A DNA stretch of 64,000 nucleotides from Podarcis liolepis. Its lineage: Eukaryota. The stretch lies in NCBI GenBank assembly GCA_965112155.1, contig OZ218109.1; one strand, given 5' to 3'. How positions within the stretch are numbered: position 1 is the stretch's first letter; the number at the start of each line of letters is the position of its first letter. Made by a program: the position numbers and the translations under genes. Below, in pieces: positions 1-64,000 of this stretch. The notes under the pieces were generated by a model, which was not told where the DNA came from, did no database searches, and was given only the letters and a program-made list of their open reading frames with translations.

Positions 1-759
1 GTATACATCATACACTTCATAGTCCGATACAGTGATTTTTGCGCGCGCGCACACACATCCTGAGTCTGTGTCCCCGGTAGGGACCAGTTTTGTCACCTCT
101 GACTTTGCAGTAGTTTAAGGTGCTAATGACTGACACCTGGCCTGACCTCTAGATAAGGACAAGGCTGCCATTTTAACACCATGAATACCCGATCTATGGC
201 CATTTCCCTTTGGTCAAAAGCTGTGGTTACAGCCATATAAATAGGTGCATTTGAAAACTATACCGATCACCAGCTCCTGTTAGATCAAGCCTAGCCAGGG
301 TGACACTACACACAAGGAAGAAACCTTCTGTCTATCTCTTCCCAGGTGAATGAATTAATGCATACACTAATGGGCCTCATACAGTTGGTTCCTTTTCCAA
401 TGCAGCGCATCTATGGAGCCATTTTCAGAATAGTCTTCCTATTGGCTCTTTGAGAATATGGCTCTATTAAGCCTCCATGCCTCATTTGCTGTTGAATACC
501 ATTGGCAGGATTGTAGCTGTTTTGAAAGAACTCTTGAGTAATCTGTATGTAGTTCTTCAGATAGCACGCCTATCATGATGGGATTCGGAGCTCATGTTTG
601 TGTAAATATCACAATAAGTTAAAATAGTTTCCATGCTTTATCTTAATTTAGCAATGGCAGAGATAAAAATAGACCTAAAAACTAGCTCTCCCGTGATTGT
701 CTCATGACACTACAAAAGTTTATTTAAGTAGCATGTTATGCCACAGATAAAAGGCAAAA

Positions 760-1145
760 CGTTCTCATAACACCAGAATTCATGGACATTCTATGAAGCT
801 AAATATTAAAATATTCAGAACAGATAAAAGATAGTACTTCTTCATGCAGCTCATAATTTAAACTATGGAACTCCCTCCGGAGGCAGTGATGGCCACCAAG
901 TTGGATGACTTTAAAAGGTGGTTAGACAATATCAGTGGCTACTAGTCAGAAGCAATGTGTTTCCGAATACCAGTTAATAGAAACCACAGGAGAGGAGATT
1001 GCTGTTCTGCTTCGGTCCTACTTACGGGTCTCCCATGGGCATCTGGTTGGCCACTGTGAAGACAGAAAGTTGAACTAAATAATAAATAAAATTATAACTA
1101 AAATGAACCATTGGTCTGATCCATCAGGCTCTTCTTATGCTCTTA
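760..1145 (+). mobile_element. Old CR1-like LINE 3' end
   Basis: Degenerate FRTDKR.YFF...LWNSLP coding trace followed by a CR1-type 3' UTR. Confidence 0.5.
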
Positions 1146-2081
1146 TCCTGGCCACTTGTTATAGAACAGTTTAGGATAATATTCTATAGGACTGAATGCA
1201 TGTAAGAAGAGCATGTTAATGGCATAGAAGTTCATCAGAATTTTTGGCTGTCGTCAATGAATCACAATAAAAAGTATTCACTTGCATTAAAACCATCCTT
1301 TAAAACCATGCCATTAAAAACTTCCTTTTGATTGGGTTGAAACTTGCTCTGACTTCATTTTCTGACACCAACAGATTCTACAAAATCAAGCTGTCAAACC
1401 AAAGCTTTTAAAAATGCTGTGCAATCATTTGTTTGCAAATTTAGTCTGAATCTAGAACATAAAATCAAGTCCATCTTATGCAAGTTTATATTTACTCTGA
1501 TCCCACAGAAGGGAAAACAGAATCATAGATGAACATGAGAGGGATGTAGTAAAAGAAGTTGTTGGACTTGCATTCCTTGAGCAAAGTAATCACTCTTTTA
1601 ATTATTAGGCTATGAATGAACCAGGAATGAACAATGGACTCATCATACTGTTAATGTTGTTTTAGATGAGTTAATAAATTGTTCTAGAGAAAGAGTGCTG
1701 TCCTGTGAAAATTGGAACATGGATTCTAATTAATTAATAGAAACTTTGCTTTCAGTGGACAAAATATCAGGCTCTCAAGGTTACAGAACTCAACACAAGC
1801 TTTCATTTGACCTTTTTCGTTTTCACACAAAAGAACTAAAGACTCAGAAAGATGCAAGAAAATCTGCTACCAAGCTAAGGGTCACCACATGTTATGCAAT
1901 GACAATTGTTTATTTTGTTAATGTGATAATTGCTTTACTGTGCAACATGAGTTACTGAAGTTCCTGGTTTGAAATGTATAGCACTAAACAATGCTCACAA
2001 ACAGCAGATGAAATAGCAAAGCTGTGTCTGGACTGGAGAGAAGACTAAATACCGGTAATCTGGCCCAAGGTGACTGTAGAC

Positions 2082-2267
2082 CTGGGGTTGTCAACCTGGT
2101 CCCTACAGCCCACTAGTGGGCGTTTCAGTATTCTAGGTGGGCAGTAGGGGGTTCTATGGCACAAGCCGAATCCTCCTTCCATCGAGCACTGGTGGGCGGT
2201 AAGGAAGTTTTACCATCAAGAAAGATGCATTAGTGGGCGGTAGGTACAAAAAGGTTGACTACCCCTG
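2082..2267. mobile_element. hAT MITE (C(A/T)GGGGTTGTCAACC...GGTTGACTACCCCTG)
   Basis: TIRs plus 8-bp TSD CTGTAGAC; near-identical copy at 2999-3184. Confidence 0.9.
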
Positions 2268-2998
2268 CTGTAGACAGATTGAATGAGTGAGTGGTACTTT
2301 CAAAGCATGTCATATCTTTCTTGAAAATATCCATGATACTAAGATACCACATCTCTCTCTTTGCTCATAGATGCACCAATGTTCATCTGTCAACTGTGAT
2401 TAAAATGGCTTTGTCACATACAGCTATATCACAGACAGTGCCTGGAGAACTTCAAAAAATATTAATTATTCCAAGCATCGCAATTGTATGCTAGCTGTTT
2501 TATCATTACACATAGAGAAGGCTTTTGATTGACTGGAGGAGCTTTCCCCCTTTACTTCCTTCTGTACTTAAAAACCAACAATTTTAGCTAACTTTCTGAT
2601 TTGACAAGGAACTTGCTAGGTGCTTTCTTCTTCCCTGGCTCTCCATTCTGTCCACTGAACCTTTTGTAAAAGGAACACAGAAGGCTGCCTTATGCTGAAT
2701 CAGACCATTGGTCTAGCTGACACAGTATTATTGACGCTGGCAGTGGCTTTCCAATATTTCAGACATTCCTGTTTCTTCCTGGAGATGCTAGCGATTGAAT
2801 GTGAGATCTTTTGCATAAAAAGCATGTGCTTATTGCTTGTTTGTTTTACAAATTTTCAGTCTATGAGAACTGAATCCACACTTCACATTGTAGGCATCAA
2901 ATGAATAAGAACTTTGCTTTCCTGATAATACAAAGGAGAGAAGGAATAATTGTCACACACAAAAACCCTGGTCACCTGTCCCCACCCTTTCTCTAAGC

Positions 2999-3184
2999 CA
3001 GGGGTTGTCAACCTGGTCCCTACATCCCACTAGTGGGCGTTTCAGGGTTCTAGGTGGGCGGTAGGGGGTTCTATGGCACAAGCTGAATCCTCCTTCCATC
3101 GAGCACTGGTGGGCAGTAAGGAAATTTTACCATCAAGAAAGATGCATTATTGGACAGTAGGTATAAAAAGGTTGACTACCCCTG
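2999..3184. mobile_element. hAT MITE, second copy of the 2082-2267 family
   Basis: TIRs plus TSD CTCTAAGC (2991-2998, 3185-3192). Confidence 0.9.
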
Positions 3185-3192
3185 CTCTAAGC

Positions 3193-3330
3193 CAGGCATA
3201 GGCAAACTCCAGACCTCCAGATGTTTTGGAACTACAACTCCCATCATCCATGGCTAACAGGACCAGTGGTCAGGGATGATGGGAACTGTAGTCTCAAAAC
3301 ATCTGCAGGGCCGGAGTTTGCCTATGTCTG
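3193..3330. mobile_element. Hairpin hAT MITE (CAGGCATAGGCAAACTC...GAGTTTGCCTATG(T/C)CTG, URR1-like)
   Basis: Long internal inverted repeat; TSD CTCTAAGC (3185-3192, 3331-3338). Confidence 0.88.
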
Positions 3331-6169
3331 CTCTAAGCCATGCAATCATGTATCTCCTGCTAGTTCTATTCAAATGCACAAGGGTAGTTAGGATCTCTGC
3401 CTGGAAAATGCGGCATACCTGAATGTGGGTTTTATTGATCAGAAAGAACCAGGGGGCATGAAAGGGTATTTAAAAGCTGGGTTGACCTTGCAGTTTTGTC
3501 CCCTCGCACCATCTCCAGACTAGATCTTCCCAGGTCTAATAGTTAATTGGGCACCCACAGTTTCCCCCTTTTCTGGGGCTGAAAGCGACCTTAGAAAAAG
3601 GGGTGGTGGCAGAAACTATTAGACAGGGAAGCACCGCAAGGCTTGTGTGCAGCAGTGGTGCCAAGAAGGGAGGGGGAGACACTCATGAGCACTCCTGCTT
3701 TTCTAAAATAATCAGCTGCAGTTAGCTAAATAATCTCCAGCAAAATTACTATTCTGTGTGATGTCACAAGCAGACCTAAAATATCCCTGTCACTTGCGTA
3801 GAGCAGCTTAAGGAGATTAGGAAACTACTGTTTTAATAATGAACTCAAATGCATTTAACTTCGATAAACATTTTGGTTAGAACTTTCACTGACCTCATCT
3901 GCACATAACCCTAAGCCAATTCGTGGCTTAGCATGAACGTGCAAATGTGAAGGCTCCTAATGAGAAGGTTGAAACTGCTTTGCTCCTGCTCCAGTCGTTC
4001 TGCTGAGCCATGGTTTGACTTAGTGTGCCTTCCAAACCCAAGGCCCTGGTTTAGCTCTCCAAGACAAACCATGCAGCCAAGATTCACCTCATAGTTTTCC
4101 CAGCTTGTGGTTTGCCTGGTAGATCTAAACCACAAGCCTGGGTTTGGAAGACACACTAAGCCAAACCACTGCTTAGCTCAACACAGCACAGCAGCAGAAT
4201 GACGGAAAGGGGAGCGAAACATGTGTGATCTCTCTGGGTAGCCCGCAAGTTTGCTTATTCATGGTTTGACTTAGCATTACGCATGAAATGGGTCATTGTG
4301 AAGCTGAACAAAAAAAAAAAAAAATCCCACTCTTCCCATATCCTTCTCTCATCTTGGACCCATATCTGTAGATTCAATGGGTCAATCAAACAGCATATTT
4401 AACTCCACTAAATTTTGGATAACAATCCCAATGTCTTTTTAGCGGACGGTGCAAAAATTGAACAAACATAGCTTTCATCTTTGCAAAAAATGAGTAGCGT
4501 TTCCCTCTGTTCCCCCTAACTATCCAAGTATATTTTCATCAGCTACACACGTGATTGGAAGGGCTTGGAACGTCTTAGTAGCACACCACATTTTCCACAC
4601 TTGCCAAACTTCAAACTAATTATACATTACATTTCTCTGAAAAATGTCAAAATATGCAACTACAATGCTGCTATCATCTTTGATCCCTACCTCTGATACG
4701 CCTACTTTACTTGAGCTGCTTCTGACTTCCAGATCATGATAAGACTCGTGTGTAAAGGCCACGCTGGCTGAACCAACTCTAGATCATCCAGAAGAAACTT
4801 GGAGAAACTGGTCTTAAAATTTTGTATATTGTGACCATGTTTCAGATTTCAAAAGATTTCTGTGTTCATTTGCTTCATTAATGCAGGATTTAAGACTAGT
4901 ATTTTCTGTAAAATAGTCTTTTCATCTATCTTATGCTGTTCATTGTCATGGCTTGTATGGAGATTGGTAGCAAAATGGCACATACTGTATTTTTCTTTCA
5001 ATAGGGATCTGTTTAGATTTTGGTGGTCTCCATAAAACAAGTTTACTTATTTAACTTGGAGGGGAGAAGGAGACAAAAATAGTTTGCCTGTGCCTGTAGT
5101 TGACTCAAACGTGCAAAAGTCTGTAATTGCCTACAGCGTCTACACAAACATCTCGTTATTCCTTTTGAGTCAATGATCCCTTTTGTTTAGTGAAGGTTCA
5201 TGCAACAGTTACATTCTAATTATGATCCATTATGACTAATTAAATATTGAAAATTAGATGAAACTTACATAAATTATCAAGTGCTGTCCTGCAACAAGAC
5301 AGAAGGGTGGCACCAATAGAGCAGAACCATGAGAAAAATCAAAATGGTCCAAACCAATATTTATGGAGGAATCTCAATGCATTTTTGTTCTTTAGCTATT
5401 CCCCAAGGGAATATTTTTTTCTACAAAGATGACCCTATTGTCTGGTCTTGGAGACTCTTAAGAAAAGAGTTTCTTTTTTAGTGTTCACATGCCAAGGAAG
5501 CAAATCTGTCTTTGCACAAAATATCACTTTCCTGAGATGGAACTGAAGGTTTGAAATGTGTCAGGATCCTTTCATACCTTGGTTACACCCTTTTTAGATT
5601 TTGTCCAAACATTGTCCTCAGTAAGATGCCAGAAAGCCCTCCTGGAAGTCAAGCAGGAAGAATGAACGCTGTTAGGAAGCAGGGAGAAATTACCAGATTC
5701 TTGTTCTAATGTGTGATTAACGGATGCAGAGTTTTCAGACCCTTGCCCTTTTGTTTTGTCTTTAATGGGCTGCTTCAAAAGGTCCTCTACAATTCAGCGA
5801 ATTGTTTCTTTTACTAAAAGAGTTTTCAGTCCAATCTGCAGCCTGGTACCACAATCTGAAACACACAGTGCTGCCACCCAGAGAGCCCGGGGCTCAGAGG
5901 CATCCCTTATTTCCCCCCCCCCCCAAGAAATAAGTCTTTGGTATGCATGGAAGAGAATGCCAGTATATGGGCTTCCCAGAAAGGTGGAAAACCTCTGCCC
6001 ATATGGTCCAGATCACAACCATTTCAAGCAAGGAAGAGATAGATTTCTACATGTTGCAGCCACCACATGAAATAATACTGTTTTCCATTCTACCATCTTT
6101 TGAACTCTACAACAGTATATTTCATACTGTTCACGGGGGAAACTATACCAAATGCTGCACTACGTTAAA

Positions 6170-6170
<1 letters not shown>

Positions 6171-6208
<38 letters not shown>

Positions 6209-6217
6209 GAGAGAGAG
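6171..6217. repeat. (GACA)n/(GA)n microsatellite
   Basis: Seen directly. Confidence 0.9.
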
Positions 6218-6598
6218 CAAACTGTACCAGAACCTTTCTACCTGACGGCCTAGTTCAATTGTCATTTATTTTCAACTAGTTTTTCTTTTCTTTTTGAAAG
6301 CTTTGATAGTTTTTAAAATGCATCCCCATCACAGTCTGAACTAGTGCTGTCATCCTCACCACCTCATTCTGCTGACCCCCACTGCTCCATGTGAAGGCTG
6401 TTTACTAACAGCAAACCCCACAGATCAGGCGATTTTTCACAAAACCATCACAAAAACCTTTTAAAAGAGTAGATCTGATGCATGCGAGCATAATGGCTGT
6501 TTGGCTATTTATTTTTTTATACCTCTTAATGTATTAAAAGATATATCTCTCTAAGCTGTGCACAAGAAACGAAAGCAACAACAGACAACTTAAAAATA

Positions 6599-6840
6599 CA
6601 GTGGTACCTCGGTTTTTGAACGTCTCGGAAATCGAACGTTTCAGTTTTCGAACGCCGAAAACCCGGAAGTAAATGCTTCCATTTTCGAACGCGCCTCAGA
6701 AGTCAAATAGCTTCTGCTGAGTTTTTTTCAATTTTTCTCACTTAAATTTGCAGACCGCCGTTTGCGCCTCAGTTTTCGAACGTTTTGGAATTCGAACGGT
6801 CTTCCGGAATGGATTACGTTCGAAAACCATGGTACCACTG
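6599..6840. mobile_element. Tc1/mariner (Tigger/pogo-like) MITE
   Basis: TIR CAGTGGTACC...GGTACCACTG flanked by TA; internal TTCGAAC repeats. Confidence 0.88.
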
Positions 6841-7299
6841 TATTACAAAACACAAGTTACATATAGGTCCACAGTTATATATACAGACACAGTTACATTA
6901 ATACAAAGTTTCTAATATATAAACATGAATATCAATTCATTTTCCTTCTGACACACCCTCTCTCTCAGTCTCCAGATTCTCACCCAGGGTCCAAACAGAC
7001 TCTAGCTTACCCACAAAAATCTCACAATGTGATGAGCACTTGGAAAGAGTGGACATCACTCTAGTCTCTCACTTTTGACTTGCTTTTTATGGGCAGGCCC
7101 AAGGTGAATAGCCTTCCTTAGGCTGCCTTCATGTGTCCCATTCAGCTACACTCAGTTCTAGAAGCAGCGGATTTGTTGAGTTTCCCAGGTGGTTCAAAGA
7201 ACGCAAAAAGGGGGCCCCCTCCACTCGCAGCTCTTCCTTCACCCTCTGTCATCTTCTCCTCCATCTTCTTCCATACACCATGTAGTAACAGCAACCATA

Positions 7300-7655
7300 A
7301 AGGTAAAGGGTAAAGGGACCCCTGACCATTAGGTCCAGTCATGACCGACTCTGGGGTTGCGGCGCTCATCTCGCTTTATTGGCCGACGGAGCCAGCGTAC
7401 AGCTTCCGGATCATGTGGCCAGCATGACTAAGCCGCTTCTGGCGAACCAGAGCAGCACACGGAAACGCCATTTACCTTCCCGCTGGAGCGGTACCTATTT
7501 ATCTACTTGCACTTTGATGTGCTTTTGAACTGCTGGGTTGGCAGGAGCAGGGACCGAGCAATGGGAGCTCACCCCGTCGCGGCGATTCAAACCACCGACC
7601 TTCTGATCGGCAAGTCCTAGGCTCTGTGGTTTAACCCACAGCGCCACCCGTGTCC
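7300..7655 (-). mobile_element. Sauria (Squam1-type) SINE, full length
   Basis: Reverse complement of GGACACGGGTGGCGCTGTGGGTTAAACC...GGGTCCCTTTACC; 13-bp TSD AACAGCAACCATA. Confidence 0.92.
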
Positions 7656-7942
7656 AACAGCAACCATACACAGACATTTAAAATGTCATCTGCAAAGTGG
7701 CTGTAACATGCCAGCCAGTCGCACTAGAATTACTTTAGTATGAGGCTTCAAACAGGTGGCCATATGAAACTGCCTTGTTCTGAGTTCAGCGTATTGTCTG
7801 CTGCACTGGCGTGCCTCTCCAGGGTCTCGGACAAAGGATGCTTTCCTACCTGTCCTGCCAGTGCCAGGGATGAAACCTGGGACCTTTCGCATGCGAAGCA
7901 CGTGCTTTAGTACTGACACTTTCACTTTGCACTTCACTAGCA

Positions 7943-9382
7943 CAGTGTTTCCCAACCTTTTTTGGGCAAAGGCACACTTGTTTCATGAAAAAAATCTCGA
8001 GGCACACCACCATTACAGCCCCGTGACGTCAGCGCGCAGCGTCACGCCGGGAGGGACATGAATTGCTAGCAAATTACATAATCACCTCCTTGAGGGCTGG
8101 CTCATCTTCTCCGAAGGCAGAACCCCATTAATTAACAGCACAGACTCACACCATAGCCAAGACGAGGGGGGAAAACCTCAGTCATGCACAGTCATGCACA
8201 TGTGGGGGCTAAATGAGGACGAAGACCGGGCAGAGAGCAGGGTTCAAATCACCCCACCTGGCCAGGACAATCCCTGGGTGCTCCCTTGGGCCACTCGCCT
8301 GACCCACCTCGCAGGGCTGTTGTTGCGAGGATAACATGGGGAGAACCACGCGCGCCCCCGGGAGCTCCTTGGAGGAGAAAGCGGGCGATGAATGCAATGC
8401 ACGAAATATATGAGAGGCGACCAGGTTTTGCAGGTGAGGGGCCCCCGCCAGCCTCCGCTTCCAACACCCGGCACAACGACGCTGAAGTTTCCCCCCGTGC
8501 TCGGCTCGGGGAGCAGCGCTGCTCCCCCCCCCGGCTCCCCTTCGCCCTCCCGGCTCTCTCTGCCGCCCACTGGGGACCCCCCTCACCTGCCAAGTCCGGA
8601 GCGCCGGTGAAAGTTGCATGCATGCACGCAGGGCGCCGCGTTGCCATTGCATTGCACTGCACTCCATGCAACGCCTGCACGCATGCATTGCCTTGCACGC
8701 CCGCCAAGGGGTCTCCCCGCGGTCCGATGCGTCCCCTCCGGCGCGGATGCAGCATTGCAAAAATAAAACCCCCCCGACGCAGCCCTACCTGGGGGGCAGC
8801 CTTCGCCTCCGCCGCTCCGCCTCCGTGGGGATCCCCGGGCTCCATCCTGCCGCCCGATCTCCGCGGGGGCGCAGGCAGGCTGTGCGGGGTCTGCGCGGAA
8901 GAGCCCCTGCCCGTCCGGCCGCCGCCGCTGCGCTCATTCCATGGCCGGGAGAAGAGCGCTTCAAACAAAACGTCCGGCCCGCCAGGCCACGCTGGGAAAC
9001 GTAGTTCGTGCACCCCGCGCGGGCGCGGAGCCCAAGGGCGAGGGGACTACGGATCCCGGCAGCCTCCACGCCGGGGATGGAGGGGGAGAGGCCGGGTGCA
9101 GGGATGGAGGGACGGGTGGGCGAGCGAGTGAGTGAGTGGCAGCCGCCAAGCCTTGGCCGAGAGCCAGGAAGGGCCTCCCTGGAGGAGGAGGAGGAGGAGG
9201 GAGGCGCAGAGCGGGAGGGAGGGAGGGAACCCCAGGGGTCATCTAGTGACGGCGCCCCAATCGAAAATTTGACTTTTTTTAAAAAAAAAAAATCTTTCGA
9301 TTTTTTTAATTTTTCCCGCGGCACACCAGGCAACATCTCGCGGCACACTAGTGTGCCGCGGAACAGTGGTTGGGAAACACTG
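7943..9382. mobile_element. Non-autonomous hAT (Buster/Charlie-type) DNA transposon carrying about 1.18 kb of GC-rich cargo (Pack-TIR-like)
   Basis: Perfect 15-bp TIR CAGTGTTTCCCAACC...GGTTGGGAAACACTG; perfect 8-bp TSD CACTAGCA (7935-7942, 9383-9390); subterminal GGCACAC repeats; no transposase ORF. Confidence 0.93.
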
Positions 9383-9583
9383 CACTAGCATATGACAGGC
9401 ATAGTCTTTGTTTCTAACAAGCTTTGATGGTATTAAGGAATTGGCTTTCAAATTGCAATATTGGGAACTAAAAGCACAAAAAGCAGACCCCCAAATTACC
9501 ATAGAATAACCAGGCATCAAGTCACTAAAGAAAATGCACCAGATCCCAAAGTTGGTAAGGTTCCACGGAAATTCATATTGTAC

Positions 9584-9800
9584 CAGGCACGTCCGACAGG
9601 TAGATCGTGATCTACTGGTAGATCACTGGATGTCTGTGGTAGATCACTGGCTCCCCCCCCCCAAAAAAGAGCTCAAGAACTCTAACTCCCCTAAAAAAAG
9701 CTCAGCAACTTTGACCTGAGCCCCTAAAAAACGGGGGTAGATCACTGCCAGTTTTTAACTCTGCGTAGATTGCAGTCTCCTTGGGAGTTGGCCACCCCTG
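9584..9800. mobile_element. Degraded hAT-like MITE with GTAGATC subterminal repeats
   Basis: CAGG... and ...CCCCTG ends and repeated GTAGATC; no TSD found. Confidence 0.5.
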
Positions 9801-10096
9801 GCATATGAGAAACAATAAACCCATTAAAAGAGTTACATAGATTGATTTCAATGCCCTGCAGTGTGATTAGGTTTTGTTTGTTTTGCCTTGCGAAATGAAG
9901 AGGACCCTGAGACCAAAGGCAGCTTTCTTTTCCCCAGGCTTCTTATTACCCTCAGTATTTGGGATGCAGCTGTCAGTGAGGAAGACTTGTTCTTTTAACT
10001 GAGACGTTTGTTGCTTATCTCTTTCTTCTGCTTGTTCCATCTGTCCGGCCATCTGCCTCCCAATGACCCTGGACTGCTTTCCATTCTGTATTACAG

Positions 10097-10181
10097 GTCC
10101 ACACGTTCCGAGGTCCACATTGGTGTGAATACTGTGCCAACTTCATGTGGGGACTCATTGCTCAGGGAGTCAGATGCTCAG
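10097..10181 (+). CDS. CHN2: CHN2 (beta-chimaerin) coding exon, first part of the C1 zinc finger: [28 protein letters not shown](D)
   Basis: Acceptor ttacag|GTC, donor TCAG|gtaatc, 85 bp. The translation is the chimaerin C1 domain and its phase joins the next exon. Upstream exons were not found in the window. Confidence 0.96.
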
Positions 10182-12413
10182 GTAATCTTAAAAATCTTAT
10201 TGACCAGGCCCTTAACCCCTGAAAAACAAAACTGTAAATCTCTTTCAAGGGACGATGCAGAGTGACAATGCCCACCTAAATTAGACAAAGCATTCTACAG
10301 TTTAATCATCTTCTAGAGCAATACACACACACACACTTAATAATAATGATGATGATGATGATGATAGTAACTGGTTTAAAGTGGATGTCTCCATTTCACT
10401 CAATGAAGTCAACAACTGGTGTCTCTATTTTTTTCTTTAATGAAGTTCAAAACTGGGAAAGAGTGGAACTTTTGCTATGGGAAATCCTGGCTAAAATTTG
10501 AATTCTAAGCTTAAAATATATGAGTAACTATTGAGCCTTTTGGGGGATTATAATGGACCTGATAATCCAGCAACTAAACTGCTCAACTGGACTGGACTGG
10601 ACTCCATTTCTAACCTCACTGACCTATGGTTAATGGGTACTAGTCATATTGCTATTATTGGTTGTTGGCATTTAATATATGTTAGCTACCAATTGCCAAC
10701 AGTGTTGTTAACTGTCCAGAAGAATTTAACAGTGTACGTTCTGAGCCTTTAACAGAGATTTGATATAAAGAAATAGGTAATCATAGCTTTCATGTGATGA
10801 AGTAAAAAAATATTGCCTGCTGATTCATGGGTTAGGCACCTCTGGCCCTGCAGATATTGTGGGGACTGCGACTCCTGTCCCTCTTGACTAATGGACATAT
10901 TGTCGGGGGTTGATGAAGCTTGATAGACAGCCACAGCTGAATTAGCTGGTGTAGTTCTATGAATGTGCGACCCAGAAAATAGGCACAGTTGCAATTTAAC
11001 ATGCCAGAGGGTAAGGTGAGTTAGGTGGGGAAGATCTGTTATGCCCCAGAGCTCTTGGATTTGTGGTGGGGGCATCATACTGCCATTTTATATTATGGTG
11101 CCTAAAGCTGGGTTCTTTTCTCGGTCAACCATACACAATATAATTATATGACTTAAATGACCGTTCCTTGGTATTTTCTTGTCAGTTGTCATACTTAAGC
11201 AGGTATGGGCTCTTGCCAACAACACTGTAACTTGACTCCCAACTCCCAGCAGCCCCAGCCAGCATGTCCAATCATTTTAGCCCCTATAAAGAGCTATACA
11301 CAGGTCTCTGTGGCTGAGATGTCCATGCTAAACACAGGAGACCTGTGTGACTTCAGGGTCCCTTTAAGCTCGCAGACTCCCTTTGCACAAGTAACACAAG
11401 AGGTTGAGTCGACATATAACTAATTATTCTTATAAGAACTGTACGTTTAAACATAATATGTCTGGCTGGATTTGTGTTCATTCTCTTTAAGTATTTAACC
11501 TGTGAAAAAAAGTATGTTTATTTAGTCCAAAGCTTAACGTTCTGCTTCATTAGGTTACCAATATTTAACTCTAAGCAGACAAACAAGTTTTTAACTACAC
11601 AGGAAATGTTTAGCAAGAACTAAAAAAACAAAAAACCTAAAGGGAGTATCTTAAGTACAGCTGGCTGGGTTTGTTTAGATTTCACTGAACAATACTGTAT
11701 TATGCAGATAGTTTCTGTCTGAACGAGCCCAATAAACCAAACAGATTTAGTTAAAGGCACAGAGGTCCTTTACCTGTGGGTATCAAATATTACAAGGAAA
11801 GAAACTGTTCATGTTTAGCAGTGGAGTCAAGAATACTTTATGTTGATGGCTGAAAGGGACAGTGATGATTCTGAATCACACTGTGTACTTGTGAGAGTTA
11901 ATTTTTATAAGAAGTGCAGAAGTCTAAGCCTGCCCAGAATCCCTAATCTCGGTGTTTGAAGCCCTGCTTAATGAATGAGGCAAGCTCTGGTTAGTCATTT
12001 GTACAGGTAGTTGACTCTGCACATGCATAGAGCCACACTTTTATTATTACTTCACATGTTCCAATGAAAGAGCAATAAATCCAGTTTTCTAGGAAATGAG
12101 TACAAAGGTTATCTAATAAATGACAAGCATATATTTTAAACACATATTCATTTTTTTACCGTTCTCAAGCTTCCCCAAACTAGCGCTTAATGCCAGCCAG
12201 ATGTTGCAGACTACAGCACCTGTCAGTCCAGCATGGCCAATGGGTCAGGGATGATGGTCAGATGAGAGTACATCTGGAGGGCTTTGACATGGGGTTTACC
12301 CTTCCCTACCCAGATACAACAGAAGGCTTATTTTCTCTTGGCTGGAATAGCTGGTTTCCTTGAAGCCTAATTGCACACAGGGAGATGGAGTTGGCAGCCC
12401 CCCTCTCCTAGAA

Positions 12414-13091
12414 CAGTGTTTTTCAACCTTTTTTGGGCAAAGGCACACTTGTTTCATGAAAAAAATCACGAGGCACACCACCATTAGAAAATGTTAAAAA
12501 ATTTAACTCTGTGCCTATATTGACTATATATAAAGTAATTCTCTTGAATAGGAATCAAATAAACACAAATCAAATAAACACAAACACTTAACATCAGTGG
12601 TGAGATTCAAAAATTTTAGTAACCACTTCCGACATTCAACACTTAACATCAGTGGTGAGATTCAAAAATTTTAGTAACCACTTCCGACATTCAAGCATGG
12701 TTTAATATTTTTTTCTCTAATGGCAAACAAAAACGTTGCGGACCGTTCTCTGCTCAGCGGGGATCGATCCGCTGATCCCCGCTGAGCCAGCGGATGACAG
12801 CTCCGTCTCCGCACTGTGTGCGGAGAGGGAGATGTCAGAGCCCCGCTGCTCTCTATGGGGAATCGGATGAGAGCGGACCGCCTGTCCGCTCTCATCCGAT
12901 CCCATCTGATCTCATCCCCACCCAGGACGGATGGAAAATAGGGTGGACACAGTCCGGCACCCGCCTAGTGGGCGAAAATGTGACATTATTTTTTAAAAAA
13001 ATCTTTCGATTTTTTCAATTTTTCCAACGGCACACCAGGCAACATCTCGCGGCACACTAGTGTGCCGTGGAACAGTGGTTGAAAAACACTG
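12414..13091. mobile_element. Non-autonomous hAT element, same terminal family as 7943-9382 but with a different interior
   Basis: Perfect 15-bp TIR CAGTGTTTTTCAACC...GGTTGAAAAACACTG; perfect TSD TCCTAGAA (12406-12413, 13092-13099). Shares the first 73 bp and last ~125 bp with 7943-9382. Confidence 0.93.
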
Positions 13092-13190
13092 TCCTAGAAC
13101 ATCACTCCGCCTCTGTTGCAACTAGGCATCCGTTAGGGGCCATGGGGCAGAAACTACACTTAGGCTGCAATCTAGGAGTAAGTCCCACTG

Positions 13191-13568
13191 GTATATGCAG
13201 GTGGCGCTGTGGCCTAAACCACTGAGCCTCTTGGGCTTGCCGATCAGAAGGTTGGCTGTTCAGAAGGTTGGTGAGCTCCTGTTGTTCTGTCCCAGCTCCT
13301 GCCAACCTAGCATTTCAAAAGCACGCCAGTGCAAGTAGATAAATAGGTACCACTGTGGCAGGAAGGTAAATGGCGTTTCCATGCGCTCTGGCTTCCGTCA
13401 CAGTGTCCCGTTGCACCAGAAGCGGTTTAGTCATGCTGGCCACATGACCCAGAAAGCTGTCTGTGGGCAAACGCCGGCTCCCTCAGCCTGAAAGCGAGAT
13501 GAGCGCTGCAACCCCATAGTCGCCTTTGACTGGACTTAACCATCCAGGGGTCCTTTACCTTTTTTATC
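13191..13568 (+). mobile_element. Sauria SINE
   Basis: GCAGGTGGCGCTGTGG...GGGGTCCTTTACCTTT; TSD TAAGTCCCACTG. Confidence 0.9.
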
Positions 13569-13854
13569 TAAGTCCCACTGAACTCAGTGGAGCTCGCTTC
13601 TGAGGAGACACATATAAAATTTTACTATAAATGTAACATTTACCACCTGGATGGGCCTGGATTTCTTGAAGAGCTCTTGTATCCATTACAGTCTTGGTCC
13701 TTAAAATTTGTTTTAATTTGTTGGAAGCCGCCCAGAGTGGCTGGGACAACCTAGTCAGATGGACAGCATACACATAATTTATTGTTGTTATTGTTACAGT
13801 TACCTGTCTTTATTTCAGTTAGCACTGAAATGATCTGAACATCTTGTCAACCCA

Positions 13855-14052
13855 TTTCAAATATATGGGTTATATATATTTCAAATATATGGGTTATATA
13901 TATTTCAAATATATGGGTTATATATATTTCAAATATATGGGTTATATATATTTCAAATATATGGGTTATATATATTTCAAATATATGGGTTATATATATT
14001 TCAAATATATGGGTTATATTTATTTCAAATACTGTATATGGGTTATATATTT
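13855..14052. repeat. Minisatellite with a 24-bp unit TTTCAAATATATGGGTTATATATA, about 8 copies
   Basis: Direct tandem copies; source of the spurious YFKYMGYI ORF. Confidence 0.95.
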
Positions 14053-14561
14053 GTGCCACAGGCACTTGGAAGCATTTCCCACATTCTCCACATGGTGGCC
14101 AAAAAATATTGTTTCAGCCTTAACAGTTGCTCATATGTGCTTCATGTACCTGCTACATTACTAGAGAATTAGAGTAAGATTCAAATGTTATATTACATAG
14201 GGCTGCCATACATCTGGGATTCATTCATCAGAACGTAATTCTCAAAAATTGGTTAAAATTTCTGGGGAAACCGAGCCATATGGCAGCCCATATCAGAAGT
14301 TCAACAACTTTTGTGTCCGGATGTTCACTTTTTGAAATATGGCAACCCTATACTCATAGAATTTCATTCCTTCGCATATTTTTGCCTGCCAACCTTTGTT
14401 ATATTTACAAATTGAACTATTGCCCTGTAATTTACTGTGTGCGGTGACTTCCTTAAAAGTAAGAGTAATTGAGAGCTAAGATGTTCACATGTAGAATGTT
14501 GTCATTCTTTCTGAGAGTAAAATAGAAAAAACTCAAAGTATCACTAATACTTTCTTTACAG

Positions 14562-14735
14562 ACTGTGGATTGAACGTACACAAACAGTGTTCAAAATACG
14601 TCCCCAATGACTGCCAACCAGACCTCAAGAGAATCAAACGAGTCTACTGCTGTGACCTCACCACACTAGTGAAGGCCCACAATTCACAGAGACCCATGGT
14701 AGTGGACATATGTATTCGAGAAATCGAAGCAAGAG
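14562..14735 (+). CDS. CHN2: CHN2 coding exon, end of C1 and start of RhoGAP: (D)[57 protein letters not shown](G)
   Basis: Acceptor tttctttacag|AC, donor AGAG|gtattt, 174 bp. Overlaps track ORF 14570-14758. Confidence 0.97.
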
Positions 14736-15282
14736 GTATTTATGTGTTGATGAAATAGGATTTCCTTCACTGGGTTACTGAAACGCTAAAATAATATCAC
14801 TGGCTGACAAACATAAACAGATATTATGTTACAGAAAACTAAGTAATTTTAAATTACTTTATATTTAAAAGTTTCTTTATATTCCTTTGTGGGGAAAGGT
14901 TTTATGAACAAATTGTTTAAAGCATTTACTTTGAAGAACAACTTAACCTCATTTGGTTGAGGAAGCGAATTATAGTTCTCTACTACCACCACACAAACAA
15001 TGTGCATTGTTTTAATTATTTAATATACTTAGCTATATTTTTCAATGTAAAAAACTATGCCCCCTCACATTTAATTTTTCCAGTAAATATTGCACTTTCC
15101 GATTAAAACTGTTGGGAGCCATAGTAAAATCCAATTGCTTTCAAAATGATAACCAAGCCTATGTCGCAGAAACTGATGTGAAATGAACAAATGCATGTTA
15201 AGATATTAATGCAAAATAAACTCTTAGCCTATAAATAATAGAAGAAAATACTTATAGAAGGCTTCAATAGGGAGAGATATAA

Positions 15283-15284
<2 letters not shown>

Positions 15285-15321
<37 letters not shown>
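15285..15321. repeat. (TCAA)n microsatellite
   Basis: Seen directly. Confidence 0.9.
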
Positions 15322-15533
15322 GTGTATATCATAAATCAAACCTAGAACTGTTATAGGAAATTTAAATCTCTTGATTGTGCCACCGGGGTTGTGTCCAATT
15401 AAGTTCTATGCAGTGTAAAATGGACAGGAATATATTTAATTAAGTTAATAGGCCAAAGTTAGTCATTTCCAGTTAACCCACATTGTCTTAGTAGCTGAGT
15501 GAGTTTAGATATTAGAAGACAATGGTATGGATC

Positions 15534-15968
15534 CAGTGCCAGATTTATGTACGTATAAGCTAAACAAGCTATAGCTTAGGGCCCCACTCTCTTGGGGCCC
15601 CAAAAAAATTTTAAAGGGAAAAAGCTGGATGTACATTTCCAAAATATAAGATAAGAAACAAATAAAATAAAACCTACATACAGCAACAGTGTTTTGTGTT
15701 GTGTAAGCTCCTGTGATGTAAGTAATAGGCCCCACCTGCTAGCCTGCTCCCTAAAATATCACTAGTTTGCTCATTTCTATATATAGGGTGCCTGCATTCT
15801 GCATGTGCAAATGGTTTTAGATACCCATTAGGTCCATAAATGACCATGTAGCATATATTCAACACAAAAAACAGCGACAATTTGTTGTTGACAAAGGACA
15901 GCTGGGCATATAAAGGGCCCCATTACCTTCAGTAGCTTAGGGCCTCATCAAACCTAAATCCGGCCCTG
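15534..15968. mobile_element. hAT (Tip100-like) non-autonomous element
   Basis: TIR CAGTGCCAGATTTA...TAAATCCGGCCCTG, repeated TAGGGCC motifs, degenerate 8-bp TSD TATGGATC/TGTGGATT. Confidence 0.65.
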
Positions 15969-16838
15969 TGTGGATTCCAAGAGAAGTGAAATTTAGGAAT
16001 TTTACAGCAGTTTTTGATGCCCTCTTCCCACCTGAAGCCGCCTGCGCCCCCACTCCCAAGTACCCACCCTTCTGGACAATGTGGGATGTGGCATCTGAGG
16101 CTGTTGGAAGAGGAGCTTTGAAGTTTAGAGAATGAAAGAGCCGCCTTTTGGAGGATTTCAGATGGCTGCAGGGACAAGGAGAGGAAGGGCAACATTCCTT
16201 CCATGCACTTCCTCAAATTGATTTCCGCTACAATCCAAGCCATTAGCTTAAATTAAGTCATCATCCTTATGTGGGAAAGGTCACACAGCTTAGTAAGAGA
16301 ACTAATGGTTTGCATGCAGGAGACCCGGTATTAAATTCCTGTTAAAAAAAGAGAGAAAGGGCTAGCAAGCCTTGGAAGACTCTGTGCCTGAGACCTTGGA
16401 GAGCGGTTGCTAGGATAGAAGGTTCAAGGCCCTTCCATGGTCACATTCATCACTTGAAGCATCTCTCTACTTCCTTGCAACGCTCAGTTGTTACAAGATG
16501 AATTGTACCCTTGTGCTTAAATAGTGTCAGCCTCCCTTTCAAGTTATCTGTTATAGATCCTCAAACTGATCCCCCAATTTTCTCCCCTACACACATGGTG
16601 TGTGGAAAAAACCCTCATTCTTGAAAAGCTAATGATTGCTGTTATGGGCCTAAAGGGGGCATAACTAACCAACTGTGAGAGCTCTGTCAAAAGATGGCTA
16701 TATGATGAGTAATTTCTCTTGTTCCGAGAATTCGGGAGGCAGAAGCTAACTTGTGAAAAGAAGTAAAAAATAACTGGAGTGTGAAAATGTATCCCTATCC
16801 CTAGACTAAACAGCAGCTGATGAAATTTTTGCCTGCAG

Positions 16839-16916
16839 GTTTGAAGTCAGAAGGGATTTACAGAGTCTCGGGGTTCACTGAACACATTGAAGATGTCAAA
16901 ATGGCCTTTGATCGAG
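16839..16916 (+). CDS. CHN2: CHN2 coding exon with the RhoGAP arginine finger: (G)[25 protein letters not shown](D)
   Basis: Acceptor cctgcag|GT, donor CGAG|gtacag, 78 bp. Contains the EGIYRVSG catalytic motif. Confidence 0.97.
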
Positions 16917-17149
16917 GTACAGTACATTTTAGCTGTGGAAAGCCTGTCGGCAATGTTTTAGCTTTGGAAAGCTTCTACATACCCTGTGTTCATTGGCGTT
17001 GCACATGTTTTGATGGTGTAATAATGAGGAGGCTGTTTTCCACCCACAATACTTTCGGGGTATTTTATGATGTACTGGTTTCTATTGACATTTACCTCGT
17101 ATGTTAAAACATGTATTGGGGTGAGCAGGAAGATGCACAGCGTCTCAAA

Positions 17150-17158
17150 ATAATTATT

Positions 17159-17207
<49 letters not shown>

Positions 17208-17832
17208 TTTATTTATATCCCGCCCTCCCCAGCCGAAGCCGGGCTCAGGGCGGCTAACAACAATAAAATAGTACAACATTCTAAAAACATTTCATTATAA
17301 AAATTAATTAAAATCAAATTGATGGCAACCATTAAGCTAAAATTTTGTGAAGATTGCCAAAGGAGGGAGTCAGACTGCGCCCTGACCAAAGGCCTGGTGG
17401 AATAGCTCTGTCTTGCAGGCCCTGCGGAAAGATGTCAAGTCCCGCAGGGCCCTAGTCTCTTGTGACAGAGCGTTCCACCAGATTGGAGCCACAGCCGAAA
17501 AAGCCCTGGCTCTAGTTGAGGCCAGCCTAACCTCTCTGTGGCCTGGGACCTTCATGATGTTTTTATTTGAAGACCGTAAGTTCCTCTGTGGGACATACCA
17601 GGAGAGGCGGTCCCGTAGGTACGAGGGTCCTAGGCTGTATAGGGCTTTAAAGGTTAAAACCAGCACCTTAAACCTGATCCTGTACTCCACTGGTAGCCAG
17701 TGCAGCTGGTATAGCACCGGGTGAATGTGATCTCACAGTGAAGACCCCGTAAGGAGTCTCGCCGCGGCATTCTGCACCCGCTTGAGTTTCTGGGTCAGTC
17801 TCAAGGGCAGCCCCACGTACAGCGAGTTACAA
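17150..17832 (-). mobile_element. 5'-truncated L2-clade LINE with a (TTA)n tail
   Basis: ORF 17370-17717 (LHWLPVEYRIRFKVLVLTFKAL...RAFSAVAP.WWNAL) is the C-terminus of an L2-type RT protein; (TAA)n at ~17150-17205. Confidence 0.9.
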
Positions 17833-19389
17833 AACACACCTATTTGAACTGTTTCGTTTCAGGAAGGACTATACCACATTCTGTTTCTGCATATTAAATT
17901 CTGCCCCACCATCTCTAAAATAATGAGGGTCTAAATTACATTATCACTATACTATAAGGACAGTTGAGCTTTAGAGTAAAAATCAGGTCAGTATATTTGT
18001 GACTGTTAATTCCACTGAGTAAGCTTGATAGGAATAATGTTTATTTATTCTTCCACGGAATGAATATGGATGCTGTACAGCAACAGTCACTCACTGTGCT
18101 GGCATTGTTGACCAGTTCTGTTCCTGCTAGCATATAAAACATTCATTGTACAGCTTGTTCATAGAGTTCTCATTGTGACAAGTGCATTCTGAGCTTTAGT
18201 TGGTTGTTTGTCCTGCTTGGCACCACACATCTCATATTTGAGGGTTGTTACTAAAGAAGGATCTATATCACTATTTTTTTCTGCTTTATTTGGTTTTTTT
18301 GCAAAGAGGCATTAGCCTCATTGGCACTTATGGGAACTTTTTTACTAAGCCTCATGGGCACATGAGGGGGTTGATATTCAGGGAGACATGGCTAGCGACT
18401 GAAGAGATAAACCTCATCCCCTCTTTTGTTCTGCCCTTCATAACTGCAATTAACTTAAGAGAAATAAGAGTTGTAATACATGTTATGCATTAAGCTTTGT
18501 GGGTAGATTCACCTTTAGTGTGTGTTATAAACTATGGGCAAACACAAGTTCTCTTGTCAGCTTGTTTAAAATATGGCCACTGAACTTTGAGATGCATATG
18601 ATTCCTAACACAAGGAGACTACAGAAGTGACCTGTTCCTCAACATGCCACCATAACTTAACATAGGAATTTATTAAAGTGCTTATATACTACTATTTCAT
18701 TTTTTAAAAAAGCAGTTCCACTTCGTAAACAGCTGCACACCAACAGCTCATCACGCCAAACATCTTCCCTGTGTTTGGATTTAAAATAGCTTATAGGTTG
18801 TATGAATTTGCTAAATTTGCAAGAATTGTACTCTGGAAATTCAACAGTTGCAGAGATAGTTATGTGTAGACTAAGATGTTATTTTTCTGGTTCATTCCTC
18901 ATTGGTATTTTCCACATGCCCACCCAGGTTGCTTTCAAAATGTTACTGTTTTTTTAAAAAAAAATCTATTCAGGACAGTGAGCTGTTGAGGACAAAGTTG
19001 CTAAACAAGCAAACAAACAAAGATGGCTGCATGTGGCTTGTTTGTGATGGATCCCTTGACCGAATCATGGTCAAACGCCTCCAAAGTACTGCAGCTTCCT
19101 TTATCAGTACCATTGCTCTCTAAAACTACTTATTTTCTCCAGCCGGCTGATTCTTATTAGCATCCAATAACACTAATTTTCAGAATGAGCAATCATTTTT
19201 ACACCTGCAGTTTGTGGCCTATTGCAGTTCACAAAATAGTACATTTGTTTTCTGGAGTGCCTTTTGAACGTTTGAAAAGAAAAAAAATACAGTGATGGAA
19301 TCCATAGGTACCATAGATTCTTAGAGCAATTCCAGTTTGAGCAGTGCTTTCCATCAGAATTAGTGTTTTGATTTGCTATGTGTCTAGAG

Positions 19390-19717
19390 CAGGGGTCAGT
19401 GAACTTTTTCAGCAGGGGGCCAGTCCACAGTCCCTCAGACCTTGGGGGGGGGGCGGACTATATTTTGAAAAAAATAATAATAATGAAGGAATTCCTATGC
19501 CCCACAAATAACACAGAGGTGCATTTTAAATAAAGGCACACATTATACTCATGTAAAAACACCAGGCAGGCCCTACAAATAACCCAGAGATGCATTTTAA
19601 ATAAAAGGACATATTCTACTCATGTAAAAACACACTGATTCCCGGACCGTCCGTGGGCCGGATTGAGAAGGCAATTGGGCCAGATCCGGTCCCTGGGCCT
19701 TAGTTTGCCTACCCGTG
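19390..19717. mobile_element. hAT/Charlie-like MITE with an internal ~60-bp duplication
   Basis: CAGGGGTCAG start, GGGCC-rich subterminal motifs, degenerate TSD GTCTAGAG/TTCTAGGG. Confidence 0.7.
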
Positions 19718-21277
19718 TTCTAGGGTGCACACATTCCTGCCTTTTAAGTGGCCTTCAGTCTTTCCCCATCTGTTTAGCTTATAACAGGAAGAGAGATACT
19801 TATCAACTTCCAAGTAAAACTCCTCCATGATATGACTTGCTATGATAACCTATGAATGTCACTTTTATTTTGTAAACTTGCAAATAGCCTGGAAAAGGGA
19901 TATGGCATTCTGTTTTACCATATCTGGCTGGATATAGAGGCAGCTGCAGTATTCCCCCCCCCCCCCCAGCATTTGCTTTCACTGTAGCACTTTAGATCTC
20001 ATTGTACTGCAATTAAATAGAGCTGTCCAAACAACGTTTTATAATACTAACGCTACCGTACCAAGTATATGAGGATAAATATGAGTCTGGCTGGTGCAGA
20101 ATAAACACTGTGATGGAAGTACTGGTGCTGTATTAGGGTAAATTCTAATAAGCGGGTTCACTCTGCTATATCAGATACATAAACTGTTTTAAAGACTTGC
20201 TCCCCAGTCACAAACACATTTATAATTACACTTGAAGATTCATTCAGTTACAATTTAGCTCCTTCCTAATAAGTGTGATTATTGCTGAGGTTTTAAACTT
20301 ACAATTTGGCCTTCACGAGTAACTCAGCTATACATCTGCTCTAAAGGAAGTTTTTGTGGATATATTTCATGTCGCTTCAAGTTTAATGCCACAGGTTTCT
20401 TCGCAAAACAATTATTTATTCTGCTAAATACAAATGTATTTAAAAACTTTATTGCAGGGCTTTTCATAAGCAAAACAAAGTACCGTGACGTAGAGGAAGG
20501 AATAGGTACAAGGACTTATTTTAAAGCAAGACCTGAGAAAGCAGGTGTATCACTTGTTTTCTAAAGGGACAGAAGAGTGGATTACTTCTGAACAAATTTA
20601 AACTTTGTGCCTGAAGACTGAACTACTTAGTTCAGTAGTTTTAGGAACTACTTAGTTCCTAAAACACTCTCTCTCCCTGCTCCCCCCCTCACCACACAAA
20701 TAAGATTTTATACTCATGGTTTTATAATAGTTCCTTATGTGCTGCACTGATAGTTTCACTGAAAGGTATCCTTAAATCTTTTAAATAAAATGAGATTGGT
20801 CTATTATAGTACACTGTTCAAGGGACTGTCTTTGAAATGCCTTCATAAAAACATTTCAGCTAGTACAAATTGATCCAGCAAATGTGTTTGCTGGAGCCAG
20901 TGTATGGGAACGTGTAACTTCTTGATTGTTTTAGCTTTACTGGCTGAATAAACTCAGGGGTATATAACTCAAGGCGTTCACTTTGAAGCCTTAAAAGAGT
21001 TTGGGACAAGCATTCATAAGGGAACATGTCTTCCCATATGGTCATATGTCCATCCACAGAGGTGACATCGGAAGACGCAAAGGCACATCCCAGCTCCATC
21101 CGAGGTATAGTTGGTAGGGATGTGTGAAAAGGTATCCTATATGGTGTCCAGGTTATGAAACTTCTTCATTTTCCAGTGATTCAAAACCCAATCATGAGCA
21201 ATGTTTGACAAGATAGCTCAAGAATGTATTTGGCGAAAGAAAAAGTAGGACCTTTAAACCATCTCATTCTTTTCTAG

Positions 21278-21415
21278 ATGGTGACAAGGCAGACGTCTCT
21301 GCCAACATATATCCAGACATAAATATTATTGCTGGAGCACTGAAGCTGTATTTCAGAGATCTGCCTATCCCGGTTATCACCTACGATACGTATTCCAAGT
21401 TTATAGATGCAGCAA
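21278..21415 (+). CDS. CHN2: CHN2 coding exon (RhoGAP): (D)[45 protein letters not shown](K)
   Basis: Acceptor cttttctag|AT, donor GCAA|gtaagt, 138 bp. Contains the LKLYFRDLP RhoGAP motif. Confidence 0.97.
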
Positions 21416-21587
21416 GTAAGTACTGAGGCATTTCATTTCTTTATATAGTTTTGTCATAACCTTAACCCTACAATTCTAAAACTCCTGCAGCAGCAGGAAT
21501 ACTGGATTTGTTTAATTGTATTTTTTTATTGAACTTTGAAATCTGCATCTGATAAAGCTTACAAGAATCTTGTTTTGTATCACGTAG

Positions 21588-21693
21588 AGCTCTCCAATGC
21601 TGATGAAAGACTAGAAGCTGTCCACGAAGTGTTGATGTTACTTCCTGCAGCACACTACGAGACTCTTAGATACCTGATGATTCATCTCAAAAA
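21588..21693 (+). CDS. CHN2: CHN2 coding exon (RhoGAP): (K)[34 protein letters not shown](K)
   Basis: Acceptor cacgtag|AG, donor AAAA|gtaagc, 106 bp. In frame with both neighbouring exons. Confidence 0.96.
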
Positions 21694-22622
21694 GTAAGCG
21701 AATCTGCCTATAAAAGGAGGTTTGATCATCTTTCTTTCGTCATAAAGAAATATGCTTAAAAAAACATTTTAAACCATCACTGCAGAAGAAATTTCTGGCA
21801 ACACTGCCAGATGGGTGGGGTATAAATAAAAAAATTATTATGAGTAATTTTAGTAGTAAAAAAATCTTCAAATTTTAACCAGTTTTACCAATCAACAAGT
21901 CACAGCCATATAAGTAAACCAGAAGTGTTAGACATGTAGAAAGATACCCGAGAGTACAATCAGTCATCATAGAGATCACAGTTAATTCAAAACTTTGTTT
22001 CCGAGTGGGTTCACACACAAAAAAAGTTTAGTTTATTACTAAAAGTGTAGAAAGAAAATTGACCACCAGTTTGTCCATGGAGGCCGTTCACAAGGAACTC
22101 TCCTGCCCACGTGTAATTGTGCCCCCCATTCAGAAAATGTGAGTGTGCCGCACTGATCTCCTGTCTCCATTTACCATAAGTGCACGGGGTAACTTACCAA
22201 CCTGCCAACACTGACGCCACTGCAGCTTTCTTGGACAGAGCAGTTGCACAACAAATTGACACTGCGGTGGGAGCTGGAGCCAATATGGTATAGGCCTGTG
22301 GGTGAACCAACAGAGCCATTATGATACAGGCCCAACCTTATTCCTGCCTTGTCCTACAATAGTTCCATCTAGGTTGCCAAAAAGTCAGTGTTGGAAAGGT
22401 GGCTCCAGCTCCCCCCGCCCCCAGGCCACTATTGCAGTGCAGAAACAACCATTATTGTGAAGCAAACATCTACTATATATTTTGAAAAGTAGTTTCTCTG
22501 TGCCCTATGCATTTGGACACCTCTTAAGATATACGGAAAATTTGCATGACAGTTCCTAAGATCAAGGAGCAGGTCTCTGTTTCTGTTTGGATATAACCTT
22601 GAATCAAGATTGCTAACTAAGC

Positions 22623-22758
22623 CAGCCATAGGCAAACTCGGCCCTCCAGATGTTTTTGGCCTACAACTCCCATGATCCCTAGCTAACAGGACCAGTGGTC
22701 AAGGATGGTGGGAATTGTAGTCTCAAAACATCTGGAGGGCTGAGTTTGCCTATGCCTG
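22623..22758. mobile_element. Hairpin hAT MITE of the 3193-3330 family, in the last CHN2 intron
   Basis: TIRs; TSD AACTAAGC/AACTGAGC. Confidence 0.85.
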
Positions 22759-22877
22759 AACTGAGCTTTTCAAAACTGCACTTTTTTGTGTGTTCCTAGA
22801 ATTCCCAATCAGTTCTGGGTATAAAGAAAGGGTGGGAAAACAGTTTAACAGAGATATCACTTTTCTTTCACCTTTAG

Positions 22878-23049
22878 GATTACCATGAATGAAAAAGACA
22901 ATTTTATGAACGCTGAAAATTTGGGAATAGTGTTTGGACCTACTTTAATGAGACCCCCAGAAGACAGCACTCTTGCTACACTCAATGACATGCGGTACCA
23001 GAAACTCATTGTGCAAATATTGATAGAAAATGAAGATGTTTTGTTTTAA
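22878..23049 (+). CDS. CHN2: CHN2 last coding exon: (K)[56 protein letters not shown]
   Basis: Acceptor cctttag|G. Contains [14 protein letters not shown] and the chimaerin C-terminus ENEDVLF; stop TAA at 23047-23049. Confidence 0.97.
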
Positions 23050-24830
23050 ATGAACAAAGCTGTAAACTCATGGCCATCTGCTATGAAAATACAAGTTCAA
23101 AGGGAAAGCAAATTCCCATAAGAAAAAAAAGGGTAGCACATTATTTTCTGCAGTGTTGCAGATGAACACCAAAACATTTAGTTAAAAGGGTATGTCTTAT
23201 AGACATATGCCTCTTTTTTAATTATTTAAGAAAGAACAAAGGTCAGAAGAAAAGCATCTTGCCTTGTATCTTTTGCCTTGCTTCCAGTGTTAACGATGTA
23301 GAAAGGTTACAGACTGTTCTACTGTAACTTATTAAAGGACACAAACTTTGTATTTTATTTAGATCATTGAAGCAAAAAGGTACTTTCAACCTGATGCTCA
23401 AAGTATTATGCTGGCACAGTTCCTATTGAAAAGAACTGGGTCAGCATAGCAGACTTGTAGGATTGTAGTTGTAAACCCTGATTCAAGGAGGGTAAACCAT
23501 ATTTGGGGGAGGGGAAAACAGGTTTCCCGCATCCCTTTTTGGCATGCAATGATTTCTAGATCATGGTAGTTATGTGGAAATAAGTGGCATTGGACTTGGT
23601 GGGATTTATTTTCCCCATGACAACCATAATGTAGCGCTCAAGACATGCTCTCTGCTATTTCAGTTGTGTTCCTCTTACTGAAAATAATGGCAAATTAAGT
23701 AGTAGGATTGTAACAATGTCCATGATCTGATTCCAAGCAGAGCTTCTGTACAGGCAGGGTCTTCCTGGTTTCCTTCTATGAACTGTATAATGCCCTGTAA
23801 ACAGAACAAATAATTTCTGTATACAGTCGTACCTTGGTTTTCGAACAGCCTAGTTCTCGAATGTTTTGGCTCCTGAACGATTGAAACCTGGAAGTGACTG
23901 TTCCGGTTTTCGAACGTTCTTTTGGAAGCCGAACGTCCAACGGGGCTTCCGATTGGCTGCAGGAGCTTCCTGCAGCCAATCAGAAGCCACACTTTGGTTT
24001 TTGAACGCTTTGGAAGTCAAACGGACTTCCAGAATGGATTCCATTTGACTTCCGAGGTACATGGGTAACATTTCTATTCACGCAGGAGAAAAGGAAGACC
24101 CTACATTCAGAATATTTTATCTTGTCCAACATCTTAAGGAACAGGTTGTTTGTCAGTATTAGTTTTTATAGAGGTATACGATTTCTTTCTAATTAAGGCA
24201 TAATTATACTATGTCTAAATGGAAACAAACATGTATTTAAAGTATATTTTTACTTCAGTTAGCTGCAGGAATGTCGTTTTATTTTAGCAATATATAATTC
24301 AATGCGGTGCATTGATGACTTTCCGTATAGTTCTCTTAAGCATTATTGCTATGGATATTGAAAACATTTACCACTAGTGCAGTATTACCCTGACAAACCT
24401 CTTTCATTGCAAATGCTTTTAATGAGACTTCATTTCTCATGCTCATCTTAATATTATTTGGTTTGTTATGTTCTAGCAATTCATGTTCTTTGCTTTTAGA
24501 GGTATACAAATACAGTATTCTATTTATCCACCCTCCTTCCGAAAAGAGGAACACCAGAGGTTTATAAACAGACACTAGCATCAACTACTACACGTAACAC
24601 ATTTTTTGGAGTACAGTAATGTTTAAAATAAGTGATGCCAGAATATTGGATATTACCTGGCCTTGCTTAAAAGTTAGCACTTATTTAGGGTTAATTATTA
24701 TTATTTTATTTCTAAAAATCAAGTTGCATTACTTTGCTTCTGTATTTATAAAAGTAAAACATCTGTAAAATTACACACTTTTCTTCAGTGTCTTCTGACA
24801 AATTGGTTAATAAAGGAAAGAGAGGTGAAG
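23050..24830 (+). other. CHN2: Probable CHN2 3' UTR with a candidate polyA signal AATAAA at 24809-24814 (true end uncertain)
   Basis: AT-rich sequence after the stop codon with an AATAAA hexamer; no transcript data. Confidence 0.4.
23824..24060. mobile_element. Tigger/pogo-like MITE (3' end degraded) in the probable CHN2 3' UTR
   Basis: TA-CAGTCGTACCTTGGTTTTCGAAC start; internal palindrome GATTGGCTGCAGGAG...CCTGCAGCCAATC; ends in GAGGTAC. Confidence 0.75.
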
Positions 24831-27800
24831 GATAGAGAATTGGTATATTACCAAATCTCATGGTGGGTATCTTTGAAAAGGTTGACCTCTCAATGCAATA
24901 TAATGAAATTCATCCTAATATTAGACTTTTTTCTCACATGGAATTTTCTCATCGTGAGATTTTTTTGTACAAATATTTCAAACACAAAGGTAGCATAGTT
25001 TATTACAAAACTGAATTTGCAATACAAAAGACTCTATTGAGCTCTGCTCTTGATTTGTACAAATCCTAAGTTTCAAAACCCAATTATGCTGTTTTCTGAA
25101 TTATTTCAGGGAGCATAGGTTTCTATTCAAATTGGGGTGGGGAGTGTGCAACATGGATAATGAAGAAAGAGTAAAGACAAAAGGAGGCACATGAAATAAT
25201 GTATATCAGTTATCCTTTACATAGGTCACCAAGGGCTAAGTAGACAGACCCAGGCTGCAGGCCAGATGTAAGTGAGGTCTGCTTTGCTGGTACAGTGCTA
25301 GAAGGGATTCTCCTAAGTTGTACAGATTTCAATTGTTGTAGGTTTATGTACTAAATACTGTCATAAAATGGTATGGAAATGGTTTTATTTTGTGAAGTGA
25401 AATATGCTTTGTAATTTATGATAGTGTAAATGGAAAGGGGGGGAAATATCCCATTAAATGTGTTGAGTCCCTGTCTGTAATTTTCACTGCAAGCGAAAAC
25501 ACTTGGTTTCTCTATGCATTTTTTTTTTAAAAAAATGGTTTAAAGATCTGCACATTTTTCATACAGTTTACATTGCAACAAATTGTTTAAAAATGATTTT
25601 GCTGATAGAACTAATATAAAAGTAATTCAAATAATATATAGACTTATCAGGTGTTCTAAGATTCATACAACTTCCTACATTTAACCTGACCATGTTTCTC
25701 TTCCCTTTGCCTATCTTTAACAAGATAGAAGATACTATATTTTATGTTTTAGTTTCCTGGTATTAAGTACTACAGTCACCTATCATTATCTTACCAATTT
25801 TATACAAAACTCAAGTATGGAAGAAAGCTACATTATGTTATCCAAGAAATCTTACTCCCTTTTATTATTTCCTTTACTTCCACATGGCTCTCAGTATGTT
25901 GAATCACATTATTCAAAGGCTTATTAAGTGCCTGAATGAGAAAACACGCTGAACTATATTACAGAAGTTTCTTCTTGTACTATTTTATGGAAACTGGTTT
26001 TGCCAGTTTGTTTTTTGAGCTCAAGATACATTGTACATAATACAATGACTACATAATACATCCCGGGGCTGTGCCCAAAGTCCATACTGAAATCTGGCCA
26101 TGATGTCTCAAGAGGTAAAACTGATCTCTGCCTTAAAAAACCAGCATTTCACTGGTGGGCTTCTGCAATTTATTTGCGGAAGGGTACTTTGCGTGCCTTG
26201 AGCTTCACAAACAAACATCCCTGACACACATTCCCCAGCGTCTCATGTGCTCTCTGATGCATCTCCAAACTCTTAAGTACACTGCGAGCCTGTAGACTGA
26301 GGGCAAATGAATCAAGGCCTTTAAAGGGTTCAGTAACAGGACATAGTGTCTTCATTTCCAACTAAACTGCTACTATATAAACACAAGAAGTGCATAAAGG
26401 TCTTCTGAAGTCCGTGTGAAATCTTGCGACTGTTTTGTACTGATAACTTAGTTCAGAAAGCCCTCCAATGCTCTTTGTATCCATCATGCTAACTCTATTG
26501 TGCCTACCTGTTCCCTGTCTTGGGTACCTAGCAAGGCTCCCTTCCTAAAACAACTTCAGAGAAGGTCAAAGAACCTGCTTATTTTATCGTACAGGCAACT
26601 CCCAATTTACATGGCAATTACATTCCACGGCACCATGTGTTTAAGTGAAATCGCATATATCTGAAACACCATTGAAAAAGCCCCCATTCTGTCTCCGCCC
26701 CTGTCCTATTCTGCCCCTTTTGTGATGTTTTTGTGATGTTTTTGGGTCACTTCTGGGTTCAGTTGCACAAATATCTGACGCACCTAAAACAATTGCTGCT
26801 TGTACACACCATCCTTAAATTCCTGAGGGCTGGAATCTGTTGTGGAGAAAGAAATTCTCAAATTATTTTGAGATTTAGGTGGCAGGATAGATAAATGGTG
26901 ACCTCTCTAGAATGAGGAGAGTTTTTATAGAGAAGATCCAGGTTGTGAAAATTAATGACTTGCCCAAAACTATCTAATTGTTAACTCCAATCTCAAGTGT
27001 CCTCTGTCCAAGGCCAGCATTCGACTATTGGGCAGCACTGCCTTCACACTACTGCCTGAAGCCACTGCACATGGCCTGCTTCACTTAAAAAACACTCCTA
27101 TGAATATACAGCCAGATCTTACACAAGTTTACTTGGAAATGCTCTCAACTTTGTTGAAACTTCATACAAAGAAAGCGCGCCACCTTTCAGCGGCAAAACT
27201 AGGCTTTATTTCACCTGGATCAAAGACCCAGTTTGGCGCCACCCCACACATTTCAAATACATACAGTGGGGAGCCTCAATGGTGCCCCTCTGAAACCTTC
27301 ACCCGGGGCAAAAAAAACCCCAGCTAGCTCTGTACAGGAGCATCCTGGTTGCAGAAGTGCCCATTAACAGGAACTGCTGTGTTATCCCGTGTTTTGTAGG
27401 ACATGTGGACTCTGCAGCTGCTTCAGTTTTGCTGTGATTGCTTAGTGTTGCTTGGGTGAATCAGGCACACTAGTGCAGCCCCCCAGAGCCCAGACAACAA
27501 CCCCCTACAGACACATCCTAAGACTTATCACACCTTGGGAACACACGGCCTAAGATGCCACACAAAATGTGGGCAACGGAAAGCACTCTTTGAAACAAGC
27601 AGGGTTTTACGAAGCCTTTAGAGAACGGTTGTGCCTGGCTCTCTCTCATCCCTGCTCCTAGCCAAGTGGTCACATGGGCACCAAGACTGCCAGAAGCGGG
27701 GAGAACTCATGACAGCATTACAAGGAAATCAGCGCAGGGCTGAGGAAGAGAGCCAAGTTGTGTGCTGCCGCCATGGCCAGCTTCCAAAAGAGATCAAAGT

Positions 27801-27849
27801 TGTGCCCTTTGCCTCTTGATGTAAACCGTGCTACTACTCCTTCTTCCCA

Positions 27850-28860
27850 GGCCAATCGTTGTCCAGCTGCCCCTGCGAGAGGGACCAATCCCGTTTAGGG
27901 AGGAGGAGAAGGGGCGGGGTCGCTTCTCGAGGGCTCACCTGCACCTGCTTCCTTGTTGACTGAGCATCAGGTGCACCGCTCAGACCTTTCGAGGAAAGTG
28001 AGTCGGGCGGGTGGGATTCCCTCGCCACGAAAAGCGCGAGAGAGAGAGAGAGAGCTGGCTCCCTTACAGCGCGGCCGCTCTTTCCCAAGCGCCCCCCACC
28101 CCCCAGCTGCTCGCGGTCGTCCCTAGAGACGGCTAGCTGAAAGGCCGGCTTCCGACGGCGGATTGTTCTTCACCTGCGAAAGTTGGCGCTCCCTTTTGGA
28201 GCGGGCGGGCGCCGGAAGGAGGCCAAGTTCCCTGGCTCGCTCGCTCGCTCGCTCTCAAGAGTCAGCCTGTTGCTGCGGCAGCGAGTAGTTCCCTCGGAGA
28301 AGGAAGCCCAGGTAACGACGCTCTCGGCGAGAGGATGGACTGACTCCCTCCAGCACCGCGCCTGCTCTCAGGAGGAAGAAGAAAAAGAAGAAGAAGAGAC
28401 GCTCCTCCGGCGCACAGGTGAGAGCCCACGAGAACGCGCCTTCGCTCGCTTTCTCCTCAGCCGGCAGGTGCTCTCTTCAACAGGTGCCCGGCAAGAGCCC
28501 TCTCCGCCTGCGTCTCGCGCGCTCCCGACCTGGAGGGGTGGGGTGGGGGTGGGAATCTGCCCAGAGGCGCCCACCTGTCGCGCAGGCTAAGGGCGCGCGC
28601 GCTGCTCACCTTGCACGAGCGCACCTTGCATGCAGCATGAAAGGCAAGGGGGAGGGGCGCGCCTGAGAGGCAGGCGGGCGGGAGGGGGGCTTCCTCAGCC
28701 TGGTCAGGGGGAGGGGGAGCAGCAGGCAAAAGATGCTGCGTGGGCGGGCGCGGAGCTGGGCTGCCACCTCCTTCTTGTCAGCTGCCCTAAGTGTGGACGC
28801 AAGGGCGCTTCAGCGTGGCTGAGGCGGAGCAATTGGGGATTTTCTTGCCTTCGCACGGTG
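27850..28860 (+). promoter_or_regulatory. PRR15: CpG island, probable PRR15 promoter and non-coding first exon (candidate donors CAG|GTAACG at 28311/28312 and CAG|GTGAGA at 28417/28418)
   Basis: High GC/CpG, GC box GGGGCGGGG at 27911-27919, and plausible donors. It is the only CpG island between the CHN2 3' end and the PRR15 coding exon, which begins with a splice acceptor. Confidence 0.7.
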
Positions 28861-28948
28861 AGTTGCGTGGGACTTATTCCCCAAAAAGTGTGCATGGGAT
28901 TCTATCTATCTGTCTGTCTGTCTGTCTATCTGGTTTATAGATTTATTA

Positions 28949-29175
28949 CAGTGGTACCTCAGGTTACAGACGCTTCAGGTTACAGGCTCCGCTAACCCAG
29001 AAATAGTGCTTCAGGTTAAGAACTTTGCTTCAGGATGAGAACAGAAATCGTGCTGCGGCGGCGCGGCAGCAGCAGGAGGCCCCCATTAGCTAAAGTGGTG
29101 CTTCAGGTTAAGAACAGTTTCAGGTTAAGTACGGACCTCCAGAACGAATTAAGTACTTAACCCGAGGTACCACTG
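28949..29175. mobile_element. Tigger/pogo-like MITE (family also at 43218-43459 and 46329-46551)
   Basis: TIR CAGTGGTACCTC...GAGGTACCACTG, TA TSD, CAGGTTAAG repeats. Confidence 0.9.
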
Positions 29176-32100
29176 TACTATTTACAGATTTATTACCTTT
29201 ATCTTCCAAGGATCTCAAGGTGGTGTACATGGTTCTCCCTCCTCATTTCATCCTCACAAAAACCCCTGTGAGGTGAGGCTAAGGGATGGTGACTGGCCCC
29301 AAGGTCACCCAGTGAGCTTCATGGCTGAGTGGGGATTTGAACTCTGGCCTCCCAAGTGATAGTCCAGCACTCTTAATTTATTCCTGCATTGCAGGGGGTT
29401 GGACTAGATGACCCCTTGGGTCCCTTCCAGCCCTTGCGGTTCTACGATTCAATCCCAAAGACACGTGCCGTGAACTAACAGTGCCGTCCTGTACATGTTT
29501 GCTCTGAGGAAAGCCCTGTTGATTTCAGTGGGACTTGTTGCTAGCTAAGTGTGTACAAGATTGCAGTCCAAGGCTGCAATCCTGGGTCATATACTTGGCG
29601 GCAAGCCCCACTGAAGACATCTGGGCTTTCTTCTGATTAACGGTGCATGGGGTCAGTTTTATAATCCCGCTGAATGAACTTAACGGGAACTACGTCTGAG
29701 GGTCCCGGTACACTACTGTAATCTCTGAAGAGCTCTGAAATGGAGGGTTGCTATTTACACATGCACACACCCCTTCCCCCCCTTTCTGCATAATAGGCAG
29801 AAATCCAACAGGCTTTGTTTTTCCTCCAGTAGCTCTGGATTAAGTAACTGGTAAAGGACAATCCTAAAGAAGCATGTGTATAGCAGGCGATGCAGTTTGG
29901 GGATTATAGCTCTGCTATAAAAAAAAATCCCCAGTTTCACCCCACCTTTCAAATTAGCAAAATGTTGACAGCTAAGGGTTATCTAGCCATAAAAAATAAC
30001 CCCAGTTATAAAGTGCATTTTTCTGCTGTGTCCTCAGTTGCACCTGCTGAGTTGTTTCCTTGCACAGTACAGGTGCAACTTGGGCCCTCCAGCTATGACT
30101 TGCAACAAGCTTAATTAACAAACGCAACAAAGAGCTGCTACCTCAGTATCCAAGTCCTGCTGGAAAGGGGGCCGCCACTATTAGATAAATGTTGCAATTA
30201 ACCGTTCCAAAAAATAAAATAAAAAAAAGCTTAGTTTATCACTTTTACCTGCTGTTCGAAGGAACCTGCCTAATTCTGGTCTTTGCAGCAATTCAGTGAG
30301 TTGCATTCTGCTCGATGGATTCTACGTGTACAAAATATTACACGCTGTGGGTGAATTCCTGGCCCTAGTGCAACCAGTATGAATGTTCCATCATTCAACA
30401 GAGCAAGAATGTTTTTTTGCTTCACAAGCAAGCAGGAAACTTCTCAGAAATGAAAGCATGTTGAAGATTTAGGAGAGAGTTTCTAAAGTGCCTGGCCCTA
30501 CCTGTCATGATCATCAGTTTATGATGACAAACCATAGCACTGTTTGTGTGATAAGGCTGCGCAAAATCTGAAAGCTCCCTTGTAGGAAGGAGCAAGGTTT
30601 GCCTTTCATTTCCTTATCAAGCTGAAGGAACACCACCAGTGAACTTTTACAGAAACATTCATAGCTGGCTTGTGCAGCTGCATGGAGAAGAACCACTTAT
30701 GTAGTGACTCAGCCGATGTGTGCACAAAACAGAAAACCAGTGAGTTAAGTTTGCAGAACGGAAGGGGCATGCATGTGACTGTCTCCTCCTAGCAGTTCAA
30801 CTCCCAGGGTGAAGTTGTTCTAGGAAATTAATCCTCAAACTCCATGTCACAGAGCCATGATAGCTAAATTGAACCTCCATGTTCAGAGACAGTGTACTAT
30901 TATTTATTAACATCTCACCCTTTGTCATAAGATACCCCCAGGATGGGTATATATATATGTCTGACTTCCAGGTCCTGGGAGAGAGAGAAAAGGAGTAGCC
31001 ATTACTATTGTGATTTTTTTGAATATTTCCTTAAGGTATCTGCCTGTCAATTATTGGAACTAGATGGACAACTGCATTTAAGTCTGATCAGACAGTAGGC
31101 CACAATTAGGGAGCAAATGAGATCTACAGTACATGTATCTGGTGTCTGTATGCCTTCAAGGAATGCATTAAAAGAAGTTCCGAAAGTGCAGAAAAATGAG
31201 CTATATTTGTGCCATGCATTCAAAGGGAATGGAGAAGAGAAGAAACAATCCCAACAAAACACTGATAATTGGGTATATCTGATTATGCAGATATGCTGAA
31301 ACTAAATTATAGAATATATTTTTAATTCTGTCTCTTCTACTTTGAATCAAAATTTGCTCTGCACGCGAAGGCTAGGTATCAACTGGCTCACAATCCATCC
31401 TTATCCATGTTTACTTGGAAGTTGGGGTACTGAGTTCAGTGAAACTTATGCTGAACTGCAGTTTTCTGCTCACTCAGTTTGGGTGGTTTTGGCCTAAGAC
31501 CAAATCATTTTGTTCCCATTGTTTGCTGTGAACAACATACCAATGCAAAATTCACAAACCTGAAAAGTTAACATTTCAATCCCACTTAGCAAATTTTTGT
31601 AAGCTGATGGTGCTAAACTTTGCTGCAAATGTTCAACTATAGCTGGACTTGTCAGGAGGTACTGCTGGATCAGAAACCCAGTGTACTGGAAATACCACAA
31701 GTCTCTGTTTAAATCTTCAAACCAAAGAAGCTTTTGATGAATTGTGCTAAGCAACTGAATTCTTGGTTGCTTAGCCAGTCTTGGAAAGGTTTAACTACTG
31801 CTAATGACTTCATTAGTACAAAAGAAGGTTATGCAGTGTGGAAAGGTTTTAACTCTCCAAAGCATTCTAGATGAATTAAAGTTTGCATAGTTTCCTCACC
31901 AATGTGCTTAGGAATGGACACAGTTCCTATCCTATGAAATCTATCAACAGTAGCAGGTTGAGAACAGCTGAGTCCCGCTCAATCTTCTGTCTGTATCAAG
32001 GAGTAAGTCCCATTAAATTCAGTGGAACTTACTTGTGAGAAGACATGTGTAGGCTGCTGAAGCAAAGATGATAAGACACTGACAAATTGTCTTAATGCAA

Positions 32101-32548
32101 AACGTTGCCCAGTTCTGTGGACATTAGACCTCTTGATTTTCAAGACCATTAGCTTGCACTTTGCCATTAATAAACTGCAACCAGTGAACATTAGACCAAG
32201 AAGCAGAGTTCAAAAACATCGTAAGCAAAACCTAAGAAGTGGCCTACTGAGTGAGACCAAAGGACCTTCTAGTCCCACATCCTATTTTCAGAGTGGCCAA
32301 TTAGATGCCTATGGGGAACTCACAAGCAGGACACAAGCTTAACAGCATTTGTGGTACCCAACACACTGTCTTTCATAGTGGTGGTACACACATCCTCAAT
32401 AAGCCTTTGAGAGCCTTATCCTCCATTATCTGTCGAATTCCCTTCTAAAACCATCCAAGTTTGTGGCCATTACTACATATAGTAGTAGAGAATTACAATA
32501 AGCCCGCAACTTTATGTGCATTTAACTTGGGCACATTCAGCTTTATGT

Positions 32549-32801
32549 GTTGTTGTCGTTTAGTCATGTCCGACTCTTCGTGACCCCATGGACCAGAGCA
32601 CGCCAGGCACTCCTGTCTTCCACTGCCTCCCACAGTTTAGTCAAACTCATGCTGGTAGCTTCTAGAACACTGTCCAACCATCTCGTCCTTTGTCGTCCCC
32701 TTCTCCTTGTGCCCTCCATCTTTCCCAACATCAGGGTCTTTTCCAGGGAGTCTTCTCTTCTCATGAGGTGGCCAAAGTATTGGAGCCTCAGCTTCACGAT
32801 T
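32549..32801 (-). mobile_element. BovB (RTE clade) LINE 3' fragment
   Basis: KLRLQYFGHLMRREDSLEKTLMLGK...AWRALVHGVTKSRT and a (CAA)n tail. Confidence 0.92.
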
Positions 32802-33429
32802 TGTCTTTATGTACTTCACAATAAATAAATTTAATGGAGCGGAAAGGGGGTGGACATCCAGGAAGACATTGGTAATCTCACCTGCCATTGCACCCAAAGT
32901 GCTTTGACTGTGTGTGATTCTGGCTTTAGGCACGATCCCCAAAACAGAACACCCACTTAAGTTACAGGCTTACTGTACATTATTTAGCTATGTACTGTGT
33001 GATTCATTTCTGTTGCCCATCTTGAATCTTCCAAGAGCTTCATTGCATGACCCCAGGCTCTAGTACAGGAACAGATAACTTGGAGCCTTCAAACAGTACA
33101 TAATTGTCATTTTAAAAAATAATAATTAAATGACCATTCCTAAGGATCCATGCAGAAAGGTTTCCTAAATTTCTAAAAGTAAAAAAGTATACACACGCAC
33201 ACACATATTCTTGTATGGACTACTCCTTCAAGACCCCCTGTTGTGATTATGGAATGCCAGAAGGTACTTGTGATATCTCCAAGTGTGTATTTTTTTTTAA
33301 AAAAGGCCACACCCACTGATACTTTGGCCACACCCACTTTTGCATGCAATCCTCAGAAGGTTGGCCATCGGTAAATGCAGCCATTGGGCTGAAAAAAATG
33401 CTTGCTGCGCCTTTTCTAGTATGAGGAGG

Positions 33430-34110
33430 GAGAAAATACCTCTAAATCACTTTCTTTACACGATGCATCTCTCTTTTTTACATCTGAGTTAGGCAGTTTC
33501 ATTTCAATTCCCTTCCTAATGATCTTAGTAGACATGGGTTTTGATTTTTTTCACAGTTGCACACATGGAGTTGACATTTTCACTGACCTATTAACTATGA
33601 TTCCTAAGATCTCTTTTCCAGATAGTCACTGTCAGATCAGACACCACTGGCATATATGAAGTTTGGGGTGTTGTTGTTGTTTCTGACCCAATGTGCATCG
33701 CTTTATATTTGCTTCCATTGAGTCATATTTGGCATTTTAATGCCTATTCTCCCAATTCGGGAAAGTTTTGTTTGCAACTCTTCTCAAACCCTTTTTGTTT
33801 TAGCCATCCTCAACAGTTGTGTGCTATCAGCAGACTTGGACGTCTCAGTACGTTCTCCTAACTTCATATCATTTATGAAGTGACACAGTACAGATCCTTG
33901 AGGGATTCCACTTCTTACATCCCTCCCATTTGAGAACGGTCCATTCATTCCAACTCTCTGCTTCCTGTTCTTGGACCAGTTACTGATCCATGACCTGTCT
34001 CCTTATTCCATGACTTCTAGTTTGCACGGGAGTCTTTGGCGAGGGACTTTATTGAAAGTTTTTTGAAATTTAAGTACATAATGTCTACTGAATCCCGCCT
34101 ATATTCTCAA
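33430..34110 (-). mobile_element. Old CR1-like LINE RT fragment
   Basis: Degenerate reverse-strand CR1 RT-like sequence; no intact ORF. Confidence 0.45.
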
Positions 34111-34896
34111 TTCAGACATCTCAGAAATGCAGTCGCCCTCCCACTGGTCCTTTGGACACTTTTTTGAAAACTTATTTACCCTGGAGTTGGTTGAGAACAT
34201 TGAGAATTCACTCTTCCTCACTGGACCGTATATAATTTTGATATTTTATGGCTGCTTCTGGTTTAAGATATTATTTTGGCCCACTCTGGGATTCTTAATA
34301 AGAAGCAGGCCAAAAGTCTTCAAATAACTGTTTGTTGACACTCTCAAAGAACTGAGAGACAACTTGAAGCAGCAATGCTGGTGGTTCTTCTGTATATAAT
34401 ATAAATATAATAAATAATAAAATACATATTTATTAGCAGGAGATTTGGTTAGTGTGATGACGACATTTTTCACAAGCTTGTTTCTTTGGGGTTTTTATTT
34501 ATTCGTTAACTCTCCTCCTGGGCAGAAAACAGGAGTGCTTTTCTTCCTTTTGGCATCCTGCATGAGGGCTGCTGCAAAGTGTTTTACCTGGTTGGCTCTG
34601 CATCCTAGCACATTTAGGGGTGCTACATATTTGGAAAACTGTTTTATGTGTTTTTGTTTTGTTAATAGGTTTACAAGGAAATGATTATAAATCTTCACTT
34701 CATACCGTTGGACTGAAAGGGCTGGGGTACCTGGGAGCCCAACAGTAACTGGAGGGCCATATCAGTCCCCACCAGGGCCATTGGTGGTGGGAGATCCATT
34801 CCAACATCACCAGGAGGGCCCAGCTCCCACATTCCTAACATAGTGCTTTCATCAGCCCCATTTTGCCCCCAAGCTGGGCACTTCCTATTTATGCAG

Positions 34897-35246
34897 TGGT
34901 ATCTCTGTTGCGTTGTGGGTTAAACCACAGAGCCTAGGACTTGCCGATCGGAAGGTTGGCGGTTCGAATCCCCACGACGGGGTGAGCTCCCATTGCTTGG
35001 TCCCTTTTCCTGCCAACCTAGCAGTTTGAAAGCACACCAGTGCAAGTAAATAAATAGGTACTGCTCCAGCGGGAAGGTAAACTGTGTTTCTGTGCACTGC
35101 TCTGGTTTGCCAGAAGCAGCTTAGTCATGATGGCCACATGACCTGGAAGCTGTACGCCAGCTCCCCCAATAAAGCGAGATGAATGCCGCAACCCCAGAGT
35201 CAGCCACGACTGGACCTAATGCTCAGGGGTCCCTTTACCTTTACCT
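34897..35246 (+). mobile_element. Sauria SINE in the probable PRR15 intron
   Basis: B box GGTTCGAATCC, typical body, ACCTTT tail. Confidence 0.88.
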
Positions 35247-35822
35247 ATCTCCCTCTTGCTTGGAGGGGAAGGGTTATATCAATGTTAGTCCTACTCCGGG
35301 TAGAATTATAGAACTGTAGAGTTTGAAGGGACCACAAGGATCATCTAGTCCAACTCCTTGCAGTGCAGGCATCTTTCGCCCACAACCCTGAGATTAAGTC
35401 TCAGGCTCAAAGGAGCTATCCTTCAGGACCTCTATGAACCAAAACGTTTTTGGCGCAGCCTTTGTGGGGGGGGGGGGAGGAAAGCCCAGGCCTCAAGAAA
35501 GCCCTGGCGTCACAATTTGGAAGCGAGTAAATAATAAAATAAGATGGAAGTGGAGTCTCTGCGTATGGTTACGATGACCCTCTTAGACAGTTCCTCCAGC
35601 GGAGCCTACTAATTGCGCTCTGTGCGCCCGATGTCTCCCGCACCCCCTTAAATGTCTCCTTCCTACCGCGGACCCCAAGTCGGTGAGGGCTCCAGTTCCT
35701 GCCACTAAACAAGCCTCCCTCCTCTCTGTCCCCCCCTCCAGGCCACCGGCCCCGAGTGCAGCGCATCGCCCAGGACCCCCTGACCGGGAAGAGGCGCGCG
35801 GGCGCCTCCTGCCCTCCGGAAG

Positions 35823-36206
35823 ATGGCCGAAAGCGCCGGCACGGCCGCCCCCTCGACGGGGCCCGCGGCCAAAGGCGGCTCCTCGGGCGCCTGGTGGAAA
35901 TCGCTGACCAGCAGGAAAAAGCCCAAGGAATCGCCAGCGGCTGCGTGGCCTCCTCGGCAGGTGCCTGAGCCCTCGGAGATGCTCCCCGCCGCGCCCAGCC
36001 CCTCGGACTCTCAAGAGAACCAGCAGCCCAACTCGGGCAGCCGCCGGAACCTTAAGATCTCCCGCTCGGGCCGCTTCAAAGAGAAGCGGAAAGTGCGCGC
36101 CACGCTGCTGGCGGACAGTCCCCAGCAGCTCTTCGAAGGGGCGCCGGGAGCCGCAGCCGGGAACCCCGCCCCGGCGCGCCCCGCCGAAGAGACGCCGTGC
36201 CAGTGA
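35823..36206 (+). CDS. PRR15: Proline-rich protein 15 (127 aa), single coding exon; exon acceptor ctctctgtccccccctccag| at 35741/35742
   Basis: Family motifs WWKSLT-RKK and [22 protein letters not shown]; good Kozak context (aagATGG); located downstream of CHN2 as in mammals. Confidence 0.95.
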
Positions 36207-37320
36207 CCACGCCTCCCCGCCTGCCCCTGCCAGGCCTAGAGGAGGAGCTGCCTGTCTGATTTTGGGGAAAGGCGGCCTGGTTGCCGCCTCGTCTCCGGCC
36301 CAGGGGAGGAGCGTGTGTGCGCGCGCTCTGCTCGAGGAACTTGCGCGCGAGTTTGCAAAGCCTCTTTCGCCCTCGCCGAGGGGACAGATGATGGCGAGGC
36401 GTCCGCCTTAGTCGACCACGGGGGTCTCCTGTTTCACGGGGAGGGCCGCAGATCTCTGGAACAAGAGGAATATGCAATAAGGAAGAGACCCGCTGAAGTT
36501 CAGCTGCCCTTTGCGGTCATGAAATTAAAGTGTGTTCAGCGGGCAGTGTCCCCAACGAAATCGTCATTGTGGTTTATTTCACACCCACCACCACTTTTTG
36601 CAGAGAACCGCCAGTGCGCAATATGCTGCTGTATAGAATAATGATGATGATGATGATGGAGAATAAAAATTCTAGCGTGCAGCCCCAACTTAGTCCTATG
36701 TTCAGGTATTGCAGTAGATGTCCCCAATCGGAAACAAACACACAAACATGGTAAATAGCCCACTGGTGACCTATATCAATGTGCAGCCTTGATAAAACTT
36801 ACTGCTGCTCTGGGTCAGATGAAGATGTCTTGCTGTTGCCCAAACAACACTGGAGATCCATTAAGCAAGTACAGTACAGTAATGTCAGTTTTCCCTGAAG
36901 ATGCCAGGAGGGACGAGTTGGAGTGGCAGAGAGACCTGGTGCTGATAAAGTCAAGTGGAACATCTGTATATATATTTTTAAAAGGCACACCAAAATGCTG
37001 AGGTTTAAAATAAGTTGAGGGGGTTCCTGGGTGCCTTGTTTATGAGATTTCAGAACACATGTTAAAAACCTGTTTTTGAAGGTGACCTGCAATAGAGACC
37101 CCAGTTGTCTGCTCTTGCAAGTCACTGTCATGCAAATGGATTCAGAATCCCAATCTCCTGCACTAGCTGCTCCTGAGAAACAAAATTAAAAATGGAAATG
37201 TGGAATTTCATAATTTTATCCATTTTCAGCTGCTCCTGCAATAAAAGAGGCCATGCTATAAATTTTCACAAAGAACTAATTACTACAGTCCCAAATGAAT
37301 AACTTCATTTTAATAAAAAG
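36207..37320 (+). other. PRR15: Probable PRR15 3' UTR; AATAAA candidates at 36662, 37240 and 37312
   Basis: Sequence after the stop codon with several polyA hexamers; the site actually used is unknown. Confidence 0.45.
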
Positions 37321-38074
37321 ACACAGGGAAAAAACAATCTATGGTTCACTTCCTTTATGCCAAGGAGGCTTTTTGTTAGTCTAGTATGCTTTTAATAGCC
37401 TCCTTTTGGGAAGAGAGGGAGTTGGAAATGTTCCATCTTATCTTATTTCAAGGCCAAAACCTTCTAGTGGCACCTGGAGATTCTTAACAATTGTATTCCT
37501 GTTGGTAGAAATGTCAGTAAACGAATCTGTCTGCTATTCAGTGGATTATAAAGGGAAGGGAGGGAGGTTATAGTTGGGGAAGTACTACACCTCTTGCTCC
37601 CAAATTTATTCTCTACAAAGAAGCAGAAAAAGGAAACAACATTTCATTTTGTTTCTGGTAATTAGAAGCAGCTGCTTCAACTGGAACGCAATAAGGGAGT
37701 AATATTTGTCATTCTCGTTGTTAAGAGACGAACATGATACATTTTAGTACTATGGTTCTCAAGTAACTGATACCTCCTCTGGAGAAGCTGAACAAAAGGG
37801 ACCCAGCCTAAATACCTCTGGGTAAAAGGACTGCTGGAGGAGAACAGAGCTGGGCTGTCTGCTCAATGCAGTGCCAATAACCCTTCAGCTCAAAATCCCC
37901 CAATGCCTCCTGGTGCCAGACCATAGGAGACTGACAGAAATATCTCCAGGAGTTTCTCTAAGTTGAGATGGAAAGGTATATGTTACCTGTAGGGTAGGAA
38001 AGTGTGTGGCTTTGAGATTTTGATGGGAATTAAATAAAATAAAAATTCTTGAAATTTTATTTGGTAGAGCACTC

Positions 38075-38459
38075 TACTGGCACTGTGGTCTAAACCACTG
38101 AGCTTCTTGGGCTTGCCAGTCAGAAAGTTGGCAGTTCAAATCCCCGTGACGGAGTGAGCTCCCATTGCTCTGTCCCAGTTCCTGCCAACCTAGCAATTCA
38201 AAAGCACCCCGGTGTTAGTAGATAAATAGGTACCACTGCAGCAGGAAGGTAAACAGTGTTTCTGTGCACTCTGGTTTCCTTCATGGTGTTCCATTGTGCC
38301 AGAAGTGGTTTAGTCATGCTGGCCACATGATCTGGAAAGCTGTCTGTGGACAAACACTGGTTCCCTCGGCCCAAAAGTGAGATGAGCGCCGCAACCCCAT
38401 AGTCGTCTTTGACTGGACTTAACCATCCAGGGGTCCTTTACCTTTTGTTTTTACCTTTT
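38075..38459 (+). mobile_element. Sauria SINE
   Basis: Typical body and ACCTTT tail. Confidence 0.88.
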
Positions 38460-40419
38460 ATGTGAACTACATATTAACTGGACACCTGCAATTTAAAATT
38501 TGGAGACCCAACTTTTTTTAAAACAAGTAAGACCCACTTTCTGTTTCACAGCTGTAGTGTGGCTGCTTTCAAATAATTCTTGCTGTGTCAATGCTCGCCA
38601 CAGAACTGTTATAGGTGTGCTAGTGTGTTGGAAAGTCTCCGTGCCAGACATGCTGCCGTGGAGACAATAGCACAAATCCTCGTATGTTTTCTGGCATTGC
38701 CTTGGATGTGTTTGGAGGAAGCAGGCGTGCTTTTTGTAGGCCTGTGTCTTATAGGTTTCAATTCAACATGCTTCTCAATACACACCCTTGGTAATTCTTC
38801 ATGAAGGCTCCAGCCAGCCTGTATGTAGAACAGGAGTGAGGAACCTTTCTCAGCCTAAGGGCCGCATTCCCTCTTGTGGAACCTTCCAGGGGCCACCCAC
38901 CAGTGAAGGTTGTGCCGTGCCATGATGCCATACATACTTATCATTGAATTCAGCGGGACTTACTTCTGACTGCGTTGTTAGCATTCTCCCTTTTAAGTCG
39001 GGGGTAAAAAATCCTTTTTCTGCAGCAGGAAAACAAAAGCACCATTTAATATAAGCTGTGATACCCACTCTCCCACAGTATTTTAGTTCATTATTTTAAA
39101 ATGTCAGAAATATCCATCCTTGGAGACTCTAGAGATGCCTTTTAGATCCTGTTAATCCAATTTGGGCAGTAATGCAAATGCTATCCAGTCCTTTGTTGTA
39201 TTTATTTATTTATTACATATTTAAAGGGGGGAAAGAGAACGGTGGCTATTTATTACATTTCATCCTTTGGAAAATTAAACTCTAAATAGGAAGTATCCCT
39301 AGAAAATAACTAGTTCTAATTCTTTCAAAGAAAGAAGCTTCTGATATAAGCAAAACCGCCAGCATACGATGAGAAGAAGAAGAAAAAGTCTCGCTGGCAC
39401 CATTTCTAGTGCAATTGCCCAAAGGGAGACAGGATTCAGTTTGAGCTGAGGCTCAGGTTGATGCCCACAGCTGCTCCGAAGGATAGGACATCCTTACACA
39501 CTTGCAATCTAACCCAAATAACAAGCTGCATAGCCAGCTCTTCTGAAGCCGTTGCAGGTGGGTTTGTCAGCGACTGTGCAAATGCAGGTAAGGCGTGATG
39601 CTTGTGAATGAATTTGTATTCAGCCATTTTAATGAATGAATTGGTGTTAAGCTCTTCGTTAATATATTGAAAGCAGACACATGCCACCGCCCCGCCCCCG
39701 GCCTCCTTTGGAGGAAGTTGTATTTCCAACACAACTAGAAGCGAACGTCGCTAAGGACTGAGGTGTCGTGTAAGCTCTAAACAAATGAGAGTGGTCAATA
39801 ACACTGAGCAAAGTATTTGGCATTTAAATCCTTTATTTATCTTCTCATAAAGTTATGCAACAGGAGGAAATTAGTGGAACAAAAAAACCACACATTTGTC
39901 GTAGGTGGAACGTAGACTTTAACCCCCTGTTCGCAACACACTTTCTGTGCAAACCAGGCTTTTGTGTGTCTAAGGGTCTTTCTGTTGTTTGTCTGACTGT
40001 TAAGCACACACAATGCTGCTGATATTGTGACATAAGACGTTGTTTCTGAATGTTTCTCGGAAGCCAAACTTTTCCTTGCTATGACTCACTCCCCCCTTGG
40101 CCATCTGCGAACACACCCTTTCGCCAATCTCGATCTGTTCCTTCACCAGAAAGAACACCTCCCTGTTGCCTAAATAAACCACAGCAGCTCCCAGTTCACT
40201 CTGCTTTCATTGAGTACTTAACAATGCATGAAAATGTACCAGCTTAACCAGCAAGCTTTTAAAGAAACAAGTTGCTGAAATTCTGTCCGGTAACTTGCAG
40301 GGGGTACTGGCTTAATTATGCCTAACTACCCTTCATGCTATGAACTGGTGCAGTGTTTCTGTAAAAAACAGAAAATACCTAGGGCAGGGGTGGGGCATCT
40401 TTTTCAGGCTAAGCACCTT

Positions 40420-40957
40420 ATCCCTTTAAAGAAACAAAACAGCTCAGTCTTAGTGATCACAGCAAGCCTTCTCAGTAGGTCTTGCCCCAATGAGGCCGTT
40501 GCGAGGACCGAAGGTCTCCGCCTTCCCACTGCTCTCTAAGGCTCCTGCCCTAGTTCCTTTCCCAGCACCCTAAGGCTCTGTCATCTTGTCTCTTGTTGCT
40601 CCACCCTCTTCATTTCTCTGCATGTTCTGGGAGACCAGCGGGGAAGGGAATTGGTTGCAGCAGGAGGCGGAGACTCCCTGGCTTCTTCCGCAGCCTGCCT
40701 CGCCTTTGTCCCCTGGCTCCCCTCTTCTCCTGCATTTGAGTCTGGACTGCTCTCTGCCACAGCTTCTTCCTGCTCACTAAGCCCTGTTGCCTCTTCAGCT
40801 TCTGACACTTCCTCCTCCCAGTTTTTCCCCTCTGACCATGCATCGTCACCCCACCACCAATCCCCTGGCTCTGAGCTTTCTTCTCCTGGGGGTTCCCTTG
40901 GGGGTTCCCCTACCTGGTGCCTCCCACCACTTTTCTGCATCTAGCCAGTCCATGACA
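40420..40957 (-). mobile_element. Probable LTR fragment (starts TGTCATGGACTGG on the - strand) inside a degraded hAT MITE (~40385-40991)
   Basis: TG start and purine-rich body; flanking CAGGGGTGGGG...CCCCACTCCTG. Left boundary uncertain. Confidence 0.45.
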
Positions 40958-43217
40958 CTTGCGAAGGGATGCATTCGGTTCCCCACTCCTGATTTAGGGC
41001 CCAGCAATTATTCTCCTAGACAGGAATTTCAGCAGTGAAAAAACAGGCATCATTGATGCAGCAGAACATGTTCATTTGGAAGTCAGTGTAACCCACTATG
41101 CAAGCCTGCAATGGTCCTTTAAGCCACGAGGAGGGAGACAGCTGTCCTGTCCTGGCTCAGATCCCTGAACTTCATACACACGACAGCGTTAGAATTAAAA
41201 TGGTTATGGGTGTGCCCTTGCAAACATACATCAGTTTTGCCTTGAATAAGAAAGCCGGTTCAAATTGATGCTTTGATATGAAACACATCATGTGATGTTG
41301 GGTAAAACACATGCAGTCAGCCTGATCTAGGTCAAAAGACTAAAAGTTCTCTAAGCTGCCAGATGGAAATCAGAGGGAATTCAAATGTGTGCTATAACCT
41401 TCTCATAGGTCTGTATGAGAGCAAATGGTGGATCACTTGTTGGAAACACATGTGCAAAGCATGCTGCATAATACCCAGTTCCCATATGTAAAGAGCTTTT
41501 GTGGTGGTGCGTTTTCAAAGAAGGAATCCCTCCTTCTAAGTTGGCAGAGATTCCAGTTCACATTGTGACGCCAGCGGAGTAGTATAGTAATCAACACTAT
41601 TTACATCATAATTCAATGAACATTTGTTATGTGGTTAATAAAGATACTTTAATACAAAATGTACTTGAGTGATATTCCTTGCTGAACTATATAACTTTTC
41701 TGTAAGCTTGGCAAGGCTAATTACAAAAATTCCCAGAGGGGTAACTATGTGAGCCTACTAGAGCAACAACAAAGAGTCTTGGGTTGTGGCACCTGAAAGA
41801 AGAACACATTTTATTAAGATATCAGCTTTCAGGGACTATAGTGCACTTCACTGGATGCATCTAATGAACTGCACTCTAGCCTATGAAAGAATAATATTTG
41901 TTAGACTTTTAGGTGCCACAGAACTATTCACTGCTGCCAACACAAGTTGAGAATTTAGACTTGAAGACCATAATGCCCTCCAGGCTTTATAGCAAGGACA
42001 TTCCTAGGTACTTAAAAGGACTCAGGGCACATATCATAACCCTGGGGTCGGAATCCCCTTCTTTGGGGAATGAGGTTAAAAATTCGGAATCAGAAACAGA
42101 ATTGTGTGCAGGGTCAACCCCAGAAACACTTCCACCAGACATGACTGAAGTGCCAGTTCCTCTCTGGCCCAAGGGTATCACATTGTTGCCCTCTGGCTTC
42201 CATCGCAGAATTCCCAGTACAACCAGAATCTATAGCACTCTCTTGGAGTAAATGGCTATTGGAACAATCTGAGGCACTTTTCAGTGAATGTGAAGCTTGC
42301 AAGCAGGACAAACCTGAAGCAACACCAGAGCTCTGCTTTCCTTTCCCTCAGGCTCAATGCCAGTAATGTGTCCACATCTGTGATGGGATTTATTTATGCT
42401 TAATTTTTAAATATATATCCCCCCCCTTCTTGGGTTATGGTGGTAATTTAGTCGGGATTTCCCCCTTTAATTCTCCTTTTAAAAACAGCTTCGTGTAATA
42501 GACAACTGAAGAGATTCAGCTCATTAAAAAGATTGGAAGTAACACCAGGGAATTGCTAGGCCTAAGCATACTTGTTTAGTCTTGCTATGATTGCTGCTTC
42601 TTTTCTTAGAATAAAATCCTCATTATTTACCCCTGCCTCAGTTCTTGGACACAACACTTACATATAAAACAATGAACTATCGCAGAATTGTAAAATCACA
42701 GTTACAAAGTTATTGGAAAACAACAGGAGAGCAAATAGTGCAGAGGAATTAGTTGCCTCATAAATTCATATTTGCAGACGTACTATTTGTCTCCACCAAG
42801 TAGCTATGACAGTAGGCATTTCTGGGCCCATCTTACATCTCCAGTTCCAGTGATCACATTCTGAATTTATGTGTGCATAAGGCACTCATCTGGATCATTG
42901 TTTGTAGGATCTTGGCTAGAACAAAGGCATTCTCAGTGCTCTCTTGGACTTCCAAATAAGTCAGTGGGAATTTTGCCAATGCATTACGTGAGAGTTGTCA
43001 TGAATTGAGTTAATGGCTGATTTGGGCCTTTGAACCCAGGATTCCTGGGTCACATGGACTGCCATATTAGGGGAGCAGTGGACAAAGACACACACCCGCA
43101 CCCCAGGTTTTAGGAGGCCCACCAAATCCCACAATAATACACAGATTACAGCTTTTTATTTATCAGATTATTTTTTTAATTTACTAATGCAAAGAAATAA
43201 AACATTGTTGTAATATA

Positions 43218-43459
43218 CAGTGGTACCTCGGGTTACAGACAATTCAGGTTACAGACACTTCAGGTTACAGACTCTGCTAACCCAGAAATAGTACCTCGGG
43301 TTAAGCACTTTATTTCAGGATGAGAAAAGAAATCGTGTGGCAGTGGCACGGCGGCGGCGGGAGGCCCCATTAGCTAAAGTGGTGCTTCAGGTTAAGAACA
43401 GTTTCAGGTTAAGAATGGACCTCCAGAACGAATTAAGTTCTTAACCCAAGGTACCACTG
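43218..43459. mobile_element. Tigger/pogo-like MITE
   Basis: Same family as 28949-29175; TA TSD. Confidence 0.9.
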
Positions 43460-43463
43460 TAAT

Positions 43464-44144
43464 TGTCATCAACCTACAGGACATCAGGGAGGAGGAAGTG
43501 GATCTTGATGAGGGATGTAACCAGGTCTGGGACACACCAGGGCATGCCAGAGATGGTGAAGGAGAAGTTGGTGTAGGAAGCACCCATGGGATGACAGAGG
43601 ATGGTGAGGGGATGGGTGTCAGTGCACAGGAACCAGAGCAGCAGGGCCCATCACCAGAGGTAGAGGGGGCCCTGTCTCCACCGCAGGCTCTCTAGGACAC
43701 GGTTTCCCAAACTTGGGATCTCCAGCTGTTTTTGGACTACAACTCCCATCATCCCTAGCTAGCAAGACCAGTGGTCAGGTGGGACTTGCTAGCTCTGGGA
43801 GGAAGTGTGTGATTCCTCTGCTGGAGTTGGCTTGGAACAGGTGAGGGTCATCTGGCTCATCAAGCCCAGATGCTGCAATCAGCATGCAAAGTATAAAAGG
43901 GCAGCAGAGATGAGGTGCTGTGTCTGCTCAACTTCCCATGTTGGTGGGACCATGGCTTGGATGGTCAAGGGAGCGCTTCAGGGCTGACCTCCAGGTGTCC
44001 TGACCCCCTGAATTGGCTGCAGAGGAGGGATCCTGACCTGATTGGACTCTGGACCCGTTGGCCTGCTGGACTGCATGCTAGCATCTACTATGGGATTGTG
44101 CACTCCAGTGGCACTTGCCACCAGGTACCCCATGGTTCAGGGCA
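43464..44144 (+). mobile_element. Probable solo LTR (TG...CA) with an internal truncated hAT MITE (~43698-43780)
   Basis: TGTCA...GGCA ends; TATA-like GTATAAAAGG at ~43891; 5-bp TSD ATAAT recovered once the adjacent Tigger MITE is removed. Confidence 0.55.
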
Positions 44145-46328
44145 ATAATATGCTAACATAATGTTTATATGTCAATGAATGTTATGTATAAAGTTGCAGC
44201 TGTAATTTATATGCTTTCTGAAGCTATGCACTTCTTATTTATTGAAGAAATTTATTATATTTCATCTCCAATAAGGAGGCGTGTAATTGGATACCAGTTT
44301 ATAAATTGGGGAACCCCCCCCCCCAAATGTATATGGCACTGGGGCTCACAACAAAGTTAATGTTACATATTAGATAGCTGATACATGGCCACAGAGGACT
44401 TGGGTACTTTTCAGAGCAAATACTTGCAAGAGAGAGAGATGGAGAGGCTAAAATATAGAGACATCATACTGGCCATGAATGATTATGAGAAGCAGGGTGG
44501 TGCGATGTTGCTTTTTGACCACATTGTTCTCAGTTGAAATTTGTGGCAAAGCAGTATCTTGGGAAGGCATGGGAATGATTCTAGAACTGCATACTCATAT
44601 CCTCGGTTAGATTCAACTTTAATTACCGTATTTTATATTTGATAAAGGAAGCCCGAAACAAGCAGGAAAAAATGGACCAGGGTCATGCTATGCAGCTATT
44701 AAGAATGGGCAATGTCCATGCAATCATAAACACAAGCAATTATAAAGCAGTAAAATAAGTTCCACACCCCTGAGGTCAAATGAACTGATAATTTCTTGGG
44801 GTCACACCCTTCACGATGAATCACACCCTGCAAGGTCCTTCCCAATGGAGATTTGAAAGGTTGTTAGCTTTTAGGGATTTTCTTGTATTTTTTCAGATAA
44901 CACCTTTGTGTTTGTGTGCATGCTGGTTCTAGTAAGTCTCCAAAGAACAGATTTCCCTATACGGTTACACTTTCGATGATATTTTATGGCACAGCCTTCA
45001 CTTGGAGAATTTGATAATCAGCTTTCTAAGATTCTAATTCAGGGATTGCCAACAAGGTGCCCTCCACAAGTTTTGGGCTACAACTCGCATCATCCCTGAC
45101 AGCACCGGATTTCAGGCAGCGTGGCCGGTTCTGCCGCACATGGCGCTGAGCTGAGCAAGCGCAAAATGTAGAAGACCCATAATTGAGAAGATCTATTTGG
45201 GGGTGCCAAATTTTGGGCTCGCACAGGGCGCCATATTTTGAATACCGAAGTCTGCCCCTTTGCCTGACCACTGGGCCTGCTGTCTAGGGATAATGGGAGT
45301 TGTAGTCCAACAACATCTAGGAACCCAAGGTTGAGAAAGGTTGCTCTAGCTTGCTCACCACACTTGGTTCTTGCTCTGCGCATGCTTAAACACTTGTTGT
45401 GACCATGCTATGAGTGATAGCACTAGATCACTGGTTTTCAGCTGGAGAGCTGGGACCCAGAACTGGTTCACAGTCGGCTCTAAGGTGGGTTTCAACAGCA
45501 GCACTATTGTCATACAAACAGATGTGTGTTTGAGTTAAAGGTAGGTCCCAGTTATGAGACAGCTGAAGACTACTTCTCTATTTGAATATGCAGGAAATCT
45601 TAATGTAAAGCCCAAATGGCACTGGTCTACAACTTTGCCTGGGTTTCTTTTTGCATTCCTGCTATTCCGGGCAATCAGTGTAGCGGAAGGTTTTAAATAT
45701 GTAAAAATAATCCAAGTTTTGTTTTTCATCAAAGAGATAGCTTGCCTCGATTGTGCTTGTTTAGGGCAGCATCAAGGGACATATTCGCCCCATGCATGCA
45801 GAGGCCACATTCCAACTCAATGCACGAGGTAGCAGTGACATGCACGGCAAGCATGATTCTTCTGGCTGCTTGGCAAATTGAGATTGAAGCTTATTCGCAA
45901 GGTAATTTATGTTCCTAGGCAACATTTATGACAATTCTATAAAAGTTCCTCTGCAGGGATATCACGGCATTGCAAAAGTATTGCTATCATAAAGTAGGAT
46001 GTTATCTGTTTCTGAAATACAATTAAGCTATAATATTAACAAAGGTCAAGCCTGTGAGGGATTAGCAGCCCGAACTAGCAAATGCATATTAATGCTTGTT
46101 AGCATGAGAAGGGGCTACGACCACAGAGCTGAAATTGCTGACGCTCAGACCACAGAAATAGAATTGGTAGAGAGGGCTCTGTGTGATGTCACTTCCCCTC
46201 CTCTCCCAGAGAGGAAGGAGCATATAGTGCTTCCTGTTCCTCTCTCTCTTCCTTTGACCAGAGATGGATGCAGACATGCCTCCACTTGCTCCAGGCGCAT
46301 GCCTGAAGCTTGTTAGACAATGTAAGTA

Positions 46329-46551
46329 CAGTGGTACCTTGGGTTACAGACATTTCAGGTTACAGACTCCGCTAACCCAGAAATAGTACCTCAGGTTAAG
46401 AACTTTACTTCAGGATGAGAACATAAATCGTGCGACGGCACTGCAGCAGCAGGAGGCCCCATTAGCTAAAGTGGTACCTCAGTTTAAGAACAGTTTCAGG
46501 TTAAGAATGGACCTCTGGAACGAATTAAGTTCTTAACCCAAGGTACCACTG
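46329..46551. mobile_element. Tigger/pogo-like MITE
   Basis: Same family as 28949-29175; TA TSD. Confidence 0.9.
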
Positions 46552-46621
46552 TATTTTGCCTGTTCAATTTTTACTGCTGCCTTTGCTGTGAACCAATGCA
46601 AGATTATAAGTAAGTAAATTA

Positions 46622-46984
46622 CCGTATTTTTTGCACCATAACACTCACTTTTTTCCTCCTAGAAAGTAAGGGGAAATGTCTGTGTGTGTTATGGAGCGAA
46701 TGCCTGCGGGTGGCGGGGGGATCTGCTGCATTCGTGAGCAGAGGATCCATAGTTCCCCTTCCTTCCCTCCTCCGTGGTTACAAAGCATGGATCCACATGG
46801 ATCCTCAGGATTTTTGCATTGGGCTACTCCAAACTCACTGTCACATCACATGTCTGTGGCCACAGCATGAACCACAAAAATCATACATCCACTATTTTGT
46901 TTAGAATTTTTTTTTCTTGTTTTCCTCCTCTAAAAACTACGTGCGTGTTATGGTCAGGTGCGTGTTATAGAGCGAAAAATACGG
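46622..46984. mobile_element. Tc2/pogo-like MITE
   Basis: TA-CCGTATTTTTTGCACCATAAC...GTTATAGAGCGAAAAATACGG-TA. Confidence 0.8.
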
Positions 46985-47363
46985 TATATATGTGCCTGGT
47001 GGGGCCTGTTGTAGCCATGGGAGTGCCTGGCGGGGCCTGCCATGGCTGTGGGTAGGCCTGGCGAGGCTGGCTAAGACCTGGTGAGGCCCACCATGGCTCC
47101 CATAGAGATTGGTGCCTACAATACAGCTAAGGAAGAAAGTGGAGGAAGTAGGCCTGCCATATGTCCAGATTTTCCTTGACTGGGATTTCAAAGGTGGAAT
47201 TGATGTCCTGGGTGTGTGGGTGGGTGTGCAAGAGGCAGTGCTTTGTCCTGGATCTTAGACAAGTCGTAAAATTGTGCTTTTCTTGGGTGGTTTGTTTTTT
47301 GTAAAAAAATAGCTCAACAACTTTCAGGTTTTCCTTTAAAAGGCTCCACTAAATAGTATTACA

Positions 47364-49424
47364 GGACTTCCGGGTCAGCGCCAACGACGAATGTCGGAGT
47401 TCCTCCGATCGGAGGAACGGGCTCTGTGGAAATTGGGTCTTCCCGCCGCGGCGAAGGCGGGGGCCCGCTAGAAATCCCAGGCGGAGAAGCCTGGGAACAT
47501 GGGGTTCAGCAGAGCACCAAGAGCGCCTCCCCTACTCACGAGGAAACCCCTTTTTGGGGCTCCGGAGTGAAGTGGGGTGAGCAGCGCGGTGCTGCGAACC
47601 GATCGCTATTTCCATGGAGGGAAGCCGCGCAGCCATCGCCGGAGAGCGCTGACTTTTTCCTGATGACATTTGGACTTTAAATCAAGCACCCGTGAGTAAA
47701 AACGGAGAATTGGATTAAGAAATTTGCAAAATTTATGAATTAGGCACGAAGCGGGAAGGTGTAAACAGGAAGTCCGCCTCCCGTTTTTGTATATAGATTG
47801 AAGCAAAGACCTCGCAACATAATAGCCTGAAGAACTGCTTTAAAGTTGGAAATTTCCTGCATCCACAACCAATAAAACCCCCTTGGAAGCAGGAGAAAAG
47901 GGGGGGGGGGTTGACTGTTTAATCCTGCAGGAGGAGAGTAAAGGAATTTAAGTTTCCATCGCCCCAAACCTGGGGACGGGGTGTCGGGACAGAAACCGTT
48001 TGAGACGTCCATTGATTGAAAGTGGAGCACTTTGACAGATAGTTAAAAAAAAAGAGAGAGAAACAAATTAACTTCAACGCTACTTTCTGCATTTCTGCTT
48101 TTTAAAGAAACAAAGTATCTGAAATCGAAAGGAACTGAAATCGAAAGTAATCTCCTTTGTTGGATATATTTTAAAAATGGATACAAATAGAAATTGTGTC
48201 CCTGTCAGTTTGTTGTTGCAGCTTACTTGGAGACTCTACAGATGTGAGATTTGGATCGTGGGACCAGCCGTTTGACCTTGATCTTGAACAGAAATGTGTT
48301 GGCAGGAAGGTTTGGTGTCTGCCCTTGGCATGACTAATGCTTTGCTGGAGCAGCTGCATGAGAAAATGAACTTGATGCATGAAAAATTGGACCTGATGAG
48401 TGCTGTGGCCAGTGAATATGATTTAACAGGGAATAAGGATAAAGAAGTTATACAGCGATCAATTCAGGAATCTGGTTTGCCAAGGCAAGTCCAAGGGCAG
48501 ATGGAGAAAGAAGAAGCAGTGATTACTCCTCAAACAACACAAATGGAAAGATCCAAAGTCCTGCAGGAACAAAAGCTACTGCGTTGGAAGATTGAACTTG
48601 GAGACTGCTGGGAAGTATTTGAAGTCAAGGAAGCTTTTAACTCTAGTGGGACTATGAAACAGGTGAACAACTATCTTTTGCATAAATACCCTTTGGATTA
48701 CAAAGATGAAGACGGGGAGTGGGACTGGGGGGAAGGGGCCAATCTGATGAAGGAAAATGGAAACTATTACCAGATGGAACCCTCCGGAGACCCACTCCCC
48801 AAGAAACCAACAATTGATAAAGAAGTGCGCAAGCACAAACAAGAACAAAAAAATTTGCAGAATGGGCCTAGAAGAGATTTAAGGGCCTCGGACATTAGAA
48901 CACCAGATTGATGGACTGGATGTAATGGACAGAAAGGACTGACATGACCCGAAACCAGGAAGAAGGGACGTTGGATAAAAATTAGAGATATCAAGGGAAA
49001 TTCTTTTGCTAATTTTGGAATTAGTGCAACATTAATAAAATTTGAGGGAATATGCTGGAAAGGAACTAAATTGGCTTTAGTAGAAATGATTTTAAGGAGA
49101 TATGTATGAATATGATGTAAACTTTGAAATTTTAAGATTTTTAAGATAAGATAAGGGTAAAGAGATTAAGGTAAATTGAATAACAGATTATATTAAAAGA
49201 TGGAAAGGTTATCTTGATTAATAAATAAGAGAGATTGTGAAGATTAATCATTTAAATTAAAATTGAGAAACATGGGAAGAATTTGCTGAAATAACGAATT
49301 AAACTAGAATACAAAAAGGGAGGTGCGAGGAGGTTCAAGAATTAAGCAAATGAAAAGTTGCAATCTGAGATTTGTATTTTTCTTCTTTCTTTTTTTGAGT
49401 TTTTTCCTTTTGTTTTTTTTCTTG

Positions 49425-49476
<52 letters not shown>

Positions 49477-49532
49477 CTGTGTGTCTTGTTTTGATGAAAT
49501 TTTGAATAAATATCATTTAAAAAATAAATAGA
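47364..49532 (+). mobile_element. Apparently full-length non-autonomous L1-type retroelement (HAL1-like), one 205-aa ORF (48294-48911), no EN/RT
   Basis: 14-bp TSD TAAATAGTATTACA (47350-47363, 49533-49546); CpG-rich 5' end starting GGACTTCCGG; AATAAA and A-rich tail. Confidence 0.75.
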
Positions 49533-50644
49533 TAAATAGTATTACACAGGCCACACATTTACTGAGAGACTTTAACATGTGCATCAACAAAAACCACAGT
49601 GGAAGGGATAGCCTTAGCTTTTCAGTATGAAATTCCCTCAAGGAGACTGCCCCAGGTAGCCAGCTGCAATGTCCCCTGAGGTTGTGGCAAATCAAAATGG
49701 TGGCTTCACAGAAGCCCCTGGTATGGTGACATCCAATTTGTGTGCTAAGCTGCTGCATACAAATGGCTAGCCATAGGGTGCATCTGTCACACAGATGCAG
49801 TTTTAAGCAGTTTCTGTGCCACTCTGTTTTCAAATGAGGTAGGCCTGAATTTTTGTTGTGCTGCCTTCATAACAACTCTGTAGACAACACACTGCAAGAG
49901 TTTTGAGCTCCTGTGCTATTCCACTATTCTTATGAAGTCTGTTTAGTCTTCATCAGAACTGTCTCTTGCGCTGACCAAGCATTTATCATGCACAAATCTT
50001 CTTAGAAACTGCTAATAAATACTGGCCTTTTGGACACACATGGATCCTATAATTCCGTTGTTTTAAAAACTGAGGCAGTTGTTGAGGATTTTAACATCAT
50101 TATCATGTTTCATGGTGAAACCGAGAAAAGAGCAATCTTACTTGAGAATCAGAACAGGATGTTGGCTGGTGTTACGAAGATAAAATATTCAAATATTTAT
50201 GTAAGGAAGTCAAAGGAAAGTATGTATGTTTATGATGAGTGATCCCAACCAAACCCATATAAACACAATATTGGGTGATTCTGTAGTTACCAGCCTAACA
50301 TTTGTAAGCTTTTTTTTTACTAATACATAATTTTGGCTTACATTATTTGAACACAAATTAACATCAAACTATTTGTGTGCTAACTGGCACATCCCTAGGA
50401 AATGTCACAGGCAGCTTAAATGATTTCTTTTTATTGTGTTATACTAGGGGCTGCCACTTCTGCTGGTTCTCTCACCAACCCTCACTCCTTTGTTATCACC
50501 TTCCTTCCCCCCCCTTTCCTCCCCTCACCACCACCACCCACCACCCACAGCTCACCCCAAATCCCACCTCCTTCCCTCACAACTCTGCCAAACAACTCTT
50601 CTCTGCTAATTTTCAATGCGACGTCAGGGGAGTGGGCGAACTCT

Positions 50645-51850
50645 TGGTTGGAGGATGGATGGCGGCTAACAGATTGAGGTTGAACAGAAGTACTGTTTTG
50701 GGGGGACAGGAGGCGAGCGGGTGTGGAGGACTCTCTGGTCCTAAATGGGGTAACTGTGCCCCTGAAGGACCAGGTGCGCGGCCTGGGAGTCATTCTGGAC
50801 TCACAGTTGTCAGTGGCGGCACAGGTCAATTCTGTGTCCAAGGCAGTTGTTTATCAGCTCCATCTGGTACACAGGCTGAGACCCTACCTGCCCGCAGACT
50901 GTCTCACCAGAGTGGTGCATGCTCTGGTTATCTCTCGCTTGGACTACTGCAATGCGCTCTATGTGGGGCTACCTTTGAAGGTGACCTGGAAACTACAACT
51001 AATCCAGAATGTGGCAGCTAGACTGGTGACTGGGAGCGGCTGCCGAGACCATATAACACCTGTGTTGAAAGACTTACACTGGCTCCCAGTATGTTTCCGA
51101 GCACAATTCAAAGTGTTGGTGCTGACCTTTAAAGCCCTAAACGGCCTCAGTCCAGTATACCTAAAGGAGCGTCTCCACCTCCATCGTTTTGCCCGGACAC
51201 TGAGGTCCAGCGCCGAGGGACTTCTGGCGGTGTTACAGGGAACCAGGCAGAGGGCCTTCTCGGTAGTGGCGCCTGCCCTGTGGAACGCCCTCCCACCAGA
51301 TGTCAAAGAGAAAAATAACTACCAAACTTATAGAAGACATCTGAAGGTAGCCCTGTTTAGGGAAGCTTTTAATGTTTAATAGGCTATTGTATTTTAGTGT
51401 TGTGTTGGAAGCCGCCCAGAGTGGCTGGGGAAACCCAGCCAGATGGGCGGCTTAAAGGTAAAGGGACCCCTGACCATTAGGTCCAGTCGTGGCCGACTCT
51501 GCGGTTGCGGCGGTCATCTCGCTTTATTGGCCGAGGGAGCCGGCGTACAGCTTCCAGGTCACGTGGCCAGCATGACAAAGCTGCTTCTGGCGAACCAGAG
51601 CAGTGCACGGAAACGCCGTTTACCTTCCCGCTGGAGCGGTACCTATTTATCTACTTGCACTGTGTGCTTTCGAACTGCTAGGTTGGCAGGAGCAGGGACT
51701 GAGCAACGGGAGCTCACCCCGTCGCGGGGATTCGAACCACCGACCTTCTGATCAGCAAGTCCCAGGCTCTGTGGTTTAACCCACAGCGCCACCCGCGTCC
51801 CTTTAGATGGGCGGGTTATAAATAATAAATTATTATAATATTATTATTAT
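50645..51850 (+). mobile_element. 5'-truncated L2-clade LINE, interrupted by a Sauria SINE
   Basis: ORF 50723-51379 contains LGVILDSQL, SRLDYCNALY and HITPVLKDLHWLPV; ends in an ATT-rich tail. Confidence 0.92.
51454..51801 (-). mobile_element. Sauria SINE inserted into the 3' tail of an L2 LINE
   Basis: Full-length body; TSD AGATGGGCGG(C/G)TTA, derived from the L2 tail. Confidence 0.92.
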
Positions 51851-54800
51851 CCTCTCTGAAGTGACAATTAACATGGTGCCTCACAGAGTTCTTCGCCAAA
51901 CCACTCTCTCAAGTGCATCCCACCCTCCTTCAAAGACACCTTCCTCAGCAGGGCTGCTCTCCACATGCGCCACTTGCTCACTTGCCTCTTTTCTCTCATC
52001 ACACTGCTGCTGGTGTGGCCCACCAACATTAAATTGTAGGAAGTTGGCAGCATACCTAAAGCAAATGTCTCCGCTATTGAAGAGTGTGCTAGGGAATTTA
52101 TACACAAGCACATTTATCAGCATCAGTTGGCACGTCTGCCTATTTTCATCTGATGAAAAGCAGAGGGCGTGATATTCTCTGCCCCTTTCTTGAACTGCAT
52201 GGCACTGCCCTGACATGTAGGTGTTCTGCATATGCATGGAAGCATACAAAGCGTTCTGAACTGGCCTTCAGGCACTGGCATCCATCTCCACAGCAATTTG
52301 ATATTAAGTGTAATAGGCTGTTAGCAGACCTTGCAGGTTGGGTGAATTAGATTGGAGTAATCACTTACAGTATCGCTATCAAACTTTTATTTCGGTCACA
52401 GACCAACATAAGATAAAGCATATGGATAAACTGAACGCATAAGACTTAAAACAGGTAAGGAATAAAAACTAGCAATTAAAAGGTGATTATATCATACATA
52501 CTTAAAAAGATAGAAACAGGCACAGTTAAAAGGTCTTGCATTTTGGACCTAGTTTGTGGCCCAAACCATCCTTCGACTAATATCCATCATGGCAGTGCAG
52601 AATCTAGCAACTGAGTATGTAACATCTGGGTTTTCATCTTGAAATAGCAGGGAAGTATAAAGTTCTGTCAACCTGGAAATTTATGTACTACAGGTAAGAT
52701 GAACCTAGCTCGTATATCTGTATGGCAGTAAAAAAAAAAGGCATATTCTGTTGTTTCAACTTAGTTTCTGGAGTTCAAAGGCTTTATTCATGCAGGAGCT
52801 GTTTATAGGATGAGTAGCAAACATATTGTCTGGAGAGAACAGCAAATGAAAAATGGCTCTGCTTTTAAGGGTGGAGTTAACTTAGACAAAGAAGCTTCAA
52901 ACAAGGTGGCTAGGTCACTAGACAAACAGTGCTCTCATGTGGTTTAAAGTACCGTAACAAATGCATTAACTACTAATGCCTGACGGCAGCGTCCCTGTAA
53001 CACAGGGCTTAATTTATATAACAAAAATTGAGAGGCCTGGTGGCAGTCACACCATCTTATTTGAAATCCCCAGTGCCAACTGAATAGATTGCTCAGCAGT
53101 CTTCAATGGTATTCTATAATTATTTCAGAGGGCACTAAGATCATCATAATTGAAAGCAATATTTTGAAGTAAGACCTGTGGAAGCCTGCATTCAGGCATA
53201 GCACTGCCATAGGGCTCGTTTTATGCTTAGACTTTCAGACCAACAGGCTACTCTCAATCATTTGTTGATCTGAATGACTTTATCATCTAATTTGTAGTCA
53301 TCAATGATCCCTGGTTGCCGCTTCCTGGAAAGGCATAATAAACTGCTGGGCGCTGTGCTCCTGTTCCATTTTTTATAATTGCCTGCAACTTACTGCAGTT
53401 CCCCTGAGCTTCAGTTAGGAAAGGACGGCTATTCTTGGCTTTGTGCATCAGATTGTTTTCCCCCCTGTGTTTTCATATTCATATCCATTTTGTTTAAAGA
53501 GGAACCAACATAGGCTTCTCTTAATCTCGGCTTTTTTGGATCAGAAAAGCAATTAAAAAGAACAAATCTGTTTCTCACGCACACACACTGTGCTAATGTG
53601 CAGTGTGAAAATCACATTCAGCTGTGCAACTGCAGAGGCCTCCATTTGAAGGATCTGAAATAAATACAAAACACTACATTTTACAATGTGCCATGCAACC
53701 CTTTATATTTAGAACATCCTACTGTGTTCAGTGGAGCTACTCCCAAGTGAGTGGACTGTGCCCTCAATTACTTATTTTCATTTCTAACGCTTCCAATGAC
53801 ATAACTCTAACAAGGTTCATGCCTCAAAGTAACCAATTAAATATGGATACCATCAATAAAAATAGCTTAGCTGCCTCATAGCAACTTTAGCCTGGCCTAG
53901 CAAGCCCTGAAAATAACTTTTTAAAGGGACTGGAGAATGAAAAAATTCAGACCTTGGCAAGCGTATTGAAAAAGTGGGTTCTGGAGTTGGGTGTGGGAAT
54001 AAGGACACTTCCTTTACAGGATCTTATTTTAAATAGCAGTACGAAATAGGACTGAGCTTTTAAAACAAGAAACATCATGCTATTCCAGATGTTTGCTTAA
54101 AAAAATTATGCCCTGCTTTTTCACGTGTCTCAAAGCAACTTCTAAAGGAAAAACAAAACAAATTAAAACAGAAAATAAGAATCTGATGTCTGAAACTTTG
54201 CAGGGAGTCTATAGATCCACATTCACTATGTTGTGTGCAATTTGATTCCTTGCAGAAAGCTGGGGAAGATGTTTGAATATATTAGTGAGTGGAAAGGTTA
54301 GCTTGCATGGCTAGAATCAGCTGCATATGAAATGACAATGTTGCATCATAGAAATGGCCCCAACCAGCACTCTGGAAAATTAAGGATTACTGTAATTTCC
54401 CAACAAGGCTATCTCCATAATGAATGCAGGATTACTATTTTTTATGGGGTTTTTCCCCCTTTTCCTGACAGTACATTTGATATGCATTGCTCTGTCTCAT
54501 TATGTCAGCTGCAGGGTTAGGAATAAACAAATTTATCAAGATAACCAGAGAGAATGGGACTGACAAAAGCTGAATGCAACTGGCAAGGTGCCCGTTTGCA
54601 AAGGCAGAGCAGAGATACAGAAGCAGGGCAGGATAAAGACATTGTGCTGCCTGAGGCAAAGGACAAGGTGACCCTTTTCATTCCCACCAGAGGGACAGCA
54701 TCTTCCCCACGCTTGAGGGGAGCAGGCTAGCTCAGGGAGCTATGGCCCCATATAACATCTAGAATCTGCAACCTGAGGCAGCTGCTTCACTTTGCCTAAT

Positions 54801-55278
54801 GGTAGGCCTGGCACTGTTTGGAACCCAAAGAGAACCAGCAGGTATTGGATTGTAGAGAGTTCCTACTTCAAGCAACTATTCAAGCAAATAAATCGTATCT
54901 GGTGGAGGAGTTAGTTGCATGGACAAGCAGTGATTTGAACTTTTGCAGTTTTACTTCCAGACATGCATATGTCCCACAGCTAAACCCAGCTCTCAAGCTA
55001 CTAATCACTTGTGGGTCTCCTCCCTATGAAAAGATACCCCTGCAGCCAAGTTAGAAAAGCAAGAAGATTCACTGAACCCTTTTATCACCTGTATATTTAT
55101 GGGACATAGTTTTTTTGGATCAGATGACGGAGTGTGAAGGAGTGAATGTAATTAATGAGTAGATAGATACCGACTGGTGTACAAAATGAGTTGCTGAAGC
55201 AGCACTGAAACAGCCTTCAGGGTCTGGTATTTCTGGCTTCTTTATGAAAGCCAACCAACCAGGGAAAATGTGCTACAT

Positions 55279-56158
55279 CAGTGGTTCCCAATTAAGTACT
55301 GCAGACCCCCTGTTTTGTTTCGTTTTGAAACCAATCCATGGACCCCCTACTTTTGAAAATGTTGCTATCTCTGTGCAGTGGTGCCTTGGTTCTCAAACTT
55401 AATCTGTTCCAAAACCAAAGCATTCCAAAACCAAGGCGCGCTTTCCCATAGAAAGTAATGCAAAATGGATTAATCCATTCCAGACTTTTAAAAACAACCC
55501 CTAAAACAGAAATTTAACATGAATTTTACTAACAAGACCATTGATCCATAAAATGAAAGCAATAAACAATGTGCTGCAGTCACACAATCGATCAATCAAT
55601 CAATAGCTGAACTGGGTTCCACACAGTCACAAAAACAGGAAAAGCTGCAACAACAAAAATGCAAAATAAATAGCAAAAACAGACAGAACTCAGCGTAACA
55701 CTCAAAACGGAAGTGTGGCACTCTAATTGGAAGTGTAACACTCAAAACGGAGAGCATTTGGCTTCCGCTGAAAAAGGTTTGCAAACCAGAACACTTCTGG
55801 GTTTGCAGTGTTTGGGTTCCAAGTTGTTTGAGTACCAAGGCGTTTGAGAACCAAGGTACCATTGTCGTAGTTTTTGTTATGTTAATGGTGCCACCATACC
55901 CTCTAACATGCCATAGCACAAAACAGAGCTGCATGTTTTCTGGGCTGCACTCCCATGTGAGAGTATGGCACCCAAAAATGTACATACCCAACCCATCAAC
56001 TGTCTGGAACACCCTGTTTTGGGGGACCGTGTTTTCAATGTGAGTAACCCTCCCCCAGAAAATGGGATGTCTGACAGATGACAGGTAAGTGCCACAGACC
56101 CCCTTAGTGGTTTATGTAGACCCCTTGGGGTCCACAGACCATCCACTGGGGACCACTA
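55279..56158. mobile_element. hAT non-autonomous element containing a nested Tigger/pogo-like MITE (55376-55864)
   Basis: Outer TIR CAGTGGTTCCCA...TGGGGACCACTA with TSD TGCTACAT/TGCTACAG; inner CAGTGGTGCCTTGGTTCTCAAAC...GTTTGAGAACCAAGGTACCATTG. Confidence 0.72.
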
Positions 56159-56828
56159 TGCTACAGCACACCTCAGCTGCTGACCCCACAATAGTACCAG
56201 CACAGAAGTTTCTGGAAATAAACTCAGTTTGGGGGCGGGGGAGGTGGCTGCCTTTTGGTTCAGAGCCTCTTCTATGTGAAAACATAGAGCAATAAAGGGG
56301 AGTTAATTAGAACAAGTTTGTCTGCCTCTCCACACTGCAGTGCCCCGGTTCGGACTGTGGCCAGGATACGTGGAACGAATTAGGCACATAGGGTCATTCA
56401 CACACTTGGCTTTTTTTTAAGGAGTTAGCAGACACAGATCTAGGAAGCTGCCTTATACCCAGTCAGACCACTGGTCCATCTACCTCAGTATAGGCTACAC
56501 TGACTGGCAGAAGCTCTCTGGAGTTTCAGGCAGGGGTATTACCCAGTCTTAGAGACTGATCTTGTTGGCATCTGTGGACAACACAGATGCTCCACCGCTG
56601 ACTTACACCCTTTCCCAGATCCTGATGTAGGGATGAGTAGGGGGCTTTGGTCTCCCATTGCAGACCTGCTCTAGACTCCTCTCCCCGCTCCCAACACCTC
56701 TTTGCTTGGGAAGCAAAACTTCCAATAGTGCAAATGTCAGATGTCAAGTGGGCTGCAGTCCTTTTCAGAGTCGTGCAAGGGGACCAGAGGACTCCAGCAG
56801 AAAATTCTCAACTCAGCCAGAAAGCCAT

Positions 56829-57137
56829 CGTGCCCGGAAGCTGAGGTCCAGCGCAGAGGGCCCTCGGGTGGCTCCCTCACTGTGTGAAGTGAGGTTACAG
56901 GGAACCAGGCAGAGGGCCTTCTCGGTGGTGGCACCCGCCCTGTGGAACCCGCCCTCCCATCAGATGTCAAGGAAAGAAACAACTATCTTCCTTTTACAAG
57001 ACATCTGAAGGCAGCCCTGTTTAGGGAAGTTTTTAATGTTTGATGTTTTATTGTATTTTTAATATTTTGTTGGAAGCCACTCAGAGGGGCTGGGGAAACC
57101 CAGCCAGATGGGCGGGGTATAAATAATAAATTATTAT
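56829..57137 (+). mobile_element. L2 LINE 3' fragment, same family as 50645-51850
   Basis: RLQGTRQRAFSVVAPALWN and a matching 3' UTR (GGAAGCC..CAGAG.GGCTGGGGAAACCCAGCCAGATGGGCGGGGTATAAAT). Confidence 0.88.
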
Positions 57138-57281
57138 TTGACCCAAGCCATTGAGGTGCTTTTGAAAATAAGCTTGGGTTTGTAGCATAGGAGGGCTTAG
57201 AGCTGTGAAATCAATGGAACTACATTCAGCATCTGTTTGGGACTAATGCAGTTGATCCTTGCAGTCTTTTCTCAGACTCTC

Positions 57282-57354
57282 TTTTTTTAAAAAATAAAAT
57301 AAAAATTAATTGGATTTTCAAATTATAATATTCAATTAAGATTTGTGGAAAATT

Positions 57355-57400
<46 letters not shown>

Positions 57401-57873
57401 CTCCCCCCCTCCTTGGCTTCCCCGTATTTCTGTATTGGTTTATTAAACAAATTCTATATCCTGCTGATTTTGCCTCTCATATAGTTGTGAAAGTTTAGTC
57501 AAAACCTGAGTCCAAATCTTTATACTGTCTTTTTATTTGGTTTATAAATGGTTCCCACTCTTTTTTGAAATCGATGTTGTCTCTCTCATATATCCTCTGT
57601 CAGCTTAGCCAGTTCCGCTTAGTCCATAAGCTTAGCTTACCATTCTTCCTTTGTTGGTGTTTTCTCTGTTTTCCATACTTGTATTAATAAAATTCTTGCC
57701 GCTGTTGTTGCATACATAAACAATCTCCAATTTCCCTCTCTTATATCATGATCTAAAATTCCAAGCAGGAAAGATTCTGGTTTTTTAACAAAAGTTTTTC
57801 CCCCCAACATTTTTTTCAATTTATTATATATCATTTCCCAATATTCTTTAACCTTCTTGCATTCCCACCATAC
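57282..57873 (-). mobile_element. 5'-truncated L1 LINE (ORF2 C-terminus and 3' UTR)
   Basis: WWECKKVKEYW...PESFLLG...YATTAARILL...WK...PTKEEW is a typical non-mammalian L1 ORF2 C-terminus; degenerate TSD CTTTTCTCAGACTCTC/CTTTTCCGAGACTTTC. Confidence 0.85.
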
Positions 57874-59970
57874 CTTTTCCGAGACTTTCAAGTACTACAT
57901 GTAAATAATCAGCGTGGTCATTTTGCTCCTCTGTTTTTATCATGATATGCCCAAGACACATAAGTACCACAGCTCACTTTTAGCGCTTCTCTTGCGCATG
58001 CAGATGATCTCCAAGTTCAATTCTTGAAATCTCCAGGTTAGGTTGGGAAACTCTATAGTTGGGAACCTTTGACAGCTCCTGCCAGTTTGGCTCCACAATT
58101 CTGGCTTGATTTAGTCTTAAGACCGTCTCCTATGTTCCTAGGTATCTAATCTGCTTGTTATCTTCATGTTATCCAAAGACTTGGAATTTTCTTTTAATGG
58201 ATGGCACATATAAAAGCAATGAGCCTATTTATTGCTCATATTGCTTATTGAAGAAAGTAGACAAAAAACTAAACAAAATTATTTCACAATAGTTTGTGAC
58301 AGATCGTGCAATGCAGAGGCAAATTGGCTTGCATCTGTAATACAAAACCAAGCATTTTCTCACTGTTGGTGTAGGATCTTGCTTTTGCTTTAGCACTGTA
58401 CCGTATATCTCTCAAGGGGCCTGCAGCTTCTTGCTGAGCCATCATATCAGTTGGCTCAGCAACCAGACAGTCACGGCGCCCACTTCCAAGGAAAGCGGTG
58501 TAAGCCATGCTTATCAACCTTTTCAGCGTGTACTATGATAAGATTATAATTCTGAAGATTCTGAAGGGGAGGACAATGAACTGCTCAACTATAACTAGCA
58601 CGACAGTGTGTTTGTGTGGAATTACGGGTGGCTAATATATTGGTAACTGGGTGTGGTGTCCAAATACCTTGCTAACCTTTGCTCGCAGTACTTAATGTTT
58701 GCAGTTTGTCAAGGACAAGACGGTTTGCCTGCTTTGTAAAAACCATGCATGCAAGTTTCCCATAGACATAGTGGGCCACTGTGAGAATCGGATGTTGGAT
58801 TGGGTGGGATTATAGTCTGAACCAGCAGGGCTTTTTATGTTCCCGGTCCTAATACTTAATTGTGGTCACACAATTTGGTTTATGAAGAAGCAACATTCAT
58901 CTAGTATTAAATCAGGGAACCTTACATAAGCTTGCTTGGAAGTAAATCTGGCCGAGAGTAATGGGACTTAGTTCTGTGTTCTCTAGGGATGCAGTATTAA
59001 AGAATACACAGGCTGAACCGTATCACGTTAACACAGAAATAAAGCTATTAAAATTATTCCTGTATCCCCCTCCATACTGCTGTTTTGCTGGATCTGTGGC
59101 ACTCATTAAAATATTTCACATCCTTACATCAGTCTCCCATATTTGTTCATCCAGTCTTCACAAAGGCCATTCTTTGATTTTATATAACAGCATTTAAGAC
59201 CTTTTCACATTGTTGACCTATATTTGTCTGCCAAGGTATTTCGGTCAGTGGAGCATCTAAAAAATGGGAAAAGGCTATTCATTGTTAGCACCATGTTTAG
59301 GGAAGTTCTTGCTCATTCCCCTCCCCCTTTACCATCTTACCCATGACTCCCATGTAGGTAAGTTCATTCACGTAACAAAATGTTAAAGCAGCCTAGAGCT
59401 ACAGCATGGGCCTGCATTAATCAGGCTATACAACGGGTTCATTGTTGATGTGTGTGTGGTTTTTTTAAGGAATATATTTTTCATGGTCTGTATTGTATTA
59501 CACCATTTGTTCTATGCAAGGACAAGAGTGAAGGAAGGCAAAAATGAGCTGACTCTAAGGCTGTAATACTAAGGTCATCAGACTCCTTGGGAAAGGGTCC
59601 CTTTTAAAGGGTTTTAACCTTTAATTCTAGGAGTTCTAGAACTTTGATGTCTTCTGCTGAGGGCCAGTCAAGAAATTTCGGTGCCTGAGGCAGAGCAGCA
59701 AATGGCACTCCTTGTCAAGCCACCTGGATTCTGCCCAAGGCTAGTCAAGTTCTTTTGGCAGAAAAGCCCACAAGTGCCTAAGCACAGACACAATGAATAA
59801 TGATGAATTAAACAGCTAGCACCTTGCTGCCCTTCCATGACCATCCAAATCGGCTGCCTGAGGTGGCTGCCTCACTCTGTTCAATGATTGGGCCAGCCCT
59901 GTGTCTGATCCCTTTGGGGTAGGCACCTGTATGATGAGATGGATGCCATTGGGAGAAGACGCAGCTATCT

Positions 59971-60222
59971 GCACCAGTGTGGTGTAGTGGTTAAGAGCGG
60001 TAGACTCGTAATCTGGGGAACCGGGTTCGCGTCTCTGCTCCTCCACATGCAGCTGCTGGGTGACCTTGGGCTAGTCACACTCCTTTGAAGTCTCTCAGCC
60101 CCACTCACCTCATAGAGTGTTTGTTGTGGGGGAGGAAGGAAAGGAGAACGTCAGCCGCTTTGAGACTCCTTTGGGTAGTGATAAAGCGGGATATCAAATC
60201 CAAACTCCTCCTCCTCTTCTTC
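59971..60222 (+). mobile_element. tRNA-derived SINE (Squam3-like) with a CTC/CTT tail
   Basis: A box TGGTGTAGTGG, B box-like GGTTCGCGTC, GTGACCTTGGGCTAGTCAC core, simple-repeat tail. Confidence 0.75.
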
Positions 60223-60680
60223 TGCCCCACAACACCAGCAGAAAAGAAGGTAACTGAAAGTATAGAGATCCATAGCAACAAGGCCAGTACCACCAGCAGC
60301 TGGAACTTCCAGGAGCCTGGGGGGAAAGAGGACTCGCCCCCCCCCCAGCAATTTCCCCTTTACTGCTGTTAGTCTCCTTTGGAGGAATGATGAATCTAGA
60401 GCTGGATCAAAAAAGCGTTTCAGGAAAACTCGTTCTAAACTTCATAAAAGGAAATCACGTTGGCGAAAGACGGGACTCCACTGTGATATAACGCATATAA
60501 AGCACTTTTTCTTTGTCAATGTAGCTGAGTCCTAGGTGATTTCTAGACTCCTGAACAGGCTCTGCAATACATTTAAGCCAGGCTGCTGGGGCTCTGTGCA
60601 TCTGGAATTATTTTGTCTGTTAACTTTCCTCTTGCTCTGTATTTATATGTATTTAAGTCTAGATTATTTATTTTGTGAGT

Positions 60681-61059
60681 GGGATGCAGGTGGCGCTATT
60701 GTCTAAATTAATGAGCCTCTTGGGCTTGCCGATCAGAAGGTTGGTGGTTTGAATCCGTGCGACGGGGTGAGCTCCCATTTCTCTGTCCCAGCTCCTGCCA
60801 ACTTAGCAGTTAGAAAGCATGTCACTGCAAGTAGATAGATAGGTACCACTGTGGCAGGAAAGTAAACAGCGTTTCCCTGTGCTCTGGCTTCTGTCACAGT
60901 GTCCCATTGCACCAGAAGCAGTTTAGTCATGCTGGCCACGTGAGCTGGAAAACTGTCTGTGGACAAATGCCGGCTCCCTTGGCCTGAAATCGAGATGAGC
61001 ACCACAACCCCATAGTCGCCTTTGACTGGACTGGTCCAGGGGTCCTTTACCTTTACCTT
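60681..61059 (+). mobile_element. Sauria SINE
   Basis: GGGATGCAGGTGGCGCT...GGGGTCCTTTACCTTTACC. Confidence 0.9.
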
Positions 61060-61257
61060 ATTTCTTTTGCCATACCAAATTTATCATCTGTTTAGTAACT
61101 TGTTGGTTTTTGTCTCATTTGAATTTATTGATATGTTTTGTCAACTGTTTTCTTCCCCTCCCCGCCCCCAAATGCTGAATTCCCCCATGTTAAGAGAACT
61201 GTATAGCTCCCCTACTCTATACCTGATTCATGTCAGCAAATAAATTGTTTTAAGATG

Positions 61258-61276
61258 GAGCGCCACCTAGGGGCTG
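61258..61276 (-). promoter_or_regulatory. Candidate CTCF site (CAGCCCCTAGGTGGCGCTC on the - strand)
   Basis: Close match to the CTCF core CCnCnAGrkGGCrs, in apparently non-repetitive DNA. Confidence 0.5.
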
Positions 61277-63566
61277 TTGCTGCTAGAGCGACGCTTTTGA
61301 AGGCAAAGCAATTCTGGTGTATAAGCAAAGGATGCATGGGAGAATTCACAAATATCGCAAACTGATGGCGTTTAGTTTTTAATTAGGTAGTCCAAGGGAA
61401 TAAATGGCCTATTGCTTAAAAGTGATTAGCTTGTTATTGTGGTTAATTCACTTGCAAATCAGAGAAAAGTAACTGCAGGATTCCTTCCCAATAAACTTTG
61501 TATGTAAGTTGCAATTTTTTTGGAAATATCACATTCAATTCACAGTTTGCCCCAATGCAGAACCCATGTGCACAGTGATATACACAGCATTTTGGGTGCT
61601 CCTGGCTCTCCTCCTTCAAGGGAATGGAAAAGGTATGAATAAAAATTAAAGAAAATGATGATTATGTTTAGTACAGGGAAGAAGAGGCATGAAAGAGGTG
61701 CCCAAGAATTCCATGTGCACACATTATTCTACATGTGCACTGCCTGTGCATGCTATCCAATGAGCTACTTCTCATTTCCACTGAAGTCTGTCCTTGTCAG
61801 GGCTGGACAACATTTAAAGTTTGCAGGAGACTGCGCTGAGCCTCTCAAAGCCAGCATTCACATTTAGGCTGTATAACACGGAGACACGGGCAAAGGTTAC
61901 AGTACAGCTTCCCTGCATTGCAACGCCTATCTGATTCCCCTTTCCTTTTCAGCCAGGCTGGCCAAACTCAAATTTCACATCAATTCCACAATAAAAGCAA
62001 ACCCAGAAACTCAACCTGCTGTGAACCAGCAGTGTGGCTCCTTACCAAGCCACTTAAACAAAGAGCTCCTTTTCAAACGTCTTCCGCTATCCATAATGCA
62101 TGTTACCATAAAATGTCCAGGTTGCTAATTCGCTTGGATAACAGCATCTACCTGGAGGAAAGGCTTATTTCTGCAATTGTTCTAGATCTACATAAAATAT
62201 GCACAGGGAAGAAAGATTATAAATGCATATTCATATTTTTGTTTCAGGATTGGTAACCCAGAAGACTTAATGCTATAAAAAATGACCTTTCGGTCTTTTT
62301 CACAGTAGCAATGGCGGTTTGTGATATCCCTTTATTATAGAAATTAGAATTTTTTAAAAAAAATCTGTGGCTTCGAGTTCTGTTCAACTCTTTTGTGTGC
62401 ATCTTTAAAAGGTATTCGTGAAATATCTGATTTCAGGGATTAGTGCAGCCTTCATTACTATGCATGAAAAACGAGATGAAATACCACGTTTTTGGCAGCT
62501 GCTTCCACTGGATAAGCATTCACTCACCCAGCTTGATTTAACATTTTGTTACTGCAGCTTTACATTGCACATTTGATTTAGTACCGGCAGAATTATGCTG
62601 GAAGAACAGCAATGGAAAGACAGGGCTATAGAAGAAAGAATCTGGCAACTCCTGATTACTGATCCGCTTGAAATCACGGATTTGGCTGCCTACGAGGCCC
62701 AAATTAGGGTCTTTCATCCTAATCCTTATCTCCAAATCAGGAGCAGCTGCTCCAGAGCTCCTATTTAGTTTATTTATTTCAGAAAACCTATCTTCTGCCC
62801 TTCTGGTGCATTTGCATCACTCAGGGACGCATGCAGCAATAACAATTCTAATATACACATAAATTGAGACAGGCTCAGCAGCCGAAAACATTCCAAAATA
62901 GGGGTTGGTGTCCGTTTGTGTCACTTTCTCAGTAGCCTGCCTTGTCCTTTCCATAAGGCAGAAATCTTTTCCCCACTGGCACCATGACTGTGTTGAAAGT
63001 ACTGTACAAAAGTGCAGAGCAGCTTCTAAATGCCTGCAGTGTGGAAACATAACAGCCCAAGGCTGTTTTACACGGCAGCTGTGTAAAGGAAATGACAGCA
63101 ATGCCCATAGAGTTGAGGGCCAAGATGAACAGGAGAGGACAACGTGGTATGGAGCAGCACATTCTGGGTCCCCTTTCTACCTTCTATAGCGAAAGGGACC
63201 AATCCGGAGCCTAGCACACCCCAGTTTATAATTTCTTCCTGAGCCATTGGATCTGATCTGTGGAATGCCTGTAGGCCTACTAACTCTTTCCTGCAATAGT
63301 GTGCTGCATCTTTTCCTTCTATCAGATGTTTATCCATGGATCATGATGAATGGAAATCAACTGGAGAAGAGCAGACTCTGAAGGGGCGTTGAGGAACAGA
63401 AAGGCTAGCTGCTGCTGCTCCTGCAAAGAAAGGATATGTAAGTGAGGCAACTGCTGTGAACGCCATTACAAAATCCCGACTTTAGAGTATGATTGCAACT
63501 TTGGAATGGGTTCAGGCTGCAAGGTTCAGCCTTGGTGAATCCAGAGGTCAGGGGTCATTTTCTTAT

Positions 63567-63919
63567 GTAAAGGTAAAGGTACCCCTGCCCGAAGGCCAGT
63601 CGTGTCCGACTCTAGGGTTGTGCGCTCATCTCACTCTAGAGGCCGGGAGCCGGCGCTGTCCGAGGACACTTCCGGGTCACGTGGCGAGCGTGACGAAGCT
63701 GCTCTGGCGAGCCTGCACCAGCGCAGCACACGGAAACGCCGTTTACCTTCCCGCTATAAAGCGGTACCTATTTATCTACTTGCACTTAAGGGTGCTTTCG
63801 AACTGCTAGGTGGGCAGGAGCTGGGACCGAACGATGGGAGCTCACCCTGCCGCGGGGATTCGAACCGCCGGCCATACGATCGGCAAGTCCTAGGCACTGC
63901 GGTTTTACCCACAGCACCA
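63567..63919 (-). mobile_element. Sauria SINE, divergent CpG-rich subfamily
   Basis: GTAAAGGTAAAGG tail and reverse B box GGATTCGAACC; body differs from the other copies. Confidence 0.85.
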
Positions 63920-64000
63920 TGAGTAACAAGTAAAGGAGGAATGGTTAAGACCAAAGGGGTTTGGGGCCATTGCACTGGAGTACCTCTGCTACCTGTTTTT

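What the first reader, a model, noticed from the sequence alone, without database searches (positions are those of the whole stretch)
8789..9010. The cargo keeps a housekeeping-promoter motif and splice donor pointing antisense to CHN2
Seen in sequence: GAACTACGTTTCCCAGCGTGGCC on the - strand (~8985-9007) resembles the ACTACAnnTCCCAG motif. It lies about 140 bp upstream of the ATG at 8845 and is followed by an intact donor site. A CRE palindrome TGACGTCA lies near the left end (8024-8031). Known: ZNF143/THAP11 motifs mark strong, often bidirectional CpG-island promoters. Inference: the insertion could drive an antisense spliced RNA through CHN2. It could also drive a sense transcript starting ~700 bp before the C1 exon (10097), giving an SH2-less chimaerin similar to the natural beta1 isoform.
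Basis: partly seen in the sequence, partly recalled or inferred. Interest (0 to 1): 0.7.

Follow-up and report, generated by a model that had tools for sequence, protein, structure and literature searches.

The report
Lizard transposon spreading KRBA1 gene start
A cut-and-paste jumping element in a lizard copied the likely promoter, first exon and splice signal of the gene KRBA1 and spread them to about a thousand places, one inside the gene CHN2, where the copy is likely a silent passenger rather than the source of a new CHN2 form.

Summary
The motif, ATG and donor are real. They are the 5' end of KRBA1: likely promoter, coding exon 1, its true donor and part of intron 1. A 1,440-bp non-autonomous hAT captured it. 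I found the TIR-less parent on the same chromosome, and annotated lacertid KRBA1 proteins begin with this exon. About 1,000 copies exist, so these are family traits, not a CHN2 adaptation. The CRE belongs to the transposon end, not the cargo. The beta1 idea fails: the native beta1-type first exon lies 10.6 kb upstream, and a transcript from the element would lack C1 positions 1-4. CpG transitions run 13-fold above other transitions in the copies, with no protection around the motif, which points to germline methylation. The parent shows the same decay, so this does not prove somatic silence. RNA from a related organism could not test this copy. The more notable result is the family: Tan et al. 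found 4 multicopy Pack-TIRs in 100 animal genomes, and the same hAT ends carry at least four other CpG-island-like interiors. This scan noted similar lizard Pack-hATs (CENPW, HCN1) on other DNA.

The parts
7935..7942 (+). Left target-site duplication CACTAGCA
7943..9382 (.). Non-autonomous hAT (Pack-TIR) element, 1,440 bp, with 15-bp terminal inverted repeats at 7943-7957 and 9368-9382
7943..8057 (+). Transposon left end, including the CRE palindrome 8024-8031; shared with 1,697 elements that continue into other interiors
8063..9247 (-). Captured KRBA1 5' end (parent G000:C13:2124342-2125412 plus 2127428-2127556; about 2 kb of intron 1 deleted near 8200; 5-nt filler at 8058-8062)
8063..8788 (-). 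KRBA1 intron 1 fragment; includes an old interspersed-repeat remnant at 8238-8381 (69% to window 29197-29346)
8783..8791 (-). KRBA1 exon 1 splice donor CAG|GTAGGG, phase 0
8789..8845 (-). KRBA1 coding exon 1, 19 codons; 17 of 19 residues identical to the start of Podarcis lilfordi KRBA1 (P0009)
8992..9005 (-). ZNF143/THAP11 (SBS2-like) motif ACTACGTTTCCCAG, identical in the parent
9046..9058 (+). Second, weaker SBS-like site in the opposite orientation
9104..9127 (+). Cryptic sense-strand ATG (9104) and weak donor (after 9127), in phase with the CHN2 exon at 10097; untested. ATG 9077 is a CpG-decay product (36 of 40 copies have ACG)
9248..9382 (+). Transposon right end (shared with the window's sister element from 9262)
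9383..9390 (+). Right target-site duplication CACTAGCA
10097..10181 (+). CHN2 exon encoding C1 domain profile positions 5-32; positions 1-4 are on the upstream beta1-type exon

Best explanation
The feature is the captured 5' end of the KRAB-domain gene KRBA1 (likely promoter, coding exon 1, its donor and part of intron 1), carried by a roughly 1,000-copy non-autonomous hAT transposon, and the copy in the CHN2 intron is likely a methylated passenger. Shown: the capture, the parent, the copy number, the transposition hallmarks, and retention of motif, ATG and donor across the family. Inferred: a hAT copy picked up about 3.2 kb of the KRBA1 5' region (or 1.2 kb with a deletion at capture) during repair or template switching; a transposase acting in trans then amplified it in a recent burst (copies differ by about 0.7% from their majority at non-CpG sites); the motif and donor survive because the family is young, not through selection at CHN2; and the copies are methylated in the germline.
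For: Parent without TIRs, 93-96% identical to 8063-9247. A KRAB exon lies 17 kb downstream of it, with 95-98% hits to lacertid KRBA1. P. lilfordi KRBA1 starts with exactly the parent's 19 residues. 1,037 exact matches to a CpG-free cargo 23-mer, parent included. Of the first 40 such places on C1, 40 are element copies, 38 are full length and 38 have perfect 8-bp TSDs. Motif, ATG and donor are all intact in 31 of 40, with no significant constraint on them: 2/943 vs 241/37,245 non-CpG changes, p=0.14. CpG transitions 309/7,767 vs 62/20,512 non-CpG C/G transitions (13x) in the 40 copies; window copy 9/200 vs 5/526, p=0.004. Decay is highest, not lowest, around the motif (102/1,725 vs 210/6,202). 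Family-wide RNA depth over the cargo is low, without an exon peak or start/end peaks.
Against: The parent, presumably a working promoter, shows the same CpG decay (12/199 vs 3/524), so decay does not by itself show somatic silence. Within 8789-9070 the window copy's CpG excess is not significant (4/82 vs 4/135, p=0.48). Some CpG changes are shared between copies and are not independent events. The RNA runs came from another organism label whose DNA run lacks several of this copy's private letters, and the joint and loose-end tables were truncated. A captured promoter of the same anatomy drives transcripts in bats (PMC4778049, passages), though only 3 had a start inside the insertion.
Confidence: 0.7

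Rival explanations
1. The CHN2 copy is still active in some tissue and makes an antisense RNA from the KRBA1 promoter. It would splice from 8789/8788 to a cryptic acceptor or end at a nearby polyA signal, and could interfere with the beta1-type first exon about 11.5 kb downstream on that strand.
For: Motif, ATG and donor are intact and the motif is identical to the parent's. CpG o/e is still about 0.9-1.0 at 8601-9000. HelibatN3 with the NUBPL promoter and donor traps exons in cells and starts 3 bat transcripts (PMC4778049, passages). In one search, 2 of 12 reads at 8803 and 1 of 9 at 8914 did not show the family letter.
Against: Family-wide CpG decay with no protection at the motif. In X23, 0 of 11, 6, 6, 5 and 3 reads showed this copy's letter at 8473, 8610, 8627, 8973 and 9065. 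A minus-strand AATAAA lies 1.4 kb past the donor, so an unspliced RNA might end early.
Confidence: 0.17
2. The element drives a sense transcript that splices into the exon at 10097. It would give an SH2-less chimaerin, but one missing C1 positions 1-4, so not a beta1 equivalent.
For: A second SBS-like site on the + strand (9046-9058). ATG 9104 and a weak donor after 9127 are in phase with 10097; two further candidate donors lie at 9554 and 9599 in the flank (my own rough donor score).
Against: The exon starts at C1 profile position 5, and HNFK is on the upstream exon. The native beta1-type first exon is present and upstream of the element. The donors score 2.8-4.0 against 5.2 for the KRBA1 donor. 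In the parent this direction is the promoter's upstream side.
Confidence: 0.05
3. The CpG-loss excess reflects a general non-equilibrium GC decline or unpurged polymorphism rather than methylation, so it says nothing on the state of these copies.
For: The parent decays as fast as the copies. I had no outgroup DNA and no non-donor island as a control.
Against: The excess is specific to CpG: non-CpG C/G transitions are 12-13 times rarer in two separate families. A general GC decline would not produce that.
Confidence: 0.08

Closest known systems
Multicopy Pack-TIRs of animals, e.g. Pack-hAT-N8_XT with the CAPSL 5' UTR (Tan et al. 2021, PMC8277862; passages read, supplements not opened)
   Same: hAT ends around a host 5' fragment, a TIR-free parent, distinct TSDs from repeated transposition, GC-rich cargo.
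   Different: They report four multicopy cases among 370 Pack-TIRs in 100 genomes (three frog, one alligator), and their example has three copies. This family has about 1,000 copies, and the cargo includes the upstream region, a coding exon and a donor.
HelibatN3, the bat Helitron with the NUBPL promoter, first exon and donor (PMC4224331 and PMC4778049; passages read)
   Same: Promoter, short coding exon, donor and part of intron 1 amplified to about a thousand copies; several sister families carry other promoters; exon-trap anatomy.
   Different: A rolling-circle Helitron, not a cut-and-paste TIR element. Activity was shown for HelibatN3 and is untested here.
ZNF143/THAP11 SBS2 promoter element (PMC3627581; passages read)
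   Same: ACTACnnnTCCCAG core upstream of a KRAB-family gene; 114 KRAB-ZNF genes are listed as ZNF143 targets in human.
   Different: One mismatch (G for A) in the ACTACA half, creating a CpG. Binding was not tested. THAP11 represses through SBS2.
beta1-chimaerin (PMC7430845; passages read)
   Same: Both would lack the SH2 domain.
   Different: beta1 comes from its own first exon, present here 10.6 kb upstream of the element and carrying C1 positions 1-4. An element-born transcript would lack them.
Epigenetic conflict between capturing TEs and donor genes in maize (10.1101/777037; abstract and outline read)
   Same: The donor of a captured fragment shows signs of methylation (here 12 CpG losses against 1 gain).
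   Different: Shown with siRNA and methylation data in a plant; here only inferred from substitutions, without a control island.

Membership tests
Non-autonomous hAT element | Short terminal inverted repeats | tested here: met
   15-bp perfect TIR
Non-autonomous hAT element | 8-bp target-site duplication | tested here: met
   38 of 40 unselected copies perfect; 27 of 30 best hits, window copy included. TA at positions 4-5 in 38 of 40, which fits the Buster/Charlie branch (recalled)
Non-autonomous hAT element | No transposase; an autonomous partner with the same ends exists | tested here: inconclusive
   1.44 kb is filled by ends and host cargo; I did not search for the autonomous partner
Multicopy Pack-TIR (Tan et al. 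2021) | Internal sequence has a parental copy not associated with the TE | tested here: met
   L041 matches element positions 121-249 and 259-1305 and neither end
Multicopy Pack-TIR (Tan et al. 2021) | Repeated transposition shown by distinct TSDs on several chromosomes | tested here: met
ZNF143/THAP11 SBS2 promoter | ACTACANNTCCCA core near a gene 5' end | tested here: inconclusive
   12 of 13 letters match; above chance (0 of 2,000 shuffles); same in the KRBA1 parent
ZNF143/THAP11 SBS2 promoter | Occupancy, open unmethylated chromatin, transcription start | not testable with these tools
   No ChIP, ATAC or methylation data; indirect CpG decay argues against germline protection
Bidirectional (head-to-head, <1 kb) promoter | Two gene starts within 1 kb on opposite strands at the parent locus | tested here: not met
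   The divergent zinc-finger neighbour's GC-rich 5' region is about 2.8 kb away; starts inferred from sequence, not mapped
beta1-chimaerin-type isoform | Lacks SH2 | tested here: met
   SH2 exons lie about 46-48 kb upstream of the window start
beta1-chimaerin-type isoform | Complete C1 domain | tested here: not met
   Exon 10097 begins at C1 profile position 5; HNFK is on the exon upstream of the element

The most novel reading that the evidence does not exclude
One lacertid hAT lineage is a serial CpG-island thief. It has captured the 5' ends of at least five host loci and amplified them to tens to a thousand copies each, the cut-and-paste counterpart of bat promoter-carrying Helitrons. Amplifying the KRBA1 promoter turned silencing back on the donor in trans, so a KRAB-family gene's own island is now losing CpGs, while a minority of copies act as new promoters or exon traps.
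Probability: 0.2. Interest if true: 0.8.

Novelty: new variant of a known kind. Interest (0 to 1): 0.5.

Why it matters
For CHN2 itself it probably matters little. The family matters more. Multicopy Pack-TIRs were rare and low-copy in the one broad animal survey read here, yet this genome holds about 1,000 dispersed copies of one gene's promoter-exon-donor module, plus sister families with other CpG-island-like interiors. A thousand near-identical promoters in different neighbourhoods, with a known parent, make two questions directly testable in a vertebrate: when a transplanted CpG island stays unmethylated and active, and whether gene capture makes the host silence the donor gene, as reported in maize.

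Tried and rejected
Protein searches with two minus-strand frames of the cargo found nothing at E<=10; the short low-complexity exon is below their reach, and the parent was found by a genome pattern instead. A phmmer search of 1.84 billion representatives with the parent's 30-residue exon frame, meant to reveal chimeric gene models, returned 0 hits, not even KRBA1, so it is uninformative. BLASTP of the 19-mer against P0003 failed on composition; a plain local alignment beat all 200 shuffles for 5 of 5 proteins. Run search: no RNA holder listed on record as RNA; this is not evidence either way. The CHN2 exon had no RNA depth in X23 or X21, which may be tissue or the tool's filter, so junctions into 10097 were not tested, and the stretch laid did not reach the next CHN2 exon. 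No empty-site joint appeared among the rows shown (387 not shown). Parents of three sister interiors were sought with four patterns and one DNA search and not found, so their host origin is inferred from composition only. The Atlas gave no hit for an ORF in the L059 interior. Rejected: the cargo as the transposon's own internal promoter (a TIR-free host parent exists); the CRE as part of the captured promoter; the ~200-codon read-through ORF from ATG 8845 as a gene (it runs through the intron). Literature searches found no paper on this family; they cover open-licence PMC and bioRxiv only, no repeat library was available, and the supplements of PMC8277862 were not opened and may list lizard cases.

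Full report
Observation. The minus-strand motif ACTACGTTTCCCAG lies at 8992-9005, 147 bp from an ATG at 8845 that opens a 19-codon exon ending CAG|GTAGGG at 8789/8788; TGACGTCA is at 8024-8031. The motif pattern ACTACRnnTCCCAG occurs once in the cargo and in 0 of 2,000 dinucleotide shuffles; a looser form occurs 7 times in the window. The host gene is CHN2: the exon at 10097-10181 is 28 of 28 identical to beta2-chimaerin 1xa6, and further exons follow on the + strand.

The element. All these features sit in a 1,440-bp element (7943-9382) with 15-bp inverted ends and an 8-bp target duplication. A search of the own genome scored 40 of 1,117 candidates, all 96-100% identical over 561 bp. A motif-containing 22-mer has 411 exact matches, and a CpG-free cargo 23-mer has 1,037, parent included. 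I fetched the first 40 places of that list on contig C1. All 40 are element copies, 38 full length, 38 with a perfect 8-bp duplication and 38 with TA at positions 4-5. This is a young non-autonomous hAT; assignment to the Buster/Charlie branch rests on a recalled target preference. Motif, ATG and donor are all intact in 31 of 40 copies and show no significant constraint (p=0.14). Their survival at CHN2 needs no special explanation.

The source of the cargo. A pattern demanding cargo sequence without the transposon letter beside it gave 6 places, 2 with non-element flanks. One matched for only 19 bases. The other, L041 on the same contig at 2.12 Mb, matches element positions 259-1305 at 93% and 121-249 at 96%, with about 2 kb between the two pieces and neither transposon end. 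The cargo is 8063-9247. Seventeen kb downstream lies a KRAB exon, whose best hits are KRBA1 of Podarcis, Zootoca and Lacerta at 95-98%. The P. lilfordi protein starts with exactly the parent's 19 residues and continues into the next exon; 10 of 11 listed P. muralis isoforms start with the homologous exon. So the ATG and donor are the true KRBA1 exon 1, the genome is that of a lacertid lizard, and the upstream region with the motif is very likely its promoter (the start site was not mapped). ZNF143 targets include 114 human KRAB-ZNF genes, and SBS2 promoters have lower Pol II and H3K4me3 than SBS1 promoters (PMC3627581, passages). The CRE is not from KRBA1: it is absent from the parent and present in 5 of 6 sister elements that share only the first 115 bp.

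The beta1 idea. About 2.7 kb before the window start lies an 83-codon Met-led exon ending in HNFK and a donor, and the SH2 exons lie 46-48 kb upstream. [quoted passage not shown] The element lies downstream of that exon. The exon at 10097 starts at position 5 of the Pfam C1 profile, so a transcript born in the element would lose positions 1-4, including the first histidine (a zinc ligand, from established knowledge of C1 domains). An in-frame sense splice is formally possible from ATG 9104 and a weak donor after 9127, but its product would not be beta1-like.

Is it active? In the 40 unselected copies, CpG transitions are 309/7,767 against 62/20,512 at other C/G sites (13-fold), and 13.5-fold in 8789-9070. 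The window copy has 9/200 against 5/526 over the cargo (p=0.004) but 4/82 against 4/135 in the core (p=0.48). The 30 best hits gave 12-fold. Decay is highest around the motif, with the caveat that some changes are inherited between copies. This is the signature of germline methylation. Against over-reading it: the parent has 12/199 against 3/524, and 12 CpG losses against 1 gain relative to the family majority (binomial p=0.003), though only 4/81 against 2/133 in the core (p=0.20). Either island shores and this promoter are methylated in the germline anyway, or the donor is being hit in trans, as reported for maize donors (10.1101/777037, abstract). I had no control island. Reads from two RNA runs (12 and 6 in 100 of each run read) of a related organism gave low, flat depth over the cargo (about 4-26 in X23, for the family and parent together) and no start or end peaks. 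That organism's DNA run lacks several of this copy's private letters, 3 reads at two private positions did not show the family letter, and the joint table was truncated. This copy was therefore not tested at RNA level.

The wider family. 1,697 places share the left end but continue differently. The first six fetched carry four other interiors, all with perfect target duplications, 62-74% GC and CpG o/e 0.82-0.97. One of these interiors has at least 40 copies; 30 of 30 fetched have perfect duplications and 12-fold CpG decay. Their parents were not found, so host origin is inferred.

Comparison and verdict. By the features tested, this is a multicopy Pack-TIR. Tan et al. (PMC8277862, passages) found four multicopy cases among 370, and their example has three copies; 'lizard' and 'anole' do not occur in the main text, and the supplements were not opened. 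In anatomy and copy number it works like the bat Helitron HelibatN3 with the NUBPL promoter (PMC4224331, PMC4778049, passages), but it is not a Helitron and its activity is unshown. Searches found no paper on this family. Earlier notes of this scan describe lizard Pack-hATs with CENPW and HCN1 starts in other genomes (unchecked). Verdict: observation confirmed; the cargo is identified as the KRBA1 5' end; likely a silent passenger at CHN2 (0.7); antisense activity possible (0.17); sense product unlikely and not beta1-like (0.05). Interest 0.5, resting on the family rather than on CHN2.

Noticed in passing
window 12414-13091: A second element with the same hAT ends (8-bp duplication TCCTAGAA) in the next CHN2 intron, with a different, less GC-rich interior (45% GC).
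   Followed up: partly
L055-L060 (G000:C1): Sister elements with four other CpG-island-like interiors; L056 and L057 contain reverse-strand donor-like sites, and L058/L059 hold a Gln/Pro/Ala-rich open frame. Parents not found.
   Followed up: partly
L056, element positions ~222-241: The interior begins with three CCCTAA telomere-type repeats at the junction with the transposon end, possibly repair filler.
   Followed up: no
L041:3342-4412 (KRBA1 parent): The donor locus has lost 12 CpGs and gained 1 relative to the family majority; unexplained without an outgroup.
   Followed up: partly
L041:700-1000 and L047: A divergent C2H2 zinc-finger gene with its own GC-rich 5' region and GCGCATGCGC palindromes (NRF1-like, recalled); a GIMAP-like ORF lies further upstream (label recalled).
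   Followed up: no
window 7309-7655: A very high-copy short interspersed repeat just left of the element (likely Sauria SINE, label recalled); it supplies the first minus-strand AATAAA after the donor.
   Followed up: no
window 3231, 3280, 22709, 43736, 45294: ACTACA..TCCCA motifs inside what looks like a common lizard repeat (followed by TCATCCCT-like letters), so a repeat may spread perfect THAP11-type cores in this genome.
   Followed up: no
window 28001-29000 and 35501-36500: Two native CpG islands without these hAT ends; the second holds a short Pro/Ala-rich ORF, probably PRR15 (recalled from synteny).
   Followed up: partly
L042 (G000:C12:62431154-62432552): A family copy inserted directly beside a strong native CpG island (o/e about 1.1); a good candidate for a copy that escapes methylation.
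   Followed up: no

Follow-up and report, generated by a model that had tools for sequence, protein, structure and literature searches.

A 1440-bp segment of the Podarcis liolepis genome, hereafter element A (7943-9382 of the window, i.e. the 64-kb stretch of DNA analysed as a whole), is rather likely to be an intact non-autonomous Buster/Charlie-type hAT insertion, belonging to a probably multicopy lacertid family and carrying ~1.2 kb of promoter-like host DNA as a passenger. The transposon part of A is restricted to its outermost ~74 bp on the left and ~121-140 bp on the right, and the interior (8017-9261) is foreign to these ends. This cargo would have originated in the promoter of a host gene and been taken up by a capture mechanism of the kind discussed below.

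Element A is bracketed by perfect 15-bp terminal inverted repeats (TIRs) as well as a perfect 8-bp target-site duplication (TSD), which had been noticed in an earlier sequence-only reading of this DNA and were found again on direct reading and by a repeat search. Pairing between the TIRs stops at base 15, the 16th base being unpaired. The only exact matches to the TIR word in the 64 kb are the two ends of A, while nine matches (2.26 expected) are present in the window when up to three mismatches are allowed. A scan of the whole 64 kb for perfect TIRs of at least 11 bp associated with an 8-bp TSD (at most one mismatch) returned only two structures, A and a second element, B (12414-13091), and chance is no serious explanation for the TIR/TSD structure of A. 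The constituent parts of A, together with B, are as follows (a strand is given where there is one).

7935-7942: left TSD copy, CACTAGCA (direct reading)
7943-7957, plus strand: left TIR, 15 bp, CAGTGTTTCCCAACC (direct reading and repeat search)
7943-8016, plus strand: left hAT end of A, common to B, with GGCACAC subterminal repeats at 7971 and 8001
8017-8058: segment at the junction, its origin uncertain, containing a CRE palindrome TGACGTCA (8024-8031) within a 7-bp inverted repeat; not in B
8059-8232: moderately GC-rich unique cargo, with a 10-bp repeat present twice at 8179-8200
8233-8420, plus strand: old SINE-derived piece including its 3' tail (SINE-like at 8233-8381, up to ~8420; BLAST and alignment)
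8421-9242: CpG-island core, in which CpGs are densest (13-15 per 100 bp) at 8800-9100
8783-8845, minus strand: coding part of a proposed first exon, from an ATG at 8845 through 19 codons (MEPGDPHGGGAAEAKAAPQ) to 8789, with a donor-like GTAGGG at 8788-8783 (direct reading)
8947-8956, minus strand: pyrimidine run, TOP-like, a possible initiator, CTCTTCTCCC, ~50 bp downstream of the minus-strand motif of the next line
8986-9005, minus strand: ZNF143-type motif ACTACGTTTCCCAGCGTGGC, with the word ACTACGTTTCCCAG at 9005-8994
9046-9065, plus strand: second, weaker ZNF143-type motif ACTACGGATCCCGGCAGCCT, with the word ACTACGGATCCC at 9046-9057, divergent from the first
9262-9382, plus strand: right hAT end of A, common to B, with GGCACAC at 9320, 9342 and 9351 (minus)
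9368-9382, minus strand: right TIR, 15 bp, exact reverse complement of CAGTGTTTCCCAACC (direct reading and repeat search)
9383-9390: right TSD copy, CACTAGCA (direct reading)
12406-13099, plus strand: sibling element B including its TSDs (element 12414-13091, 678 bp), TIR CAGTGTTTTTCAACC, TSD TCCTAGAA (sequence comparison with A)

Both elements lie in an intron of CHN2, as had been stated for A, upstream of an exon at ~14.6 kb, and the target of the A insertion is an nnCTAGnn site. The 3' part of this gene could be mapped on the plus strand through its exons at ~14.6, 16.85 (GIYRVSG), 21.3 and 21.65 kb and a last exon at 22.9-23.05 kb, which match human beta2-chimaerin (1xa6) clearly better than they do chimaerin-1.

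Element A is a transposase-less, non-autonomous hAT. The two TSDs in the window (CACTAGCA and TCCTAGAA; n=2 sites) are 8 bp long with TA at positions 4-5, and both fit nnnTAnnn, the TSD consensus of the Buster type (PMC3517528). CAGTG, which is found at both termini of A at the tip of its 15-bp perfect TIR, corresponds to the YARNG motif, and an 8-bp TSD combined with a YARNG terminus has been listed as a hallmark of lizard hATs (PMC3014272). On the basis of the two TSDs and the TIR, the label 'Buster-type' previously given to A appears reasonable. No Pfam domain was detected in eight interior ORFs of A (E up to 0.1), ruling out a deletion derivative that retains transposase sequence. Within the 64-kb window, no autonomous partner was found either; a candidate suggested by weak TIR-like words at 55279-58055 was rejected, there being no long transposase-like ORF in that region (ORFs inspected by length).

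The limits of the transposon are revealed by comparison with B. At the left end, 7943-8015 is common to both elements (96% identity over 73 bp), and at the right end so is 9262-9382 (88% over 121 bp), with weak gapped similarity extending back to ~9243. Outside these ends no match whatsoever is found between the two, and the 480-bp interior of B is unrelated to that of A. Because B has the same ends and an unrelated interior, the segment from 8017 to ~9242-9261 is cargo lying outside the common transposon ends, and the earlier estimate of ~73-115 bp of transposon-like sequence on the left and ~140 bp on the right agrees well with this comparison. Short subterminal repeats near both ends are a feature of hAT elements. 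The word GGCACAC occurs five times in the ends of A and five times at matching positions in B, and 10 of its 16 occurrences in the window (7 expected) are within the ends of these two elements, which is the pattern expected of hAT subterminal repeats. Together with the TIR, these repeats would be putative transposase-binding sites. Sequence similarity on the left breaks off at the same position in A and B, which suggests that minimal cis-acting ends may have been kept while the interiors were exchanged.

What, then, is the cargo? The interior has a GC content of 0.66 and a CpG observed/expected ratio (o/e) of 0.75 over 8017-9261, against 0.41-0.43 and 0.20-0.49, respectively, in the intron flanks, which bears out its description as a GC/CpG-rich insert in an AT-rich intron. 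CpG islands are classically defined, according to Gardiner-Garden and Frommer, as stretches >200 bp with GC >50% and CpG o/e >0.6, a definition that fits the cargo core (8421-9242, 822 bp; GC 0.71, CpG o/e 0.76). The transposon ends of A (1.55) and element B (0.90) likewise have a high CpG o/e, and the youth of the element may contribute part of this richness. GC skew changes from -0.17 in 8421-8960 (p=0.001) to +0.28 in 8961-9242 (p=9e-5), the sign flipping at ~8950-9000, so that the G-rich strand points outward on both sides, and the two ZNF143-type motifs are positioned back to back at this switch. Since CpG-island promoters are marked by a GC skew that runs with the direction of transcription (PMC3787257), a flip located at the CpG peak favours a promoter reading, possibly a bidirectional one. 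The cargo thus looks like a bidirectional CpG-island promoter, with a skew compatible with divergent transcription. The sequence-only reading had proposed an order like that of a GC-rich promoter with a ZNF143-type motif on the minus strand; the motif is indeed there, and the proposed order gains a further basis from the skew flip between two divergent motifs. That the cargo may act as a promoter or supply an exon is nevertheless a prediction made from its letters. Some caution is needed regarding the motif; transposons of this genome carry it as well. The other five matches to ACTACNNNTCCC in the window are all found in one unrelated repeat context.

Scans for Rfam families and tRNAs returned nothing relevant in 7000-13500, and a snRNA-type gene, considered as a reason for the presence of a ZNF143-type motif, was ruled out on these grounds. 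With blank Pfam, Rfam and tRNA scans, a deleted transposase gene and a small-RNA gene can both be dismissed as identities of the interior. When A was compared by BLAST with the window, only the ends of B and one SINE copy were matched, and no similarity was found to a CpG-rich retroelement at 47-49 kb.

The evidence for a captured first exon is of a different kind. The letters are present as described, i.e. an ATG, 19 codons and a donor-like site on the minus strand, but reading them as an exon is not above chance and the peptide is unmatched. Donor-like CAG|GTRRG sites are found four times in the cargo (plus strand 8431; minus strand 8791, 8589 and 8260) and, because they occur this often and on both strands, an ATG followed by a donor does not rise above background. 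A search of the 19-residue peptide and of an alternative frame against proteins had been recommended, and neither matched any protein. The proposed exon, searched as residues 48-87 of a minus-strand ORF, shared words with 35 candidates (proteins of 140-444 aa), none of which aligned at E up to 10. The minus-strand ORF 8788-9348, which takes in the alternative MSAAAAAG frame along with the right junction, had no match among 1.84 billion representatives, and the plus-strand ORF 9008-9385, which runs through cargo, right end and TSD, had none in a protein search. Protein-level searches of the exon and junction ORFs hence identified no donor gene, and ORFs spanning the junctions revealed no other copy in which the same hAT ends flank this cargo. 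The three protein blanks are compatible with a donor whose first exon is non-coding or unannotated.

The history of the cargo can be partly read from the SINE-derived piece that it contains, which had been noticed at ~8220-8360 and is now placed at 8233-8381 (up to ~8420). Identity between this piece and a free copy at 29197-29346 amounts to 69-75%, whereas copies of the cargo (described below) are ~96-97% alike in DNA, as estimated from 90-93% piecewise protein identity. The SINE piece is therefore far older than the spread of the element, and most simply the cargo would already have been old genomic DNA when the transposon enclosed it. The complete cargo would then be a promoter next to a stretch with an old host SINE. 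At positions that read TG or CA in the free copy, the cargo SINE has kept CpG, as would fit prolonged residence close to an unmethylated island. Too few SINE copies are present in the window for a consensus or for dating the cargo piece.

Copies of the cargo outside the window came to light through the plus-strand ORF 8286-9128, which matched five protein clusters corresponding to 16 distinct ORF variants. All 16 are collinear with 8388-9132, the differences among them being single residues and, at homopolymer runs, frameshifts, while the window copy is ~3-4% different from them. They reside on public contigs of 905-1406 bp, none longer than A, five of which measure 1286-1296 bp. Contigs of ~1300 bp are what would be predicted from a 1245-bp cargo with ~30 bp of repeat overlap on each side, and the sizes fit assemblies that break in repeated ends, which is suggestive but no proof. 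The presence of TIR flanks on the other cargo copies may be deduced from these contig sizes and from a second locus. At this second locus, the translation of 8634-8855 has a counterpart with 88% identity in residues 55-126 of A0A670JQG5, a MIEF2 model from Podarcis muralis. A genuine conserved MIEF2 exon was considered and rejected, since the Cys/His-rich sequence of the segment results from translating TGCATTGCA-type repeats and the matches of ORF 8286-9128 included no other MIEF2 protein. It is better read as a probable intronic copy of the cargo annotated as an exon, although the P. muralis MIEF2 locus could alternatively be the donor rather than a second insertion. As CHN2 and MIEF2 are different genes, the cargo occurs at no fewer than two loci among lacertids, and the cargo family is probably multicopy. 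Furthermore, because the same cargo is found at another gene, in another lizard and on many short public contigs, cargo and ends appear to travel as one unit. The idea that host DNA was captured and moved as one unit is consequently supported in part: the unit appears to be mobile, but no donor was found in the protein searches. Membership of a probably multicopy family also means that the CHN2 copy arose by transposition and does not record the capture itself.

A plausible scenario would have three steps. An ancestral element would have lost its interior and acquired host DNA belonging to a gene's 5' region, either through repair of a gap or through a template switch, the two routes proposed for animal Pack-TIRs (PMC8277862). 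The resulting chimera would then have been mobilized in trans by an autonomous relative and amplified, and one of the copies would eventually have inserted at the nnCTAGnn target in the CHN2 intron.

It is possible, however, that A is an ordinary non-autonomous hAT whose interior is filler, or non-coding sequence of an unseen autonomous element or of another repeat, its promoter-like features being by-products of high GC and of the youth of the copies. Lizard hAT families with interiors unlike any autonomous element beyond the TIR are common and uptake of filler is documented (PMC3014272). The multicopy nature of the cargo is what would be seen for the interior of any transposable element family, neither a donor nor the exon was matched in protein searches, and high CpG o/e extends to the transposon ends and to B. 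Nevertheless, high GC alone does not predict that a skew flip should coincide with divergent ZNF143-type motifs and a CpG peak, and an ordinary interior sits awkwardly with an old host SINE piece inside much younger copies, with a Pfam search that found no transposase remnant, and with a sibling that has the same ends around an unrelated interior.

Two further explanations can be given far less weight. The intact TIRs, TSD and CpGs would agree with a single recent capture at this very locus, in which case the cargo would be unique apart from one donor gene. This is very improbable in view of the 16 near-identical ORF variants on other contigs and of the copy in the P. muralis MIEF2 model, the ~3-4% difference of the window copy marking it as one diverged member of a family. 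Scarcely credible is the notion that the GC-rich block belonged to the CHN2 intron from the outset, as a CpG island or alternative promoter that happens to lie between two independent hAT fragments. It has the position inside a gene in its favour and nothing more, while the two copies of the 8-bp TSD on either side of the 1440 bp agree, the terminal sequences form a left-right pair from a single family, correctly inverted, and the same block is present in a different gene of P. muralis.

How does A, read as a hAT with a promoter-like host passenger, compare with known systems? Animal Pack-hATs, including a multicopy one with a 5' UTR, and lizard hATs with orphan interiors or filler are already described. 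The definition of a Pack-TIR calls for a parental copy at least 90% identical and devoid of flanking TIR elements (Tan et al., 2021; PMC8277862). In A, TIR-transposon sequence is present on both sides of the internal sequence, and the interior is without transposable element protein domain or RNA family but does hold a SINE piece. The closest parallel in that study may be drawn with Pack-hAT-N8_XT from Xenopus tropicalis, which likewise has non-autonomous hAT ends and TSDs, encloses DNA from a gene 5' region and is present at several loci (PMC8277862). However, its parental copy has been identified (291 bp of the CAPSL 5' UTR), while none was found for A, whose cargo has four times the length and resembles an entire bidirectional CpG-island promoter. 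In the 100 animal genomes surveyed, captures were rare and almost always single-copy, only four multicopy Pack-TIRs were reported, and these tend to hold GC-rich DNA (PMC8277862); by word counts, the text of that study does not mention lizards, Anolis or reptiles.

Among known hATs, hAT-N3_AC and hAT-N4_AC of Anolis carolinensis, and likewise SPIN/hAT-HT3, share with A an 8-bp TSD with a central TA and a YARNG terminus (Novick et al., 2010; PMC3014272). The TIR of A, CAGTG.TTCCCAACC, also resembles those of SPIN and hAT-HT3 in the table of that study and differs by one base, i.e. at 1 of 15 positions, from that of hAT-N3_AC (CAGTGGTTCCCAACCT), the comparison being with the printed TIR alone. 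Like A, orphan hAT families of Anolis have interiors without similarity to autonomous elements, but they come from another lizard family and a CpG-island-like interior was not reported for them (PMC3014272). Another Anolis element, hobo_AC, parallels A as a lizard hAT that incorporates and spreads extraneous DNA, including other repeats (PMC3014272); it differs in that it belongs to the hobo/Ac clade, with TIR TAGGCTTG and TSD NTRNNYAN, and is very long, its filler consisting mostly of transposons and not of CpG islands.

Capture of host gene pieces by DNA transposons is well documented in plants. Pack-MULEs belong to the Mutator superfamily and have long TIRs and 9-bp TSDs, and A is not one of them. 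In rice and other plants they are, as A appears to be, transposase-less TIR elements that take up and amplify GC-rich 5' gene fragments (summarized in PMC8277862). A multicopy lizard hAT carrying a complete promoter-like CpG island would, if this is what A is, amount to a natural experiment in which islands have been dropped into many contexts, with new antisense promoters, first exons and unmethylated islands among the possible outcomes, as well as artefacts of annotation like the MIEF2 'exon'.

A bolder scenario is that one hAT chassis, composed of a 74-bp left end and a ~121-bp right end, has repeatedly taken up, from different host genes, CpG-island promoters along with first exons and amplified them in this lizard lineage. 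This is proposed tentatively, and we regard it as doubtful; it is prompted by the two different cargos on one chassis in the window and by one promoter-like cargo at two or more loci. If true, it would represent a vertebrate counterpart of the rice Pack-MULEs, in which each insertion would seed a CpG island, a divergent promoter and cryptic exons, the antisense side in CHN2 and the annotated exon in P. muralis MIEF2 being examples, and lacertids would become a vertebrate system in which to study how transposons shuffle promoters and exons. Should there be no donor, A would simply be one more orphan non-autonomous hAT family. As for orientation within CHN2, the stronger promoter-like side of the cargo faces antisense to the gene, and the strand that is annotated as exon in P. 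muralis MIEF2 corresponds here to the CHN2 sense strand.

The cargo of element A, i.e. the GC-rich interior of this transposase-less hAT insertion, recurs in a public gene model: residues ~55-113 of the Podarcis muralis MIEF2 entry UniRef100_A0A670JQG5 are the translated + strand of the cargo, which here replaces the usual disordered linker. This stretch is probably an intronic copy of the cargo that was annotated or spliced as an exon. Copies of the cargo differ mainly by length variation at homopolymer runs, with the public ORF variants (near-identical cargo-derived ORFs on short contigs) changing frame relative to the window copy at 8523-8533 and at other C/G runs of the cargo.

The ZNF143-type word ACTACNNNTCCC occurs seven times in the whole window (0.27 expected), five of these lying beyond the cargo:

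3231-3292, 22710-22721, 43736-43747 and 45295-45306: the five additional ACTACNNNTCCC words

All five share a single repeat context (...CCAGATGTTTTGGACTACAACTCCCATCATCC...), and two of them form an inverted pair with a spacing of 50 bp. This transcription-factor-like motif is borne by a transposon family of the Podarcis liolepis genome.

At its insertion site, element A adjoins or falls within another SINE-like repeat (7700-7934, GC 0.52), so that its immediate left flank is itself repetitive. Exactly at the junction between the left hAT end and the cargo, and possibly part of either, sits a CRE palindrome:

8024-8031: TGACGTCA, perfect, within a 7-bp inverted repeat (CGTGACG...CGTCACG)

The sibling hAT insertion with an unrelated interior, element B, lies in the same CHN2 intron:

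12414-13091: element B, with TSD at 12406-12413 and 13092-13099

Positions 9-10 of its TIRs read TT, versus CC in element A, and this change is repeated in the right TIR of B, so that each element retains perfect TIRs. The interior of B contains a perfect tandem duplication (two 55-bp units, 12583-12694) and a palindromic CpG-rich part (~12735-12970), in which Rfam matches are miRNA-like, weak and sub-threshold.

CHN2 contributes its five final coding exons to the window, all on the + strand:

~14570-14730, + strand: coding exon
~16850-16925, + strand: coding exon
~21270-21415, + strand: coding exon
~21600-21700, + strand: coding exon
~22880-23046, + strand: last coding exon

For beta2-chimaerin, they supply the final part of the C1 domain as well as the RhoGAP domain, with 94-100% identity to the human protein over the aligned parts.

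What the first reader, a model, noticed from the sequence alone, without database searches (positions are those of the whole stretch)
12414..13091. Sister element with the same ends, co-varying TIRs and an unrelated interior
Seen in sequence: the first 73 bp and last ~125 bp match 7943-9382, including the 3' palindrome CGCGGCACACTAGTGTGCCG(C/T)G, but the interiors share nothing. The TIRs differ by compensating changes at both ends (TTTCCC/GGGAAA versus TTTTTC/GAAAAA), and each element has its own perfect TSD. Inference: these are two independently mobilised subfamilies, so short termini are sufficient for mobilisation and the interior can be swapped. That is the behaviour expected of a cargo-carrying vehicle family.
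Basis: partly seen in the sequence, partly recalled or inferred. Interest (0 to 1): 0.7.

Follow-up and report, generated by a model that had tools for sequence, protein, structure and literature searches.

The report
Lizard jumping gene steals gene promoters
The flagged element is mostly a trimmed-down copy of an ordinary jumping gene, but its neighbour and many sister families carry the on-switch region and first exon of host genes, likely picked up when one end of the element hopped past them, and the family has spread to about 2,900 places in what is likely a lizard genome.

Summary
In detail: B (12414-13091) and A (7943-9382) share ends, have their own 8-bp duplications and unrelated interiors. 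Both belong to a young Buster-type hAT family with 2,899 exact left ends; intact 626-aa transposase copies survive. The reading needs splitting. B is mostly a deletion derivative: 485 of 678 bp align to one TT-type transposase element. TT and CC TIRs mark lineages; mixed ends transposed too (8 of 84). A is the cargo carrier: about 1,050 bp come from a TIR-free host CpG island with a first exon and splice donor. 91 sampled copies fall into 23 interior types. Nine TIR-free donors were traced; 8 are CpG islands (13 of 224 flanks are), including 5' ends of S100PBP, PARK7 and a Lyase_1 gene. 8 of 19 cargo borders sit on Buster target sites, several against an intact inner TIR, which points to capture by hopping of the element's end and composite transposition. 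A captured exon splices into the transposase in a few RNA reads. Cargo-carrying lizard hATs (Anolis hobo_AC) and Pack-TIRs are known; the promoter bias, scale and border anatomy were not found in print.

The parts
12414..13091 (-). Element B: non-autonomous Buster/hAT, TT-type TIR (strand given is the parent's transposase direction)
12406..12413 (.). TSD TCCTAGAA, left copy
13092..13099 (.). TSD TCCTAGAA, right copy
12414..12569 (-). B 1-156: parent's 3' end (TIR, subterminal region, transposase 3' UTR), 96% to L448
12587..12770 (-). B 174-357: parent's region upstream of the transposase ATG (229-357 at 96%), with a 55-bp tandem duplication private to this copy
12771..12944 (.). B 358-531: hairpin-rich segment of unassigned source; the parent match stops inside the first hairpin, so likely parent-derived
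12945..13091 (-). B 532-678: parent's 5' end with palindrome and TIR, 87% to L448
7943..9382 (.). Element A: CC-type cargo-carrying sister, the commonest interior type (33 of 91 sampled); TSD CACTAGCA at 7935-7942 and 9383-9390
8058..8200 (.). A 116-258: interior segment, source not found
8201..9247 (-). Captured host CpG island (promoter-like region, exon, start of intron); donor G000:C13 about 2,124,345-2,125,412, TIR-free, 94% over A 259-1286
8789..8845 (-). Putative first coding exon of the captured gene: ATG at 8845, 19 codons, then CAG|GTAGG splice donor
   Evidence: sequence; coding status inferred
9241..9250 (+). Cargo border: seven bases of the target-like site ATCTAGTC followed by GAC, which fits a hAT hairpin footprint or microhomology with the end module
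   Evidence: interpretation inferred

Best explanation
B is mostly an internal-deletion derivative of a Buster-type hAT transposon, while A and many sister subfamilies carry the promoter region and first exon of host genes, likely captured when the element's end module re-inserted about 1 kb away and the outer ends then moved as one unit. Steps. (1) Shown: an intact 626-aa transposase with these TIRs is in the genome, and short ends are enough to move. (2) Shown: cargos match single TIR-free loci, 8 of 9 of them CpG islands. (3) Inferred: an element lands beside an open promoter, as Buster transposases tend to. (4) Inferred from borders: its end module, or a second copy, lands again at a TA-centred site on the far side of the promoter, and the old inner end is excised or decays. 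(5) Shown: the composite spreads with new TSDs and is trimmed by deletions. (6) Shown indirectly: dispersed copies lose CpGs fast, so most are likely methylated. (7) Weakly shown: in transposase-bearing copies a captured exon can splice into the transposase mRNA.
For: Parent: six loci with a 626-aa ORF and two with longer frames; five 4.2-kb copies with perfect TSDs. B: 485 of 678 bp covered by L448, a 3,057-bp TT/TT element with TSD AAATAGAA. Donors: 9 found in 14 searches (found; not found: 30, 50, 58, 61, 72), identities 86-98%. CpG islands: 8 of 9 donors against 13 of 224 one-kb flanks, p = 9e-9. Genes: S100PBPR, DJ-1_PfpI and Lyase_1 exons lie downstream on the strand of the captured exon. 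Borders: 8 of 19 are TA-centred 8-mers (p = 7e-6 at an assumed 6% chance). The 118-bp end module sits behind five different TA-centred sites, two of them 10 bp apart in one donor. L105 and L485 independently show the L041 left part, a new promoter and the end module. TSDs have T4 in 84 of 84 and A5 in 83 of 84, as for TcBuster, which also leaves hairpin footprints and favours start sites (PMC3499496, passages). CpG transitions 3.6% against 0.25% at other C/G in 52 A copies. Splice joint 1230|GT..AG|2132 in L189.
Against: 11 of 19 borders are not target sites; they show microhomology or filler, and one cargo has an inverted piece, which fits template switching. No free-standing end module with its own TSD in 30 sampled of 117. 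No donor still holds an element, so the two-insertion intermediate is not seen. At one counted border the donor reads TGTCAGAG, not TA-centred. The palindromic bases at the A and L052 borders also exist in the partner end, so they can be plain microhomology. One donor (L238) is not a CpG island. The cargos searched were my pick, not a random draw. The splice joint rests on 2 reads and 1 contig from runs whose transposase differs at many sites from L189. B 358-531 is unassigned.
Confidence: 0.72

Rival explanations
1. Cargos were copied in by template switching during gap repair or at stalled forks (the Pack-TIR gap-filling and FoSTeST models), with no insertion at the donor; open CpG islands are simply the most available templates.
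For: 11 of 19 borders show microhomology or filler; L085 holds an inverted donor piece. Donors hold no element today. Tan et al. propose this route and report high GC in multicopy Pack-TIR cargos (PMC8277862, passages).
Against: It does not predict intact TIRs abutting TA-centred donor 8-mers (GCCTAGGG, GGTTAAGA, CGTTACTG, GGCTATGC), nor two such borders 10 bp apart in one donor. It probably explains secondary trimming and recombination.
Confidence: 0.2
2. The CpG-island bias comes mainly from selection among elements: capture is unbiased, but GC-rich promoter cargo keeps an element accessible or supplies transposase expression, so those subfamilies amplify.
For: All 18 CC-type representatives have a CpG-island-like window; CC/CC copies outnumber TT/TT 71 to 5; a captured exon splices to the transposase.
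Against: Subfamilies with only 5 copies also carry CpG islands. Copies decay at CpG 14 times faster than at other C/G. Shared GC-rich end modules can produce the island call. This can act together with the best explanation.
Confidence: 0.25
3. One reading: B itself is a vehicle with swapped foreign cargo, and its TIR changes are compensating.
For: B 358-531 aligns to none of the transposase-bearing loci compared; left and right TIR types are associated.
Against: 72% of B aligns in order to one parent; the sister B'' continues into the transposase stop region; 8 mixed-TIR copies have perfect TSDs; a pattern for a TIR-free donor of the hairpins gave 0 hits.
Confidence: 0.1
4. All interiors are deletion derivatives of one autonomous parent.
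For: True for B and for L056, L074 and L145 in large part.
Against: A shares 177 of 1,440 bp with transposase elements; nine cargos map to nine separate host loci on six contigs.
Confidence: 0.02

Closest known systems
hobo_AC hAT families of Anolis carolinensis (Novick et al., PMC3014272; passages read)
   Same: Lizard hAT with shared ends, family-specific centres, incorporated genomic DNA, two TIR groups, recombinants with mixed ends, and cargo in autonomous copies too.
   Different: Cargo there is described by old TE fragments; the words promoter, exon and CpG occur 0 times in the main text. Here donors are traced, mostly to CpG islands, and borders are resolved. Whether the two transposases are related was not tested.
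Pack-TIRs of animals (Tan et al., PMC8277862; passages read; supplements not read)
   Same: TIR element with an internal duplicate of a TIR-free host locus; hAT is the commonest carrier; multicopy cases favour high GC; one frog hAT holds a CAPSL 5' UTR piece.
   Different: They found 4 multicopy cases among 370 in 100 genomes, the frog example with 3 copies, and propose template switching. Here many cargo subfamilies have 5 to an estimated 1,000 copies, with target-site borders.
Bat Helitrons with captured promoters, e.g. HelibatN3/NUBPL (Grabundzija et al., PMC4778049; passages read)
   Same: Promoter, first exon and splice donor amplified genome-wide (15 genes, 4,690 copies); the transposon favours CpG islands.
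   Different: Rolling-circle end bypass, not cut-and-paste. Chimeric host transcripts were shown there and are not shown here.
TcBuster and Buster hATs (PMC3499496 and PMC12637253; passages read)
   Same: nnnTAnnn 8-bp TSD, 14-16-bp TIR, about 600-680-aa transposase, hairpin footprints, start-site preference.
   Different: No natural promoter-carrying derivatives in the passages read. AnBuster needed longer ends (41-64 bp worked poorly) than the roughly 70 bp shared here.
Ac/Ds macrotransposons and composite insertions of maize (PMC9910405; passages read)
   Same: Ends of two nearby hAT elements move the host DNA between them, enhancers included.
   Different: Rare 10-28-kb alleles in genetic stocks, against 1-2.7-kb units amplified into fixed repeat families.

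Membership tests
Buster-type hAT transposon | 8-bp TSD with central TA | tested here: met
   84 of 90 closed copies have perfect TSDs; T4 84/84, A5 83/84
Buster-type hAT transposon | Short (14-16 bp) TIRs | tested here: met
   15-bp TIRs in A, B and the parents
Buster-type hAT transposon | Single-ORF transposase of about 600-680 aa of the Buster/ZBED5/SCAND3 kind between the same TIRs | tested here: met
   626 aa; best hits are named ZBED5-like or SCAND3-like and carry PF14291. The local Pfam scan gave only a sub-threshold zinc-finger hit
Buster-type hAT transposon | Placement in the Buster clade on a tree with TcBuster and SPIN | not tested
   No tree built; the assignment rests on TSD, TIR and homolog names
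Simple deletion derivative (element B) | Interior collinear with one autonomous parent | tested here: met
   485 of 678 bp in order on L448; 358-531 and about 20 junction bases unassigned
Pack-TIR (element A and sisters) | Internal duplicate of a host locus that has no TIR | tested here: met
   9 donors
Pack-TIR (element A and sisters) | Multiple copies with distinct TSDs | tested here: met
Pack-TIR (element B) | Internal duplicate of a host locus that has no TIR | tested here: not met
   Interior mostly parental; 0 hits for a TIR-free donor of the hairpins (one pattern only)
Pack-TIR, gap-filling/FoSTeST origin | Borders inside the TE with microhomology and no insertion at the donor | tested here: inconclusive
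   11 of 19 borders fit; 8 of 19 are target sites
hAT macrotransposon / composite element | Host DNA bounded by ends of two separate insertions, with inner TIRs or footprints at target sites | tested here: met
   Intact or decayed inner TIRs next to TA-centred 8-mers in L041, L105, L485, L492, L495, L052, L129, L189
hAT macrotransposon / composite element | Two-element precursor seen at the donor | tested here: not met
   All nine donors are TIR-free in this assembly; population data were not available
Promoter-dispersing TE (HelibatN3 kind) | Dispersed copies start transcripts that splice into host exons | tested here: inconclusive
   No splice joint on A in 4 runs at low interior depth; one joint into the transposase in L189

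The most novel reading that the evidence does not exclude
A cut-and-paste transposon that harvests housekeeping-gene promoters: its mobile end repeatedly jumps across CpG islands, building dozens of promoter-plus-splice-donor cassettes, uses some to express its own transposase through an acceptor upstream of the ATG, and has seeded over two thousand such cassettes that rewire host genes in lacertid lizards.
Probability: 0.3. Interest if true: 0.86.

Novelty: new variant of a known kind. Interest (0 to 1): 0.7.

Why it matters
How TIR transposons capture host DNA is an open question (Pack-MULEs, Pack-TIRs), because donors are old and borders eroded. This family is very young (0.6% non-CpG divergence in A), has intact transposase copies and keeps readable borders, so target-site capture and template switching can be told apart by counting and rebuilt in cell culture. 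Multicopy Pack-TIRs were reported as rare in animals; here they are the bulk of a 2,900-copy family. Hundreds of copies of real promoters in new places are a natural experiment on whether CpG-island sequence resists methylation away from home (the CpG decay says mostly not). They may also mislead read mapping and promoter annotation in these genomes.

Tried and rejected
PF14291 search of the genome: 17 hits, none with these ends in its fetched flanks. Negative-class pattern at A's 5' border: 5 of 5 hits were A copies. No donor for L045 (30 loci examined of 40 scored, 88 candidates), for L097 (20 loci plus L421), for the first part of the L129 cargo, or for the GC-rich part of L189. The L107 interior is a nested second TIR family, not single-copy host DNA. 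B hairpin donor pattern: 0 hits. I first thought B's hairpins were a foreign, amphibian-like repeat (recalled resemblance, untested); dropped after one search showed they begin inside the parent's upstream region. No Pfam hit near the L085 or L129 donors on the strands scanned; the L238, L490 and L496 neighbourhoods were not scanned. A KRAB box lies 17 kb downstream of A's donor on the same strand, but no link to the captured exon is shown. Run search: no holder on record as RNA was listed. RNA laid on A: interior depth up to about 22 per mate direction, no splice joint. A 20-nt piece of the loose-end consensus upstream of the transposase acceptor was in none of the loci held then. Free-standing end module: 0 of 30. 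Literature: nine answered searches listed no paper on this family or on promoter capture by a lizard hAT; one search was too loose to count, the library lacks most subscription papers, and Repbase/Dfam could not be searched. The look-up of earlier scan notes gave 2 unrelated notes.

Full report
Observation. B (12414-13091) and A (7943-9382) are as described: own 8-bp TSDs, 15-bp TIRs differing at positions 9-10 (TT against CC), shared first 73 and last 97-120 bp, unrelated interiors. Both are repeat families. Of 40 candidates scored, 17 were full-length B-type and 40 were full-length A at 95-100%. The 33-nt left end occurs 2,899 times exactly, the control 0 times. The genome is likely a lacertid lizard: the transposase is 98% identical to a Podarcis muralis UniRef protein.

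Family survey. I took 91 of the first 100 listed left ends on contig C1 (two were skipped as already seen, seven were not fetched). They fall into 23 interior clusters, A-type being 33 of 91, which scales to roughly 1,000 copies (estimate). One had no right end in the stretch held. Of 90 closed copies 84 have perfect TSDs, with T at position 4 in 84 and A at position 5 in 83, the nnnTAnnn pattern of TcBuster (PMC3499496, passages). Among the 84, TIRs are CC/CC 71, TT/TT 5, CC/TT 5, TT/CC 2, TC/TT 1. Mixed ends therefore transpose, and the covariation reflects subfamily descent.

Parent. One copy held a transposase C-terminus. Searching with it found loci with long open frames: six encode a 626-aa protein and two a longer frame. 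Five are 4.2-kb elements with perfect TSDs, four of them about 99.7% identical. Relatives are 85% identical in Xenopus laevis, 93% (partial) in Rana, about 80% in fishes, 82% in a tunicate and 81-87% in a spider, which suggests horizontal spread (inference; no tree). The transposase runs opposite to the window's + strand.

B is mostly ordinary. An N-terminal search gave 11 close loci, two of them degraded TT-type elements. L448 is a 3,057-bp TT/TT element with TSD AAATAGAA; B 1-156, 174-226, 229-357 and 532-678 align to it in order, 485 of 678 bp. The hairpin segment 358-531 is unassigned, but the parent match ends inside its first hairpin, and a pattern for a TIR-free donor gave 0 hits. The window copy has a private 55-bp duplication. 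B is best read as a deletion derivative.

A and its sisters carry host DNA. Only 177 bp of A align to transposase-bearing elements (L450 left out because it holds a nested copy). A pattern at A's right border found a TIR-free locus, C13 about 2,124,345-2,125,412, matching A 259-1286 at 94%. It is a CpG island with an ATG, 19 codons and a GTAGG donor. In 14 donor searches I found 9 TIR-free donors: for A, L105 (96.8%), L189 (90%), L129 (96.3%), L052 (98.1%), L135 (86%, gapped), L085 (92-94%), L485 (98.2%) and L492/L495 (95%). Five searches gave none. Eight of nine meet a CpG-island test (400 bp, GC at least 0.55, observed/expected at least 0.65) against 13 of 224 one-kb insertion flanks (p = 9e-9). 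The cargos were my pick. Downstream exons name three genes: S100PBPR domain, E 2e-8; DJ-1_PfpI positions 1-29 (below cut-off) and 129-164, i.e. PARK7; five Lyase_1 exons, which I take for fumarate hydratase from a recalled N-terminus. A's gene is unnamed; a KRAB box lies 17 kb on.

Borders. Of 19 cargo borders with a donor, 8 fall on a TA-centred 8-mer; in one of these only the element has the TA. A 118-bp end module with both TIRs (117 hits) follows five different TA-centred sites plus one deletion variant, and never stood free in 30 loci. Twice, in L105 and L485, the L041 left part ending ACTTAAG is followed by a new promoter and then the module. In the C3 donor the module abuts two sites 10 bp apart, GGTTAAGA and CGTTACTG: two landings in one island. 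Three borders (A right, L105 left, L052 right) keep seven of eight target bases plus palindromic bases, as hairpin repair would leave (recalled for Hermes; footprints of this kind in PMC3499496), though microhomology fits too. The other 11 borders show microhomology, filler or an inversion.

Mechanism. Most likely an element lands near an open promoter, its end module or a second copy lands again about 1 kb further, the inner end is excised or decays, and the outer ends move the promoter as a composite that is later trimmed. Spread and donors are shown; the two-insertion step is inferred, as no donor still holds an element. Template switching is the main rival and probably accounts for the trimming.

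Function. In 52 A copies CpG transitions run at 3.6% against 0.25% at other C/G sites, with 0.6% non-CpG divergence: young copies, likely methylated. RNA laid on A showed low interior depth and no splice joint. On autonomous L189 the ORF was covered on one strand from about position 2130 in two bulk runs, and a GT..AG joint linked the captured exon (1230) to an acceptor at 2132, 178 nt before the ATG, in 2 reads of one run and 1 contig of another. 68 reads of that run enter there from other upstream letters, and the transcribed copies differ from L189 at many sites. So cargo can feed the transposase, but dependence on it is not shown.

Known systems. Anolis hobo_AC already shows shared ends, foreign centres, two TIR groups and mixed ends (PMC3014272, passages), with no mention of promoters, exons or CpG. 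Pack-TIRs are defined, but multicopy ones were 4 of 370 (PMC8277862, passages; its supplementary species lists were not read and may include lizards). Bat Helitrons amplify captured promoters by another mechanism (PMC4778049, passages). Maize Ac macrotransposons give the composite route (PMC9910405, passages). Nine answered searches listed no account of this family; repeat libraries could not be checked.

Verdict. Observation confirmed, reading partly supported. The flagged element is ordinary; the family it points to is a new variant of a known kind, a Pack-hAT biased to promoters with readable capture borders. Interest 0.70.

Noticed in passing
L281-L303 (e.g. G000:C5:63918272-63919981) and nested in L107: A second TIR family with ends CAGTGGCGTAGCGTGG...TACGCCACTG, at least 30 copies, with GC-rich interiors and inner end remnants; it may capture cargo the same way.
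   Followed up: partly
L189:1939-2132: Inside the autonomous element, an inner TIR, a possible short native exon with donor GCA|GTAAGA and a strong acceptor upstream of the ATG; the transposase could act as a gene trap.
   Followed up: partly
L196:5600-5660, L208:1500-1530, window 29270-29290 and 35310-35360: A common lizard repeat motif GGGTCATCTAGTCCAACC contains the target ATCTAGTC; two cargos end exactly there and the same 8-mer recurs as a TSD.
   Followed up: partly
L105 (G000:C1:31.09 Mb), L230, L383, L450: Elements of the family sit back-to-back or nested in one another with shared or adjacent TSDs.
   Followed up: no
L207 (G000:C262) and L205 (C7:93.53 Mb): The same A copy appears on an unplaced contig amid (CCCTAA)n telomeric repeats; the L045 subfamily has four telomeric units at its cargo border.
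   Followed up: no
L324, upstream of the Lyase_1 gene promoter (G000:C14 about 55,725,600): A tRNA-like sequence close to the donor promoter (by eye, not scanned).
   Followed up: no
window 35820-36206 (+): GC-rich ORF of about 128 codons starting [19 protein letters not shown], ending in a basic, proline-rich tail; looks like a compact host gene exon, unrelated to the elements.
   Followed up: no
window 28150-28900: A genuine-looking CpG island with splice donors, followed by a CAGTGGTACCTC-ended MITE at 28947-29180 (sisters at 43232 and 46327).
   Followed up: no
window 13830-14055: 24-bp AT-rich tandem repeat, about 9 units, nearly perfect.
   Followed up: no
P0001-P0045: Transposase relatives at 77-93% identity in frogs, a newt, snakes, fishes, a tunicate and a spider: a likely widely transferred Buster lineage; whether it captures promoters in those hosts is open.
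   Followed up: no
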